Under the pieces are notes generated by a model. The model worked only from the letters and a program-made list of their open reading frames with translations. It was not told the origin of the DNA and did no database searches. Positions 1-64,000 of a stretch of 64,000 bases of DNA are shown here, piece after piece (position 1 is the first letter of the stretch; every line of letters starts with the position of its first letter). The stretch is taken from contig OZ199839.1 in the NCBI GenBank assembly GCA_964304625.1, forward strand, positions 8,728,221 to 8,792,220. Direction: 5' to 3'. Made by a program: the position numbers and the translations under genes. The DNA comes from Kudoa neothunni. Taxonomy: Eukaryota > Animalia > Cnidaria.

Positions 1-1476
1 AGTGTTAAAATCTTTATTATATTTGACTAAAAATAATAAACTATTAATATTTCGGATTAACTTTCATGATTACCAAACAAATTTTATTTGAGGTTAACTT
101 TGTTTATCTCAGAAACAATTTCATTAGTTTAATTAATGTATATTTACATAGGATATATTGAGAATTAGTTTGGGGTGGCTAAATTTATTTGATGTAAAAT
201 GGAGGCACGTGACCCAAACCCTTGAAATTTTTATTTTAGATATAAAAATTAAGGTTATGTTCTGGTGATATAATAGGATTATTATGTCTTGTAAGATTCA
301 ATCGTACTTCCAATTGACAGAAAATTGGCGATGTTGGACATTATAGGTACTCCCAACTAAGAGAGATAGAGAGAGGGATTAATAAAAATTCCCCAAACAT
401 AGAAAAATTAACGCCTTGAGCTGGCGAGGGGATAAAATTTGGCGTTAGTGGTTACCCTAAGATGAGTCTTTCTCGTGGTTTCCATCCCCATAGAGCCATA
501 AATTGATGAAACGAATAATTACCGAGAATTGTTGCCACGTTTAGAACATTCACGGAGACGAATTAACCATTCAGAACTTAATAAGATACGCCAGTTACAT
601 TATTTTCTATCCTGAAGACATTATCTATCTATATACATAAAAGGAATTTTCTTTGCCAAATCATTTAATTAGTAATTTAGTTATAGGGAGGCTAAATATT
701 TTCGATGTTTACTTTTAGGAAAATCAATGGTTAAATCGATTTCAATTTAAATTTGCAGAGTCTGATTATAATATATTGAAAATATTGATTTATTCGTTGT
801 GATTTTTTTATATATTTAACATACATAATTTTGATATATCCTCTATACATGATGGAAAAGAAAGGCTTTTAATTCGATATAAAAAAATAAATGATTTCTA
901 TTTAATAAAATAAAAAAGTTATTTCTTTTATTTTTATAATCTAAGATTGCTATTAAATATTATGTAATGAACCAATGATCAAAGAACCATAGGTTTTCTA
1001 ATGAGAAAAATTAGTCTAAAAGCATTATTTGTTGCAATTCGTAATAAATAACCTGGATCTGAGTAACGTACCGCATTCAAAAAAACGTGTTAACATAAAC
1101 TACATTAAACAGCTTTATCATCTTATTAAGGTTTTTATCAAGCTACCAATAGTTAGAATTTTTAATCTCTATTAAATGATTAAATTCTCTAACTAAAAGT
1201 ATTACCAAGAAGATCCACATATAATAACAAATATAATGAAATCTCATGGTGAAAGTATCGATGTTATTCTACTTGTCCAAGATTTATTGCATTATATGGA
1301 CTGAATGAATAGATATAGACAATAGGAATCATTATACTCGTGGAGGAGAATGAATGTGTGTTAACGAGATATTAACAACCGAATATCAGTTTTTTGTATT
1401 CATTTGGTACGATTAAGCTCCGACTTGGTACTAAAAAAAGGACCTAGCGATTTTGGGCTAACTTAATTTTTGATTC

Positions 1477-4353
1477 ATGTTGTTTCGATTACTATTATTT
1501 TTTGCATTGTGGGTCGAACAGTGCCATTTCCAAAGTAATGTTACAATGTGTTCCATGAATAATAGAGATATATAGTTTCTAAATTGAACTTGAAAAAACA
1601 GGATGAGGAATATATTTTAGAGTTTTCCTTGCAGAGTGGCTCCACAGAGAACGATTGTTCCGTTAGATATATTGGATATGAAAAGGCAAAATCTGGCACG
1701 AACAGATTTTTTGGGCATTTAGGACAGAAAGGAAAATATCGTTGCACCAGTGAAAAAAATAAACTCACCCTCGAATATATAGACCAAAAATATTACTTAG
1801 TCGTTACCGACGACAAAAATAAACAAGAGGCTTATGTTTTTTATGAAAGTAAACCTTAGTGATAGGTAAAAGGTTTTAATCAATTTATTTTTTTAGAAAC
1901 CACCAATACTAACTTGAAATTGTCCATTGAAAAAGACATTATGGATCTGAAAATCTCTGATCCATTTTCAATTAAAAAAATGAAAGTTAGATTAGATGGA
2001 AACCATGATTTGTTAGGGAGTCCTATATTCGACAACGCGTTGGGGCAACATTTCCATCCAAGATCCACTATGAAGATAACGTCAAACCTAGAATTTGCAA
2101 AATATTACGAAGTGGCTTTGGCGGAATATAATGATATTGATCATTTGATAAACGTGGAAAACTATTCCAATAAGCCAGTCTATCCATTGAAAAACTATGG
2201 TTTCCTTAGAGTTGATGATGAGACCCATAAAACGTTGATATTTGAAGGATTTAACGATTGGGCTGGAGAGCTTTGTGAATTCCGAATCAAAGTGAATAAT
2301 CAATATCTTGATGTAAAATGTGGAGATGGCGAAAATAAATGTATAACTTTATGTTCGAAAGCTAATATATCTGTCCTAAACGGTGTAATATCCGACAAAC
2401 TCACGCTTGAAATTAAAAGTCGATTTAGCAAAGATGTTTTTTCGGTTGATTATGACGGTACATATTTATATAACATAGAATGAAAATATTAAATGAACTT
2501 TTTAGTGAAAAATAGCGTCATAGAATCCAAAAATAAATATTGGAGTCATGAAGTGAATCCCCTTGTAATAAAATTTGCCCCAATTACCACCCCATCTCAA
2601 GTCAATAAATGTGAAATCTCATTCCAGTATCCACTGCTGAATGACGAGCTAGCTAAAAACAACTTTTGTAACAATACCGAATCTATTAAATGTAGTAATG
2701 ATTGTGCATTGGAATATAAATTTGGAAAGGAGTTATCAAAACAACCTATTCTATTGGCAGTGAAAAGAAACGATAATATTACTGAATATGTCCAAATACA
2801 AAAATGTAATTGAAATGCTACCGAATTTCGCTGGGAGTTTGAATTTTATCAAATGTTATATAGATTCAAATGAGATTACTGCAGACGTTAAAGTCCAAAA
2901 ATCTCAGGCGAAAATCAGCTTGACGGGAGAACTTTTTTCGAGAGAGCAAAACTGTATCGTTTATATGAAGTCTAACAGACTACCTTATTATCATCCGGTT
3001 ATGTGCGGAAAATACAAATGCGTCTTCAATTCAAAACAGCCAATATTGGTCAATGGATTACATCGAGGTCACAACTACACATTTAGGGTGGTGTACGAAA
3101 ATGAATACACCGATACCATAACAGAAGAATTTCAAACAAGTAATATATTTATAAGATTATTCTGTCAACTTTAGTCAAAATAAATTAATTTTTACAATAA
3201 AGTGTCCAACCATTTCGACTTGAGTTATAATTGGAGTTCATCAGCCGAACTGGATGTGACTACATCGTTTTTGAATTCAGATAGCGACCACAAATGTCTC
3301 CAATCCAGCTGTATTTACCAACTAGCTGATGAAAATGAGGAGAAATTTGGTTCCAGAACTGAAAAAATGATTTTCATAAAAAAAGTTGCACCTTGTCAAC
3401 AGACTTCTTTCAGTGGCCTCAACAACAATCATATCTATCATATTGAAGTGGAGGCTTTCTCTTGTGGCCATTCTCATTCATCATACGTGTCAGGTATTCG
3501 AACCTCATTTTAATTATCTCGATCAAGATTAAATTTTTATTATTCGAATTTAGGAGACTTTTCAATAATAAACAATAATGAAAGTATAATATTTTCATCT
3601 ATTTCATATTCGATCCAATCACGCCCATTATTACGAATTTCAATAATAGGTACATCTGACGAACACAATAAAGAGGAAACAGTATCAGATATTACACACA
3701 ATTGTAAATAGTTATTGATGGTCATATATTTACTGAAATGAAAATTTAGCATCACCAACAGAAAATGATGGAAAACAAGATATAAGGTTTGTTTAGACGA
3801 TTAATACGTGTATATTATTTTACATTCATTTAGTAAATTGATTGTCTTGTAAAATTGTTTATACCACTGTAAATAATAGACACTCCCAAAGTTGGGTCTA
3901 CTCAAGAATGTAATAATACCCATTGACTTTTTACAGTGCTTCATGATTATTTTATAGCTAATCCAAACGACGATGATCCCATTAAATATAGCAGGTATAT
4001 TAAATTTCGAATAAAACTGAATTAATCACTTTTTATTTAGTAAATCCATTGTTCCAACAAAATATTTTTATCATTATACTAAATTATTTTAGCTATTTTA
4101 AGTATAAAGCGTTACAGGTAACATATCAATATCATAATTAGATTTTTCATTTGAACTTTAGAATTATTACGTGGGTGTCAGTGTAAGTTGTCGCTCGATT
4201 ATTTGATCAAATTTCTAAGTTAAAGTAATCATATTGAACTTTAGTGGAATTGCTTCAGCTGCTCTACTTGGATGTGGAATGTTTTCCTATTACAAAGTGA
4301 AATCAATGGGCGGGACAAAGATTGTTTCTAGAGACAAATGGACTCAAATATAA
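1477..4353 (+). CDS. Type I membrane surface protein with tandem Cys-containing FN3-like domains (about 13 exons); paralog of 40623-43706
   Basis: ATG at 1477 gives the signal peptide MLFRLLLFFALWVEQCHF. Domain-sized exons (ORFs 1584, 1914, 2493, 2788, 3202) are joined by phase-1 GT-AG introns, e.g. 1535-1575 and 3704-3749. FN3-like motifs GLHRGHNYTFRV and GLNNNHIYHIEVEA. TM segment IITWVSVGIASAALLGCGMFSYY, short tail, TAA at 4351-4353. Splicing across 3786-4092 is non-standard (see findings). Confidence 0.75.
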
Positions 4354-5157
4354 ACTTAGAAGTCATTAGTGCTTTCACTCGAACTATCCATAAACTGAAT
4401 CGTTAAAAATATAATTATTGAAGTATAATTGTTATATAAACTTGTAGAGTTTATTTAAAATAGTGTTTGACCATTTGCTACGTAATCTTCGACGTAGATT
4501 TAAAAGGCGACTTTATGATAAACTATGATCGATTAGTTATACTTGTCTCTGTTTTTGATAACTTCATGTAATTTAAAAATATGAGAATTAAATAATTAAA
4601 ATGAAATATATTTCAATTTATTGATTTTATCAGTTTTGTATTTTAAAAGGTTACCAATTTCAATTAGGATAAAATGTAGTAAATAAAGTTTATTGTCTGT
4701 TAATTTTCATTAGTTAATTTCATTTTATGATAAAATACAGTAGGTGACGGCTCGTGCGCACCTGCCATGATTTAATGACTTATACAATTCTTTTACTAAT
4801 TAAAGTAAATCGAATAAAAGCACAACGATTATACTAAAATATTAAAACTTTAGTTGTTGTGTGAATTCGCTGTAATTAAAAATTAGCTCAAATCTACGAC
4901 TCGTGGGCACTTGAATAGAACCAAGCAGTTTCGTTGTTTGAAACATAAAGTGGATATAATGTCATGTTATGAAAGAATATCAAATATGGAAACAGAAAAA
5001 TTTAAATTCTCAATTATTATAACTTAAAATCTCTATCCTCTTAAATAAGATTTCGAGTAATAAAGCAACCATTATGAAGACTCATAATAAAGTATGAACT
5101 ATAACAACCGCAAAAATTTAATAAAATTAAGATTCCTATGAATGATGCTCTAATTTA

Positions 5158-7200
5158 TTAAACCCTTTCGTTCCCATTGTCCAATTTAGTGGACAAAAAT
5201 TAGTTCGCTTATATATTTAAGTTTATTAATTAATAAAAGAATAATTTATGAATATGATAAACATAGGTTGTTATTCTATGCATTAAATGAGATAATATAT
5301 TAATAAATGTTTATGGTCATTTTTATTTGTGATATGACTCCTCCTTTTTTATAACACTGAAATAATCTAACAAATTTGGAAAAATAAGTATCAACAAGTC
5401 ATAATATGATACTGAAATAATTATATATTGAAAAAAATGAAGTGAATATTTAGTAAATGAAATTTAATTAGTGTGTGATTTAAATGTATCAAAAAACATA
5501 TTAATCTCCACAGGAATATTATAGAGGACATTGGGACTTCGAGAACCTCCGATAGTATATTTTAATGGACCACGATATTGTTTATAGTCAAAAAGAACCT
5601 TCAAAGTCTAGCTGAACTTTTAGAAATCAATTAGACAATTTTTAATGACTTTCTAATTGCCAATTGAGTGTTTCAATTTTTTTTCACTGATGAGTTGATA
5701 TCGAATATCGCATATGAATCAAATCTGTACGCTACTCACCAAAATGCTAATTTCAAAACTGGTGTAAAGGATAGAAAAATATCTGGGAGTTTTGATTATT
5801 ATGGTGATAATAAGAATGTCGAGGTATCAATGTTATTTGTTTGAAACTTGTGAACTATCCCCTTGTTTCCGAGACTTTCTTAATTAAGGAATTGTTTTGG
5901 GCAAATACGTAAATTCTTGAATTTCGCGGATAACGCTAAAGTTATCGCGTATCCTAATTCGTCCAAATACGACAGATTCGTTAAGATTAGACCTTTGTTG
6001 GATTCTGTTATAGCATCTTTTCTAAAGATTGAGCCGAAAGAAACCACTCAATTGACGAAAAGATTATCCCGTTTAAAGATCAATGTAAGGTCAAGCAATT
6101 CGTCCCTAATAAACCAACAAAATGGGGGTATAAAATGTTTGCGAGATGTGGCATTAGTGGTTTGGTTTACGATTTTCCTCTTTACGATGGACGAAAAACT
6201 GTTATAAAGTCTACCGTTGAGCGAACCATATTTTACATATTTTGACAACTGGTTTATATCTATCTATCTATCTATCTATCCCGCTCCAAATCTTCTTAAA
6301 TTTTCTTATAGGTTATAACTAAGAAATATCTATTCTATTGGTACGATACGTACTAACAGAGAAAAAGAGGTTGTCCATTGAGTAATGACAAAGATTTAAA
6401 ACTAAAAGGGCGTGGCTCATATGACTCTGCACATGACTCTGGTAATGGAATATCGATAACACGATGGTTTGATGGGTCAGTTGTCACCCGTTCATCTACT
6501 CATTCCTCGATTGAACTAATCTCAACATCAAAAAGATTCGATAAGTCTAAGAAAAAAATGGTAGAAATTCATTTTCCAGCTGTTGTTAAGGAATATAACC
6601 AAAATAAGGGCGAAGTTGACCTATTAGATATGCTCATGTCACTTTATGTTATGAAGCATAAGTGCAGAAAGTATTACTTTAGAACCTTTTTTGGTGTTCT
6701 AAATACATGCATAATTAACGCTTGGCTACGTTATAAGCGTAATTGTTCCGTGATACGCAACGATAAGAATGAAGTAATGGATTCGTTGGATTTTTTTCTA
6801 AAGTTAGTGAAAGTCTTATCCACCATCAATCAATGACTACTCAAACAAAACGTGGTACACTCTCGCTTAATCAAACTGATGGCAGGAAAAATTACGTCAA
6901 CACCAATGAAAAAGAACGAGATCTAATCCATTGAGTGATGAAATCTGTTTTTACATTTTCCCGAAATAATGACAACACATTCAAGATGTAGGGTTTGTCA
7001 AAAGAAACCATATTTAAATGTATGAAATGTCATTCATATCGTTGTCTTAAGAGAGAAAGGAATTTTTTCTATAACTTTCATAATAATCTGGAAAAATATT
7101 TAAAAATTTTAATTTTTTTAATTGTTCTTTTCGTGCGCGTAACTAAAGCGCGAATATGCCGAGGTAAATAAATTTTAATGTCTACCTTTGTGGACATATT
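5158..7200 (+). mobile_element. Decayed piggyBac (PGBD-type) transposon
   Basis: Frameshifted transposase fragments DRFVKIRPLLD, YFDNWF, GRGSYD, RWFDGSVV, YNQNKGEVDLLDMLMSLY and INAW, plus a Cys-rich tail (CRVC..CMKC) near 6985-7080. Left end TTAA-ACCCTTTC at 5158. The subterminal TGTC..GTGGACA motif occurs at about 5178 and 7180. The right terminal inverted repeat (TIR) was not identified. Confidence 0.85.
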
Positions 7201-7440
7201 AAAAAAGACTTTAAATTGTTGTTGAATAATTTTTGTTTAGATCATACATAATGTAATAAAAAAAATTTAAAGTCAAAAAAAAATTTTGGCGGGCCAATAA
7301 TCACAGCTTCTGATTTCTCATTAAACGTTTAACACGCAACAAACCAAAGAATAAAACCAATGATAGAAATAACATTTGTATACATCATTTTGAGGTTTGG
7401 ATGAGGTGAGGAGTTGTCATCAAAACTAAAATTCAATCAC

Positions 7441-10400
7441 TCACGCTGGTCGTTGCATGCATTCGCTCTCTTTGACTTTTCTTATGTATATGGTGTCGGG
7501 AGGAACTAGGCTATAAAAACAAACATTATTTCAAGCCACAAACTCCAATCTCATTATAGATTTATTTGATCCGGATTAATTTTCGTCACCATGACAAAAA
7601 ATGCAGACATTCACAATGGCAACTACGTCATCTTATTATTCGGACATACTCATTTAAATAGAAATCTAACACATATAATAATAAAAATCACATCGAATTA
7701 TCAAAAAAAGAAAACAATTCGAGTTAATAACGCACATTGAAATGTATAATATAAATTTTATAATCGCGCACGAAAATTAATCCGGATTAATTGAATTTAA
7801 AAACTCAAGGCCTTCTAAGTGTCTGTGCACTAGGAGTAAACTTACTCCTTAACCTTTTCTTCAAATTGGTAGGATGACGCAATCGCTAAATGAGAACCCT
7901 CCATATTGTAATCGAGAGAGACAACAGAATTAGGGTATCTTCGTAACTAATCCACAATCATGTTATCTACCCAACAAACTATCTTAAGTCTAATTACATG
8001 ACATAAGCGTTTTTTATTGTATGGATCCCATAGATTGACCAACCCATCCGATCCACCAGTTGCAAATGTATTGTATCTAATTGGGTTGGCTTTACAAATT
8101 GTCACACCAACAAATTAATCACTTGGGATGAAACGCAATAGCATTAACTGGGTATACATATTCGAGGCCGGTTTTGCTTGTCACTCGATGACACTTGAAA
8201 GAGTACCTATCGATAGGACTGTCATCGTTGATGGTCTCAACATAGATTCTTCCTTCGATAGTTCCAAATGCAAAACCTAACCGAAATATATCATCGATTT
8301 GTTGACTACCCACATTTCCTACCATCTCCATTCGGAAATTTGTCCATGTAACGCACTTGATACTTGGAAGCGGAATCTTTCTTAGTGGTAGGCACAGTCT
8401 ACACAACCACAAGATCATCATTATCAATTTTGTCATTCACACATTGTATTATTACTGGATATCTCAGGTCCCATATAAAAAACTTTTTAGCGCTCTACAC
8501 ATATCAAGATTATTCAAATATCAGTATCGATCATAGATTTATACTGTTATCACCATCATTTTGGTGTCATACACACACATCGCATACACTTTGTCTAGTT
8601 GATTCATTACAATAGGTGCTTGAGCTAATCTACCATCCCACAATTTGCAGGTTTTATCCCAGCTTCCGCTCACAATAGCATCTATTATTAGATAGTAACA
8701 GCAGCGAATATATGATGGTTATATTAAAACAATAAGCATGAGTATTTAGACTTTTATTAGCAAAATTAAACTTGGCGGTTGAGTTAAATTTTTTGTATAT
8801 AATTTATAACTAATTTAATTTAATTCATAATATTAAATTTAAATCTAAATCTAAATATTGTGGATGAAGTATAAGGATAATAAGTTGTAATAAAAATATT
8901 TGAAGTGAAATAACACATGCGCACAATAAAAAATAATTAAATTAGCAACAATTGCGAAAAACTCGTTCTTATTTCTTTAACCCTCCGAAGAATTTGGGGG
9001 CAATTTTACCCCAAAGTATAATTAAAACCAATATTACTCCTTAAAACATCTCCCTCAATTTGCGCACAGTATATGCCAATAAAATGGCAAACATTTTTGG
9101 AGGACTTTTGTGGTCAAATTGACCCCAAGTTTTTATCTTACGATTTTATTACAAAAATTTCTTAAAAAGTAAAGTGGTGATGTATTTTTAATTCTATCGA
9201 CTCCTTCTTTGGTAAAATAGTGATTAATATATCATTTAATCTGTGTTAATACCTTGCTAATAATCTCGGATCCTGTTCGTAAATTATCGCACGAAAAATG
9301 ATACTTCGCGTACATTGTTGTAGCTGATAAACTGAAGATTATTATTGCTCACTGTGAAAAAACAATTATTTAAATTTTTAAAAATTCGATCCGAATTATC
9401 TAAGTACTCGAACAATTCTTATATTTCTTCAAAGAATGAACTGAGCAATAGTGTTTATCGCAAAATGAGAAAAACGTGTTATGATTTTTTTATCATTTCC
9501 TCGAGGACAATATTCACAACGACGTCTCTTTTCGGAAACTATTAGTCTAAGTCCTAAAATAGCTAAATTGGGTGATTTTGCTATGACAGTTTCCCCTTTC
9601 TGTAGATTTCAGTCCATGTGAGAGGGTTGATAGAGAGCTAGGGCAATCTCCCTTCAAAATATTTTAGTTTCGTCCTTCCGATAGATAGGTGGACCGAGAA
9701 TATTAGTGCATTTATAAATGATTTTAAAGGGATTCCTCAATTAAAAATATTAACGTAACCTGACAAAACAAAGGCAGGGTTTTGCGCCAGATTATGATAA
9801 AAACCAAACTGAACAAGTATCACGATCTACGTGGAAATAAATAATAATTGTTATTTTTGGTTATGTATTAAATTATTGTTTGTAGAGAATTGAAATAAAA
9901 ATATTTTTACCCCAAGAAAAACAACCCAAATTTTTATTTGAAACAATAAATTAACAATGACTTGTATTTTACGATCATTCCCTAACATCTAACGAATAAT
10001 TACGTAAAAGATTTAACAGGATTAATTGTTATATTTCACAGCGTTTTACTGAAAAACTAGTCGATACAAATCAAAAATATCAGACAATTGAATAGATGGC
10101 AATTTTTAGAACCAACTTATCAAATAATAAGCTGGGGTCAATTTGACCTCAAAAGACCCCCGTAGATGGTTTTTTAGCAACTTTAAAAAGCTAAATTACT
10201 TAATTCGGTGCATGGAACAATGCATCTAACCGCCTTCTCATGACAACCCAAAGTGGTACATTTCATTGTTGAAATTTCGTATCTAACAGTAACATTGTAT
10301 GAGAAAACACTGTCCACATGTGAGTAAATACGTTTTAACCAATCCATCCAAGCAAGCAGTGTAAATGTGATAGGCATCAGAGAAACAACAACTCAGCACT

Positions 10401-10657
10401 GGAACTGTAGTGTAAGAACTCAACGTGAGTTGATTGGTAGCAATATTGTACATCCGTATGGTCTAAATTGAACGAGATGCCAAATACTTAAGCAAATGTA
10501 TTATCAATCGAAATACACTATCCCACGACGACACCAAAAGATGGTCGTTCGAAGTTGGGGAGAATTTTATGCAGGATATGCCGTCAGAGGGAGGCTCAAA
10601 CAACACATACTCCTGGGGAACATCAATTATAGCCTCGTCCTCAGGTGTTTTTGTCAT
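7441..10657 (-). CDS. BUB3: Mitotic checkpoint WD40 protein BUB3
   Basis: The spliced ORF contains PPSDGISCIKFSP, LLVSSWD, SGSWDKTCKLWD, IEGRIYVE, YSFKCHR, YPVNAIAFHP and FATGGSDGLVNLWDPYNKKRLC, which is the BUB3 rather than RAE1 signature. All introns are GT-AG; intron 10199-8682 is enlarged by a transposon. ATG 10657, TGA 7443-7441. Confidence 0.95.
7556..7800. mobile_element. Small MITE in the last BUB3 intron
   Basis: Inverted repeats ATCCGGATTAATTTTCGT (about 7570) and ACGAAAATTAATCCGGAT (about 7770). The same core occurs in a TA-flanked terminus at about 63815-63840. Confidence 0.55.
8977..10170. mobile_element. Non-autonomous piggyBac-like element in a BUB3 intron
   Basis: Starts TTAA-CCCTCCG at 8977. 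The GGTCAAATTGACCCC-type subterminal motif recurs near 8996, 9112 and, inverted, near 10134. Related to 51644-52980. The right-hand TTAA is degenerate. Confidence 0.6.
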
Positions 10658-10707
10658 TGTGAAGTCCTGCGCGAAAGAATATGCGTGGACACAAAAAAAT
10701 AAACCAA

Positions 10708-13700
10708 TTAAAGTCTATCTAACTGTTCTAACAATGTACATGCTTGACAAATTGTTTTGCTGGATATGTGACCACATTTTTGACATTCCGCTAAACCACA
10801 TATTATCTAAATTACCATACTATATAAAATCACAAAGAGTTTGAGGTGCAATCGCGCGTGCGTCCATTGAGAAACACTTTACGGAATTGATAATGTCTAA
10901 TGGAAAATAAAATTTCATTACTAAATGTGCCAATTATTAAAAAATTACTTATAATGAAGTTGGGATTGATTTCCTCGATTTTCTTTATATAATTTCGAAC
11001 ATGCCCACTAAAAATACAATTTTTTAATCAACCAATTTATTTGTTTAGATTCAAAAGTGGTGAAGATTAATTCATTTTAAATTAAAATTATTGAACAACA
11101 AATGATGAAAAAGATTTTCTTTATATAATCTCGAACATGCTCACTAACAATAATATTTTTTAATCAACCAATTTATTTGTTTAGATTCAAAAGTGGTGAA
11201 GATTAATTCATTTTAAATTAAAATTATTGAACAACAAATGATGAAAAAGATTTTCTTTATATAATCTCGAACATGCTCACTAACAATAATATTTTTTAAT
11301 CAACCAATTTATTTGTTTAGATTCAAAAGTGGTGAAGATTAATTCATTTTAAATTAAAATTATTGAACAACAAATGATGAAAAAGATTTTCTTTATATAA
11401 TCTCGAACATGCTCACTAACAATAATATTTTTTAATCAACCAATTTACTTGTTTAGATTCAAAAGTGGTGAAGATTAATTCATTTTAAATTAAAATTATT
11501 GAACAACAAATGATGAAAAAGATTTTCTTTATATAATCTCGAACATGCTCACTAACAATAATATTTTTTAATCAACCAATTTACTTGTTTAGATTCAAAA
11601 GTGGTGAAGATTAATTCATTTTAAATTAAAATTTTGAACAACAAATGATGAAAAAGATTTTCCTTATATATGTCAGTGTTCCCAACCTTTTCAAAATCAA
11701 GTGTTGATTTTTTTGACTTGAACTGTTGATAACTTTGAACAAGACTTCTTATCACATGAAACTTAACATGTATTCCATCAGATCTAACTTACTTATTCTA
11801 CGATGCACTTTAAAAGTTAACATCGTTAGTTATTCACTCCGTCATAAACAGCATTAATAAAGTGAAACTTGTAGTAATCCAACTTTCATTAGGAAACACT
11901 TTCAAATATACGGGGCTAATAATTCGAAAATAAATAATATATAACAAAATTAATCAATAATACATTAGATTCAATCAAAAAAGGGATATATGATTCTAAA
12001 TGAGACAAGATTGAGATCAAACCATTCAAATTCTATTCGGGTGAAGTACACGCTAAATATTATTTTTGATTTTTGTATAATTAGTCATTGCTCGTTGTTC
12101 TTTTATGAAATTAATTGTCATTTAAAAATACGCGATATTGAAATCAAACTACGTCATACCACCCCATCATCTCACCATTATATGTGTCACACCAATACTC
12201 AGAATTTTCCGTGATTCATTAAACGTTCAAAAATTACTATTCCCCACCATAATTTTTTCATTCTTCATTGGTGGAGCGTGGAGAAACAATTATCTATGTT
12301 AGGGTTCTTAACCGGGAGTAAACTTTAGATGATCGAGGGGAATTAAATATCTTCAAAATTAGGTACGGACAATTGTTGAATAATGCGGTATGACATGCAT
12401 TTAAGGATTTCAAAGGAGTTATAATACTCAGAGCTATTAAAATCAATTAAGATATTTGTATGGACAACTATTTGTAAAACTATTAATAAAACTATTATCG
12501 GTCTTTTTCTTTCATGCCTCGTTTATCTTTTTGAGCCGTAGCCTAATGATACTTAAATTAGTATACAACCTTACAGTAGATATAAATTTAGCTTCCAAGC
12601 TAAGGGGAAATTTGGATTTTTCAACCGGCGAAGGGGGTAAATTTAAAAGAACGGTTGAGAATCCCTGATCTAAGTGATTGTCGTTAAGTCGACTGCTTCG
12701 TTGGTGTATTTTAATTTTTTTTTATAATTTAATCAATCTCTTATTTACATATGCTGTATTCTTTGTTCTGTATATTATATTCTATATAAAGGAGGGTTTG
12801 ACAATAAGAAGGGTGATTTGAACACACTACGTAAGTATTTTAGTTGTATTTTCATATAAAAATGCAGTTTAAGGCGGATATTTCGTGAATTTTATTTTGG
12901 TATATTTTAGTTAAAATATTTCTGAATAAATATGGTAAAAAGAAAGTTTAAAAGAAGACAGTAATGTAGATTATGAAATTTGTTATATATTCGATATTAT
13001 AAATAAAATATTAGGATTTCATTATTCATGAAAAATATCTTTGACAATAATTAGATTTAAAACTGCGGAGGCTATATGCACGGTAATTTTTTTAATCCTA
13101 ACAACTCAGTCGCAAACCGTATACAGATTTAATTTGTTCATATCTGCTAGATTTAATTATTTCTTATCCATCGCTTCTCGTTCGCAGAGGTCAGAGGTCA
13201 GAAATAATTAAATATAACAAAAACTAATTTCAATTTAATATTATTTACCATGCAAATGACCACCTTCTACCTACAATTTTCTGGTAATATTTTTAATTAT
13301 AATATTATACGATTATAATAAAATAAAATTTTAACAAAATAATCTATTGAAGATTTACCGATAAGCAAATTTCGCATATTTGCACTCAGTGGCAAAATAT
13401 TTCAATTCGTTGTAGAACGCATATAAAACTATCTCTTTCTCATACGAATACAGCAGCGGTTTACAACGAGTCGTAGTGGATTTCGATTTAGCCTATTGTG
13501 TGAGTAACAATGAAACAACAAACAGTTGAGAAAACTGCCACATCCCAACTATTACTATATACCGATAAAGGAAGTACACATTTTTCTAGTCGATGTATAT
13601 CTCCACGTAAAACTAGCAAATAAAAATATTACATATCAAAAACAAGCAACAAGTTACTATTCATTAGAACAGTTTCAGCCACGTCGTCAGCATTGTGCCC

Positions 13701-14478
13701 TGTGGCAATTTTGTTGACGCCAATTTTTTTCGACCCAATTTCTAAGGCTTGTCGACGAAACACCCCACAGTAGCTACCTATTTGCATCAGTTTAATGTTT
13801 AAACTATCAAATAATGATGCTGTTTGGTTTCAGTTAAACTATATTTACAGTTATGTTTCTGGCCTATCTTATCCACCACAGCATCCATTGTTGTGTTAAA
13901 GAGTTGTTCGTAACTTAAAACTGTCAGAGGAAGATTGTAATCAATCCTATTGATTTCCACAGTCTAAAAATTAAATGGTGCTATAATTAGGTGGCATCCG
14001 CTGGAGAAATACCCTCAACGAATCATCCCTATAACCTTCCAGGCCTTCGTCGATCGACAACATAAACAACTCAATTCCATAATTGTATTTTTGATTGAGT
14101 CTTTTCAGCACATAAATTAACACTGTAGAATCTATTTCGAAGGATAAAAAGGTTCTAAAGAAATGATACATTTCAATCATATACCCTTCCCACCAGAAGC
14201 TCCCAATGCTACTTTATCCCCAGGAGTGAAAATATTGTTTTTGATGATGGTTTCGTGTACTTCTTCTTCGAATTGTTCACAAAAGCATTGTTTGCATAGT
14301 AGTTCTTGCTTTATTAAAAATTTAATGAATTTGTATATATATTAAATTAATTTGATATAATATAATTGGTTAATGAGGGGATTAGGGATTTAACACCGTT
14401 TACAGTAGATAGCAACTAAAATACAGTGCGTCTCCTCTTGACAATAGCTTTTTGTTGACAGCGCACACAGCACAACAT
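10708..14478 (-). CDS. CTU1: Cytoplasmic tRNA 2-thiolation protein 1 (CTU1/NCS6)
   Basis: ATG 14478 [15 protein letters not shown]; [14 protein letters not shown]; PP-loop GASGGKDS; [14 protein letters not shown]; [13 protein letters not shown]; [16 protein letters not shown]; [12 protein letters not shown]|GHVRNYIK spans the 2.35-kb intron 13358-11008. C-terminal [16 protein letters not shown]; TAA 10710-10708. Confidence 0.95.
10978..11670. repeat. 136-bp tandem repeat, about 5 copies, overlapping a CTU1 intron/exon boundary
   Basis: The CAACCAATT anchor recurs at 11029, 11165, 11301, 11437 and 11573, a period of exactly 136; copies are near-identical. Confidence 0.95.
11674..12110 (+). 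mobile_element. hAT-type non-autonomous element (copy 1)
   Basis: Starts with the hAT-like TIR CAGTGTTCCCAACC. About 11995-12065 (ATGAGACAAGATTGAGAT..GGTGAAGTACACG) matches the reverse complement of about 23290-23360. The far boundary is approximate. Confidence 0.65.
12300..12667. mobile_element. hAT (Charlie-like) MITE with 8-bp target-site duplication
   Basis: TIRs TAGGGTTCTTAACCG and CGGTTGAGAATCCCTG. Flanks ATCTATGT (12292-12299) and ATCTAAGT (12668-12675) are 7/8 identical. Confidence 0.75.
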
Positions 14479-14585
14479 TCCAAATGTGATAAAGTATGAG
14501 AATTCTTGTTAGAGGCTAGGTTCTAGCGTTAAGTAGCCTTAATTGGTTGGGTATGCGCACGCTTATTTTTTACATCAGGATTGTC
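14479..14585. promoter_or_regulatory. Probable bidirectional promoter between CTU1 and the FAM210-like gene
   Basis: The head-to-head ATGs are separated by only 107 nt, which contain ATGCGCACGC at about 14553. Confidence 0.55.
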
Positions 14586-15198
14586 ATGCTGCCGTTGCGT
14601 GGTACCAGATTCTCTATACTCCATCGGTATAGTCGGTATGCTCGACTCTCCATGATGAAATTCAATGGTACCTACGTGAGGTGGAATTCGACAACAAAAT
14701 TCAATTCTAAACAATTTACCGCCAGGATACCACCAATCAAAGATCTAATGAATCCGAAAATTCTAGCTAGATTCGTTGCATCAAATGGGGCCATTATAAT
14801 TATCTATGAGATTTTAAATATCACATTCGCTGTTATTTTCTATAAACTGTTTCAATTGTAATTATGAGTGTTGTTGACATGAGTGTTTAAGTTGGTTTTC
14901 GGTTAGAGGAATTTTAAACCCCAAAAAAGTGTTCCAATTTTTCGGAATCCACAAAACCGAAGAACAGGAAAAAGACAGTTTTTTACAGAAAAAGATCAAC
15001 GTCTACTTGGAACGGCTCCAACGTATTGGAATTATCGGAGATCAAGGTGCTAATGCCGACCAGCTTAAACAAGTAGGCAAAAATCTCTTCTACACCATTG
15101 TTATGCTGAAGATATTTATGCCTGTAAAAATGCTTTTATCTGTACTAATTTTTATTATTTTCAAAAGATTAGTCGGTTTTAAAATTAGAAAAATTTGA
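14586..15198 (+). CDS. FAM210/DUF1279-like mitochondrial membrane protein (2 exons)
   Basis: The Arg/Ser-rich N-terminus lacks acidic residues and resembles a mitochondrial targeting peptide. Intron 14858-14906 (49 nt) joins ORFs 14547 and 14929 in frame. Two hydrophobic segments; FYTIVMLKIFMPVKMLLSV resembles the DUF1279 xxYxxxKxxxPxR helix. Confidence 0.55.
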
Positions 15199-17148
15199 TT
15201 TTGTATTATTTCTCAGTGGTTATTTTCTATAAGTTGGTGCGATTGCTCTTGTTAACATTTTTAAGTTTCTATTTTTTCTCTCTCATTGTTCGGTGTTTTA
15301 AATATTAATTAATTAATAAAATAATATTTTTTCTATAGTTATTTTATGAGTATAAATAAGTGTGTATTTGATCTTTAAGTTGAAAACAGAACTCAGTAAA
15401 CAATGAAGTGTTTCTCTTTATATTGTAAACCCCATTTTTAAAATGTAACGAGATGTTTTAATTGCGAATTTTAGAAAAATAACGGCGAACAACCTATAAA
15501 TTTATAAATCTATCAAACAGCAAATAATTTATTGTTCAAAGCTCAACTAGAAAAATATTTTATTTAAAAACTACATTCATTGAAATGATGAAGATACAAA
15601 TGCATAACCACCAGATTTTCATCAAGCTGAGTTAAAAATAGAAAAATCTTAATTTAAGATATCAAGGAAAAAAATCATTTCCTCTAGGAAAACTCTATTC
15701 TACGAATTGAATGTATCCCATGTGATATCTATCATTAATACTATATAAATTTGATTCACGTCTGAAATTATTGAAATTACAATGATCCTAGTTAATTTAT
15801 TTCGGAAGATTGTGATACAAATCCTGATGGATATTAACCACAGATCAGAAATTGGAAATGCGAACACTTCTTTTCAGAGAACCTAGATTTCTTAATTGTC
15901 CTAAGGAATTCATGACTAATACAGTGTCGCACTGCTTAGACGGATTAACAAAAAATGAAGCAAAGTGACTAATGATACTTTCAAAAATTTTACTCAAAGA
16001 AATATTATAATGTTTCTAGAAAAAAAAAAATAATAATAATAATAATTAAGAATCACATTATAAAATTGCTCGAATACAAAATACAATAATTGTTTGCGCA
16101 CACAAAAAAGGACGTAAAATCGATCAATGATGAATTTTCAGTAACTTTTCTCTGGTCCAAAAAGGATTACTGAAAATCGATTACCTACTGTATAATGGTA
16201 TTATGTTTTGTAATAATGGCCACATTCTGAACTTAGAAATGTTTGCGCAATGCAAATTAAAATTGGAATTCATATCGAAATATGAAGATATTTCGTCACG
16301 AATATAAAATAAATACTAAAATTTTACAGAAAAAATTCTTTAGTTTATTAATTATTTAGATATTGTAATTAAAGCAAAATCTAAAATTTACTTTTTTACA
16401 ATAAATTTTCATAATGATTTCATTTTATTATATAAAATGCATTTTTTAGTTTAAATGTAGGATTTATAATTTATACGAAAATAATAAAAACTGATTATTG
16501 ATTTGAATAATTTTTTAGAGTAATTACTTAAATTTAATTTAAACAGTAATATCTACATAACATATTATAATTTATCTTTCGACTAGAAATAAAGTGACTG
16601 CTACACAAAAGTTATAAAACAAATGAAATTTTGCGCGTGCGCGTTCAACTAAACTGAAAATTCAACAAATTCTTCATTAATCTTATATGTTCATAAAATG
16701 CGCATTGGATTCTGCAAAGTAATTTTAGATGAGTATTGTTTCAAAATGTAGATGAAAGTTACTAATCTGACGTAACAAGTATACTTTGCAAAAATCGCTC
16801 AACATTTAAGAGAAAATTCACTTTATAATTTATTTATACCAATAATTCACACCCTATTTTAATAATATATTTTACAAGAACTAAATAAATAGAAATACAA
16901 AAAATGTCGGAAACTGAAGCCAGCCTCGCATATAGAATATAAACTGAGAATAAACAAGAAATCAAAATGAAAAACAATTCGGGTTATTATTTCACATCTA
17001 AAATTTTAAAAATCCAATAATTTATTGATTATTCTCAGCGGATTTTTAGTTTCGAATAATTTTTTATGTGTACACGAACATTAACGAGAGCACGAATGGC
17101 GATTACCTGCCTCGATCTGATCCTATACATTCGAATAAATAATATTTA

Positions 17149-19378
17149 ATGAGCGAAAAACTTGAATGCCAAACATGCGGCAATACTGAGTTGTTTGAGG
17201 AGGATTGCACTTATTATTGTAATCGTTGCGGATCGCAATCCCAAGTAATGGACGCATTTGTATTCGGATTTAATGCTGTTCCCTCCTCCTCCTAAAGGTA
17301 GCAGCAAAATCCAGTCAGGTTCAACCAACGTGTTATTCGGCGCCGAAGACACAAAGGGTTGCCAAATCGAAATATAACGCTAAGAATGACGGTAAAAAAT
17401 TAATGAAAAATACCACAAATAAATATCACAAAATAATTAGTTCAACAAAGTAAAGAAGCCTATAAACGTTTGTATTCCACCTATGAGAATGCTCAGATAA
17501 TACTAAAAGCCTTTTTCAAATCGATACAAGATGAACTCCCATCTGACCAACTTCAACATATTGAAGTACATTTCCTCCGGTGGAATCAGATAAAATTCGT
17601 TGTATTTGGTGAATAATTATGATTGGTAGAAATCAGTCGGTATGATGTGGATGAATTATTTGGAACGAAACAACATATTTGATCCATCGAAAATTACAAA
17701 AAATCGCTTCTCTCGTCTTCACTCAAGTGATTTGGAGTTTATGAAAAGTCTCGAAGAGAAGATCGATGCATTAAATGATCAGAAAAGCAAAAAAGCCGAT
17801 GCCAATTCCAATGAAATTATCGAGAATATCGAGAATAATAATGACCTCGACCCTACCGGGAGGAACGGTCGTCTTTTTATTGTAAATTCCAACCGGATGT
17901 TATGCATTTTGTTTGTTGCTCTTAAGCACAACTATATTAAAGTTACATATCGAGATTTTTTAAAGTAAACAGTATTAAACACGCCTACAAAATTCCTACC
18001 AACTCAATTTTAATGGTCATTTCTAGTTGGACCACATCAAACAAAATACCTTTTTACGATTCGCACAAAATCCTGCCAATGAATACCGAATTCAGTGCTT
18101 TGATCCAGTTTTTGTTTTCACCTAAAAGGATGTACATTGGTTTTAAGTTCTATTCGGTAGCTTACGAGGTGTACATGAAAATGAATTGGTTTTCCAACGA
18201 AGCAGTTGAGCAGAATAATGTCCGTAGTTATATTGAAAAAACTGTTGGCGATCTTCATTTACCAGGTGAATAATTATGCTTCCAACTGAGCATTCATCTT
18301 TAATAATCATCTACATTCAATATTCATTTCATTTCGTTTCATCAATATATAAATGTACATGTATAGACGAAATTACTGTTATTGCCAATGATTTGTATGA
18401 TATTTGGCACACCTACGCCAAATCTGCGTTGCGAACGGCGTATTTATTTCGAGAAATGATTATACTTCCTGAAATTTACGCGATGGCGTTGGTGATTATT
18501 GCCACCAAATTTTACTTCTATGTTCTCTGGATGATAATTTCTAACAGTGAGGAATTTAATGTAGATTTCTTAAGTAATTTATTCCGGTCTACGCACTCTT
18601 CGAACATCGTTCAAAATACTCATTTAACTTATTGTTATATATAGCTCAAAAGTACAATATTGATAAGGACCTATTGGAGAATGCTATGTAATTTAGTGGA
18701 GCCGTTTTATCTCAACATTGTTCAATTACTACCCTTAGAAACGTCCAATCCACTTATTGGAACGCTTGGAAAAAAGATATTTCCTATATTTTGTTGAGAT
18801 TTTTTGTTGATAACAACAGTTTCGGCTCTTTACATGATAGTTATGACACTGTGTTTGAGGATCTGATGAAAGATCCAACCCAATCCCATTTATTTTCTCA
18901 TTTTGAAACTCTCTCCAAGACACGTCCTAGAAATCGCAAGTATTTCTCATAGCATAACTCAACTGAATTCAACTACATTCTTAATTCTATTAATAATAAA
19001 ATAAATATATTTGTTGTATTTGTCTTTTGATATTTCAATAGAAACTACTCCAACCTGGAATTGGCATCCATTAAAAAGATCAAAAATCTCCTCAACTCTT
19101 GGCCCACCTCTCCATCTATTAAACAAACAAATTCTTCAACTTCTAAAGACCCAACCACTATTAAGATTAAATCATTCGTTCTAACTGACATCACTGCTGT
19201 TTCATTCGATTTCATTCTGAACAACCTCAAAAATGTTCTAATCGATTACTATCAACCTAATTGTTTCAACGAAAACACTGAATTTGATTTCTTAGTAGAT
19301 ATTAGCTCGAAATATGTTTCTCTACATTCGAAGTACATTTTAGATGTAGTTAATGCTGTGGAGGAGCAACTGTGTTAA
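17149..19378 (+). CDS. TAF1B: RNA polymerase I TBP-associated factor TAF1B/RRN7
   Basis: N-terminal zinc ribbon CQTCGNTELFEEDCTYYCNRCGSQSQ; GMMWMNYL; LCILFVAL..VTYRDFLNWTTSNKIPF; PEIYAMALVIIATKFYF. A GT-AG spliced path reaches TAA at 19376-19378. Confidence 0.8.
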
Positions 19379-19424
19379 TATTATTGTTTTTCTTCGTTCG
19401 CGCACGCGCATCGATAGTTAATAA

Positions 19425-22203
19425 ATGCAACCAGAGTTAGACACCACAACCAATGTATCTATTCTACTCTATCATTTCATAAATTCATCAATTTTTATCG
19501 AGCATGTTATAGTATGAGTTGTTCGCGAAACAGTTCACATACGAAAAATGGCTCCAGCTTTCAACCGAAGATAAATACCAACTGGCTGTATGTTAGACTA
19601 TCGTCGGATTTTCTAACAAATTTTTGTTCGTAGAAATTTTTAAACTTGTACAAACACAAACACTCAAATACTCCAATCGATATCTCTCAACTGGATGAAT
19701 ATGTGAGGTTGGCAATCATTCGTTTTAATCTGGCTTAATTTTCGGCGGTTATTATAGGAACATATTTGGACAACTGGATAATTTTGTCTATGGAAATCCT
19801 ATAGAATCGTTGTATTTTAAGATGAGGGGTAGTGCAAATTGAAATCAATACTAGCGATAACGCGTTATAGTTAATTATTGGGCACCATGTAACGAAAAGA
19901 AGCGTTCAAATTTAAAATTATTGTCCAGAGATTATACCTTGGTATACATTAATATGTGGGTGGGAGTTGTAATCGAAAATATTTTTTGTGTAAGATGAGA
20001 CAAAAACAATGGATGGTAACACAAGCGATCCATACACTGGAGTTGAGAAAAGTGATTCGTCATCGCAAATAATTTACTTTTTTAATGATGGATTAAGCAA
20101 TTTTTCAAGAGGTTTCTAAATGAGAGTATGACTATGAATGGTAGCAATTTGATCGCACCCAAAAAGTAGAATATAGTTTTTAAACGAGATCAATACAAAT
20201 TATTGGTATTCCCAGAATTAAATCAAACTACAACAACAGCATTAAAGCAAAAGCAATGGCATTCGCTAATCGAAAAGTTGAAGAGTATTTTATAGATAGA
20301 TAGATTGTTGTTGTTGTTGTTGTTGTTGGTTAGATAAACAGATGTTGTTTAGAATATTCGCCAAACACACGACAACTCCCAATTCTAATGTGCTTATTTA
20401 TCGATTGGCCTTAAATTGAATTTTCGACAGGAAACTAACAGTGTTAATGAGATCAAGAGCATTATTCCTTTATATCTAAAGAAGGAAGATTTAAAGAAGG
20501 TGAACATGATTTGTGTCTAGAAATAGCTAAGTTATTGTAAATCTATGGATGTGTAGATCCAATGTGAATCGAGAAAAAGATCCGCGTCCTCTGCACAATT
20601 ATACGATAGAACCGCTACACTTAAGGATACAGAAAACCTTGCCCCGTCGTTAAGCCTTAGTCGTAATGTATCACAATCACAGTTATCACTAAGAACAAGC
20701 AATGATATAATCAATAACAAAAATATTTCTATCCCACCAATAGGCCAACCTTTCTTGACGCCTAATACTGCTGCTTTACCCCAATTGATCACACTCGACA
20801 GCCATCAATCTACAACTGGCGGTATGAAATCAATACCCAATTTTGGGCAAGATTCTCAAATTTTCCCCATCAATATTGATGGTAATCGTTCGGCAGTTAA
20901 AATGATACCATCAATGTATGATGAATCGTCCAAATCCTCATTGTTTGCATTACTTCGAAATGTGATGTTATCAATGCCTCAATATTCGATCACAGTGGAA
21001 CAAGTGAGCGTTGGTTTGTATAAGTGAAAATTTATAGACATTACGGTAGGCGAAAAATTACGTCAACGATTACATGAAACACCATCAACTGTTGAACTGG
21101 TGCAAGTGTCCTCCACTTATCACCAGCAAAATACCTGAAGCCTTGTTCTATCTCTCTGGCAAATTAAGCGCTACTCACATACCAAATTTTGTGACTTTTG
21201 TCAAACACTCACTAGGCTCCTATCATGAGTTTGATGATCCCACTTTTGTGTGGACCGAACCCAACCTCTCCATCGCCAACGATAATGTATTGTTGATGCT
21301 CTGTCAACATTGGGCTACATTTGATTGTCGTCAAAATCCCTTCTATCTTGTCCCCTCACCTGGGTACGATATTAATGATAATTTAAATCATTATGATTAC
21401 GTTGAAAATATTTTTTCATATCGATCACATTATCTGTTTAGGCAGACGTTTTGCATCTCTGCACGACCCGAAATGACATTTCATCAACAAGTAATTTGTA
21501 TGAGTGAGTTAATCGATAATAAAGGGATTTTCTGCTACAGGAAACTGAACGTTTTGCCAACCCCACTATTTGTTATCGTTACTTCCAAAATTCAAACTAC
21601 TATTTGGTTGGTCCAATCAAAGTATGATTTTTTTTTGAATCGAAGCGATAGGTGATGTACGGGTTTTTAGGGAATTAATTCGAATGATGCTTCTATCTCC
21701 AGGGATGATTCCAACAACAAAGCACGCGCTCACAATCTACTCATCTCCAATCGTCCCCATTTTCTCACGCTGTCACGTATAATCAAAGATGCGGTTGCTA
21801 GACTTCCTGGTGGCTGTGGAAACAGAAAAGCGGTTCGTTTTGTGAGATTTTATTTTTGTGTATTTTTGATTAGATTTTTGAGAATCTTCTCAACTCCCAA
21901 TATCTACTTCCTGATTTCGATCAACACAATGCATGTTTAATTTTTCTGTTGAAACCAACTTATTCGGCCTTAGATTCTGAATCTTATCAGTTCCTACCTG
22001 GATAGAGTCAACTCCGGAAAAGATGCTTTCGTCAAGTATGACCCCATCGAGAAAAAATGGCGTTATCTAAGTGTTGGATATTCACCCGAGCAACTGTGTA
22101 GTTCACGTTATTGTCTATGTGAGTCCTAAAAACTGTTTCTATAGATACAATTTATCGGGCTGATAACGCCATATCCAGAGTGAAAAAAATCCATTACCTC
22201 TAA
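19425..22203 (+). CDS. NFRKB: NFRKB/INO80G (INO80 complex subunit), compact form
   Basis: DEUBAD-like N-terminus (ELFAKQFTYEKWLQLSTEDKYQLAKFL; NFVYGNPI); FHQQETERFANP; KARAHNLLISNRPHFLTLSRIIKDAVARLPGGCGNR; SQYLLPD; LDRV..KDAFVKYDPIEKKWRYL. One intron is GC-AG. Confidence 0.9.
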
Positions 22204-22374
22204 GCAATAACTTGACTATTGATTAATCTATTTTGTCTGTGTTATTTTTCGAATCTGAGGTTTTGAAACTTCCTTTCAATGTAAAATTTATCCAACTTTT
22301 CAATTAAATTGCTTTGGGTTAAGGACTATAGAAACGTCAAATGAGATTTTTTACCCGAGTGTTTTAATCAGTTG

Positions 22375-22406
<32 letters not shown>

Positions 22407-23239
22407 GACATAATATATAAGAAAATTATTTTTATTTATTGCAGCCAAGTTAAATAATTTTAAATATTAATCATTTCATGATACATACAAAACATATATG
22501 CAAATTTTAAGCCATTGTTAACCAACGTGGGTCCCACCAATGACAAGTGAAAACATTTTGGTGAGGCATAGAAATGTTTGAACGTTTAATGAATCGCTCT
22601 GATGGAATGCGGAAAATTCTGAGTATTGGTTTGTTTTTTTTTTGTTTACAAGGTCAAACTCCTAAAGCGATTCGTTAGGTTATGAAGTTGGGGCCTTCTC
22701 CATTTACGCTGTAGGCACCGCAACGTCATATTAAGACGACTTCCGTTTATGCGATAATGTGGGATTTTAACCCACAAAACACATCCTCGTTTTAGAGCAA
22801 TCACCATCCCAACCATACCCTGGACTAACCCAGAATTTGTTTAGGAAAGTCTTTTGAATTCTGAACGGGGCGGGCGTCGGCTCTACGGAAACCTCCTACT
22901 GGATTTTATTTCGTCCCTGTACCCTCGCATTAATGAGAACTCGAGTTCTACCCTTCCGCCAGATTCCCCTCCCAGCCGCAAAAAAAACCACGATAAATCG
23001 TAAATCCTTGCTATTAGATTACTACTGCTTTCCTTCTTAATTTGGATTAGGAGTACAGAAACGCTAGGACTAGGCCTCAAATTGGCTACCTTACAGTAAG
23101 TGAGTTCGACCTAACACCACCAGGCCATATTGTTCAGGCCTCTTTTGAGTATTGATAATTGATACGACACGGCTGATAGTGAGATAATTGAGCAGATTGA
23201 CGTACTTTGAAGTCATTGTCGCTTGTTTTTAAGTGATTA

Positions 23240-23765
23240 TTAATATCACAAAAATACAACAAGCAATGGTTAATCATATCAAAATTAATAATAATATTTA
23301 ACGTGTACTTCACCCCAATAGAATTAGAATGGTTTGAATCTCAATCTTGTCTCATTTATAATAATGTATCCGCTTTTTTATTAAACCTGATATAGCATTG
23401 ATTCATTTTGCACTTTACTATTTATTCTCGGTTCATTAGCCCCATGTATATAAAAGCCCTCCCGAATGAAAATAAAATTACTACGAAAATTCACATACCA
23501 TGATGCTGTTTTGGATGGAATGAATAATTAACGATGTTAATTTTTAAAGTCCATCGTTAACTAAAGTTAGATTTGTCCGAACACATTTTAATGTTAATTA
23601 GAAAGCAAGTATATATTAATTTCTTTCAAATTTTAATGTGATAAAGAGTTTTATTAAGTTATAAACAGTTTAATTGGAAAAATCAATACTTTTAAGAAAG
23701 GTGGGGAATGGAACTATTTTTCGAGAAAAAATGGCGCGAGATAGAAAAAAGATTGGGAAAGACTG
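23240..23765 (-). mobile_element. hAT-type non-autonomous element (copy 2, inverted relative to 11674)
   Basis: Ends GATTGGGAAAGACTG (reverse complement CAGTCTTTCCCAATC) and has internal homology to 11674-12110. The left boundary is approximate. Confidence 0.65.
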
Positions 23766-24348
23766 ATTTCAACATTTATTTTATCTACTTTTTCGTAATC
23801 GTTATTTTTATCAAATTCTATACATTAATAATTTATTTATCTTAAATTCAATTTTACTTCATCTGAAAATTAATGTTTTATTCAAAAATAAAAAATCACT
23901 ATAGTTGGGGAAATACTTTTACGATTAAAATCACAAAAGTATATTTTAAATAATTCAAATCTATTATTAAAACACTAAAATTCTAGTTTTTAACATTAAT
24001 TTGATCCAATAATTATGTTTAATTTAAATAAATTAATGTTAGCATTAATAATTCTGTCTGTAAATTATATTCAAAATTATACTCAAAATTGTTAAATATT
24101 TTAAAATATGTATATTATTTATTAGATCAATATTTGAAGTATTATAATCAATAGAAGAACGTTATTTAAAAGTTTACGTTATATTTTTGGTAGAGATCCA
24201 AATACCTGGACTCTACAGTGAAATACAAAATATAAATTTTTTGATATACTATTTTATTTTAATAAATTTAATAATCCTAATATTTATGAAAAAACCGAAG
24301 ATCAACTATTACTACAAAATTTTCGTATAAAAAATAATATTTATTATT

Positions 24349-27316
24349 TCAATTTCCATTAAAAACTCTATAGCTCGGAAAGTTTCTAAAGAATTTTTTT
24401 CGGATAAAAATCATAACCAAGGTAAATATTGTAGTAACAATCAGTGTTATTACAACAGTGACAATCCGAATATTTCTTTTAGAATAATCTAAGTTAAATA
24501 TTGAAAAGGAAAATAATATAAAAAATTTATACTCAGTTTTTTATTCTTTTTTATGTAAATAAAATACTGCTTGCCGTCGTTGAAAGTAGAGTATATGATT
24601 GTGGTGGAAGGTAGAAAAATGGAAGTGCAATTGTACATCAATCTCAAAGTATTTAAACGATTTAATGTTACATCAAAATACACATGACTACAAAACCGAT
24701 TTTTCATTCTGTCATAGTTGGATTTTTTGACGGGTTGAAGATGATTTAAGAGACATACATCAAACATGTCACATCCAATATGGTCAACCTATATGAGAAA
24801 ATTCTATAATCTAGATTCTAGATTGAGACAGTTTAAAGCTATATTACAGTTTGTTTACAATATTTTCCAATAAATCCAAACTCACATTCTTTTTGATTAT
24901 ATATAATTTCAGGCTAAATGAGATTTTTTATTTTTATATCATCAAAAATAAATATTCTCTTGCTTGTTTAGTATCGATTGTAATTTCGTTTGGCGGTTTT
25001 TCACAATTTCCATACTGTATGGTTTTGTTTAAAACTTCATTAGTGTAGCAATCCATAAACCCACAACGTATAGTCTCGCAAACACCAGATCGACAACAAC
25101 CATAATAATTAGGTTTGCAACATTGACTATCTTCTGTTGGTGCGTATAGCGGAGAATGGATGGCTGGATTGATCAATATAGATTCAATCATGGAACAATT
25201 CTTTGCCGAGCTAAGATAACGATAATAGAGTAATAATAACGCTTTATTTATACAATCCATCATCACATCTGCAATTCCCGCAGACAGAAATCCCTCTAAA
25301 GTTGCAAACGTCGCTATTTACTTTCTACAAGGAAGATATTCAATTTTTATCACTTACCGTTGGAAACATATAACAAAAGATTCATTAAATTGTGAATTAT
25401 ATAATTATTAACCTATATTATTTTAGATAATAATCAACTAATTTACATATGAGCTATGATGAGGACTTTCACATTCGCAAAGACACATATTGGTTGAAAT
25501 AGTTAATCGATAGATTTTATAGCCATAGACAGAAACATGGTACCTAAAATTATAAAGATATGGCCAAACATGAGGATGATATACATTTTTGTTAGGCGTT
25601 CATTTGGGAAACATTTATCAACGTTCACTTCTAAATAGAGAGTGTGAGTTTCACGAGAATCACAGAAATAAAAATTTCTCTTCGTTCTATAACAATATTT
25701 TACACAGTCAAATCATTAAATAAAAAATACAAGCAACTTTCCATAGAAGTATTAATATTAAGAAAAGGATCAGTCTTGGGATACTTTACAATATAATGAT
25801 AAATGTATTCCTATAAATAAATATTTAATGGATTATAAAGCCATATATACATTCTCGTATTTATTTAGGAGGTTAGAAAATGCCAACTCGTTATTAAAAA
25901 TCTCTACCATCATTGGAATCATGTATTCGCTTGTTTCAAACAAATTCTTTAATCAATTTAATATAAATAAACACTATGATTAGTGTATTACTGTATAATA
26001 GTTATAAACTTTTTGTTTCGAGGTGAAAATATAAAGATGAGCTAGATTTTCTTGTAACACGCTCGCAAAGGTTTTTATATCCATACGATACTAATGAAGC
26101 TTGAGTGTTGTTCAAGTGAACCCAAATATTACAATAGTTTTATAATTTATTTCATTGGTGAATGAACATGACAACGATACATTCTGAATCAGACTGGAGA
26201 ACTGAATTCAAAATTATTAGATTGAATGATGCTGATTAATTTTACAGGCCCATTTTCGAAGATTTGTTGTCTATCGGATATGAGGATAATGTGTTTTGAA
26301 ACATTTTCTCCTTCCGGCCAATACGTATCCTAACAATATATGTCAGACATATACAACTTCTTAGAAGGTACATTTTTACAAATCATTGTTAAAAGGATGG
26401 ATTTATAAATTTCACGATAGATCATGTGTTCTTTATACCGACCAATCTCCAAATAGAATCTTTTCTAAGCATACATAAATGTTCAATATTAGAGAATATC
26501 AAAGTACACTCTTTGTAAATTGAATAAGGGGGTGTAAAAAATCAGCCCTGAAACTCCTAGTTAAGCATTATATAATTTAAGAGATAATTTTTGAATGTGT
26601 ATTACCAGAGTGATGTGGATATCATGCCAACTTCAATTCGTTCAAATTTGTCACCCAAACTTTCATTAACTGTATTATTCAATATTTTAACCATTTTTCA
26701 TTAATTAATTAATTAATTAATTAATTAATTGTAATTACAGTGTTTTATAAAGTGTTCTGTCACAAATTGTAGCGTGTCGACACCAAATGAATGAATATCA
26801 AATATGATGAAGAGTTCTCGGTGTTGATTTATTGATGGGATGTTAAATGTGAGAATTTGTTCTAAATTAAATTTTAACAACAAATATAAATAATTAACTT
26901 ACCCCTATTAAGTCTTAAATTTGGAATCTTTGAATTAGTTGATCCAATTCTAAAGCTTGTATCACCGAATAATGGTGGTTTCTTTTCGTATATGTATTGA
27001 ACAAATTTAATATATTTATTACCTTGGAAGTAGAATGATAAACTAATGAATTATTACAATGAGAACTGAATTCGGATGAAGAAATGCATCGGCTCTTAGC
27101 TTGCAACCCCTGTGAAATATTTAACGAGCAATACAACAACAAAAATCGTACTCCATCAAGACACCATTTATCCCCATTTCCAATACAATTAGTGCAACTT
27201 GACAACAAAGAAAAATTGTCGGCTGAAGCTAATTTGATGATTCTTAAGTAATGAACGAATATTTATCTTATACCTGAAAATTGTTGATAAAATATGTAAA
27301 ACACAATAAGTAACAT
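24349..27316 (-). CDS. Highly divergent integrin beta subunit
   Basis: Domains follow integrin beta order: signal peptide; PSI (SSCTNCIGNGDKWC..RC); beta-I strand ELFIIFDIHSF (cf. DLYYLMDLSYS); YWPEGENVSKHIILISD (cf. GWRNVTRLLVFSTD); YRMDIKTFASVLQENLAHLYIFT; hybrid end CLCECE; I-EGF CNFRGISVCGNCRCDDGFSAKNC; beta-tail; TM IRIVTVVITLIVTTIFTLVMIFI; TGA 24351-24349. Confidence 0.75.
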
Positions 27317-29059
27317 TTCAAAAACGACAATACACCATTCAATGAAGACCGAAAAATATTATGAGGTTAATAAGAGGATTATAAAATATTTTGAATTTTA
27401 TAAAGATAAAATTAAGAAGCATCAATAGGATTTATTGATTTAAATATTTTATCTTTTTATAAAATAAGTATGTAGCATTGTTGATTGGATAATAATATTA
27501 CATAATAAAATTGTAGTAAGTTAAAAACTAAATTTTGTGTTTAGATAAACCAATATTAGAGTAAGAAGGTAATGAGAGATTATCGTTTTTAATCCGTTAA
27601 AACCCGTAATACTACAATTTAAAATATATTAACGATTACTGTTAGTTCTTTTTGTGTCATAAATAATAAATTATCTAAATATTTTTATAGAATTAAAATC
27701 ATGTAAATATACTAATATATACAATTCTTTATGTGTATGATATATTCCTACACCCTTGTTATTGGTGTATTAATCAATATCATTTAAACCATCTGAGATT
27801 AATTATGTTTTCATGGACCAAATATCTATTTTCACACATAAATCAAATATTCAAAGTATTTATACTCGTTTAGATTTTCCATTAAAAAATTATAAGTCAA
27901 AATATTGAAAAAAATATCGACACATTTTTATAATAAATAATTCAATATCCTGATAGAATTAAATTATTAAATCAGAATTATCATTTTAAAGAATGTAAGA
28001 AATTAAAAAATTATTTGTTTAAATATACCAGCATATTTAAGTATAGGTTATTATTTCAACTAATCATTCTTTGGAACAGGGGGTTAATATTTAATTAATT
28101 TATTAAATATATTCATCAATATAAATAACTAGCACAAACTCTGGCTCACACTCAAGGTCCTTGCTCAATTTTATTAAGAAACCAATTTTTTTGATAATTT
28201 ATAGCATTTTACTAAAATATGAAGAGAATAAAACATAACAGGGAAGATTCCTTTTATTCAATAAAATATCACAACATGAATACGGATCTAATTTAATGGA
28301 GTCATTTTGATAGCGTACAAATCAGATTGATAAAAAAATTATATTATCAGCTTGCAAATGCATAATGTTCTGTTCAATTATGAATTTTGAAGCTGATGGC
28401 TACACCAAATTCTTTTCAACATTTTAAATTAAATGTTGTTTCATGATGTTAATACATTGGTGTATATCAAGCGGCTAATTTTTATTTCAATGTTTAATCA
28501 GAATATCTAAATCGAATAATCAGATTATTTAATTAAATTAATTATCACATGCGTCCATTATATTTGATCACGTTATTTTTCCATGAGAAAAAGGAGTGGG
28601 TTAGTGTATAATATGATTATTCATTAATAGCGCTACGAAAAATATATTTTAAGTTTCTAGATACGCGAAAAAATCGATCCAATTACTTTCCCCACAAAAG
28701 CATAATAGTAATCATCTAAATATAACATCATGTAGTCTCATGCACTTTATTATGGCATATTTTGAATATTTCCCCGATTTTATGCAGAAAAGTAAAAACT
28801 AATAAATATTGGACAAAACGGGAAAAATAGGATAAGTAAATATCAATCGTTTTCATTTCAAGTTTCTTTAAAATAGTCAGATACGTTTTTGTGACAAAAA
28901 TTTAATTTTTTATTAAATATAAAAAGCTTAAAGATTTAAATCATTTCAGCTTGAATTTATGCAAATATCAACTGATAAAGCTTCTATTAAGGTTTTACAC
29001 AAAATTGGACTAAGCTAAAATATGTGCCAATTTCGGGCGGTATCGCATAAACAACCGGA

Positions 29060-30190
29060 AATGTTGCTTCCTACAATTCATCTTGTTAATTCACTTCCCT
29101 TTTGAAAATTTTCAGCGTTTGTTTTCATCATAAATAAAAAAATAATTATTATTTTTAGACCAAAAGAATTATCTCATAAACTAGAAATAAATCTTACGTC
29201 GAGCATACTCGAATTCACGTGAAATCTCTATGCTGTTGATACATACTTCAAAAAAATTCTTATTTTTCTATAATTTTAAAACACTTAAATTCATTCATTG
29301 TCATAATTCTTTTCGTTTTTGTCAGTAATAAATGTGTGAATGTATCATGTGACTTCAAATTTTAAAAACAGAGCATTCTCATATATTATATTCACAATTA
29401 GAATGATGATATTTAAATTTAACAATGACATTTCGTAATGTGATTCTTAGTTTATACATTTTTTGAGGTAGTTTATTCGAGATAACAAGAAATTTATGGC
29501 AATTTTTGTTCCAAAATTTGGACATGAGAATTCTTCATGTATTTTATTAAGTCATCTTTTTATTTAGATACATTAGGTAACTCGCAATAAAAATTCTTCG
29601 AGTATTATTTTCAAACAAAATAAACGATTTTTAATTAAAATAACAATGAACGTTAAAATGTTCAGGAATTTTTTTTATCATCTTAAAAATGTAAAAATGA
29701 TGTAAATCTAAAAATAAACATTTATTAATTGGTTTTTGGTATGTGAATATATGATCTACTTAGGTTTCTTGAACGTTAATTGTCACGTTTTACATAGTTG
29801 TTCACAAAAATGTACAATTAAAGAAAGTAAACATAAACATCAGATGAGTATGCTTTAATTTTTTGTTAATTTTGTAACATATCTACTATATAAAACGCGG
29901 CAACCAATGAGTTATCTGATAGGTCTCTGTTAGTTATTAGAAACAAATTTTGGAGTAATTAATGTAAATAACTGTTTAACACAAAAAGTAAACGAATTTT
30001 AAACTTTTTCTAAATAAAATGGAAATTACACGTGAGTCCGAATATGCTCGGCTTAGGATTTTAAAGTTATTTTTTGATCTGAATTTAAATTATTTAATGT
30101 TATTTTTTGTGATATAAAGAAATATGTAAAAATTTTGAAAGAGAAATCAATTAATAGGACAAATTGTATTTTAAATTAACTTACCTTAAA
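29060..30190. mobile_element. Foldback/MITE with long imperfect TIRs
   Basis: About 29190 AATCTTACGTCGAGCATACTCGAATTCACGTG is the inverted counterpart of about 30028 CACGTGAGTCCGAATATGCTCGGCTTAGGATT. Similarity extends outward by over 100 nt; boundaries are approximate. Confidence 0.55.
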
Positions 30191-30476
30191 TAATTAGACG
30201 CATGAACCTTACTTAATATTTTCGAAAATGAATAAACAATACGGAGCGTTTAAAATTAACATTTTAAAACTTTAACGGAATGATCTATATGTTTGCATAT
30301 ATCCTCAAATCATACCAGGTGAAAGTGTTTTTAGTCATTTTGAAGGATGCACATCTTTTATAATTTTTTACGTATTTTTCTGTTAAAATAAAATTTTATA
30401 TTTCCATATGTGTGCTCAAATGGAGCGTTATGTCTCTCTATAAAGAATGGAAAATGAGTACACACGGACACATCTA

Positions 30477-30481
<5 letters not shown>

Positions 30482-30548
<67 letters not shown>
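30482..30548. repeat. (TA)n(GA)n compound microsatellite
   Basis: Read directly from the sequence. Confidence 0.95.
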
Positions 30549-30798
30549 GGAAAGTAAATATTTTAATAGCATTCTACAAGTTACTAACGTAGCGTGACAC
30601 AAACAAAGAATTAATGATGCGTATAAAAAACATAATTTTAACAAAAATATTAAGTATTTTATTTAGATTAAAAGAGAAATGCAGTAGAGAAAATTATTAA
30701 GCGATGAGTTCAGCTCAATAAACGCAATATCAATCAATGATCACAAAAAAATGACTACAATAAATTGCATACAATATTTTACTTAACATGGGAGATCA

Positions 30799-33700
30799 CT
30801 ATTTTACGGATAGAAAACTAAGGAAAATATGTTTAAGGAGGATGGACAGTTTATTCAGCGTCAAACAAGTTTGATTTTCCAATGGATTGATTTTTTTCAC
30901 TCCGATAGCGGTATCGTCATAGAAAGTGATTTTGTGTTGACTTTGATCGAGATTGGTTTCGGACTTTTGGGGAGTGGATAAATTGTTTATCCTATCGAAA
31001 ATAATACAGGATCGCCTCACAACGGCGAGGTCATCCTTCGGCACCAAGATTGTTTTGGCGTATTTCTCTTTTACTTCATCTTTGAAATTTGGCAGGAAGA
31101 ATATTGCGCTTGAGGTTGCCATCCCAATCCAACTCAATAAGATTTTGCATTTTCGGCAATAATACGCCGCACACGAGCTGCAAAATCAATAGTAGATTCT
31201 GCAGGTTTTACGATGAACCGGCGGCAAAGAATGTCCACATCACAATAGATCATCCACGATGACATCAAATGGACAAGGTACATCAAGAAATCCACCTTTG
31301 AGCTATTCCAAAAAAGCGTCGCCATACATAGACCGATACTAGAACAAACGTAACCGCACATTAGAACAAACTAATTTCCTCATATCAATGGAAAAAAAAA
31401 TTAAAGGCCACTTTTATAGCCACTGGAAAAATGACATTGGCTATCTCGAACGAGCCTTTTCTAAACATCATTACAGAGGTGTTGTTGATGCAAGTGCCCT
31501 CGGGAAAGATGATCACAGGTGGTTTGGAAACATTTCTCGCATGTTCACTCAGCAAAATTAGCTACATGACTTTCTATCGAGCATTTGACTCCGCTCGAAA
31601 AGATGTGGCCAGAGCGTCGGAAAAAAATTTGAAACCAATCCAAAAAAACCCACCCTGAGATTGTCCGATCATTGTGAAAAACCGCAACGAACACAATATA
31701 ATAGCATCCAAAGGAGTGGTGTGATTGGCCACACATATTCCACTTTCGGGCATGTGTCCTCTAAATTCGTAGATACCATCACATATGGTTTATTAGCAAA
31801 TTGAGTGTCACCTTCCATGGACATGAATTTTGATACTAATAGAAGCAGTGACCATTCGGCAGATGATAACGTTGAGGAATCGTTTGATTTTGGGTATTTT
31901 TCTAATTTAAAAATCATCCGTAATCAGAAACTAGCATATTATAATTGGTTTAATTACAAAAAATCAGGCAAAAATGCAAAAATAAGACCGATCCATGCGA
32001 CAAATATCAGTGTTATGGTAAACATAATAATCCTAACATATTGAATGATGATCAGCTGTGATGGAGTTTGAATAAAACAGATGATTACCTGTTGGGAAGT
32101 AATATAAAGTAGCGATAGAAAAATCCGAGACACCAAATAACATGGAGAGTCATACTAAAGAAGTGGCATTCAAAAAATAAACTCATATTGGTGCATTACG
32201 TTTCTCTGTAATAGTCTGGCATTGACCGTCTGAGCATATTCCATAATCTTAATTCTTGGCATGAAAATCGTTTGGTAACGTTATCGTCAACAATAGCCTA
32301 CAATTAATTTTACTTTTATTGGCAATATTTCCAAAACATATATACACACAAATGAGATATTAAATATTGACAAAGTACTTATTTTTAAGAGTAAAAATAA
32401 AATATTATTTTATTAAAATAATTTCAAAAAATCATCAAATTTATTTGAAATAAGATTATTTTGATAAAATCTTTGATAATGAAAGAAAAGAGAATTTACA
32501 CTGATATTGCAGATATTAGAGATTTCCCCTCTATTATTAGCAGGCGCATTTGCATACATGAAATTAGTTTGAAAAATTTCATTAGAATATTGACCTATAG
32601 TTTTCGATATTTAAAAAAAATATAACAACACCTACATGAGTATATTGTTGATGAAATTTTGAATTAAATATTCCGATTAATAATTGTTAGGCACAAATCT
32701 CCCTCCCATCAAGAGTGTAATCTATATGAGGGTTTAAAAGCAATAGAACAACGTTTATTGTGTTCCCGAAAAACTCTGAAGGAACAGTCCTAAATGAATA
32801 GTCTCTACTAGATAGGGTTATAATTATTTCACATGAGTTACTTTTGAATAATTAGAACATGTTATATATTTATTACTTATTGAATCATAATATACTTTAA
32901 GGTTTCATTAATACAATCGTGTCTCGATAGTGCGTAGTTATCAAATATCTCTTGAATTTTGTAACCATTCATAAATTTTGATGCTGCAAAGTAATAATTA
33001 CATTATTATCTCGTAAAGTACATGTAAAATTATTCATTAATGACAAAATTAATATGAAATTGCTCAGCATTGTCTAGTAATTTTGTATTGGGTAGAAATT
33101 CTAGGGTCCGGAACCCCCCTTTTTAACTCGACAGTGAGCAGTAAATTTGACCGTGTCAAGAATACAGAGGGATGTTGACGAGGAATTAAAAATTATCAAT
33201 ATATTATAACTCAATAAAGTCAATGATAGTTTCAAAAATGGGCCACTTCGAAAGTTGGTCATAGTAACAGAATAATTATATGTTACTTACAGAGAACATT
33301 AACCTTCGGTAGTGACATACATAGTGATAGAATAATTAGTTTCTAAAAAATGAAAACAAATAAAAAGGAGATTTTTTATGGTCTAATTTAATAACGTGGC
33401 ATGTACCAGTGAATATAATAATTAATGCCGGAAGGGACAATTAGACTTCAAAGTGTCCACAGCTATAATTCGGGTCTTAACAACTCATAGACAAACCTTT
33501 ATAAGTGAAGATCAAAAACGGTCTGTGTGATTTAGATCCTATTATGGATCGAAAATAAACTATTCTAAAAGGAAGCGAAATGCAGAGAAAAATAGCGGAC
33601 TACTTCTCTCTCTATAAATATGTAATAAAGATATAATAAAAATGTAATAAAGATATAATAAAAATGTAATAAAAATATAATAAAAATGTAATAAAAATAT

Positions 33701-36700
33701 AATAAAAATGTAATAAAAATATAATAAAAATGTAATAAAAATGTAATAAAAATATAATAAAGATATAATAAAAATGTAATAAAGATATAATAAAAATATA
33801 ATAAAAAATGTAATAAAGATATAATAAAAATGTAATAAAGATATAATAAAAATGTAATAAAGATATAATAAAAATGTAATAAAGATATAATAAAAATGTA
33901 ATAAAAATATAATAAAAATGTAATAAAAATGTAATAAAGATATAATAAAAATATAATAAAAATGTAATAAAGATATAATAAAAATGTAATAAAGATATAA
34001 TAAAAATGTAATAAAGATATAATAAAAATGTAATAAAGATATAATAAAAATGTAATAAAGATATAATAAAAATGTAATAAAGATATAATAAAAATGTAAT
34101 AAAGATATAATAAAAATGTAATAAAAATATAATAAAAATGTAATAAAAATGTAATAAAGATATAATAAAAATATAATAAAAATGTAATAAGGATATAATA
34201 AAAATGTAATAAAAATATAATAAAAATGTAATAAGGATATAGTAAAAATGTAATAAAAATGTAATAAAAATATAATAAAAATGTAATAAGGATATAATAA
34301 AAATGTAATAAAAATGTAATAAAAAATATAATAAAAATGTAATAAATATATAATAAAAATATAATAAAAATGTAATAAATATATAATAAAAATATAATAA
34401 AAATGTAATAAAAAATATAATAAAAATGTAATAAATATATAATAAAAATATAATAAAAATGTAATAAATATATAATAAAAATATAATAAAAATGTAATAA
34501 GGATATAGTAAAAATGTAATAAAAATGTAATAAAAATATAATAAATAATAAATAAAAATATAATAAAAATGTAATAAAAATATAATAAAAATGTAATAAG
34601 GATATAGTAAAAATGTAATAAAAATGTAATAAAAATATAATAAAAATGTAATAAGGATATAATAAAAATGTAATAAAAATGTAATAAAAATATAATAAAA
34701 ATGTAATAAATATATAATAAAAATGTAATAAAAATGTAATAAAGATATAATAAAAATATAATAAAAATGTAATAAAGATATAATAAAAATGTAATAAAAA
34801 TATAATAAAAATGTAATAAAAATGTAATAAAGATATAATAAAAAATATAATAAAAATGTAATAAGGATATAATAAAAATGTAATAAAAATATAATAAAAA
34901 TGTAATAAGGATATAGTAAAAATGTAATAAAAATGTAATAAAAATATAATAAAAAATGTAATAAGGATATAATAAAAATGTAATAAAAAATGTAATAAAA
35001 ATATAATAAAAATGTAATAAATATATAATAAAAATATAATAAAAATGTAATAAATATATAATAAAAATATAATAAAAATGTAATAAGGATATAGTAAAAA
35101 TGTAATAAAAATGTAATAAAAATATAATAAATATATAATAAAAAATATAATAAAATGTAATAAAAAATATAATAAAAAATGGAAAACCCATGATTTAATT
35201 ATATAAATGAATATAGGTTTAAAAACGGGCCAAATTTTTGATTTTCAAAAGTTTCAAGGGGCGGATTAAATTTTCTGTTTAAAAGCAATAATAAAAGTGA
35301 AACAAAAATAATACAAGCATAAAATATAATGAATGTGTAATATGAAACTGATTCTTGTGGCAGGATTTTGTATATTTCAATTTTGGGGCCCCAAAGAGAT
35401 TACGAACCACCCAACGTCTATTGTATAATTCAAAGAAATCGCGACGTTTGTTAAATTTAAGGTTGTAATTGAAAAACTACAATTTTTCTCAAGTAAAATA
35501 TTCCCAGCTTATTTATTTGATCATAAAAAGTGGTGATTATAGCCTATCATTTTAAATTTTAGCATCATATCAATTAAACTCACCAGATTAAAAATTAGAG
35601 AAAATCAATTTAAACTATAATTTTATACAATAGAGAATTTTAAATTATTATAAAACATATGAATTAAATAAAAAATTTAAACATGTATCATATCGATTCG
35701 TACGTTTTACATTCAGAATCTTGTCATATTGATTAGTGATTAGTGATTAATGATTAGTAGTTAGTGTGTGGATATTCTCTTTTGTTTCAATTAAGATAAA
35801 ATAAAAACGTACAGTAATTAAATAAGGTTTTTTTATTAGCATTCATCAACTCAAGTAACGCATTGATAGGCTCCATATAAGTCAACACAATTTCGTTTGC
35901 GCATTCGTGTGCAAAGGAGTGCGAGTCCAGTTTTGGCTTAGAAGCGCTGTATTATTAGGATATCGCAGACCGTGCTTTGATGATCCTACAATAGATGGTT
36001 CACTCGAATTTTTTTGTATAACAAGCGCTCGCACATCAAGATTGCGTAGTAAGTTGGCAGTCACAATTTACTGCGCAACACGACTGTAGCATACATGTTT
36101 TATTGAATTTAACAAAAAAATACTTTTTCACCCCTATATAACAATAAATTTTCGCATGAAAGGGTTAACAGATTTTTTAATCTCAGCATCTCCCTTTTAT
36201 GGTTAATGTACAAAGTTTTACTTGTTAAAATCAATTATTCTCTCCTTATATTTATGGGTATTGAAGTCAACCACGACCAACACTATACATAGGGGATTTG
36301 ATTTTTACTTGATTAATTGCAATGATAGATTTGTTTATATATCCGAGAATAAAATACGCGCATCAATAATTCTATTCCAGTTGAGTAGTTGTTAGGGGTA
36401 ATATAACGAAACGCGATAGTTTAAATAGCTCAAAACTAATTCCGGATTTGTCCACTTTTCAATCTCAATTATATGAACAAACAAATACATCCACTGTTAT
36501 ATAACTATAATCAACTATTACGCTGCTAATAAATAATATTTCATCGAAAAAATATCAAACAAGGAAAAGACTTGATAACCATAACGAAAATAATTAATCA
36601 TTTCAAAGCAGCATATTTATTACTAAGTAACTCCCCTTAAAACATTAACTATATTTGTGTTTCAATTTTATTTATTTATCAATAATACTTATCTCAAGGT

Positions 36701-37503
36701 TACGAGGACGTCCGAAATCCAACTTGCGCCTTATGATGTTGCAAGATTTTACAATCCGATTATCGTCAATTTTAAGCTTAAAATATTCTATTTATTTATT
36801 ATCTAACTATCGATTACTCGTATATACGAATATCTGAAATACCTGCCTACTAAAATCATGTGATGTATTTCTAACTCAAATTATCATAATAAAATAGTGC
36901 TACCGAATTGCCTTCAAAGAAAACAAAAACAGCTCCAATAAACGTTGATAACATGCGCCGCCATCGTATAGTATTACAACGATGGGTTGAGCTAGTGTTG
37001 TAATATAAACATCGAAAAAACTTACATTCACCGCACTGGTAACCAACGGACACACATCCACCAGTTCAAATTCCTTCTTAGTTTTCGGGTATGAGATTCA
37101 TTTTAATGATTCGTTTTTCTGGGCCTTTCTCATCATCATTTTCATCTAATAATTTTTATTCGAATTTAGTCCGCGAGTCGTAATAATTTGATCAAGGTTT
37201 GCAGCAGTAGGCTCGATATTTTACTTGGAATGGGTATATTGTTACAATCGGCAATCAGCCTGTTCACATATCTGAAAAACTTCTTCAATATCTTCGCATA
37301 ATACTCATGAACTCCACTTGATATTCCAACCAGAGTTGGCATCATAAAACACACAAAACAACACCAACAAATAAGGGAGTGTATAAGTTTTGATCATAGT
37401 TACAACCCAATTAGCAAATTTGTCCAGGATCACATCCAACGTCGACTTTTTATTGATATTATCAACCAAATAATCGATGTTTTTGATTCGATTGAAACAA
37501 CAT
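30799..37503 (-). CDS. GPAT3/4: Glycerol-3-phosphate acyltransferase GPAT3/4 (AGPAT9/6 family), frameshifted in this assembly
   Basis: N-terminal TM MMPTLVGISSGVHEYYAKILKKFF; YFRYGYQ|AIVDDNVTKRFS..LWNML across the 4.27-kb intron 36571-32298; GICVANHTTPLD; PVIIFPEGTCINNTSVMMFRKGSFE; YGDAFWNSSK; LDWDGNLKR. About ten single-base corrections are required and the start codon is uncertain. Confidence 0.85.
33618..35180. repeat. AT-rich 11-bp-unit satellite inside the GPAT intron
   Basis: Tandem variants ATGTAATAAAA, ATATAATAAAA, ATGTAATAAAG, ATGTAATAAGG and ATATAGTAAAA over about 1.56 kb. Confidence 0.97.
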
Positions 37504-39310
37504 TCTCTTTTAGTCAAACTATAAACTTTAGTTTATTCCTCGTGTTTTAATCATATCACATGGAAATAATTTACCTGCCCGCAGAAATCAATTTCCAATA
37601 GTGTTCCTACTATCTATAAAATTTATGGGAAATTATACACATGATAACAATCCAGTTGGGTGGGTGTATTCCAAACAAGTGGATTACTATTACAATAAAA
37701 TCGCTCCAATGGGAAACACAACCACTACCAACTGTTGACTAATAATGAGTTGATAATAATACCTAAATCTGCTTTCTATTGTAGGCTACTAAGGATTTGA
37801 TTAGGTAGCTGAAACTTTACGGGATTATTCTAATGGGTCAATTTAACACCTAAGATATTCCTAAAAGGCCAATCTTGGGTTAGATGTGTGATTGGTTTGT
37901 TGTGATTAAAATTAACTTTTAGTACGTAGGAAGTAGTTTAAATTGAGCGTAGTCCACCTACGAACGACCTTTAATTAACTCACAATAAGCTTTTGGGGAA
38001 GATGCGCATGCTCACTTTAAAATTGAATAGAATATTCCCCCTGCGCGCTCACTACAACAATATCCTTATGATTTCGCCCACCTACTATTCCTACTTCTCT
38101 ATTAATTTAATCAATTAAATTAATTAATTCAGTCAAGTTATTTTAAATTAATTTGGTTAAGTTAATATAGTCAATCTTAGAAATATATTATAATAACATT
38201 TGACCTTGGTTTTTTAATGAATTCAAAATTGTGAATGATATTCACAAATACATATCGAGAGTTTATCACTTGTTAAGGATTTCGGGATGAACCTACAATA
38301 TTAAATATTAAGTAAGTAAGTAAGTAAGTAAGTACGATAAGTATAAGTATGATAAGTAACGGAGATCACTGATAAAAGGAAAACACTGGGATTCCACCGA
38401 ATTTATTTCAATACTACATTATTGCGTGATTCTGTTTTTCTCGATCAAAATTCTACTCGTTTTATTTATAATATTTAACAAATATATAAAATTTTGGGGG
38501 GAAATGATAATGTACTGAACTTCTAAAAGTCACTTTTTTGTATATGTTTTTATCATTTTCGCTTTTTATGATCGTTGATATTAAATCAATAAAGTATTGA
38601 GTGCAAATATTTAGGTAAAAAATGTCTATTTAATTCGTACTAATCCCTTTTCGGTGAAGACCGGATGCACGTGTAATCTGCGAATATTTGATAATTCTCT
38701 GAAAAAACACGTATTCCGATGATATATAATCAACCTCTCCATTTATAATTAATTAACATATTTTTGGCTGTAGTTTTATGGTAGAAATAGTTAGGTTTCG
38801 ATTAATTTGAGCTTTTTTGTATTTTCCAACATTATATTTTAATCCATTCCTATCATAAGTGTTAAACGGTTTAACATGTTTTATTAAAAAATTTGTTCTT
38901 AGTTTATAAATTTTTTTCGTATCTTTATTTAGTATAAGAAAGGAAGCGCTGGGCTAAAAATTATTAAATATAAATGATTCTACAAAATTATAGTTGTAAA
39001 CATCTCTCAGAAAAGAGTTTCTGATATTAAAAATTTCTAATGTACAAGCATACATCCTATTAGATTACATTTTACTGTTCCAATAACCTCTGCGACACAA
39101 ATTTTACAATTGCTAATTACTTTTGAAATTTTTTTGATAATGTTTAAAATAAACTATTCCTTTATTTCTTCATTCAAATCGTACTGGAAACTATACATAT
39201 AAAATATTTAAGTTAGGTTCTTTTTTAATTTAGATTTTAAACGAACTAATTTTAAAATCGAAAAAAAATATTTGTTTTTAGAAATAAAATAATGTAAACT
39301 ATAAATAAAT

Positions 39311-39314
39311 ATAT

Positions 39315-39368
<54 letters not shown>
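39311..39368. repeat. Interrupted (TA)n microsatellite
   Basis: Read directly from the sequence. Confidence 0.9.
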
Positions 39369-39369
<1 letters not shown>

Positions 39370-40622
39370 ACGTTATTTTTTATAGTTGGACTAACGAATA
39401 ATTGAATATGCAATAAATATCGATATTGCAAAGTTTGATATAGGGTATTTGGCTTTTTTTTTAATTTCTGTAGTCAACATTGTAAAATTTTACCTATATT
39501 TAATCTTTTAATTTAACTTATATACGAAAAATATGAAATAACATTTAGTTGATGCAATTTTGGTAAAATTCAGAGTCTTGTTGTTCAAACGTAGATACTT
39601 CAAATGTCAGCCCGACTAATCCTTTCAGTTATACATTCGAATGTCCGGCATTGTGAGAGAACATTTTTTTGGTGAAAAGTTGAAATTATTCAATATTATG
39701 AATCATCTAGATCAATCTCAAAGGCCAATAAATGACTGTAGAAAGCCATAGAATATCATGGATTCTGATATTTTGAGTTTTATTCAAATTAGGATAGATT
39801 ATTCTTCTCTGAATAGATTTTGGTCAATCAATCTGTTTAAATCAGCTCATATGTTGCTACTACACGTAAAGAGATTATAAATGAAAAGTATATCCTAATT
39901 TAAATTGAGATTACGACCGGATAATGTCAAAATAAGAAAAAAATATATTCATGAGTTTTCCATTATCAATCAGGCAGAACTTTTGCTGATGATCTTAAAA
40001 TCACCAATTTCATTTGAATAAAATATTCATTTAAAATTTTAAGACTCTTTTGTTATAAAAATTCACTTCCATCGGAAAAGCGGGAGCGTTCATGATAATA
40101 TTGTTTACGACTAGCTGGAACAATTTTATGGGGTAATAAACAGCTATAGGAGAGAAAATATTAAATCATGGCGCGGGCGCTCTTTTTTATGAACAATGTA
40201 CTCAATGAACATATGTAATAAAGAACGAATAAAATTAAAAGGAAATGAAACAATAAAAAAATTCACACGTCTGCCATTGGAAAATTGATAGACACACTTC
40301 TTGATACTTCAAAAAATCATGATCAAAAGTTCGCGAAAGGTATATGAAAAGTTCTTATACTGTAAGAACGATATTCTTCACATTCATAATTAAATAATAC
40401 AATCAGAATAAACAATTTTTTTATTAAAAAATAAAACATTTACTCTTTTAGCGCACACGAAAAAATCTATATTCGGCGGTAAAAACTCAGGCCTCGATTT
40501 TTTATACAATATCGAGACCTTATCGTGTATTTAAATGACCAATCAAAAACTATCAGGCTAATAAAAAATTTCTTTTTAATAATTTATAGATTTATTATGT
40601 GATCTTTTATCAATGCCCCAGT

Positions 40623-43600
40623 CTAATTTTTCTTTTTGAAAACCACAAATCCGATCGCACCTGCAATCATAATTCCAATAATCGCAACCACTATTATTCT
40701 AAAATATTTTTATTTCAAACGTAAATAAGTTTTCTATCCATACATGATAAAGGTTTTAGAACTAAATAATAGATTATGTAATTTTTTAACAAGTAAAAAA
40801 ACCTTGAGCTGCTTTTTGCACCTAATAATAATAATAATATTTAAAAATATTATTATGTAAATCATGTTTTACCTTGTTCAATAACAGCCTCGCCATAAAT
40901 TGAAGAATCCTTAAAGCCGTAAACAATCAAATGATAACTGTTACCATCTGCTATCCTGTTTATTGTAAACGACTTGCAATACGGAAGTGTTTTGCATCCA
41001 GTATCTCTTGACTTCATGCATTTTTTTACTATTGGCATCGATTTGGCACTTGAATTAAGTAGTTTCCACTTGCATCTTGATTTGTCATTGAGACTAGAGG
41101 GAAGTGTATTTTCAATATTGAATACTTCACCATCTCTTGTTATAGTTACAAATATTATTTTTTCCCTGTCTGTTGGGTTTCCTCTTGGAGCCGCTATTTA
41201 TTTATGTTAATATTTATATTATAAAATATCTTAATTACTGGGTAATATAGTGATTTCTTCGGGTGAAGATTTTTCCACAGCAGTGATCAACACTTTATAT
41301 TCTTCTTTTGCATCATAATCATCGAATAAAATCGAACTACATAATGGAGGCGATGCACATGTGTTTGAACTTTGAGGAGCTGCTGTAGTAGTAGTTGTTG
41401 TAGTAGTAGTAGTAGGCGTTGTAGTAGTAGTAGTAGGTGTTGTAGTAGTAGCAGTAGTAGTAGTGGTAGATGCAGGTGTTACAGCTGTATTTGTTTGAAT
41501 TTCGCCAGTTCTTGCAATATTTGACCTAATAACTGTTGATTTAAGATTAGAAAGTTGGGTGGTGCCAGTTTCCGTTTGACTAGAGTTAGGTTCGGTCTCA
41601 GTTGGTGTGTTTGGTAGAGTCTGAGGAGTTTCCGGAGCAGTTGATGGTATCTCGGGTGCCTCACACGTATACACGTTATCGAACTTGTCATTATTCTTTA
41701 TTTTGATTGTATAATAACAAATGGCTTCTGGAGTTTTTTTCGATAACTGAACATTCAACTCCAACCCTCTCTCAGTATATTTTGGTGAAATTTTCAATCT
41801 TGCCAAATCTTTTCATAAATTATATATAAATCATTTGAAAAATATACTTGTTGTGACAGTTTCATAAACATGCTCTTTATAATCTTTGTCAGCAACGACT
41901 TTAATATCATAGCGAGTGTTTGGTTCGAGATCAATGATGGTTATTGACTCGCTACACCTTCCTCTACAAGGGTTCGTCTCGGTGCATGTAGCAACGTAAA
42001 ATGTATTTTTTCCTGCTGGACTTATGTAATACTCACAGTTTGGCTCATCTTTCTTATCTTGCCCTTCTGTTCCTGCAATGGCTGTTAACGTAGTTGTTGA
42101 CTCTGTTTTAGTTGGGGCTGTTGTTATAAAGACTTTATTGCTTTCTTTTTTTTCTTTTTAAAATTTATAGCTTTAATCATTTTTTCTTATTAATTATTTA
42201 CCTGTCCTTATAAGTATTTGTTCTTTAAATTGGGGTGGATCGTTTAAACCAGATTCAATTTCTATAATATAAGGTTTTCCCTCAGCAAGTCCTTGAATCA
42301 CCACATTTGTGCAGCTGTTGTTGCAATTACTCCCTCCAGTAACTTGAGTCGCAGAGTTGCAATTTGTAATGGTGGAAGAGGATGGTTTGATTTTATCAGC
42401 CGCATAATGTTTGATGGTGCATGTACCAAACTTCGTAACTCCTTCTGCTGTAGGTTTAAAAAGTGCCACGTTCAGTGATACTCCTTGGTTTGTATACGTA
42501 GACAACAATCCAACTTCAGTCTCTGCAATTGCTATATAAATGAATTATAATATTTTATTATTTACAATATAGATACCAAATTTGTTCTGAGTAAATCCGT
42601 CTATACTAGCAGCAGCAGTTTTTGTCAGGTCGTGATTTCTGGTTTGAATTAAAACTTTGTATATTTCTTTTGGTTCAGTTACGGTAAGTTCAATGTCCTT
42701 ACACAGTGCGTAACACTTTCCATCGGTATTACCACATCTAGATTCAAATGACTGAGTATCTCCTGTATTTTTCCCATCTTTAATACTGAAGACGCATATT
42801 TCTGACGATAGCATTGAACCTGTGAATTTAATTAGCAACTTTTTAGTATCTGCTTGTTTTGTAACATAATATTGAGGTTCGTAAATAGCCATGTTTTTCT
42901 TCATATATGTATTTAGCATATGATAAAAGAAACTGGGATAATTCGTACATCTCATCTCATAATGGGGAATTAATAGATCGAATTCCAAAGCGTCAGCTGT
43001 GTTATCCACATCGCATAATGTTTCTTTTGTACCACTATTAAACTTAGCATCTTTATAAAAGATAGGACAATCAACTGGAGTACAAGTTTTTGCGGAAAGT
43101 TTTAGTTTCTTATCATTATCACCATGAGATATTTTTACTTGAGGATTTACTATTAATGCTAAAATTTTTAATCATTAATTAATTAATTCGAATTTTTATT
43201 TGATTACGTTTTGACAACCCAAACACTTTTCCCCCTTTTTTTGTGTACATCCCCTTTAACATCAGATTTAACTGCAGCAGCTTTTACGTATATGTATTTT
43301 GTTCTTGGTGAAAGGTTGTCAAAAGTCACATCGCTTTCTGGCTTGGTACATTGGATTATACATTCAGCAGTTTCGTCAGCTTCATGCCCAGTGCAACGTG
43401 CGATTTCGCCAAAAGCAGCTGCTGTGGTTGGATTTGCGAGAGTTGTCGCCTCATTAGATATCATAATACGGCAAAATTTACCAGCTGCATATTCTGTACC
43501 ACCAAGTGTACGTTTAAATTGATTTTTTTTACTAGCGTTGTCATAAACAATTTGGTAAGTTAATGTAGCCTCTGGCGCAGATGCAGCCTGAGGTGCTTGA

Positions 43601-43706
43601 TTTGCTCTTACATAAAGTAATTTAAGAAAAACTAATATAAATTAAATTAACTACAATAAAGTAAATATATACTAAGAAAGTAACGCAGCAATTGAATCTT
43701 TAACAT
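40623..43706 (-). CDS. Type I membrane surface protein with Cys-containing FN3-like domains and a Thr-rich mucin-like insert; paralog of 1477-4353
   Basis: ATG 43706 with signal peptide; phase-1 domain exons (ORFs 43464, 43009, 42508, 41806); FN3-like motifs FDNLSPRTKY, IQGLAEGKPYIIEI and IIDLEPNTRYDIKV. An 18-nt phase-2 microexon precedes the TM IIIVVAIIGIMIAGAIGFVVF and tail KKKN*. One apparent frameshift near 43210-43255. Confidence 0.75.
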
Positions 43707-46700
43707 GATTAGTAGTATTACAGTAATCAATGGTTTGAGCCGAATACATGAATACCATAATATGATCAAAACTTTTCGGATGCAAGTGAATACGAATCAA
43801 AGATATTTCAATAATTAACTCGATAATATTTATTTAACGATGAATTGGTTAATATGAGATTAATTATTAACGAACATTTATGTTCATATATTATTCGTTA
43901 AAAAATTATTTTACCCAATAATTAATTTTTATGATAATAAAATTTTATCGACAAATTGATAATATAAAATAAAATGGATTTTCATAAAAAAATTCAACTG
44001 TAATAAAAAATAATATTTTAGCCTGCATATAATAATGATACGATCATGATTACCAAGGAGATGTTCGTAAATCAGCATTGAGTTAGAAAAAATTAATAAA
44101 TTAGCCCAATTATTTATATTAAATGATCTAATTAATTGAAAATTAGTATCTGAATTATTTGGTAAATGTTAAGTCAGGGGACTTTATAATGAGCATACAT
44201 TTTAACAAAATTACCATTAGGAATCGACTATTGTAGATAATGATATAGCATAAATTTAAAAATTGACACAAATAGTTAGAAAATGCTTTCATGGCCTATA
44301 ATCTATTTTTATATATTCTATTATTTTTAAATGTCGAAAGTTCTAATATTTCTTAATAGTAGTATATAACTAACACGCCAAAGAAGTTATATAGCATAAT
44401 GGCACGTAATCCATATTTTCACAAAAACATTATATTAGATGTTTAAAATTTGTTTATTATAAATAAATAATATCCAACAAATATCAAATCGAGATCTAAA
44501 CTGTAAACTGTCCAAGTTTTTTTTTCAAAACTTCATAATTCTAAACTATATATCTTAAATTATGCATTTCATATACTAATTAAATCCACATTCTTCTCTA
44601 TTATAAATCGAATTATAACGAAAGAAATCAAATTATTTTTAATTAATATAATCTTGAGCTATTGACGTGTTTAAAAATTAATGAGTGAATAAATAATTTT
44701 GTTAAACGAAAAACTGAAAAAATTTTGCAGAGATTTTAAATTCGAATTTTACCATAAAAGAACAGATTCTGATAACTTTTTACAATATTACTAAATTTAA
44801 AAAACACATTTGATTTCTTAATTTAAGGTATTTCTAAAAATATTGGACTAATTTAAAACTGATCCTATAAAAGGGAAACTTTTATAAATATAACCGTAAA
44901 CATAGATCTATATTTCAAGATTTCATTAAGGTAACAATGTTTGTTTGCTAATAAAAGAACATACATTCACTAAAAATGCAATGAGATAAACGCTGATCAA
45001 ATGGATCAACCATGAGACCCTGCTAGAATTATCTTTGGATATTGCAAGGCGAGCCTGCAAACCTTTTTACATAGAATCGCAACTATTTAAATTGGGATTT
45101 TATTGCGAAATTCATTATTAAATCTACATAGAAAATAATTTAGGACGAAGAAAATGATTACTACGAATTTTCTTTCCAACAAATCATATAATGGCAGTTT
45201 CGGAATTTACGCAAAGAATATCGCTAAAACCATATTATGTATTAATTTAATATTCTATATATCAACACAAATTTAACCAATTTAGCTTCTTGTAATTTCT
45301 AAACAGTTTTAAAAGTCTATACTTTATACAGTCGATCACCCTGATATCAACAATAAATAAGTATGTCCCATTTTAATCTAACACTTATTTAAATTATTCT
45401 TTTTTAATAAATAAAAATATCTTAAATAATTATGTATCATCATTAATCATTTAATAATATGTTTTTACGAAATTTCGTAATCAATAGATTTAAATAATTA
45501 AGCCTCAAAGGCATTTAAAACGACGAGGTTTACCATAGAGGGGAAAAACCTAAACGATGGTTTATAATATTTATATATAGTCAAAGGTTACTCTTATGTA
45601 TATAACTCCCAATCACTTAATCTATTCTATTTTCGAGGGAATTGAATTGAGATCCAATCTCAAACGTTTGCCAGCTCAGAAGCCAGAGTAGTGCATCATT
45701 TATACGCTTTTCAAATTAACATTAAAAGACATATGTGTTTTATAATTCATAGTTCTAATTATTACTTGCTTGAAAGCTTTTAATACAAGATAACGGTTTT
45801 ATAACCCATAAAAATATTAATTTCGATAACGTATTGTCAATATATTTAAAAAATCTTAAATTTCCAAAATTATAAAAAAATTAAATTGGTTCAAAAAAAG
45901 TGGAAATGTAAAATTTGATAGATAAAATATAATAAATTTATGGAAGAATTAATTGACTGGGATATAGCCATTTCATTTATTTTATTAAACATTGAAAATG
46001 TATGCATTCAATTTTTAAAAAAAAAATATCTTTAATTTTTAGGATTCGCCTCGGGAAGATAAATATCCTGATAAATTTATTTATTCGTGGAATAGTTTTG
46101 TTAATGACACTGACTTTGAAGGATCAATTTCCGACGAAACTTCTTCCAATATTTTAAACAAAAGAGGTCCAGAAATTTTAAAAGTGATTTTATAATTTCA
46201 AAAGATTTTTATTTAACACTTTTTCCAAACTAGATGCAAAAAATATACATAAAATTTTCAAAATGCTGAAAATATCTTTAACACGGAAACTTAACGTTTA
46301 CATTTATTCAATCCTAAATCTAACCAAGTTTTCCGATTTGATAGAAAAAAGTAAATCTGTGGCGAGTTTGTGGTTTCGCAATTTCTGAAATAAAGTTATT
46401 TTTAGTTAATGATGATTTTCCCCACAGAAGTTATTAATGTTCGATGGCATTTATATAACTAATAATAAATCATCTCATTTAAGCACCTGGCCACATGCTA
46501 CGTCGGTGCAAAGACCTATATTTTTTTAATGAATAATTTAATATATTGACTCAATATTATCTTATCATCTAATATCATGGAATTCAAAATGTTATCACTC
46601 TAGGGACAGCTTTTAATTTCCTGGGCACTGTCATTCAGGGGTTAATTGGGTGAAATGTTAAATTAACTCTACGAAATTATTTAAGTATTCTAATCGGTTT

Positions 46701-47638
46701 ATTAAAATTAAGTGAAAATGCCAGAACTATGTATACTCTTTGAAGAAAACAATACCGCATGATTTAAGAAACAAAAAATATTTATTATGGGATTAAAAGT
46801 CATATTTTATTAAGATTGAGCGGTGCAGTATTTTGCATTAATTTAATAATTTATTATAAAGTAACAAAGTGTATTTTGAATTAGGAGAAAAATAGTTATT
46901 TTGCGATATGGAAATATCCCACTCTTGATAGAAAAGAATTAATCGGACAAAATACATTCAAATTTGTTAGGTTATAGGGACATCTTACCCAAAATATAAA
47001 TTCTTTTGGTTATATTTTATTATATCGTATAAATTGGAAAATGAAAAAGTTATTATCAATGCTAAAATTATTTACTTACATCGATAAACGAGGCGCATGG
47101 GTTTTTTTGTTTATATATTCTTTCAAAATATGTATTGAAATATTATATAACTTATTTATAAATTTGAAAACAAACAAAGATAATGCAATTTATTTTTAGA
47201 AGAGAATAGAAGCATAAAATGATGAAAAAAACATTTAAATACAAATATTTTTAGAATTACCAGCTTGTAGGATTCAGTAAGAACATTACTCATCAGCATT
47301 AAATTATTGCTCATATTAGATAAAAACGTTAATAATTGAACAAAAAAATGTACTAAAACTTTCTATCATTGACATTTTATGAAAACTGATTGTATAAAGT
47401 ACTTATTTATAAATTTATACAATGTACACAATCTATATTGAAATAATGAGTTGTAGCATATATAAAATCTATTACTGGATTTCTGTTATAAATCTACTAA
47501 AAATATTTTAAAAAGTATTTTTAAAATAAAGATCCAGTTTATTTTATATTATAAAATCGAAAAATTAAATTTTGAAATTGTTCAAAGAAATAGAATAAAA
47601 TAATAGCTTAAGAGCCAAAAATAATGTTTGATTTGATT

Positions 47639-49050
47639 TTAGATATTGTTTATGAGGCGACCAAGTAAATACATCACTCGATGAGTATTTATAATGTTAT
47701 TGTGAGCAATATTACCAAAGACATGAATGGAACTTTTGAATTTCTTGTTCAATTCTACCAATGGGTAGCAACTTTGTAGTTCATCCTTTGTCAGAGTTCC
47801 ATCTCCATACTGAGCCGGGTTTTTCTCGATATTTAGTAAATTATGAGTAACTGAAAGGATTCCTTTAGTAATTGTGGGTTCTCCCAACGAGAAAACACAG
47901 TCAAATGGTACTCCTATTTCGGTATTAGACCAAATTTCTGGAATGGTTAAATTTTTGAATAAATTGTAATTATTTTCGTTGGTTTTTCTTAAAAATTCGT
48001 CGATATGCTTGATAGTGTATGAAGAATCAGGTGTAATGAACAGGATCTATAATTAAATTTTAAAACAATTTTTTAAATAGATGACAATCATGAGATGAAT
48101 ACTTTGTTTTCATCAAAGTACGAATTACTCGGAAAGAGGAACTTAATGGAGGGAAAATTTGAAAGCAATTTTGATACCGAAATACCATCCCCCAAGTTCC
48201 ATTTTCCGTTAGGATCACCAAACATATACCCAAATAATGAATGGAATGAACCGGCGAAGGGCGTGCTTACACTTATCCATTTCTTGATGTATTTCTTTTT
48301 CCATAGATTTGTTTTGGTGTCCAAGAATTTACGTATAAGAGCTCCACCCATGCTGTGTGAGATAATCGTGACTTTTCTGTGAAAACCACGATATAATGTT
48401 TCAATTTCATTGTTAAGGTTGTGAAAATAATAACTCAAATATGGTTCAGCTAGGAAAATAGTTACAAAATGATGTTGACTTGAGATTATTACTTGCAATC
48501 AGTCTAAAATCATAAGGAGCTCCTCTAAGATCGTAATCTCGAGTATATCCCAATGTTTCCATATAATCAATAAACGCGTTAAAATAATTAGGCCACCAGT
48601 CTGGAGGATCAAGCGATGGATGTTCAACGCCCGAAATCTGGCCAAATTCATCAGTTTCAACCTCTACACCTTCATTATTTTCCATCATGTTTTTCTCCGG
48701 ATTATAGTTAGTTCTTGATGAGTTAAGTATTATATAAAATCAGTAATAATTACGAAAGAAAGTAAAATCGACAGGCTATTGGAATTTCTTCGCTGTTGCT
48801 GAGCCAAAGCAGTGTCTTGTTACTGATAGTTGGACAGGAAGATTGATTATTCATCTGGGGTTTGTAGGTAACGTAGAGTTTGCTTGTTAGGAATCCGGGT
48901 ACTATGATAATATATTATTAATAACTTTATTGTAAAGTTACCTAATAAAAGTGGCGAATTCAATGAGAATTTGGTTGTATTAACTTTGTTATAATTTATT
49001 GTTTGGCACAACAAGAGGGCCAATAGAAAGAGAAAAATTTGACGACTCAT
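47639..49050 (-). CDS. Secreted group XV phospholipase A2/LCAT-like enzyme, catalytic triad intact
   Basis: Signal peptide; PLLLVPGFLTSKL; LGYTRDYDLRGAPYDFR; nucleophile ISHSMGG; STPFAGS; GDGTL (Asp); AHNNII (His); four short GT-AG introns. Confidence 0.9.
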
Positions 49051-49831
49051 CAGTGGTTTATGTTTATTTGTAATATTTTCTTGTTTATCCTTAAAACCTA
49101 AACTATTTTGTATTCCACTTTACTTGGGAAATTACCCACTGATAATAATTTTTTGGGGATTTAATTATTTTAGGATTTTCGTTGTTTATATACAAAACGC
49201 CAATCTTTTTTTTGTTATGTAATCTTAGAAGTATCGTTCATTCAGAGCTTATAATAAGAGTACTAGGATAAAGTATAATAAGTTAAAGTGCAGTTCATTA
49301 CAATTAACCAATTGAAGTGTTCACTCTTTCTAATTATTTTATTTTAGTTTTTTATATAGATAAAATACATTTTTAGAAATTTTTTTAGATCAACATTAAA
49401 TAATATAATAATTCAAACCATTGATTTTTATTGTAGTTTATAAAATGGCATTTCAACCGTCATTCTATTGTTAATCTTGAAATACATAGTTTAATTTATA
49501 ATTTAACATTCCTCTTCAAATCCTTATTTATTAAGATATTGTTTAATGGTAGTGATTTATGAAAAAGTCTAATACATTATAACGTTGGACATTGATTTAT
49601 TTGTTTTAATTGAGGGTAATAGTGATATGTTTATTCAACATAGTTATTATAAAAATCGTAATAGTGAGTAAATAATTATATTATTTTAAAAAATCATTAA
49701 ATATTAAAAAAGGATTTGTAGTCAGGTGGATATATCCGATTTTAGCTATTACGGCGGATTGACAAACGGTAAAAGTATTTGCTATCATATCACACTGAGC
49801 TTACAGTAAGCTGTAATTCGTCCTTTTTGAC

Positions 49832-50815
49832 CAGGGATGGCAAATTTGTGATTTTTGTTGTGTTCGTTCACACGAACAAAAATTGTTACAATTAAAAACG
49901 AACGAAATCATAATTTTAAATTTTTTCGGCCGATCGGATCTTCGCTCTGAGGGATCAAGATATATCGTTCGTTTAAGAACGTGTTGATTTTTAGAGAAAA
50001 TTAATTGAATATTAACGAACAATATTTGTATTTAATTCCAAAAATAAATTGTATTTAAATCAATGTTTACATTTATTGACTGAATAAAGATTTAAATTGA
50101 CGCAATAGCTATGTTAGCGGCTCTGAATGAGAAACATGGTTTATAATATTCCCTTAACTATCCCCGAAGTATTTGGATGATTGCTAGACCAAGGTTGGAG
50201 GATAGTAACGTCGTTTTCAATGTTAATCGACGCGATTTTTTGATTATTTTATAACGATCATAGCATATTATTGTATCATATCCGCTATATATTTTCTAAT
50301 GCGGGCTTAAGTAAACTGCGTGAGAGAGTCCCCACAACCGATGACTTAGCTTAAACTGTTACAGAAATTTTTCAGTATCAAAGTTATGACTAAGGAGACG
50401 AACAAGCAACTTTTTTAATCGTTAAAAAGATCAATTATGATGTGAAATTAAAAAGAATCAATAACTATTTCATATTGCACCTAACTATTAATTAGATTTA
50501 TTAACTTTATTGTAGGAATAGACCAGCAGTTTCAACAAGGTCAACGAGTTCATGCGTTAACAATCATTTTTGAGGATTTTTTCGCTATTAGAAAAAACCC
50601 TCTCAGAGTTCGAGTCGCCGGTAGGTCTCGAAAAAATAACTGTTACCAACTTTCTTAGATTTCGATATTTAGAAACTTCCGATAGTCTAACGCGGGGATG
50701 GTAAGTTTGTGTTCGCTCGCAAGTGTCCAAATTTACACAAAGTGCTAACAAATAAACGAACGCGATCGAAATTACAGCTTCAGATTTTTTTGAACGAACG
50801 AAATCGCCATCCCTA
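49832..50815 (-). mobile_element. hAT deletion derivative
   Basis: TIRs CAGGGATGGC and GCCATCCCTA with GTTCGTTC/GAACGAAC subterminal repeats. The minus-strand ORF 50557-50751 encodes the hAT dimerisation motif SERVFS. Confidence 0.8.
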
Positions 50816-51643
50816 CATAAGACGCTATTTATAAGTTGTCTTTATTACGAAAACACAAAATTGTACTCTTCGGCCATAGAATTAATTTATTAATCATTTT
50901 TTTAAATTCTTAAAGCTATTAAATTTATCATTTTGTTGTAAAATTTAAAAAATCGATGAATTTAAGGGTTTAAGAGCGAAGAAACATTTTAATCCGCAAT
51001 AAATTGTGGTTGAAAAAACGTAAATTTTTATGATAACTTTTAAGTTAATTTAATTATTATATAATGTCAAATAAAATTTATTATTTTTCTCGTATTTGGT
51101 GAAAGCGAAAAATATATTATCGTAACGATGTACTTCATCACCTTAGATATTTGTGATTGCGAATTTATCAAAAAATGCATCCATGATAATATTTATAATT
51201 TTTAAATACTTTACTTTTTAAGAAGAACTGTTGTTTTTAAATAAATTGTTTCTTACACATGGTTTAAAATTCTTAGAAATATTTTTTAATGGAACGATAC
51301 TGTTTAAACATTTGAAGAATATTTATAAAATGAAATAAATAATAGAACATCAAAATTTATTCATAAAAATATGTGAGTTATGATTTTAGAAACTTTGGGG
51401 TTTTATGTTTAGTATAAATACTATTTCTAATATTTTCATCGTTATATTTCTCCTGTTAAATTATGAGTTATTCTTAACACAAATATGGTATGTAAAATCA
51501 TCACATCTATAGAATAGATGATGCTTCAAATGCTGTGCCACTCTTATAACTACAATATCAATACTAATTTAGTTAATTCACGTAAAATCAAGGAAATTAT
51601 AATGATTTAATATTCTGCTATTTTTAATTTTCAATTGTTTTAA

Positions 51644-52980
51644 CCTCCCGAGCGTCTTTGGTGTCCGTTGGACCCCAATGGATGTTTGAATCAATTTTAG
51701 AGAATCCTCTATTATATCAGTGGATTTAATATCATATCTATTCTCCTATAAATATGAGACCTATTAAAATATTACAGAAAATTTTAATTTGTACATTCAG
51801 GTCAAGAATTAATCAAAATATTTACACGTTCCTTCTTTTAGGGTTCAATTGACCCCACGTTTTTTCACCATTAAACAATAAAGAAAAATAATTTAAAACA
51901 ATTTTGAGAATTAAACAAAATTTTATCTAGAGAAAGCTGAGATAAATTGAAAAAACTATGCAATCGTTAAATACCGATCATTACCGACAAGTGAAATGCT
52001 GTCATAAATAGTTCTTAATATAATATTTTGAATGAAATTTAATCCAATATCAATGAATTTTATGATAACTTTTAATAATTTGGTTGTTAACATCATTCCA
52101 ATGTTTCTGAAGGTAATAAATGCTATCGAATTTTATACGGAGATAAGGATGGTGTTAATTGGTTTTCTGAGAAACTTCAAATAATTAAAAGCTCTAAACA
52201 AAATATTTTTCTAAATCTTAAAGTTCACATTCCCACACTTCAACCAGAATAAACTCCTTAGTTGATACGTTCCTCATATATTAAATTAAGTCTTTTTCCC
52301 AACTGTTAATTCAAGTACTAACAAGTCTGACAATTATAATTATCAGCATTATTTGAAGACTTGGTAAGCCAACAGTTGGTGTCTTATATTTTAATTCTTG
52401 TCTATATGTTAATTTTTAATTCTAAATTATAATCACTCAAATTTGTTTGTGGTGAATGATGCTATTATTGTTCAAGATCCCGAGACAAAAAAGCGAGGAC
52501 CTTTTTATGTTGACGTACCCAACTGTAATAAAAGCAATTCAAAAGTTGTTTGAGTGATATTTTATAACATTAAAAACTAAAATAATATAAACATCTCGTA
52601 TTTTACCTATTTTGGAACAATATGTATTGCTTGTTTTATTGGGCGTGATTATTAAGAAATTAATCATAAAGGAAATACTTTTTAGGATTTTCGTTAATGT
52701 GTAACGACATATATTTTTATTAAACCCCACAAAATCAAAAAATAAAGCTAAACTTGTTAAATTGGATGTTTCATTTAACCTTTTAGATGTTTCTACAATT
52801 ACAGTTAACAACCGCCGGTGTTATAATTGTGACATTTTTCAATATTTTACCGATAGTTTTCTCCCATGCTTTAGTAAATTACTTACTACATTTTTCTCAT
52901 AATCGAAGTAAAAAAATGGAGGTCCATTTTTTAACACAAAAGGAAGAAGGTGTAAAGTCGATTTTTGTGCGCTTGGAAGG
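51644..52980. mobile_element. piggyBac-like non-autonomous element with TTAA target-site duplication
   Basis: TTAA at 51640-51643 and 52981-52984. TIR CCTCCCGAGCG versus CCTTCCAAGCG (9/11). Subterminal GACCCCA motifs are shared with 8977-10170. Confidence 0.75.
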
Positions 52981-53299
52981 TTAAATAAGGACCAACATAT
53001 ATTTTACATCTCTAAGCATTAGGTTTAATGATAAATTAGCGAAAATAATAGGTCGCTGGCATTTGAAGAGACTATGCCGTTTCGTTTGCTTAAGGACAAA
53101 GTAGATTAATCCATTACAGCAAGTAACCAATTTCATCACTTTTAAAAAACCTATTTAGATGGAATATTGATTGTTGTTTGTTTATATAATATGTATCTTA
53201 TAAAAGTTTAATAAAAATTATTTTAAAAAGTTGATAAATTAATGTAACTAAAAGTCACGTGGTTAATTAATTTCACCCGCTTTTTTCGAGTACTTCTTG

Positions 53300-54104
53300 T
53301 TTATTATTTAGTTAAGCCAATATATAATGCCAAAAAACTCCTAGAACTATATCTCTTGCCGAAAATTACAATATTACTAATTATTAAGAAAGTCTCCAAT
53401 CTAATGATCCAAAAACTGACACTGTATCACGTTCAAAAATATCTATTATCTCGACTCTTAACTCTTAATGTCATCTTAGAGATGAAAATAGATAATAAAA
53501 ACCTATACGTGTTTTTAGAATTTATAAATAGAAATCATTCGTATGCAAAGTAATTCCATTCTGTCGAGGAAGATGTATATGAGTAGACACGATGCAAAAA
53601 GATTGTAGTAAACGTCCCAACAATAATCATCAAGAGAAATTAATTAGCCGACGAATAAGGTTTACCCTCATGTGCAATTCGTTGAGGGTTTCGTTGTTTT
53701 AAAGAAAAGTTCCAACATTAAAAATATCAAATTTTATTAGCTAATCTGCTGATGCTATGCCTAAACTACTTAAGAGTGGATCAATCACACCAGAAAGCTT
53801 TGCGAAGGATACCCTGAAAATTTTTATTTGCAATGTAGATGAAGCTATTTTATTCTACCGATAGCAACAAAATGAGTATTTAATAGTTTTCTAAAAAATA
53901 GTTTTTGCAATTAACACGTTTCTAGAGTTTTAATTCTTTTAGAAATTAATATATAATTTACTTAATTTTTAAACGAAACTTATCATTATTAAAGATCAAT
54001 TATTTCTTGAATAATTGTGCGCGGATACGTGAAATTGGACGCGACCAGTTTGACACACTTTTTTTGGCCTCGAGGGGATTGTGTAAAATTGGTTCCCTAC
54101 TGTA
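53300..54104 (+). mobile_element. pogo/Tigger-type transposon remnant
   Basis: Degenerate EGYPE..ICNVDEAILFYR (cf. GY.PEQIFNxDETxLFW) at about 53800-53860; right end ..GGTTCCCTACTG-TA. The left boundary is approximate. Confidence 0.55.
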
Positions 54105-55563
54105 TTATTAAACAAATGGATTGAAGTAATGTGAAAAAAAGTGTCCGAGATCATTGGCGAATGATATAATTGTAAACGTCAATACTTTTGCGTACTAACA
54201 ATTGTACTACAGTGAGAAACCAATTTTACGTAATCTTCTCGGGACTAAGAAAATTGTGCGTCAAATAAGTCATTTCCATTTGTAGGCGAATATGAGTGCA
54301 TATTTTTACAGAAAAATTTATTTTTACTAATGATTAAGGCGCCTATAAAACAGCTATTTAATAATATATTAGTTTATCAAAAATAATTAAAATCTTGAAC
54401 ATAGTTACCTGCAAAAACGACTACAGTTTAAGCTTGGACTTTAACCATAATCCATTTTAGAAATGTGTTCGAACTCCAAATAATTTTTTCTCGTGCAAAA
54501 TAATGAAAATTAATTTAATCCGTTACCGTGCATCAAATAAATGATTATTTGTATTCTTATTTATTAAAAACATTAATACCTTTTGATTATAAAATATAAC
54601 AAATAAATATAATAATAAAAATGAAATATAGAATAAATATTTTTCGATTGTCATACGATAGATTATAAAAGTTTCTCTTTCGATGATGGTCACACAATCT
54701 GATTGAGCGACGCTACTTCTAGAATTTCTTTTCTTCTCTGTTTTATGCTTCAACCGGATCTGTCCAGATTACCTTCTCTATGTTTGTTCGAATTCCGAGG
54801 TTGCATTGTATTTATAAAAAAACGAATTTGTTATTCATGCTTATTTGATATTTATTTATAGCATCTAGATTCTAGAATATCAATTATTCTTTTTATTTAG
54901 TAGTATTTTTACATTATGACGAATCTTAAAAAACGATTATATTTCCTCACATATTCAAAAGCTTCTTTGCAACTAAAAATATTCTTAGCCACTTATTTAT
55001 CCTTCATGGGTTTTTCATCATTGCCGGATAATTTTCTATCATCATTATTTATGCTTATTATAACTTAAATAATTTAACCAGCGTTAAAATTTCCTAATTT
55101 TTATCAATTTTTATTATTTCAATCGTTTTATCTGGTGTAAGATGATTATTAAAATCAAGAATTTTTCATAAATCCGTTTAATTTTAATATTTTGTATTAA
55201 AAATCAAAAGTTTATTTTGGATTTATTCTAGGTTAATGTACTAATTATGTAAATAATAATCCTTAATTATAAATTTAACAGCTGTAACAAATTACTCATA
55301 ATTACTCATATTTAGATAGAAAATATAAATTATGCCAACAAAAATTTGAATTAATCATGAAATTTTGGTTAATTATGGCTGAAACATCATGAGTAATAAT
55401 CTCAATCTTACAAAAATTATTGTATTTTTTGCTATTTTCTTAACCAACACAATTTTGAGTAATTTATATATGCTAAAAATTGAAAATTATATATATTAAA
55501 AATTTAGAAAAAAAACGCAGAAATTTGGAAAAGAAAGATAAAAATAAGTTGAGTCTATTTCAA

Positions 55564-57098
55564 CTAGTAAGATACCGGCACTAATTCGGTAAATCTCTTT
55601 ACAAGATGTCTAAGCGTGGTCATTGTATGCTTATTAGAAAGAATATCGTTGTGATGCATAAATTTAAAGATGAAGAGAGAATTGGTGTTCAACCAATTTC
55701 GTTTCATGAGTGGATAACAGCTTAGAAGTTCATCATAACAGAGGATTTTATCACCATATTGCGTTGGTTCGGTGTAGAAAACGGTGACGAAGCTAGCGTT
55801 GAAAATGTTTAAACTAGTTACAGTACTAATTCCGATAGACATGAGACAAGAGAATGGAACTCCTATCTCGGATTGATTGTTCATCCAAATGTCTGAAATA
55901 TTTAAATTATTCATTATATTAAACAGTTTTTCATCGTGAGCTTTCTGAAGTACGGTGGAGTTCTTCAATGACCACTTTTTGGTAAATCTTTCGAAATATA
56001 TCTAATATTATTTTTAAATTTTAGTTCGACATAAACTTTAAGGGAAATTTTAATACCTTATCTTCACCAAAATATGACATGCTTGGATAGAGGAATCTCG
56101 TTGTAGGAAATGTCAAAATAATTTCATTTATTTTCATTTCAGGTGGTAACCTCCAATTTCCCATAGGGTCACCATATACGGATGTCACATATGCGGCAAA
56201 TGCACCACCAAAAGGTGCAGATATGCTCAACCAATTCTTGATGTACTTATTTTTCCATTGCTGAGTTTTATTTTGGAAAAATAAGTTCAAAACAACTCCA
56301 CCCAAGCCGTGTGTGATTATGCTCACTTTAAGGCCGATTTCCTCATATAGACGTTCGATTTCGTTGGTGAGGGATTGAAAATAATAGCCCAAGTGTGGTT
56401 CAACTTTAGGAGAATTTGAGATGAAACATATATCTTATTTTTGAGAATTTATTACTAGCAATCAATCTGAAATCAAACGGAGCTCCTCTAATGTCGTAAT
56501 CACGTTGATATCCATTTTTGACCATGTATTCGATAAATGGACCCCAATAGCTTTTAAACCAGGTTGGAGGAATTTCTGCTGGATGTTCAACTGAAGAAAC
56601 TCTGCCAAATTCGCCGGTTTCAATGACGACTCCTTCTGGATTTTCCATGATGTTCTTCTCTTGGTTATATTGAAGTCTGGCCAAATTAAATCATTAATAG
56701 AACATCAACTGAAATACTTTAACAGGTATGCACGACAATCAGGTGATAATTCGTCGTTTACACTGAGCCAAAGTAAGGTTTTATTGGTTTTTGCTGGACA
56801 ACCGTACCGAATTAGAGTTTCTGAGTCATACGTAACATAGAGCCTGCTTGTCATAAATCCTGGGACTAGAATTTCGATTTCCAATAATCACATCAGTAAG
56901 CGATAATTTAATAATACCCAACAAAATCGGAGATTTTGTGCGGCATGAAATTCTTGTTTTATTTTGTTGGCATGGTTTACCACCCCATATATGTGAAATC
57001 CAATCTGACGAACAAATAATCAACAAAGACAAACACAAACCTAAACCATAGCATTATCATCATGTAGAATATTTAGCGTAGATACAAGACTTTGTCAT
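55564..57098 (-). CDS. PLA2G15/LCAT-like paralog with the catalytic Ser replaced by Gly
   Basis: ATG 57098 (13-nt first exon, intron 57085-57041); SPILLVPGFMTSRL; GYQRDYDIRGAPFDFR; ITHGLGG; SAPFGGA; YGDKIL; HHNDIL. The four downstream introns sit at the same positions as in 47639-49050. Confidence 0.88.
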
Positions 57099-59097
57099 TT
57101 TTATTACTGATGATTGGATTTGGTCGGTGTTTCGAGATTTAATAGTTAATTTTTATCAGTTGATGTCAACTTTTAAGATACGTTTAGAATGATTAGATTT
57201 TTAAAATATTCCACGTAAAATCTCAATTATTTATTTATACGAATAATAAGAAATCAATTATATTAAAAATGAAAAAAAATATATCCATCAATATCTTTAA
57301 TACATAAAATGGGTTATTTATTAGAAAAAATAAATTGATTAAAAGATATGAATAAATTTAATCATTAGATCGAGGAAATATTGTCGATAAACGTTGATAA
57401 AATAAAATAGTCATCTAGTCAACTAGTCTATAAATATTTACTTTAGTTTTTGGTGAAAAATGAAATTAAACAAAAATATAATAAATCATTATTTAGAGTA
57501 TTTATTCAACGATTAAATTTATATTTTACTGATTTCGATACACATGCGTTAAATAGGTTTTTATATTTTCTATAGATTATATTTCTTACGGTATCATTGC
57601 AGATCGTTAAAGTTCACTATCGCAATTATCTCTCGACTGTCGAATGAATACAAATACATTCTAACAAAGTATAATCCAGAAATCGCACCTACTTCATTTC
57701 ACTGACGGAGTGGAATATCTACTCATTAAATAATCTATTCAGATAAATCATATTGATATATTTATTTAAAATTGCCGAATAATAGGTATATGATCGGTTA
57801 ACATTAAATGGACCTGTCATATTGATCAAAATAAATAAATTTAAATGTCAATAAAATCAAACAAGTATATTGGTAGGGAATCGAATCTAATTGATTGCAA
57901 TTAACCAAATAATAATTTCTTATTGGTTTTTATATGGCGATAGCTTATCAGAACCAAAATAAATTGCCGCTAGTATTGCATTAAAATTTCGGACAGTATG
58001 TTTTCTAACTTCAGTCGGTGATAACCAGAAAGTATTACATTACTAAATTAAATTAAAAGAACAATGATAAAAAACATTTAACAGCGTCTTGCGGCAGAAA
58101 AGAAAATGTGTTGAAATTATTGTAAACTTCCTACAAAATAATCCCCCAGCATCATAATTCATGGGTAAAATTCTACAGGGAAAACTTAGTGATATATTCA
58201 GAAATATGGCTAAAGTACGGTAATAGCGGGGAAAGTCGGGGCAATCGCTTCTCTTCCCCCGCTAATAATGGATTATTCTACAATTGCAACTGATGATACC
58301 TTTATAGATGTATTTAGTCTAAAAAAATACCAACCCAAATTAATACAATGACGTATGGGTCGTGCGTAATGGTTTTAATTACGCACGACATGTAACTTTT
58401 GCGCATGAGAAAGTACACAAAAAATTTAAAAATTAGGTAATATTTTGACCAACTAGCATACTTATTTAGTTTAATATTTGAAGATTCATAAAAAATGTAG
58501 TATGCGAAATGCGAAATCTTTTTATTAAATCATAAACCAACTAATAAATACAGGTGTTGATTTTGAGGCATCATTAGGAATTCATTAGCTTTATTAATAA
58601 AAACATATTGAGAATCTACTATTTTTTTGCTCTCATCAGTACAATGCACTCTTCCATTTGTAGATCAAAGTCCATATTTTCTCCTTTTAAGAGTTTTGAT
58701 TACTTTTGAATTAAACAATCGTAATAATATTAAAACAGCCAGTTTAAATAATTATGATAGTATTCAAAGCAGATCTTATTTTTACATCAAAGATCTTCAT
58801 TATTTCAAATTTAGCGTTTGATTTATTCATTACTTGTTGATAATATTTTATAGTTTAAACTTATGGGATAGAGTTGGAATTTTTTTACCACCTGTTGACG
58901 CATAAGCTATTATCTTCATAATTAGGAAAAAAGATCATTTAGCTCGACACATAAAATCCATAAAAACAATTGATATTTTAATTGTTCTAAAGTCAAATCA
59001 AAGAAATATGTTACTTTTGTTATAAAGTTTACAGAGTAAAAATTAAATTTTCGCTATATTCATTAATTTAATTTTTATTGCGATATTACGTACCACC

Positions 59098-60000
59098 TAG
59101 AGTGGCACACTGCCCGACGTCGGACAAAAATAAATTGGATTAGGACAAAGGCTAGTCGAACCAGCGTTGTCAATGTGTCCAAGTGGACGATAGGACACGC
59201 GGAAATAATGCCAGCCCTAAGTATTCCGATTATTTAGATTAAAATTCAAAATAATGCAATTTAAAAAATTTACAGAAGTTTCTTACTGCAAAGAATATTG
59301 GGTTAGTTGAGAACACAAATTCTGCCGATCTCCATCTCTGGAAAAACATCTCATTAAATAGAAACGACTGCATTTACAAATCTCACACTATATTTAAATA
59401 TGCTATCAAACTTTCATCTTTAGAGGCTGAAGAGTTCTAAATTGGTATAAATAATCTAAAATTTCATATATGCCCAATTTTAAACAGACAGATGAGTGTT
59501 GAACAGGTTACGAAGCCTTAGGTTACGCATAACACTGACTACAAGAACTAGTTGAAAGAGACGACTGCAGATTTTTATGGTCAATGATTATCATTCTTCA
59601 CGAACTGTAGATCAGTGTGGACTAAAAGAAATAAATTATCTGAGAGTAGGATATGGATCACTTTATCAAAAAATTGATGTTCGTGAGACATGGAGTGAAA
59701 GGGTGGTTATGCCAAGTTATATTCAAATGATTTATATGGCACATTCTTGACCGATTGAAATAAATGAATTTTCATTACAAATTTTAGAGGGTTTATAGGG
59801 CAAATTCGTTTCTAAATTAACAACGGCACATAGTACCGCACCTGACTTTCATCCTAATTATAAAAAATATGAATGTTTAAAATGGTTTACACTTAATAAT
59901 GAAGTTAAAAATGCAGTTATAGATGTATTATCCACAATTTTAGATTTTTTCAAAAAAGAAGACTCACGGTTATTATTGATACTTTTTTGCTATCGTCGAA
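59098..60000 (+). mobile_element. Short hAT-like inverted-repeat element followed by a possible decayed hAT transposase
   Basis: TAGAGTGGCA..TGCCAGCCCTA inverted ends (59098-59219) with no convincing target-site duplication. Weak Hermes-like peptide fragments at about 59575-59690. Confidence 0.3.
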
Positions 60001-60339
60001 AATCGCACGTATAGGGAAGAAATACGAAATTATTTAAACGAATCTGTTTCAAAAATATATGGTGTTCCTATAATTTATTGCGCTCATTCTAACCTCAAAC
60101 ATCTCGCGAAGTCAATTTATTCTATCCCAGTGAGTTCTGCGGGATGTAAAAGACATGCCTCAAGGGCTGAATTAATGTCACAAAATATCCGCAATCGCTT
60201 AAAGCCATGACATTCTGAGGAGTTAGTTTTTCTCAGAGATTATAACTCCTCTAAATTGTTATAATAGTTGTTAAACCAAATTAAACGTATGAAGTTTTTT
60301 TAAAGACAACGTCACGCTTAGTTGTTTCTATATGGATTT

Positions 60340-61256
60340 GCTGGGGTCGGACGCGGACAATTTTTTTAAATAATATGTCGGACACGGATAAAATTTATTG
60401 AACGTTGTGCCATCCTGATACGACCCATAAGTCATTGTATTCTTATTGCAAAGATTTGGTTTATTGCCAAAAATTCGCTCTTGTGAAACCTGTCATTCAG
60501 ATATGCTACTCAGACCAGAAAGTAATATTGACTCATTTATGTTCCGTTATTATAAATGTAATAAAAAGACATCACTCAGAAAAGGGACGTTTTTTGAGGG
60601 GGAAGTGTACGTTATGGAAAATTTTTTGTATGATTTTTGCAAGCGTTAATGATATTTATATGAATTTTGATACTATAATGAGACAATTGAAGATCTGCTC
60701 AAGAGAAACAGTTTGTAGCTGGAAAAATTAGATACGTAAAATTAACATGGATTATCTTAATATCGAGAGTCCTTCAATTGGTGGCCCAGGTATATTGTGC
60801 AAATACTATTGTGGTAGACTGCTTATGAATCAAAATGAGTGGGTAATTGGAGGAATCGATGAAGATGAAAATATATTTCAACTGTTGACTGAGGTTAGAA
60901 ATCAAGCCACATTGGAAACGATTATCTCTCAATATGTCTTAGAGGGGTCCACCATTTGGACCGATTTGTGTGGTGGCTACAATAATCTAAGAATGAGGGG
61001 CTATTATCATGATGAAGCTAATCATAGTATTGAATTTAAAACGTCTGATGGAGAAAATATGAACAAAATTTGGGCAATTTGGGGTGATCTCAAACGCAAG
61101 TTCTATTATATAGCTAACAGAAAATCAGAATTAATGCGTTCCTACTTGGCCGAATACCAATTTAAAAAAATATTAAAAATGATGGACTTTCAAAATATAT
61201 ATCTGTTATTAACCAAGTTTATTTACATTCATAAATATGCTTCTTTTATTCTATGA
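60340..61256 (+). mobile_element. Merlin (IS1595/ISXO2-like DDE) transposase pseudogene
   Basis: GLL..CETC..M..CNKKTSLRKGTFFEG; IGGPG; KYYCGR; WVIGGI; RNQATLETIISQYVLEGSTIWTD..GYNNL; NHSIEF. Frameshifts and an in-frame stop are present; TIRs were not resolved. Confidence 0.9.
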
Positions 61257-64000
61257 ACCTCTAGCTGAATGCTCGCGAAATATATCGATTTCCGTTGCTA
61301 TACCGTATTTTGACCCAGAAATGTAATGGTATGGTGGTTCTATTCGGAAGAAATTTATAGTCGAACGCAACCAATTCTTAGTAAATCCTTTTATAGCAGG
61401 CAAAAAAGTATAAAGTTGATACTCTGGATATAACGTTTTCCCCTCGTATTTGTTGAACTTTTTATAACTATTATTTTCCTGATAAAAGTAATGACCGGTA
61501 GTGGATCCGCCCCAACCTGCAGATATTTCAAACTGATACTTATCAAGTTTTATGCTTTGAAGCAGGGTGTGCCATTTTGTTTCTTCGAGGGTCGGATTAT
61601 CGTATTATTCATAGTCAGCGGGTCGAATTATTATGGAGAGAATATATTAAACCAAGTAGGTCTAAAAAATTGTTTCAACAAATATTTTTTTATTAAAATA
61701 AATTAAACCTAACCTTGCTTAAAATTTACATATAATTAAAATTTTATTTTTTCAGTAGCGCACAGGTATAGTGGAAAATAAACAAAATATAGCGGATATT
61801 TATGTACATGTTAGTCGATATTAGTCTGGCTTTTACAAATTTTTAGGGGAACTAGCAACGTAATATACCAAAAATAGATGAATTTTATAGTAAATTTGGT
61901 GTTGTACCTCGACGGCAAGGAGAATCAACACGGTGGGACGGACGAAACGTCTTGGAAGCCTTACTATATCCATCCCTGGATTATGGGTTTAAAACCCGAA
62001 ACTTTACTTTAGGTGCCATATTGAGGATTGTACGCATTAAATCGCACGGTCGACGTTATTTCTGGGATTTCGTTAACTATATTTGTACCTTTTTTTTAAT
62101 AAATTTCTTAATTTAATTATTGAAATTTTTGTGTTAATTTTTAAAGTTAAGAAAATTTAGATCAGTAAATATTAATTAAGATTCGAGAAAATGAGTTTTC
62201 AATCGGCTAATAGGACAGGACTAAGCATCAAAAAAACAATTTTTTCACATCGTGTTTGTGTTTGGTCTCTCACTAATGTTAATAACAAAATTAAAGAATG
62301 TCGAGCGCACATAATAAGCTAATTATGATAATTTCTACTTTTGCTACCGAATCCCGAATACAACACAGTCTGCACACGTGAAATATTCGTTAAATTGTCA
62401 AAAACCAATAATAATAATAATAATAATACATTCTTTTGTCAATAAATTAACTTCCAAGTGATTAATAATTTCTAAAAACATTTTTAATAAAATTTCATTC
62501 CCAGAATTTTTGATCCAAGCATTTTAAGTAACTTTCCATATGTTGTTATAAATTATCTACTCAATCATTTTTACAAATCTGCTATAAAATTGTTAAAAGT
62601 ATGAAACAATAAAATAATATATTTTTTAGTTTTTATATTTTTTTGGTTAAATTATTTACGTTAGAACAAAAGTTATAATCGTTTTATCATTCTAATCTTT
62701 TCATAAAAATTTTATAATGATCAAATGATTATCCTTTTGATTTCGTCATACTGGAAAATTGTTTAACAAAATTTAATGTCAAATAATTTTTTCAGATTCG
62801 TATCTTAAAATAGTTAATTATATCCAATAAAAAGATGCGTAACATATAATACATTGGTTACATGATTTTTGGACACATACAATTTGCAAATGGCTTTATC
62901 TAATTTTTTTAATATTTTTGCCAATTTATTATCATGTTTTAAATTATCTGTTTCGTAATGTTTGTAATTTATATATTTTAATTGGTTAATCGAAAGGATC
63001 AGCGTATTCTTGGATATAGTTTTAAGGAATTTTGCAATGCAGCATATTCTCAATCCTTGGACAAAAGTTGAACATTTTGCATTAGTATATATCCAGTAAA
63101 TGTAGATGTATAATAATTTAATTAATCCCACAAAATTCAGATAATCACCTCATTCTCGACATTTCGAGTAATATCGGAAATTTTCGCACATCAAGACTAT
63201 TTAATACTCGCATTTTTAAGCACGTTTGATGCGTCCTCCTGGAATATTCTCGATGCGAAAATTGTTGCAATAATGGTATTCTACTACTCATTGAAGAAGA
63301 TCAGCTTTATGTAAAAAAATAGGACAATTTTCAACTCATATTTACTAAAGATGGAGACGAAACCTCCCAAATTGACTCTGTTGTTCGCATATGAGGCAAC
63401 AGACCTTTTAAATATAGAACCACAAATGACAATGACATCTCATTAACCATAATAAGTTATATCTCTTGTTTAAATTTAAACCAATGTTAACATTAACACT
63501 TAGTTAATTTTATTTACATCGTTTTTAATTAAAATATCGTCTCATTAATTCATAGTTAAAATTAATATCGTTCGCTTTAGCGCCCAAATTAAACCATGAC
63601 ATTTTATTCGTTTATACACGAACATCAACGAATACACAAAAATGCATTGATTGATATAATGTTTGATTTCTAGAATTTATACAAATTACTTTTAAAAGAC
63701 ATTAATAAAACCTTTCATGTCGTTTGGAATATTAGAATGATAATTTAAGAGAAGTCGGTTACCTACTGTATAAATTTAATGATCGAGATAATCTCTTTTA
63801 TGCAATGGCGCTGGCACGATAATTAATCCGGATTACTGTATCTAAAGTTATTAATAGTCATATATGGAACTTTTAAAGTACATTTATCATGTTAATCATA
63901 GCAATAAAATTCTATGAACAGACACATTCACGCATACGTTAACCAAATAACTAATTTATATGAAAGCTTGATGGCATTTTTAAATTAACGTTTGATTAGA

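Follow-up and report, generated by a model that had tools for sequence, protein, structure and literature searches.

The closest described counterparts of the introns reported here are the [D1,2] spliceosomal twin introns (stwintrons) of ascomycete fungi, known from the Hypoxylaceae and Xylariaceae (PMC9024468, PMC12403724, PMC8469720). In these, as in the candidate sites of the myxozoan Kudoa neothunni considered below, an inner intron (U2-type in the fungi) lies between the first base, G1, and the second, T2, of the donor of an outer intron; the introns are short, and splicing of the distal sites in a single step keeps the G in the exon and shifts the frame by +1. The fungal one-step product is an infrequent mis-splicing event (PMC9024468). 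Overlapping [D1,2]/[A2,3] stwintrons resemble the Kudoa sites in that the two introns overlap at the middle G of AG/GT (PMC5587772). The authors of stwintron studies saw no reason for the class to be fungal only (PMC6616335). The stwintron research papers that we found were fungal, and a search of titles and abstracts, in a literature that lacked most subscription papers, returned no animal stwintron.

At a classic AG/GT recursive splice site, the whole GT follows the first junction. Recursive splicing and EJC-repressed re-splicing, described in Drosophila and mammals, share with the Kudoa sites a first reaction that rebuilds a 5′ splice site for the second (PMC8184009, PMC6224609), but classic recursive sites reside in long introns, and the EJC represses re-splicing at junctions, which counts as an error (PMC8184009). 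In Kudoa, by contrast, the GT straddles the junction, the introns are about 45 nt long, and the second step would be needed to keep the frame. A different likeness is to the micro-exon genes of parasites, such as the MEGs of Schistosoma, whose surface or secreted proteins are encoded by short symmetric exons in series; these genes are not described with nested introns, whereas the Kudoa microexons encode just one part, the stalk, of an FN3-like protein with several domains. A micro-exon antigen of Tetracapsuloides is cited in PMC8481699.

The K. neothunni assembly was built from HiFi reads, with a QV of 48.5, an intron length of 49 bp and a GC content of 30%, and very few RNA reads mapped to this species (PMC12239612); its annotation is therefore not RNA-based. 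Here we describe a gene of this tuna parasite, a relative of the jellyfish, with two sites that, judged by their sequence, probably work like, and probably are, [D1,2] stwintrons.

Results

Anatomy of the gene

The window is a 64,000-nt stretch of contig OZ199839.1, with a GC content of 29% and introns of about 45 nt (the median for the genome is about 43-49 nt). It carries an intact, single-copy gene on the forward strand, with exons spanning 1477..4353 and no internal stop. The predicted product of 699 aa consists of a hydrophobic N-terminus, FN3-like domains, a stalk encoded by microexons, a single TM helix and a short tail. The anatomy, like the reading frames and the paralog conservation described below, is read directly from the DNA, and its elements are listed here with the candidate introns in place (F1 and F2 are related subfamilies, see below).

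1477..1534 (+): exon 1, 58 nt, ending in phase 1; hydrophobic N-terminus, read by eye as a signal peptide
1576..3493 (+): five large phase 1-1 exons with Cys-containing FN3-like domains (1576-1848, 1897-2457, 2506-2805, 2864-3139 and 3203-3493); introns of 48-63 nt
3554..3703 (+): first stalk exon or exons, 150 nt as one exon or 30 + 54 nt; both readings have an open frame
3750..3785 (+): stalk microexon A1, 36 nt, phase 1-1
3786 (+): candidate site 1, G1 of the split outer donor
3787..3833 (+): site 1, putative inner intron, 47 nt, GT..AG; the only other internal AG is at +10
3834..3879 (+): site 1, putative remainder of the outer intron, TAAAT..AG, making a 47-nt intron with G3786
3880..3909 (+): 30-nt stalk microexon B; phase 1 scores 2.7 in the coding model, phase 0 -0.4
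3910..3957 (+): ordinary phase-1 intron, 48 nt, between the two sites; absent at the same place in F1 and F2
3958..3993 (+): stalk microexon A2, 36 nt; coding model score 3.9 for phase 1 vs -1.1; phase 2 closed
3994 (+): candidate site 2, G1 of the split outer donor
3995..4040 (+): site 2, putative inner intron, 46 nt, GT..AG, with no internal AG
4041..4092 (+): site 2, putative remainder of the outer intron, TAAAT..AG, making a 53-nt intron with G3994
4093..4117 (+): 25-nt exon C, phase 1 to 2; F1 and F2, too, have an exon of this type after site 2
4162..4182 (+): 21-nt exon D, phase 2-2, where the TM helix begins
4245..4353 (+): last exon, with the remaining TM helix, a short basic tail and the stop

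Within the first stalk region, the segment 3584-3649 is a stop-free, 66-nt GT..AG sequence whose length is a multiple of 3, and could be a phase-1 intron, coding sequence or an alternatively retained segment. If it is not an intron, the product is 721 aa long.

The large exons of the window gene gave no significant Pfam match. Among 26 domains of the superfamily, five matched Pfam fn3 weakly (best E 0.0007), whereas a profile of the 26-domain alignment matched chains of titin (E 8e-12), fibronectin and Dscam. One Cys-containing domain is encoded per exon in the related genes. By these sequence comparisons we class the superfamily domains as FN3-like. Relatives of the window gene have 25-30% identity to it, and the genome search found no close paralog. 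Protein word searches, which see proteins of similar length only, returned no relatives of its product, a broad protein profile search returned generic FN3-repeat proteins only, none corresponding to these loci, and in neither was a transcript-derived protein of these genes found.

The surroundings of the gene include a broken DDE transposase remnant just downstream (5400-6900; Pfam DDE_Tnp_1_7, E 6e-11), an ISXO2-like transposase fragment (60405-61256; Pfam DDE_Tnp_IS1595, E 6e-13) and two LCAT/phospholipase-like paralogs (48088-48498 and 55564-56392, minus strand). There are also a 136-nt unit in five copies of 98% identity (10977-11670) and a 1.6-kb AT-rich tandem array (33614-35178; period 11/22/33) that produces a spurious ORF of 543 codons on the minus strand. 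Elsewhere in the genome, an 18S rRNA match covers the 3′ third only and is preceded by unrelated AT-rich sequence; it is apparently a truncated copy.

Splicing of the two sites

The initial annotation had described each site as a G, an inner GT..AG intron (47 and 46 nt) and a TAAAT..AG segment, at 3786-3879 and 3994-4092, and our reading agrees with it base by base. Translation bore out the exons of 36, 30 and 36 nt and the polar stalk that they encode in frame with the TM helix. We also reproduced the predicted consequences of one-step splicing, which runs into a stop at site 1 and causes a frameshift that misses the TM helix at site 2; the use of the distal sites in one step is a +1 frameshift at both. 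As had been proposed, taking out the inner intron restores a good donor, and all ectodomain introns are then in phase 1. The twin-intron model gives this phase to all introns between exon 1 and exon C, and it is only under this model that A1 and A2 share one reading frame. Together with the coding model, the mean hydropathy of -1.66, against +0.73 in the alternative reading, speaks for reading exons B and A2 in phase 1.

The strength of the splice signals was ranked with a splice and coding model that was self-trained on about 310 kb and gave 339 predicted introns (median 43 nt). At site 1, the inner donor GTTTGT is weak (9th percentile) and the inner acceptor is at the 81st percentile; the rebuilt donor GTAAATT and the outer acceptor are at the 70th and 37th. 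The inner donor and acceptor of site 2 are at the 52nd and 94th percentiles, as are its rebuilt donor (GTAAATC) and outer acceptor, respectively. Introns of 85-105 nt make up 2.4% of the 339, whereas both halves of each site are of ordinary length. A branch-point search of the predicted introns of the genome showed weak TAA enrichment near -16 and no usable consensus. The window sites fold no better than shuffled sequences (z -1.3 and 0.1) and have no terminal symmetry.

We propose that splicing would proceed as follows. By intron definition, the GT would pair with the nearest strong AG in the first reaction, and the inner intron of 46-47 nt would be taken out. The leftover G would then join TAAAT to form the donor GTAAAT, and the second reaction would remove the outer intron of 47 or 53 nt, the G included. 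The resulting mRNA would join the symmetric phase-1 microexons and reach the TM helix. The order of the reactions, the intermediate and the anchored form as the main product are what we infer.

Two related routes do not apply here. According to a rule quoted in PMC9024468, an [A2,3] route requires G as the first base of the next exon, and this route is closed in the window gene, where the next exons begin with A (3880) and C (4093). The sites are also distinct from a classic recursive AG/GT site in that the AG of the inner introns is followed by TA.

The locus by itself does not demand two-step splicing, because mutually frame-compensating ordinary GT-AG routes also reach the TM frame. Conventional GT-AG paths that do so number 1626, of which three are simple: donor 3791 plus one-step splicing of site 2; a 10-nt microexon (3834-3843) plus one-step splicing of site 2; and two 10-nt microexons (3834-3843 and 4041-4050) plus acceptor 4102. 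One possible explanation of the locus, then, is ordinary GT-AG splicing with such microexons or with donor 3791, the frame shifts cancelling before the TM helix. The three simple routes are open as far as the helix, ATT/GT is found at the same offset in both outer halves, and the gene finder picked the 10-nt microexon at site 2 although the twin option was allowed; in other paralogs, microexons that start with T after a phase-2 intron are real. On the other hand, the required donors are poor (10th, 1st and 7th percentile), and these routes would put exons B and A2 in a hydrophobic frame that the coding model disfavours. The modelling of the window locus by itself thus favours the twin-intron reading, short of proof. 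The window gene by itself leaves room for other readings. It is the comparison with related genes that decides.

Comparison with subfamilies F1 and F2

Genome searches identified two subfamilies of related genes, F1, with 67 matches from about 66 genes, and F2, with about 14 genes, whose last domains are about 17-24% identical to that of the window gene. Where examined, each F1 or F2 gene has two candidate twin sites in its stalk. Exon A (24-27 nt) comes before site 1, and exon B (39-81 nt) lies between it and site 2; exon C (phase 1 to 2), exon D (phase 2-2) and the TM exon follow. In the window gene, site 2 likewise precedes exon C, but an ordinary intron separates its two sites. By sequence, the window gene is a distant, single-copy third type with non-adjacent sites, and the family comparison bears on it only by analogy. 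Further paralogs are without the sites, and their last domain is joined directly to C, D and the TM exon.

For an anchored search of F1 and F2, the base before the GT and the base after the inner AG were left free, and the next exon was used as the anchor. The bases were left free so that the outcome would not be preselected. Hits were counted if their distance from the last-domain exon of an F1 or F2 gene was as expected, and were matched to the family lists by hand. The inner intron was preceded by G and followed by T in 14/14, 25/25 and 5/5 cases, that is, at 44/44 anchored sites, which share ancestry and are not 44 independent events; the same pair of bases flanks 24 of the 339 ordinary introns (7%). 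The base preceding the G varies, the introns carry indels, and in F1 exon B the third codon positions of the phase-1 frame are variable. This comparison shows, at the sequence level, that the G and the T were retained while the surrounding sequence diverged. At all 13 sites that were fully read, one-step splicing with the G retained throws the reading out of frame, and at 12 of them a stop follows within a few codons. Removal of the whole element, G1 included, gives the best frame reading in F1 and F2; the window gene differs in having compensating conventional routes.

These paralogs also bear on ordinary GT-AG splicing with microexons. A GT comparable to that at +10 is present in only 2/5 F2 copies, F1 site 1 has no GT early enough for a microexon, the microexon at F2 site 2 would contain a stop, and an 11-nt microexon at F1 site 2 is possible in only 2/6 aligned copies. 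We consider conventional splicing of the window sites unlikely.

At F1 site 1 the outer intron is 41-42 nt long; where it is 42 nt, and open in some copies, its retention would keep the frame. Ten distinct copies were read by hand, and because seven of them have a stop or the 41-nt length, the outer segment is not under coding constraint. The sequence suggests that this outer intron arose from exon sequence whose junction spelled GT. Such an origin fits the look-alike sequence G/GT..TTTAG/T that occurs before a real microexon in other paralogs.

One such look-alike is in the window. A second FN3-like single-pass gene, with a Thr-rich insert, lies at 40600-43760 (-) and has a near-identical copy elsewhere in the genome; in its stalk, G/GT..TTTAG/T belongs to an ordinary intron in phase 2, after which comes a real microexon of 18 nt, with no twin intron. 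Two further observations concern individual copies. In one F2 copy, site 2 has a long internal, non-terminal hairpin (z -3.3) over the AG/T junction, which could favour one-step splicing. Two F1 copies have single-base indels in coding exons, one of them in an A run, and are either pseudogenes or affected by assembly errors.

Extent and age of the layout

A genome scan and an inspection of paralogs had been suggested in the initial annotation. The paralogs in F1 and F2 have the layout, as described above. The strict pattern is not enriched genome-wide (18 matches vs 32 in a reversed control), but a two-by-two count over the genome does show enrichment: G before and T after the inner intron were found together 40 times, T without G 101 times, G without T 45 times and neither 323 times (odds ratio 2.8, p = 3e-5). 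Stalk sites of the superfamily account for this excess. The 40 matches with both bases comprise 21 from F1, 3 from F2, 1 from the window gene and 15 others, where about 14 are expected by chance; with paralogs collapsed, the odds ratio is about 1.6 (p = 0.09). The gene finder called twin introns in 13 of 135 chances and 13 of 2146 decoys; several of the loci having been preselected by the G and T pattern, this enrichment is not counted among the main evidence. A genome-wide splicing habit is rejected, as matches outside the superfamily are at chance level, and the sequence comparison indicates that the layout is a property of the stalk of one superfamily, not of the genome. A mobile symmetric element is likewise unsupported: there is no terminal symmetry, and the sites are confined to the stalk of related genes.

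The similarity of the two window sites had been taken as a sign of a duplicated module. We obtained the same identities, 19/36 between the two 36-nt exons (p = 0.003 vs shuffles) and 15/17 between the junctions. The outer halves are alike as well (p = 0.015), but the inner halves are not (p = 0.17), so that the idea of a duplication is supported only in part. The inner intron of site 2 is nearer to the inner intron of F2 site 1 (p = 0.004, uncorrected, 28 comparisons). Because the pair of sites is also present in other subfamilies, the pair probably predates the window gene. On these sequence comparisons the layout appears to be an old stalk feature of part of the superfamily that was inherited through gene expansion.

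Discussion

We put the probability that both window sites, which lie in the stalk region of a single-pass, FN3-like surface protein, are [D1,2] stwintrons at about 0.73. The layout in F1 and F2, the invariant G and T, the stops in rival routes and the intron-sized halves argue for this reading of the initial annotation, and the conventional routes that are possible at the locus weaken it, as do the microexon chosen by the gene finder at site 2, the shared ancestry of the paralogs and the look-alike G/GT..TTTAG/T at ordinary introns of the superfamily.

Apart from ordinary GT-AG splicing, three alternatives can be envisioned. One scenario is that introns of 94 and 99 nt are removed in one step from a non-canonical GG donor, giving the same mRNA with no intermediate. 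The protein would be identical to the two-step product, a GG-AG intron is known in human CPSF3 (PMC4176328), and many non-canonical sites are reported for tunicates (PMC13326754). This scenario, however, leaves unexplained why there is a strong internal acceptor one intron length in, an invariant T and donor-like bases. Moreover, no GG-AG intron of normal length between exons of at least 60 nt was called in the 310 kb or so that were modelled, and all of the apparent GG introns are of double length. We regard a one-step GG donor as quite improbable.

Another scenario, which we rate a shade lower, is that truncated, secreted ectodomains produced by one-step splicing or by retention of the outer intron are the main products, or that the 3′ end of the gene is decaying. 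Stops do occur just before the TM exons in the one-step and retention routes, and a few F1 copies have frameshifts or stops, but the TM exons and the tails are open and conserved across paralogs, F1 exon B is variable at third codon positions of the phase-1 frame, and the window gene is open across 699 codons. Finally, an assembly error that added one base to each donor, turning ordinary introns of 93-98 nt into apparent twin introns, is highly improbable: coverage is low and the reads are contaminated by host (PMC12239612), but this is a HiFi assembly with the high QV given above (PMC12239612), the same extra G is present at 44/44 paralog sites on three chromosomes, and the internal AG/TA structure would be left unexplained.

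The two-step [D1,2] reading, if it holds, sets the Kudoa sites apart from the fungal stwintrons in several respects. The host is an animal, and the candidate sites were read from its DNA. They are paired in stalk microexons of a single superfamily, whereas the fungal stwintrons occur across unrelated genes; unlike the sister stwintrons of the Hypoxylaceae, they appear to have spread by gene duplication and not by insertion at new positions; and the window sites lack the terminal inverted symmetry of the propagating stwintrons of that family. Loss of the EJC as an explanation is rejected, since Mago nashi is present in the Kudoa genome. It is found twice, 39 kb apart and with identical scores (C2:11544138-11584194), which indicates a recent duplication or an unpurged haplotype.

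The sites lie directly before the anchor exons, a position that fits a regulated gate: full two-step splicing would give the anchored protein, and one-step splicing or retention of the outer intron would lead to a stop shortly upstream of the TM exons and, were the mRNA to escape nonsense-mediated decay, release a shed ectodomain. A one-nucleotide frame switch of this kind had been suggested in the initial annotation. We think that this extension of the two-step reading is doubtful.

If the [D1,2] reading is true, the myxozoan case would be the first animal stwintron in the literature that we searched, and would show that selection can keep ordered, donor-rebuilding splicing in an animal whose genome has retained a core protein of the EJC. 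Standard gene finders must then get the membrane anchor wrong in about 80 candidate host-facing proteins of this fish parasite. If the gate should also prove true, about 80 surface proteins would be switched between anchored and secreted forms by stage or by host.
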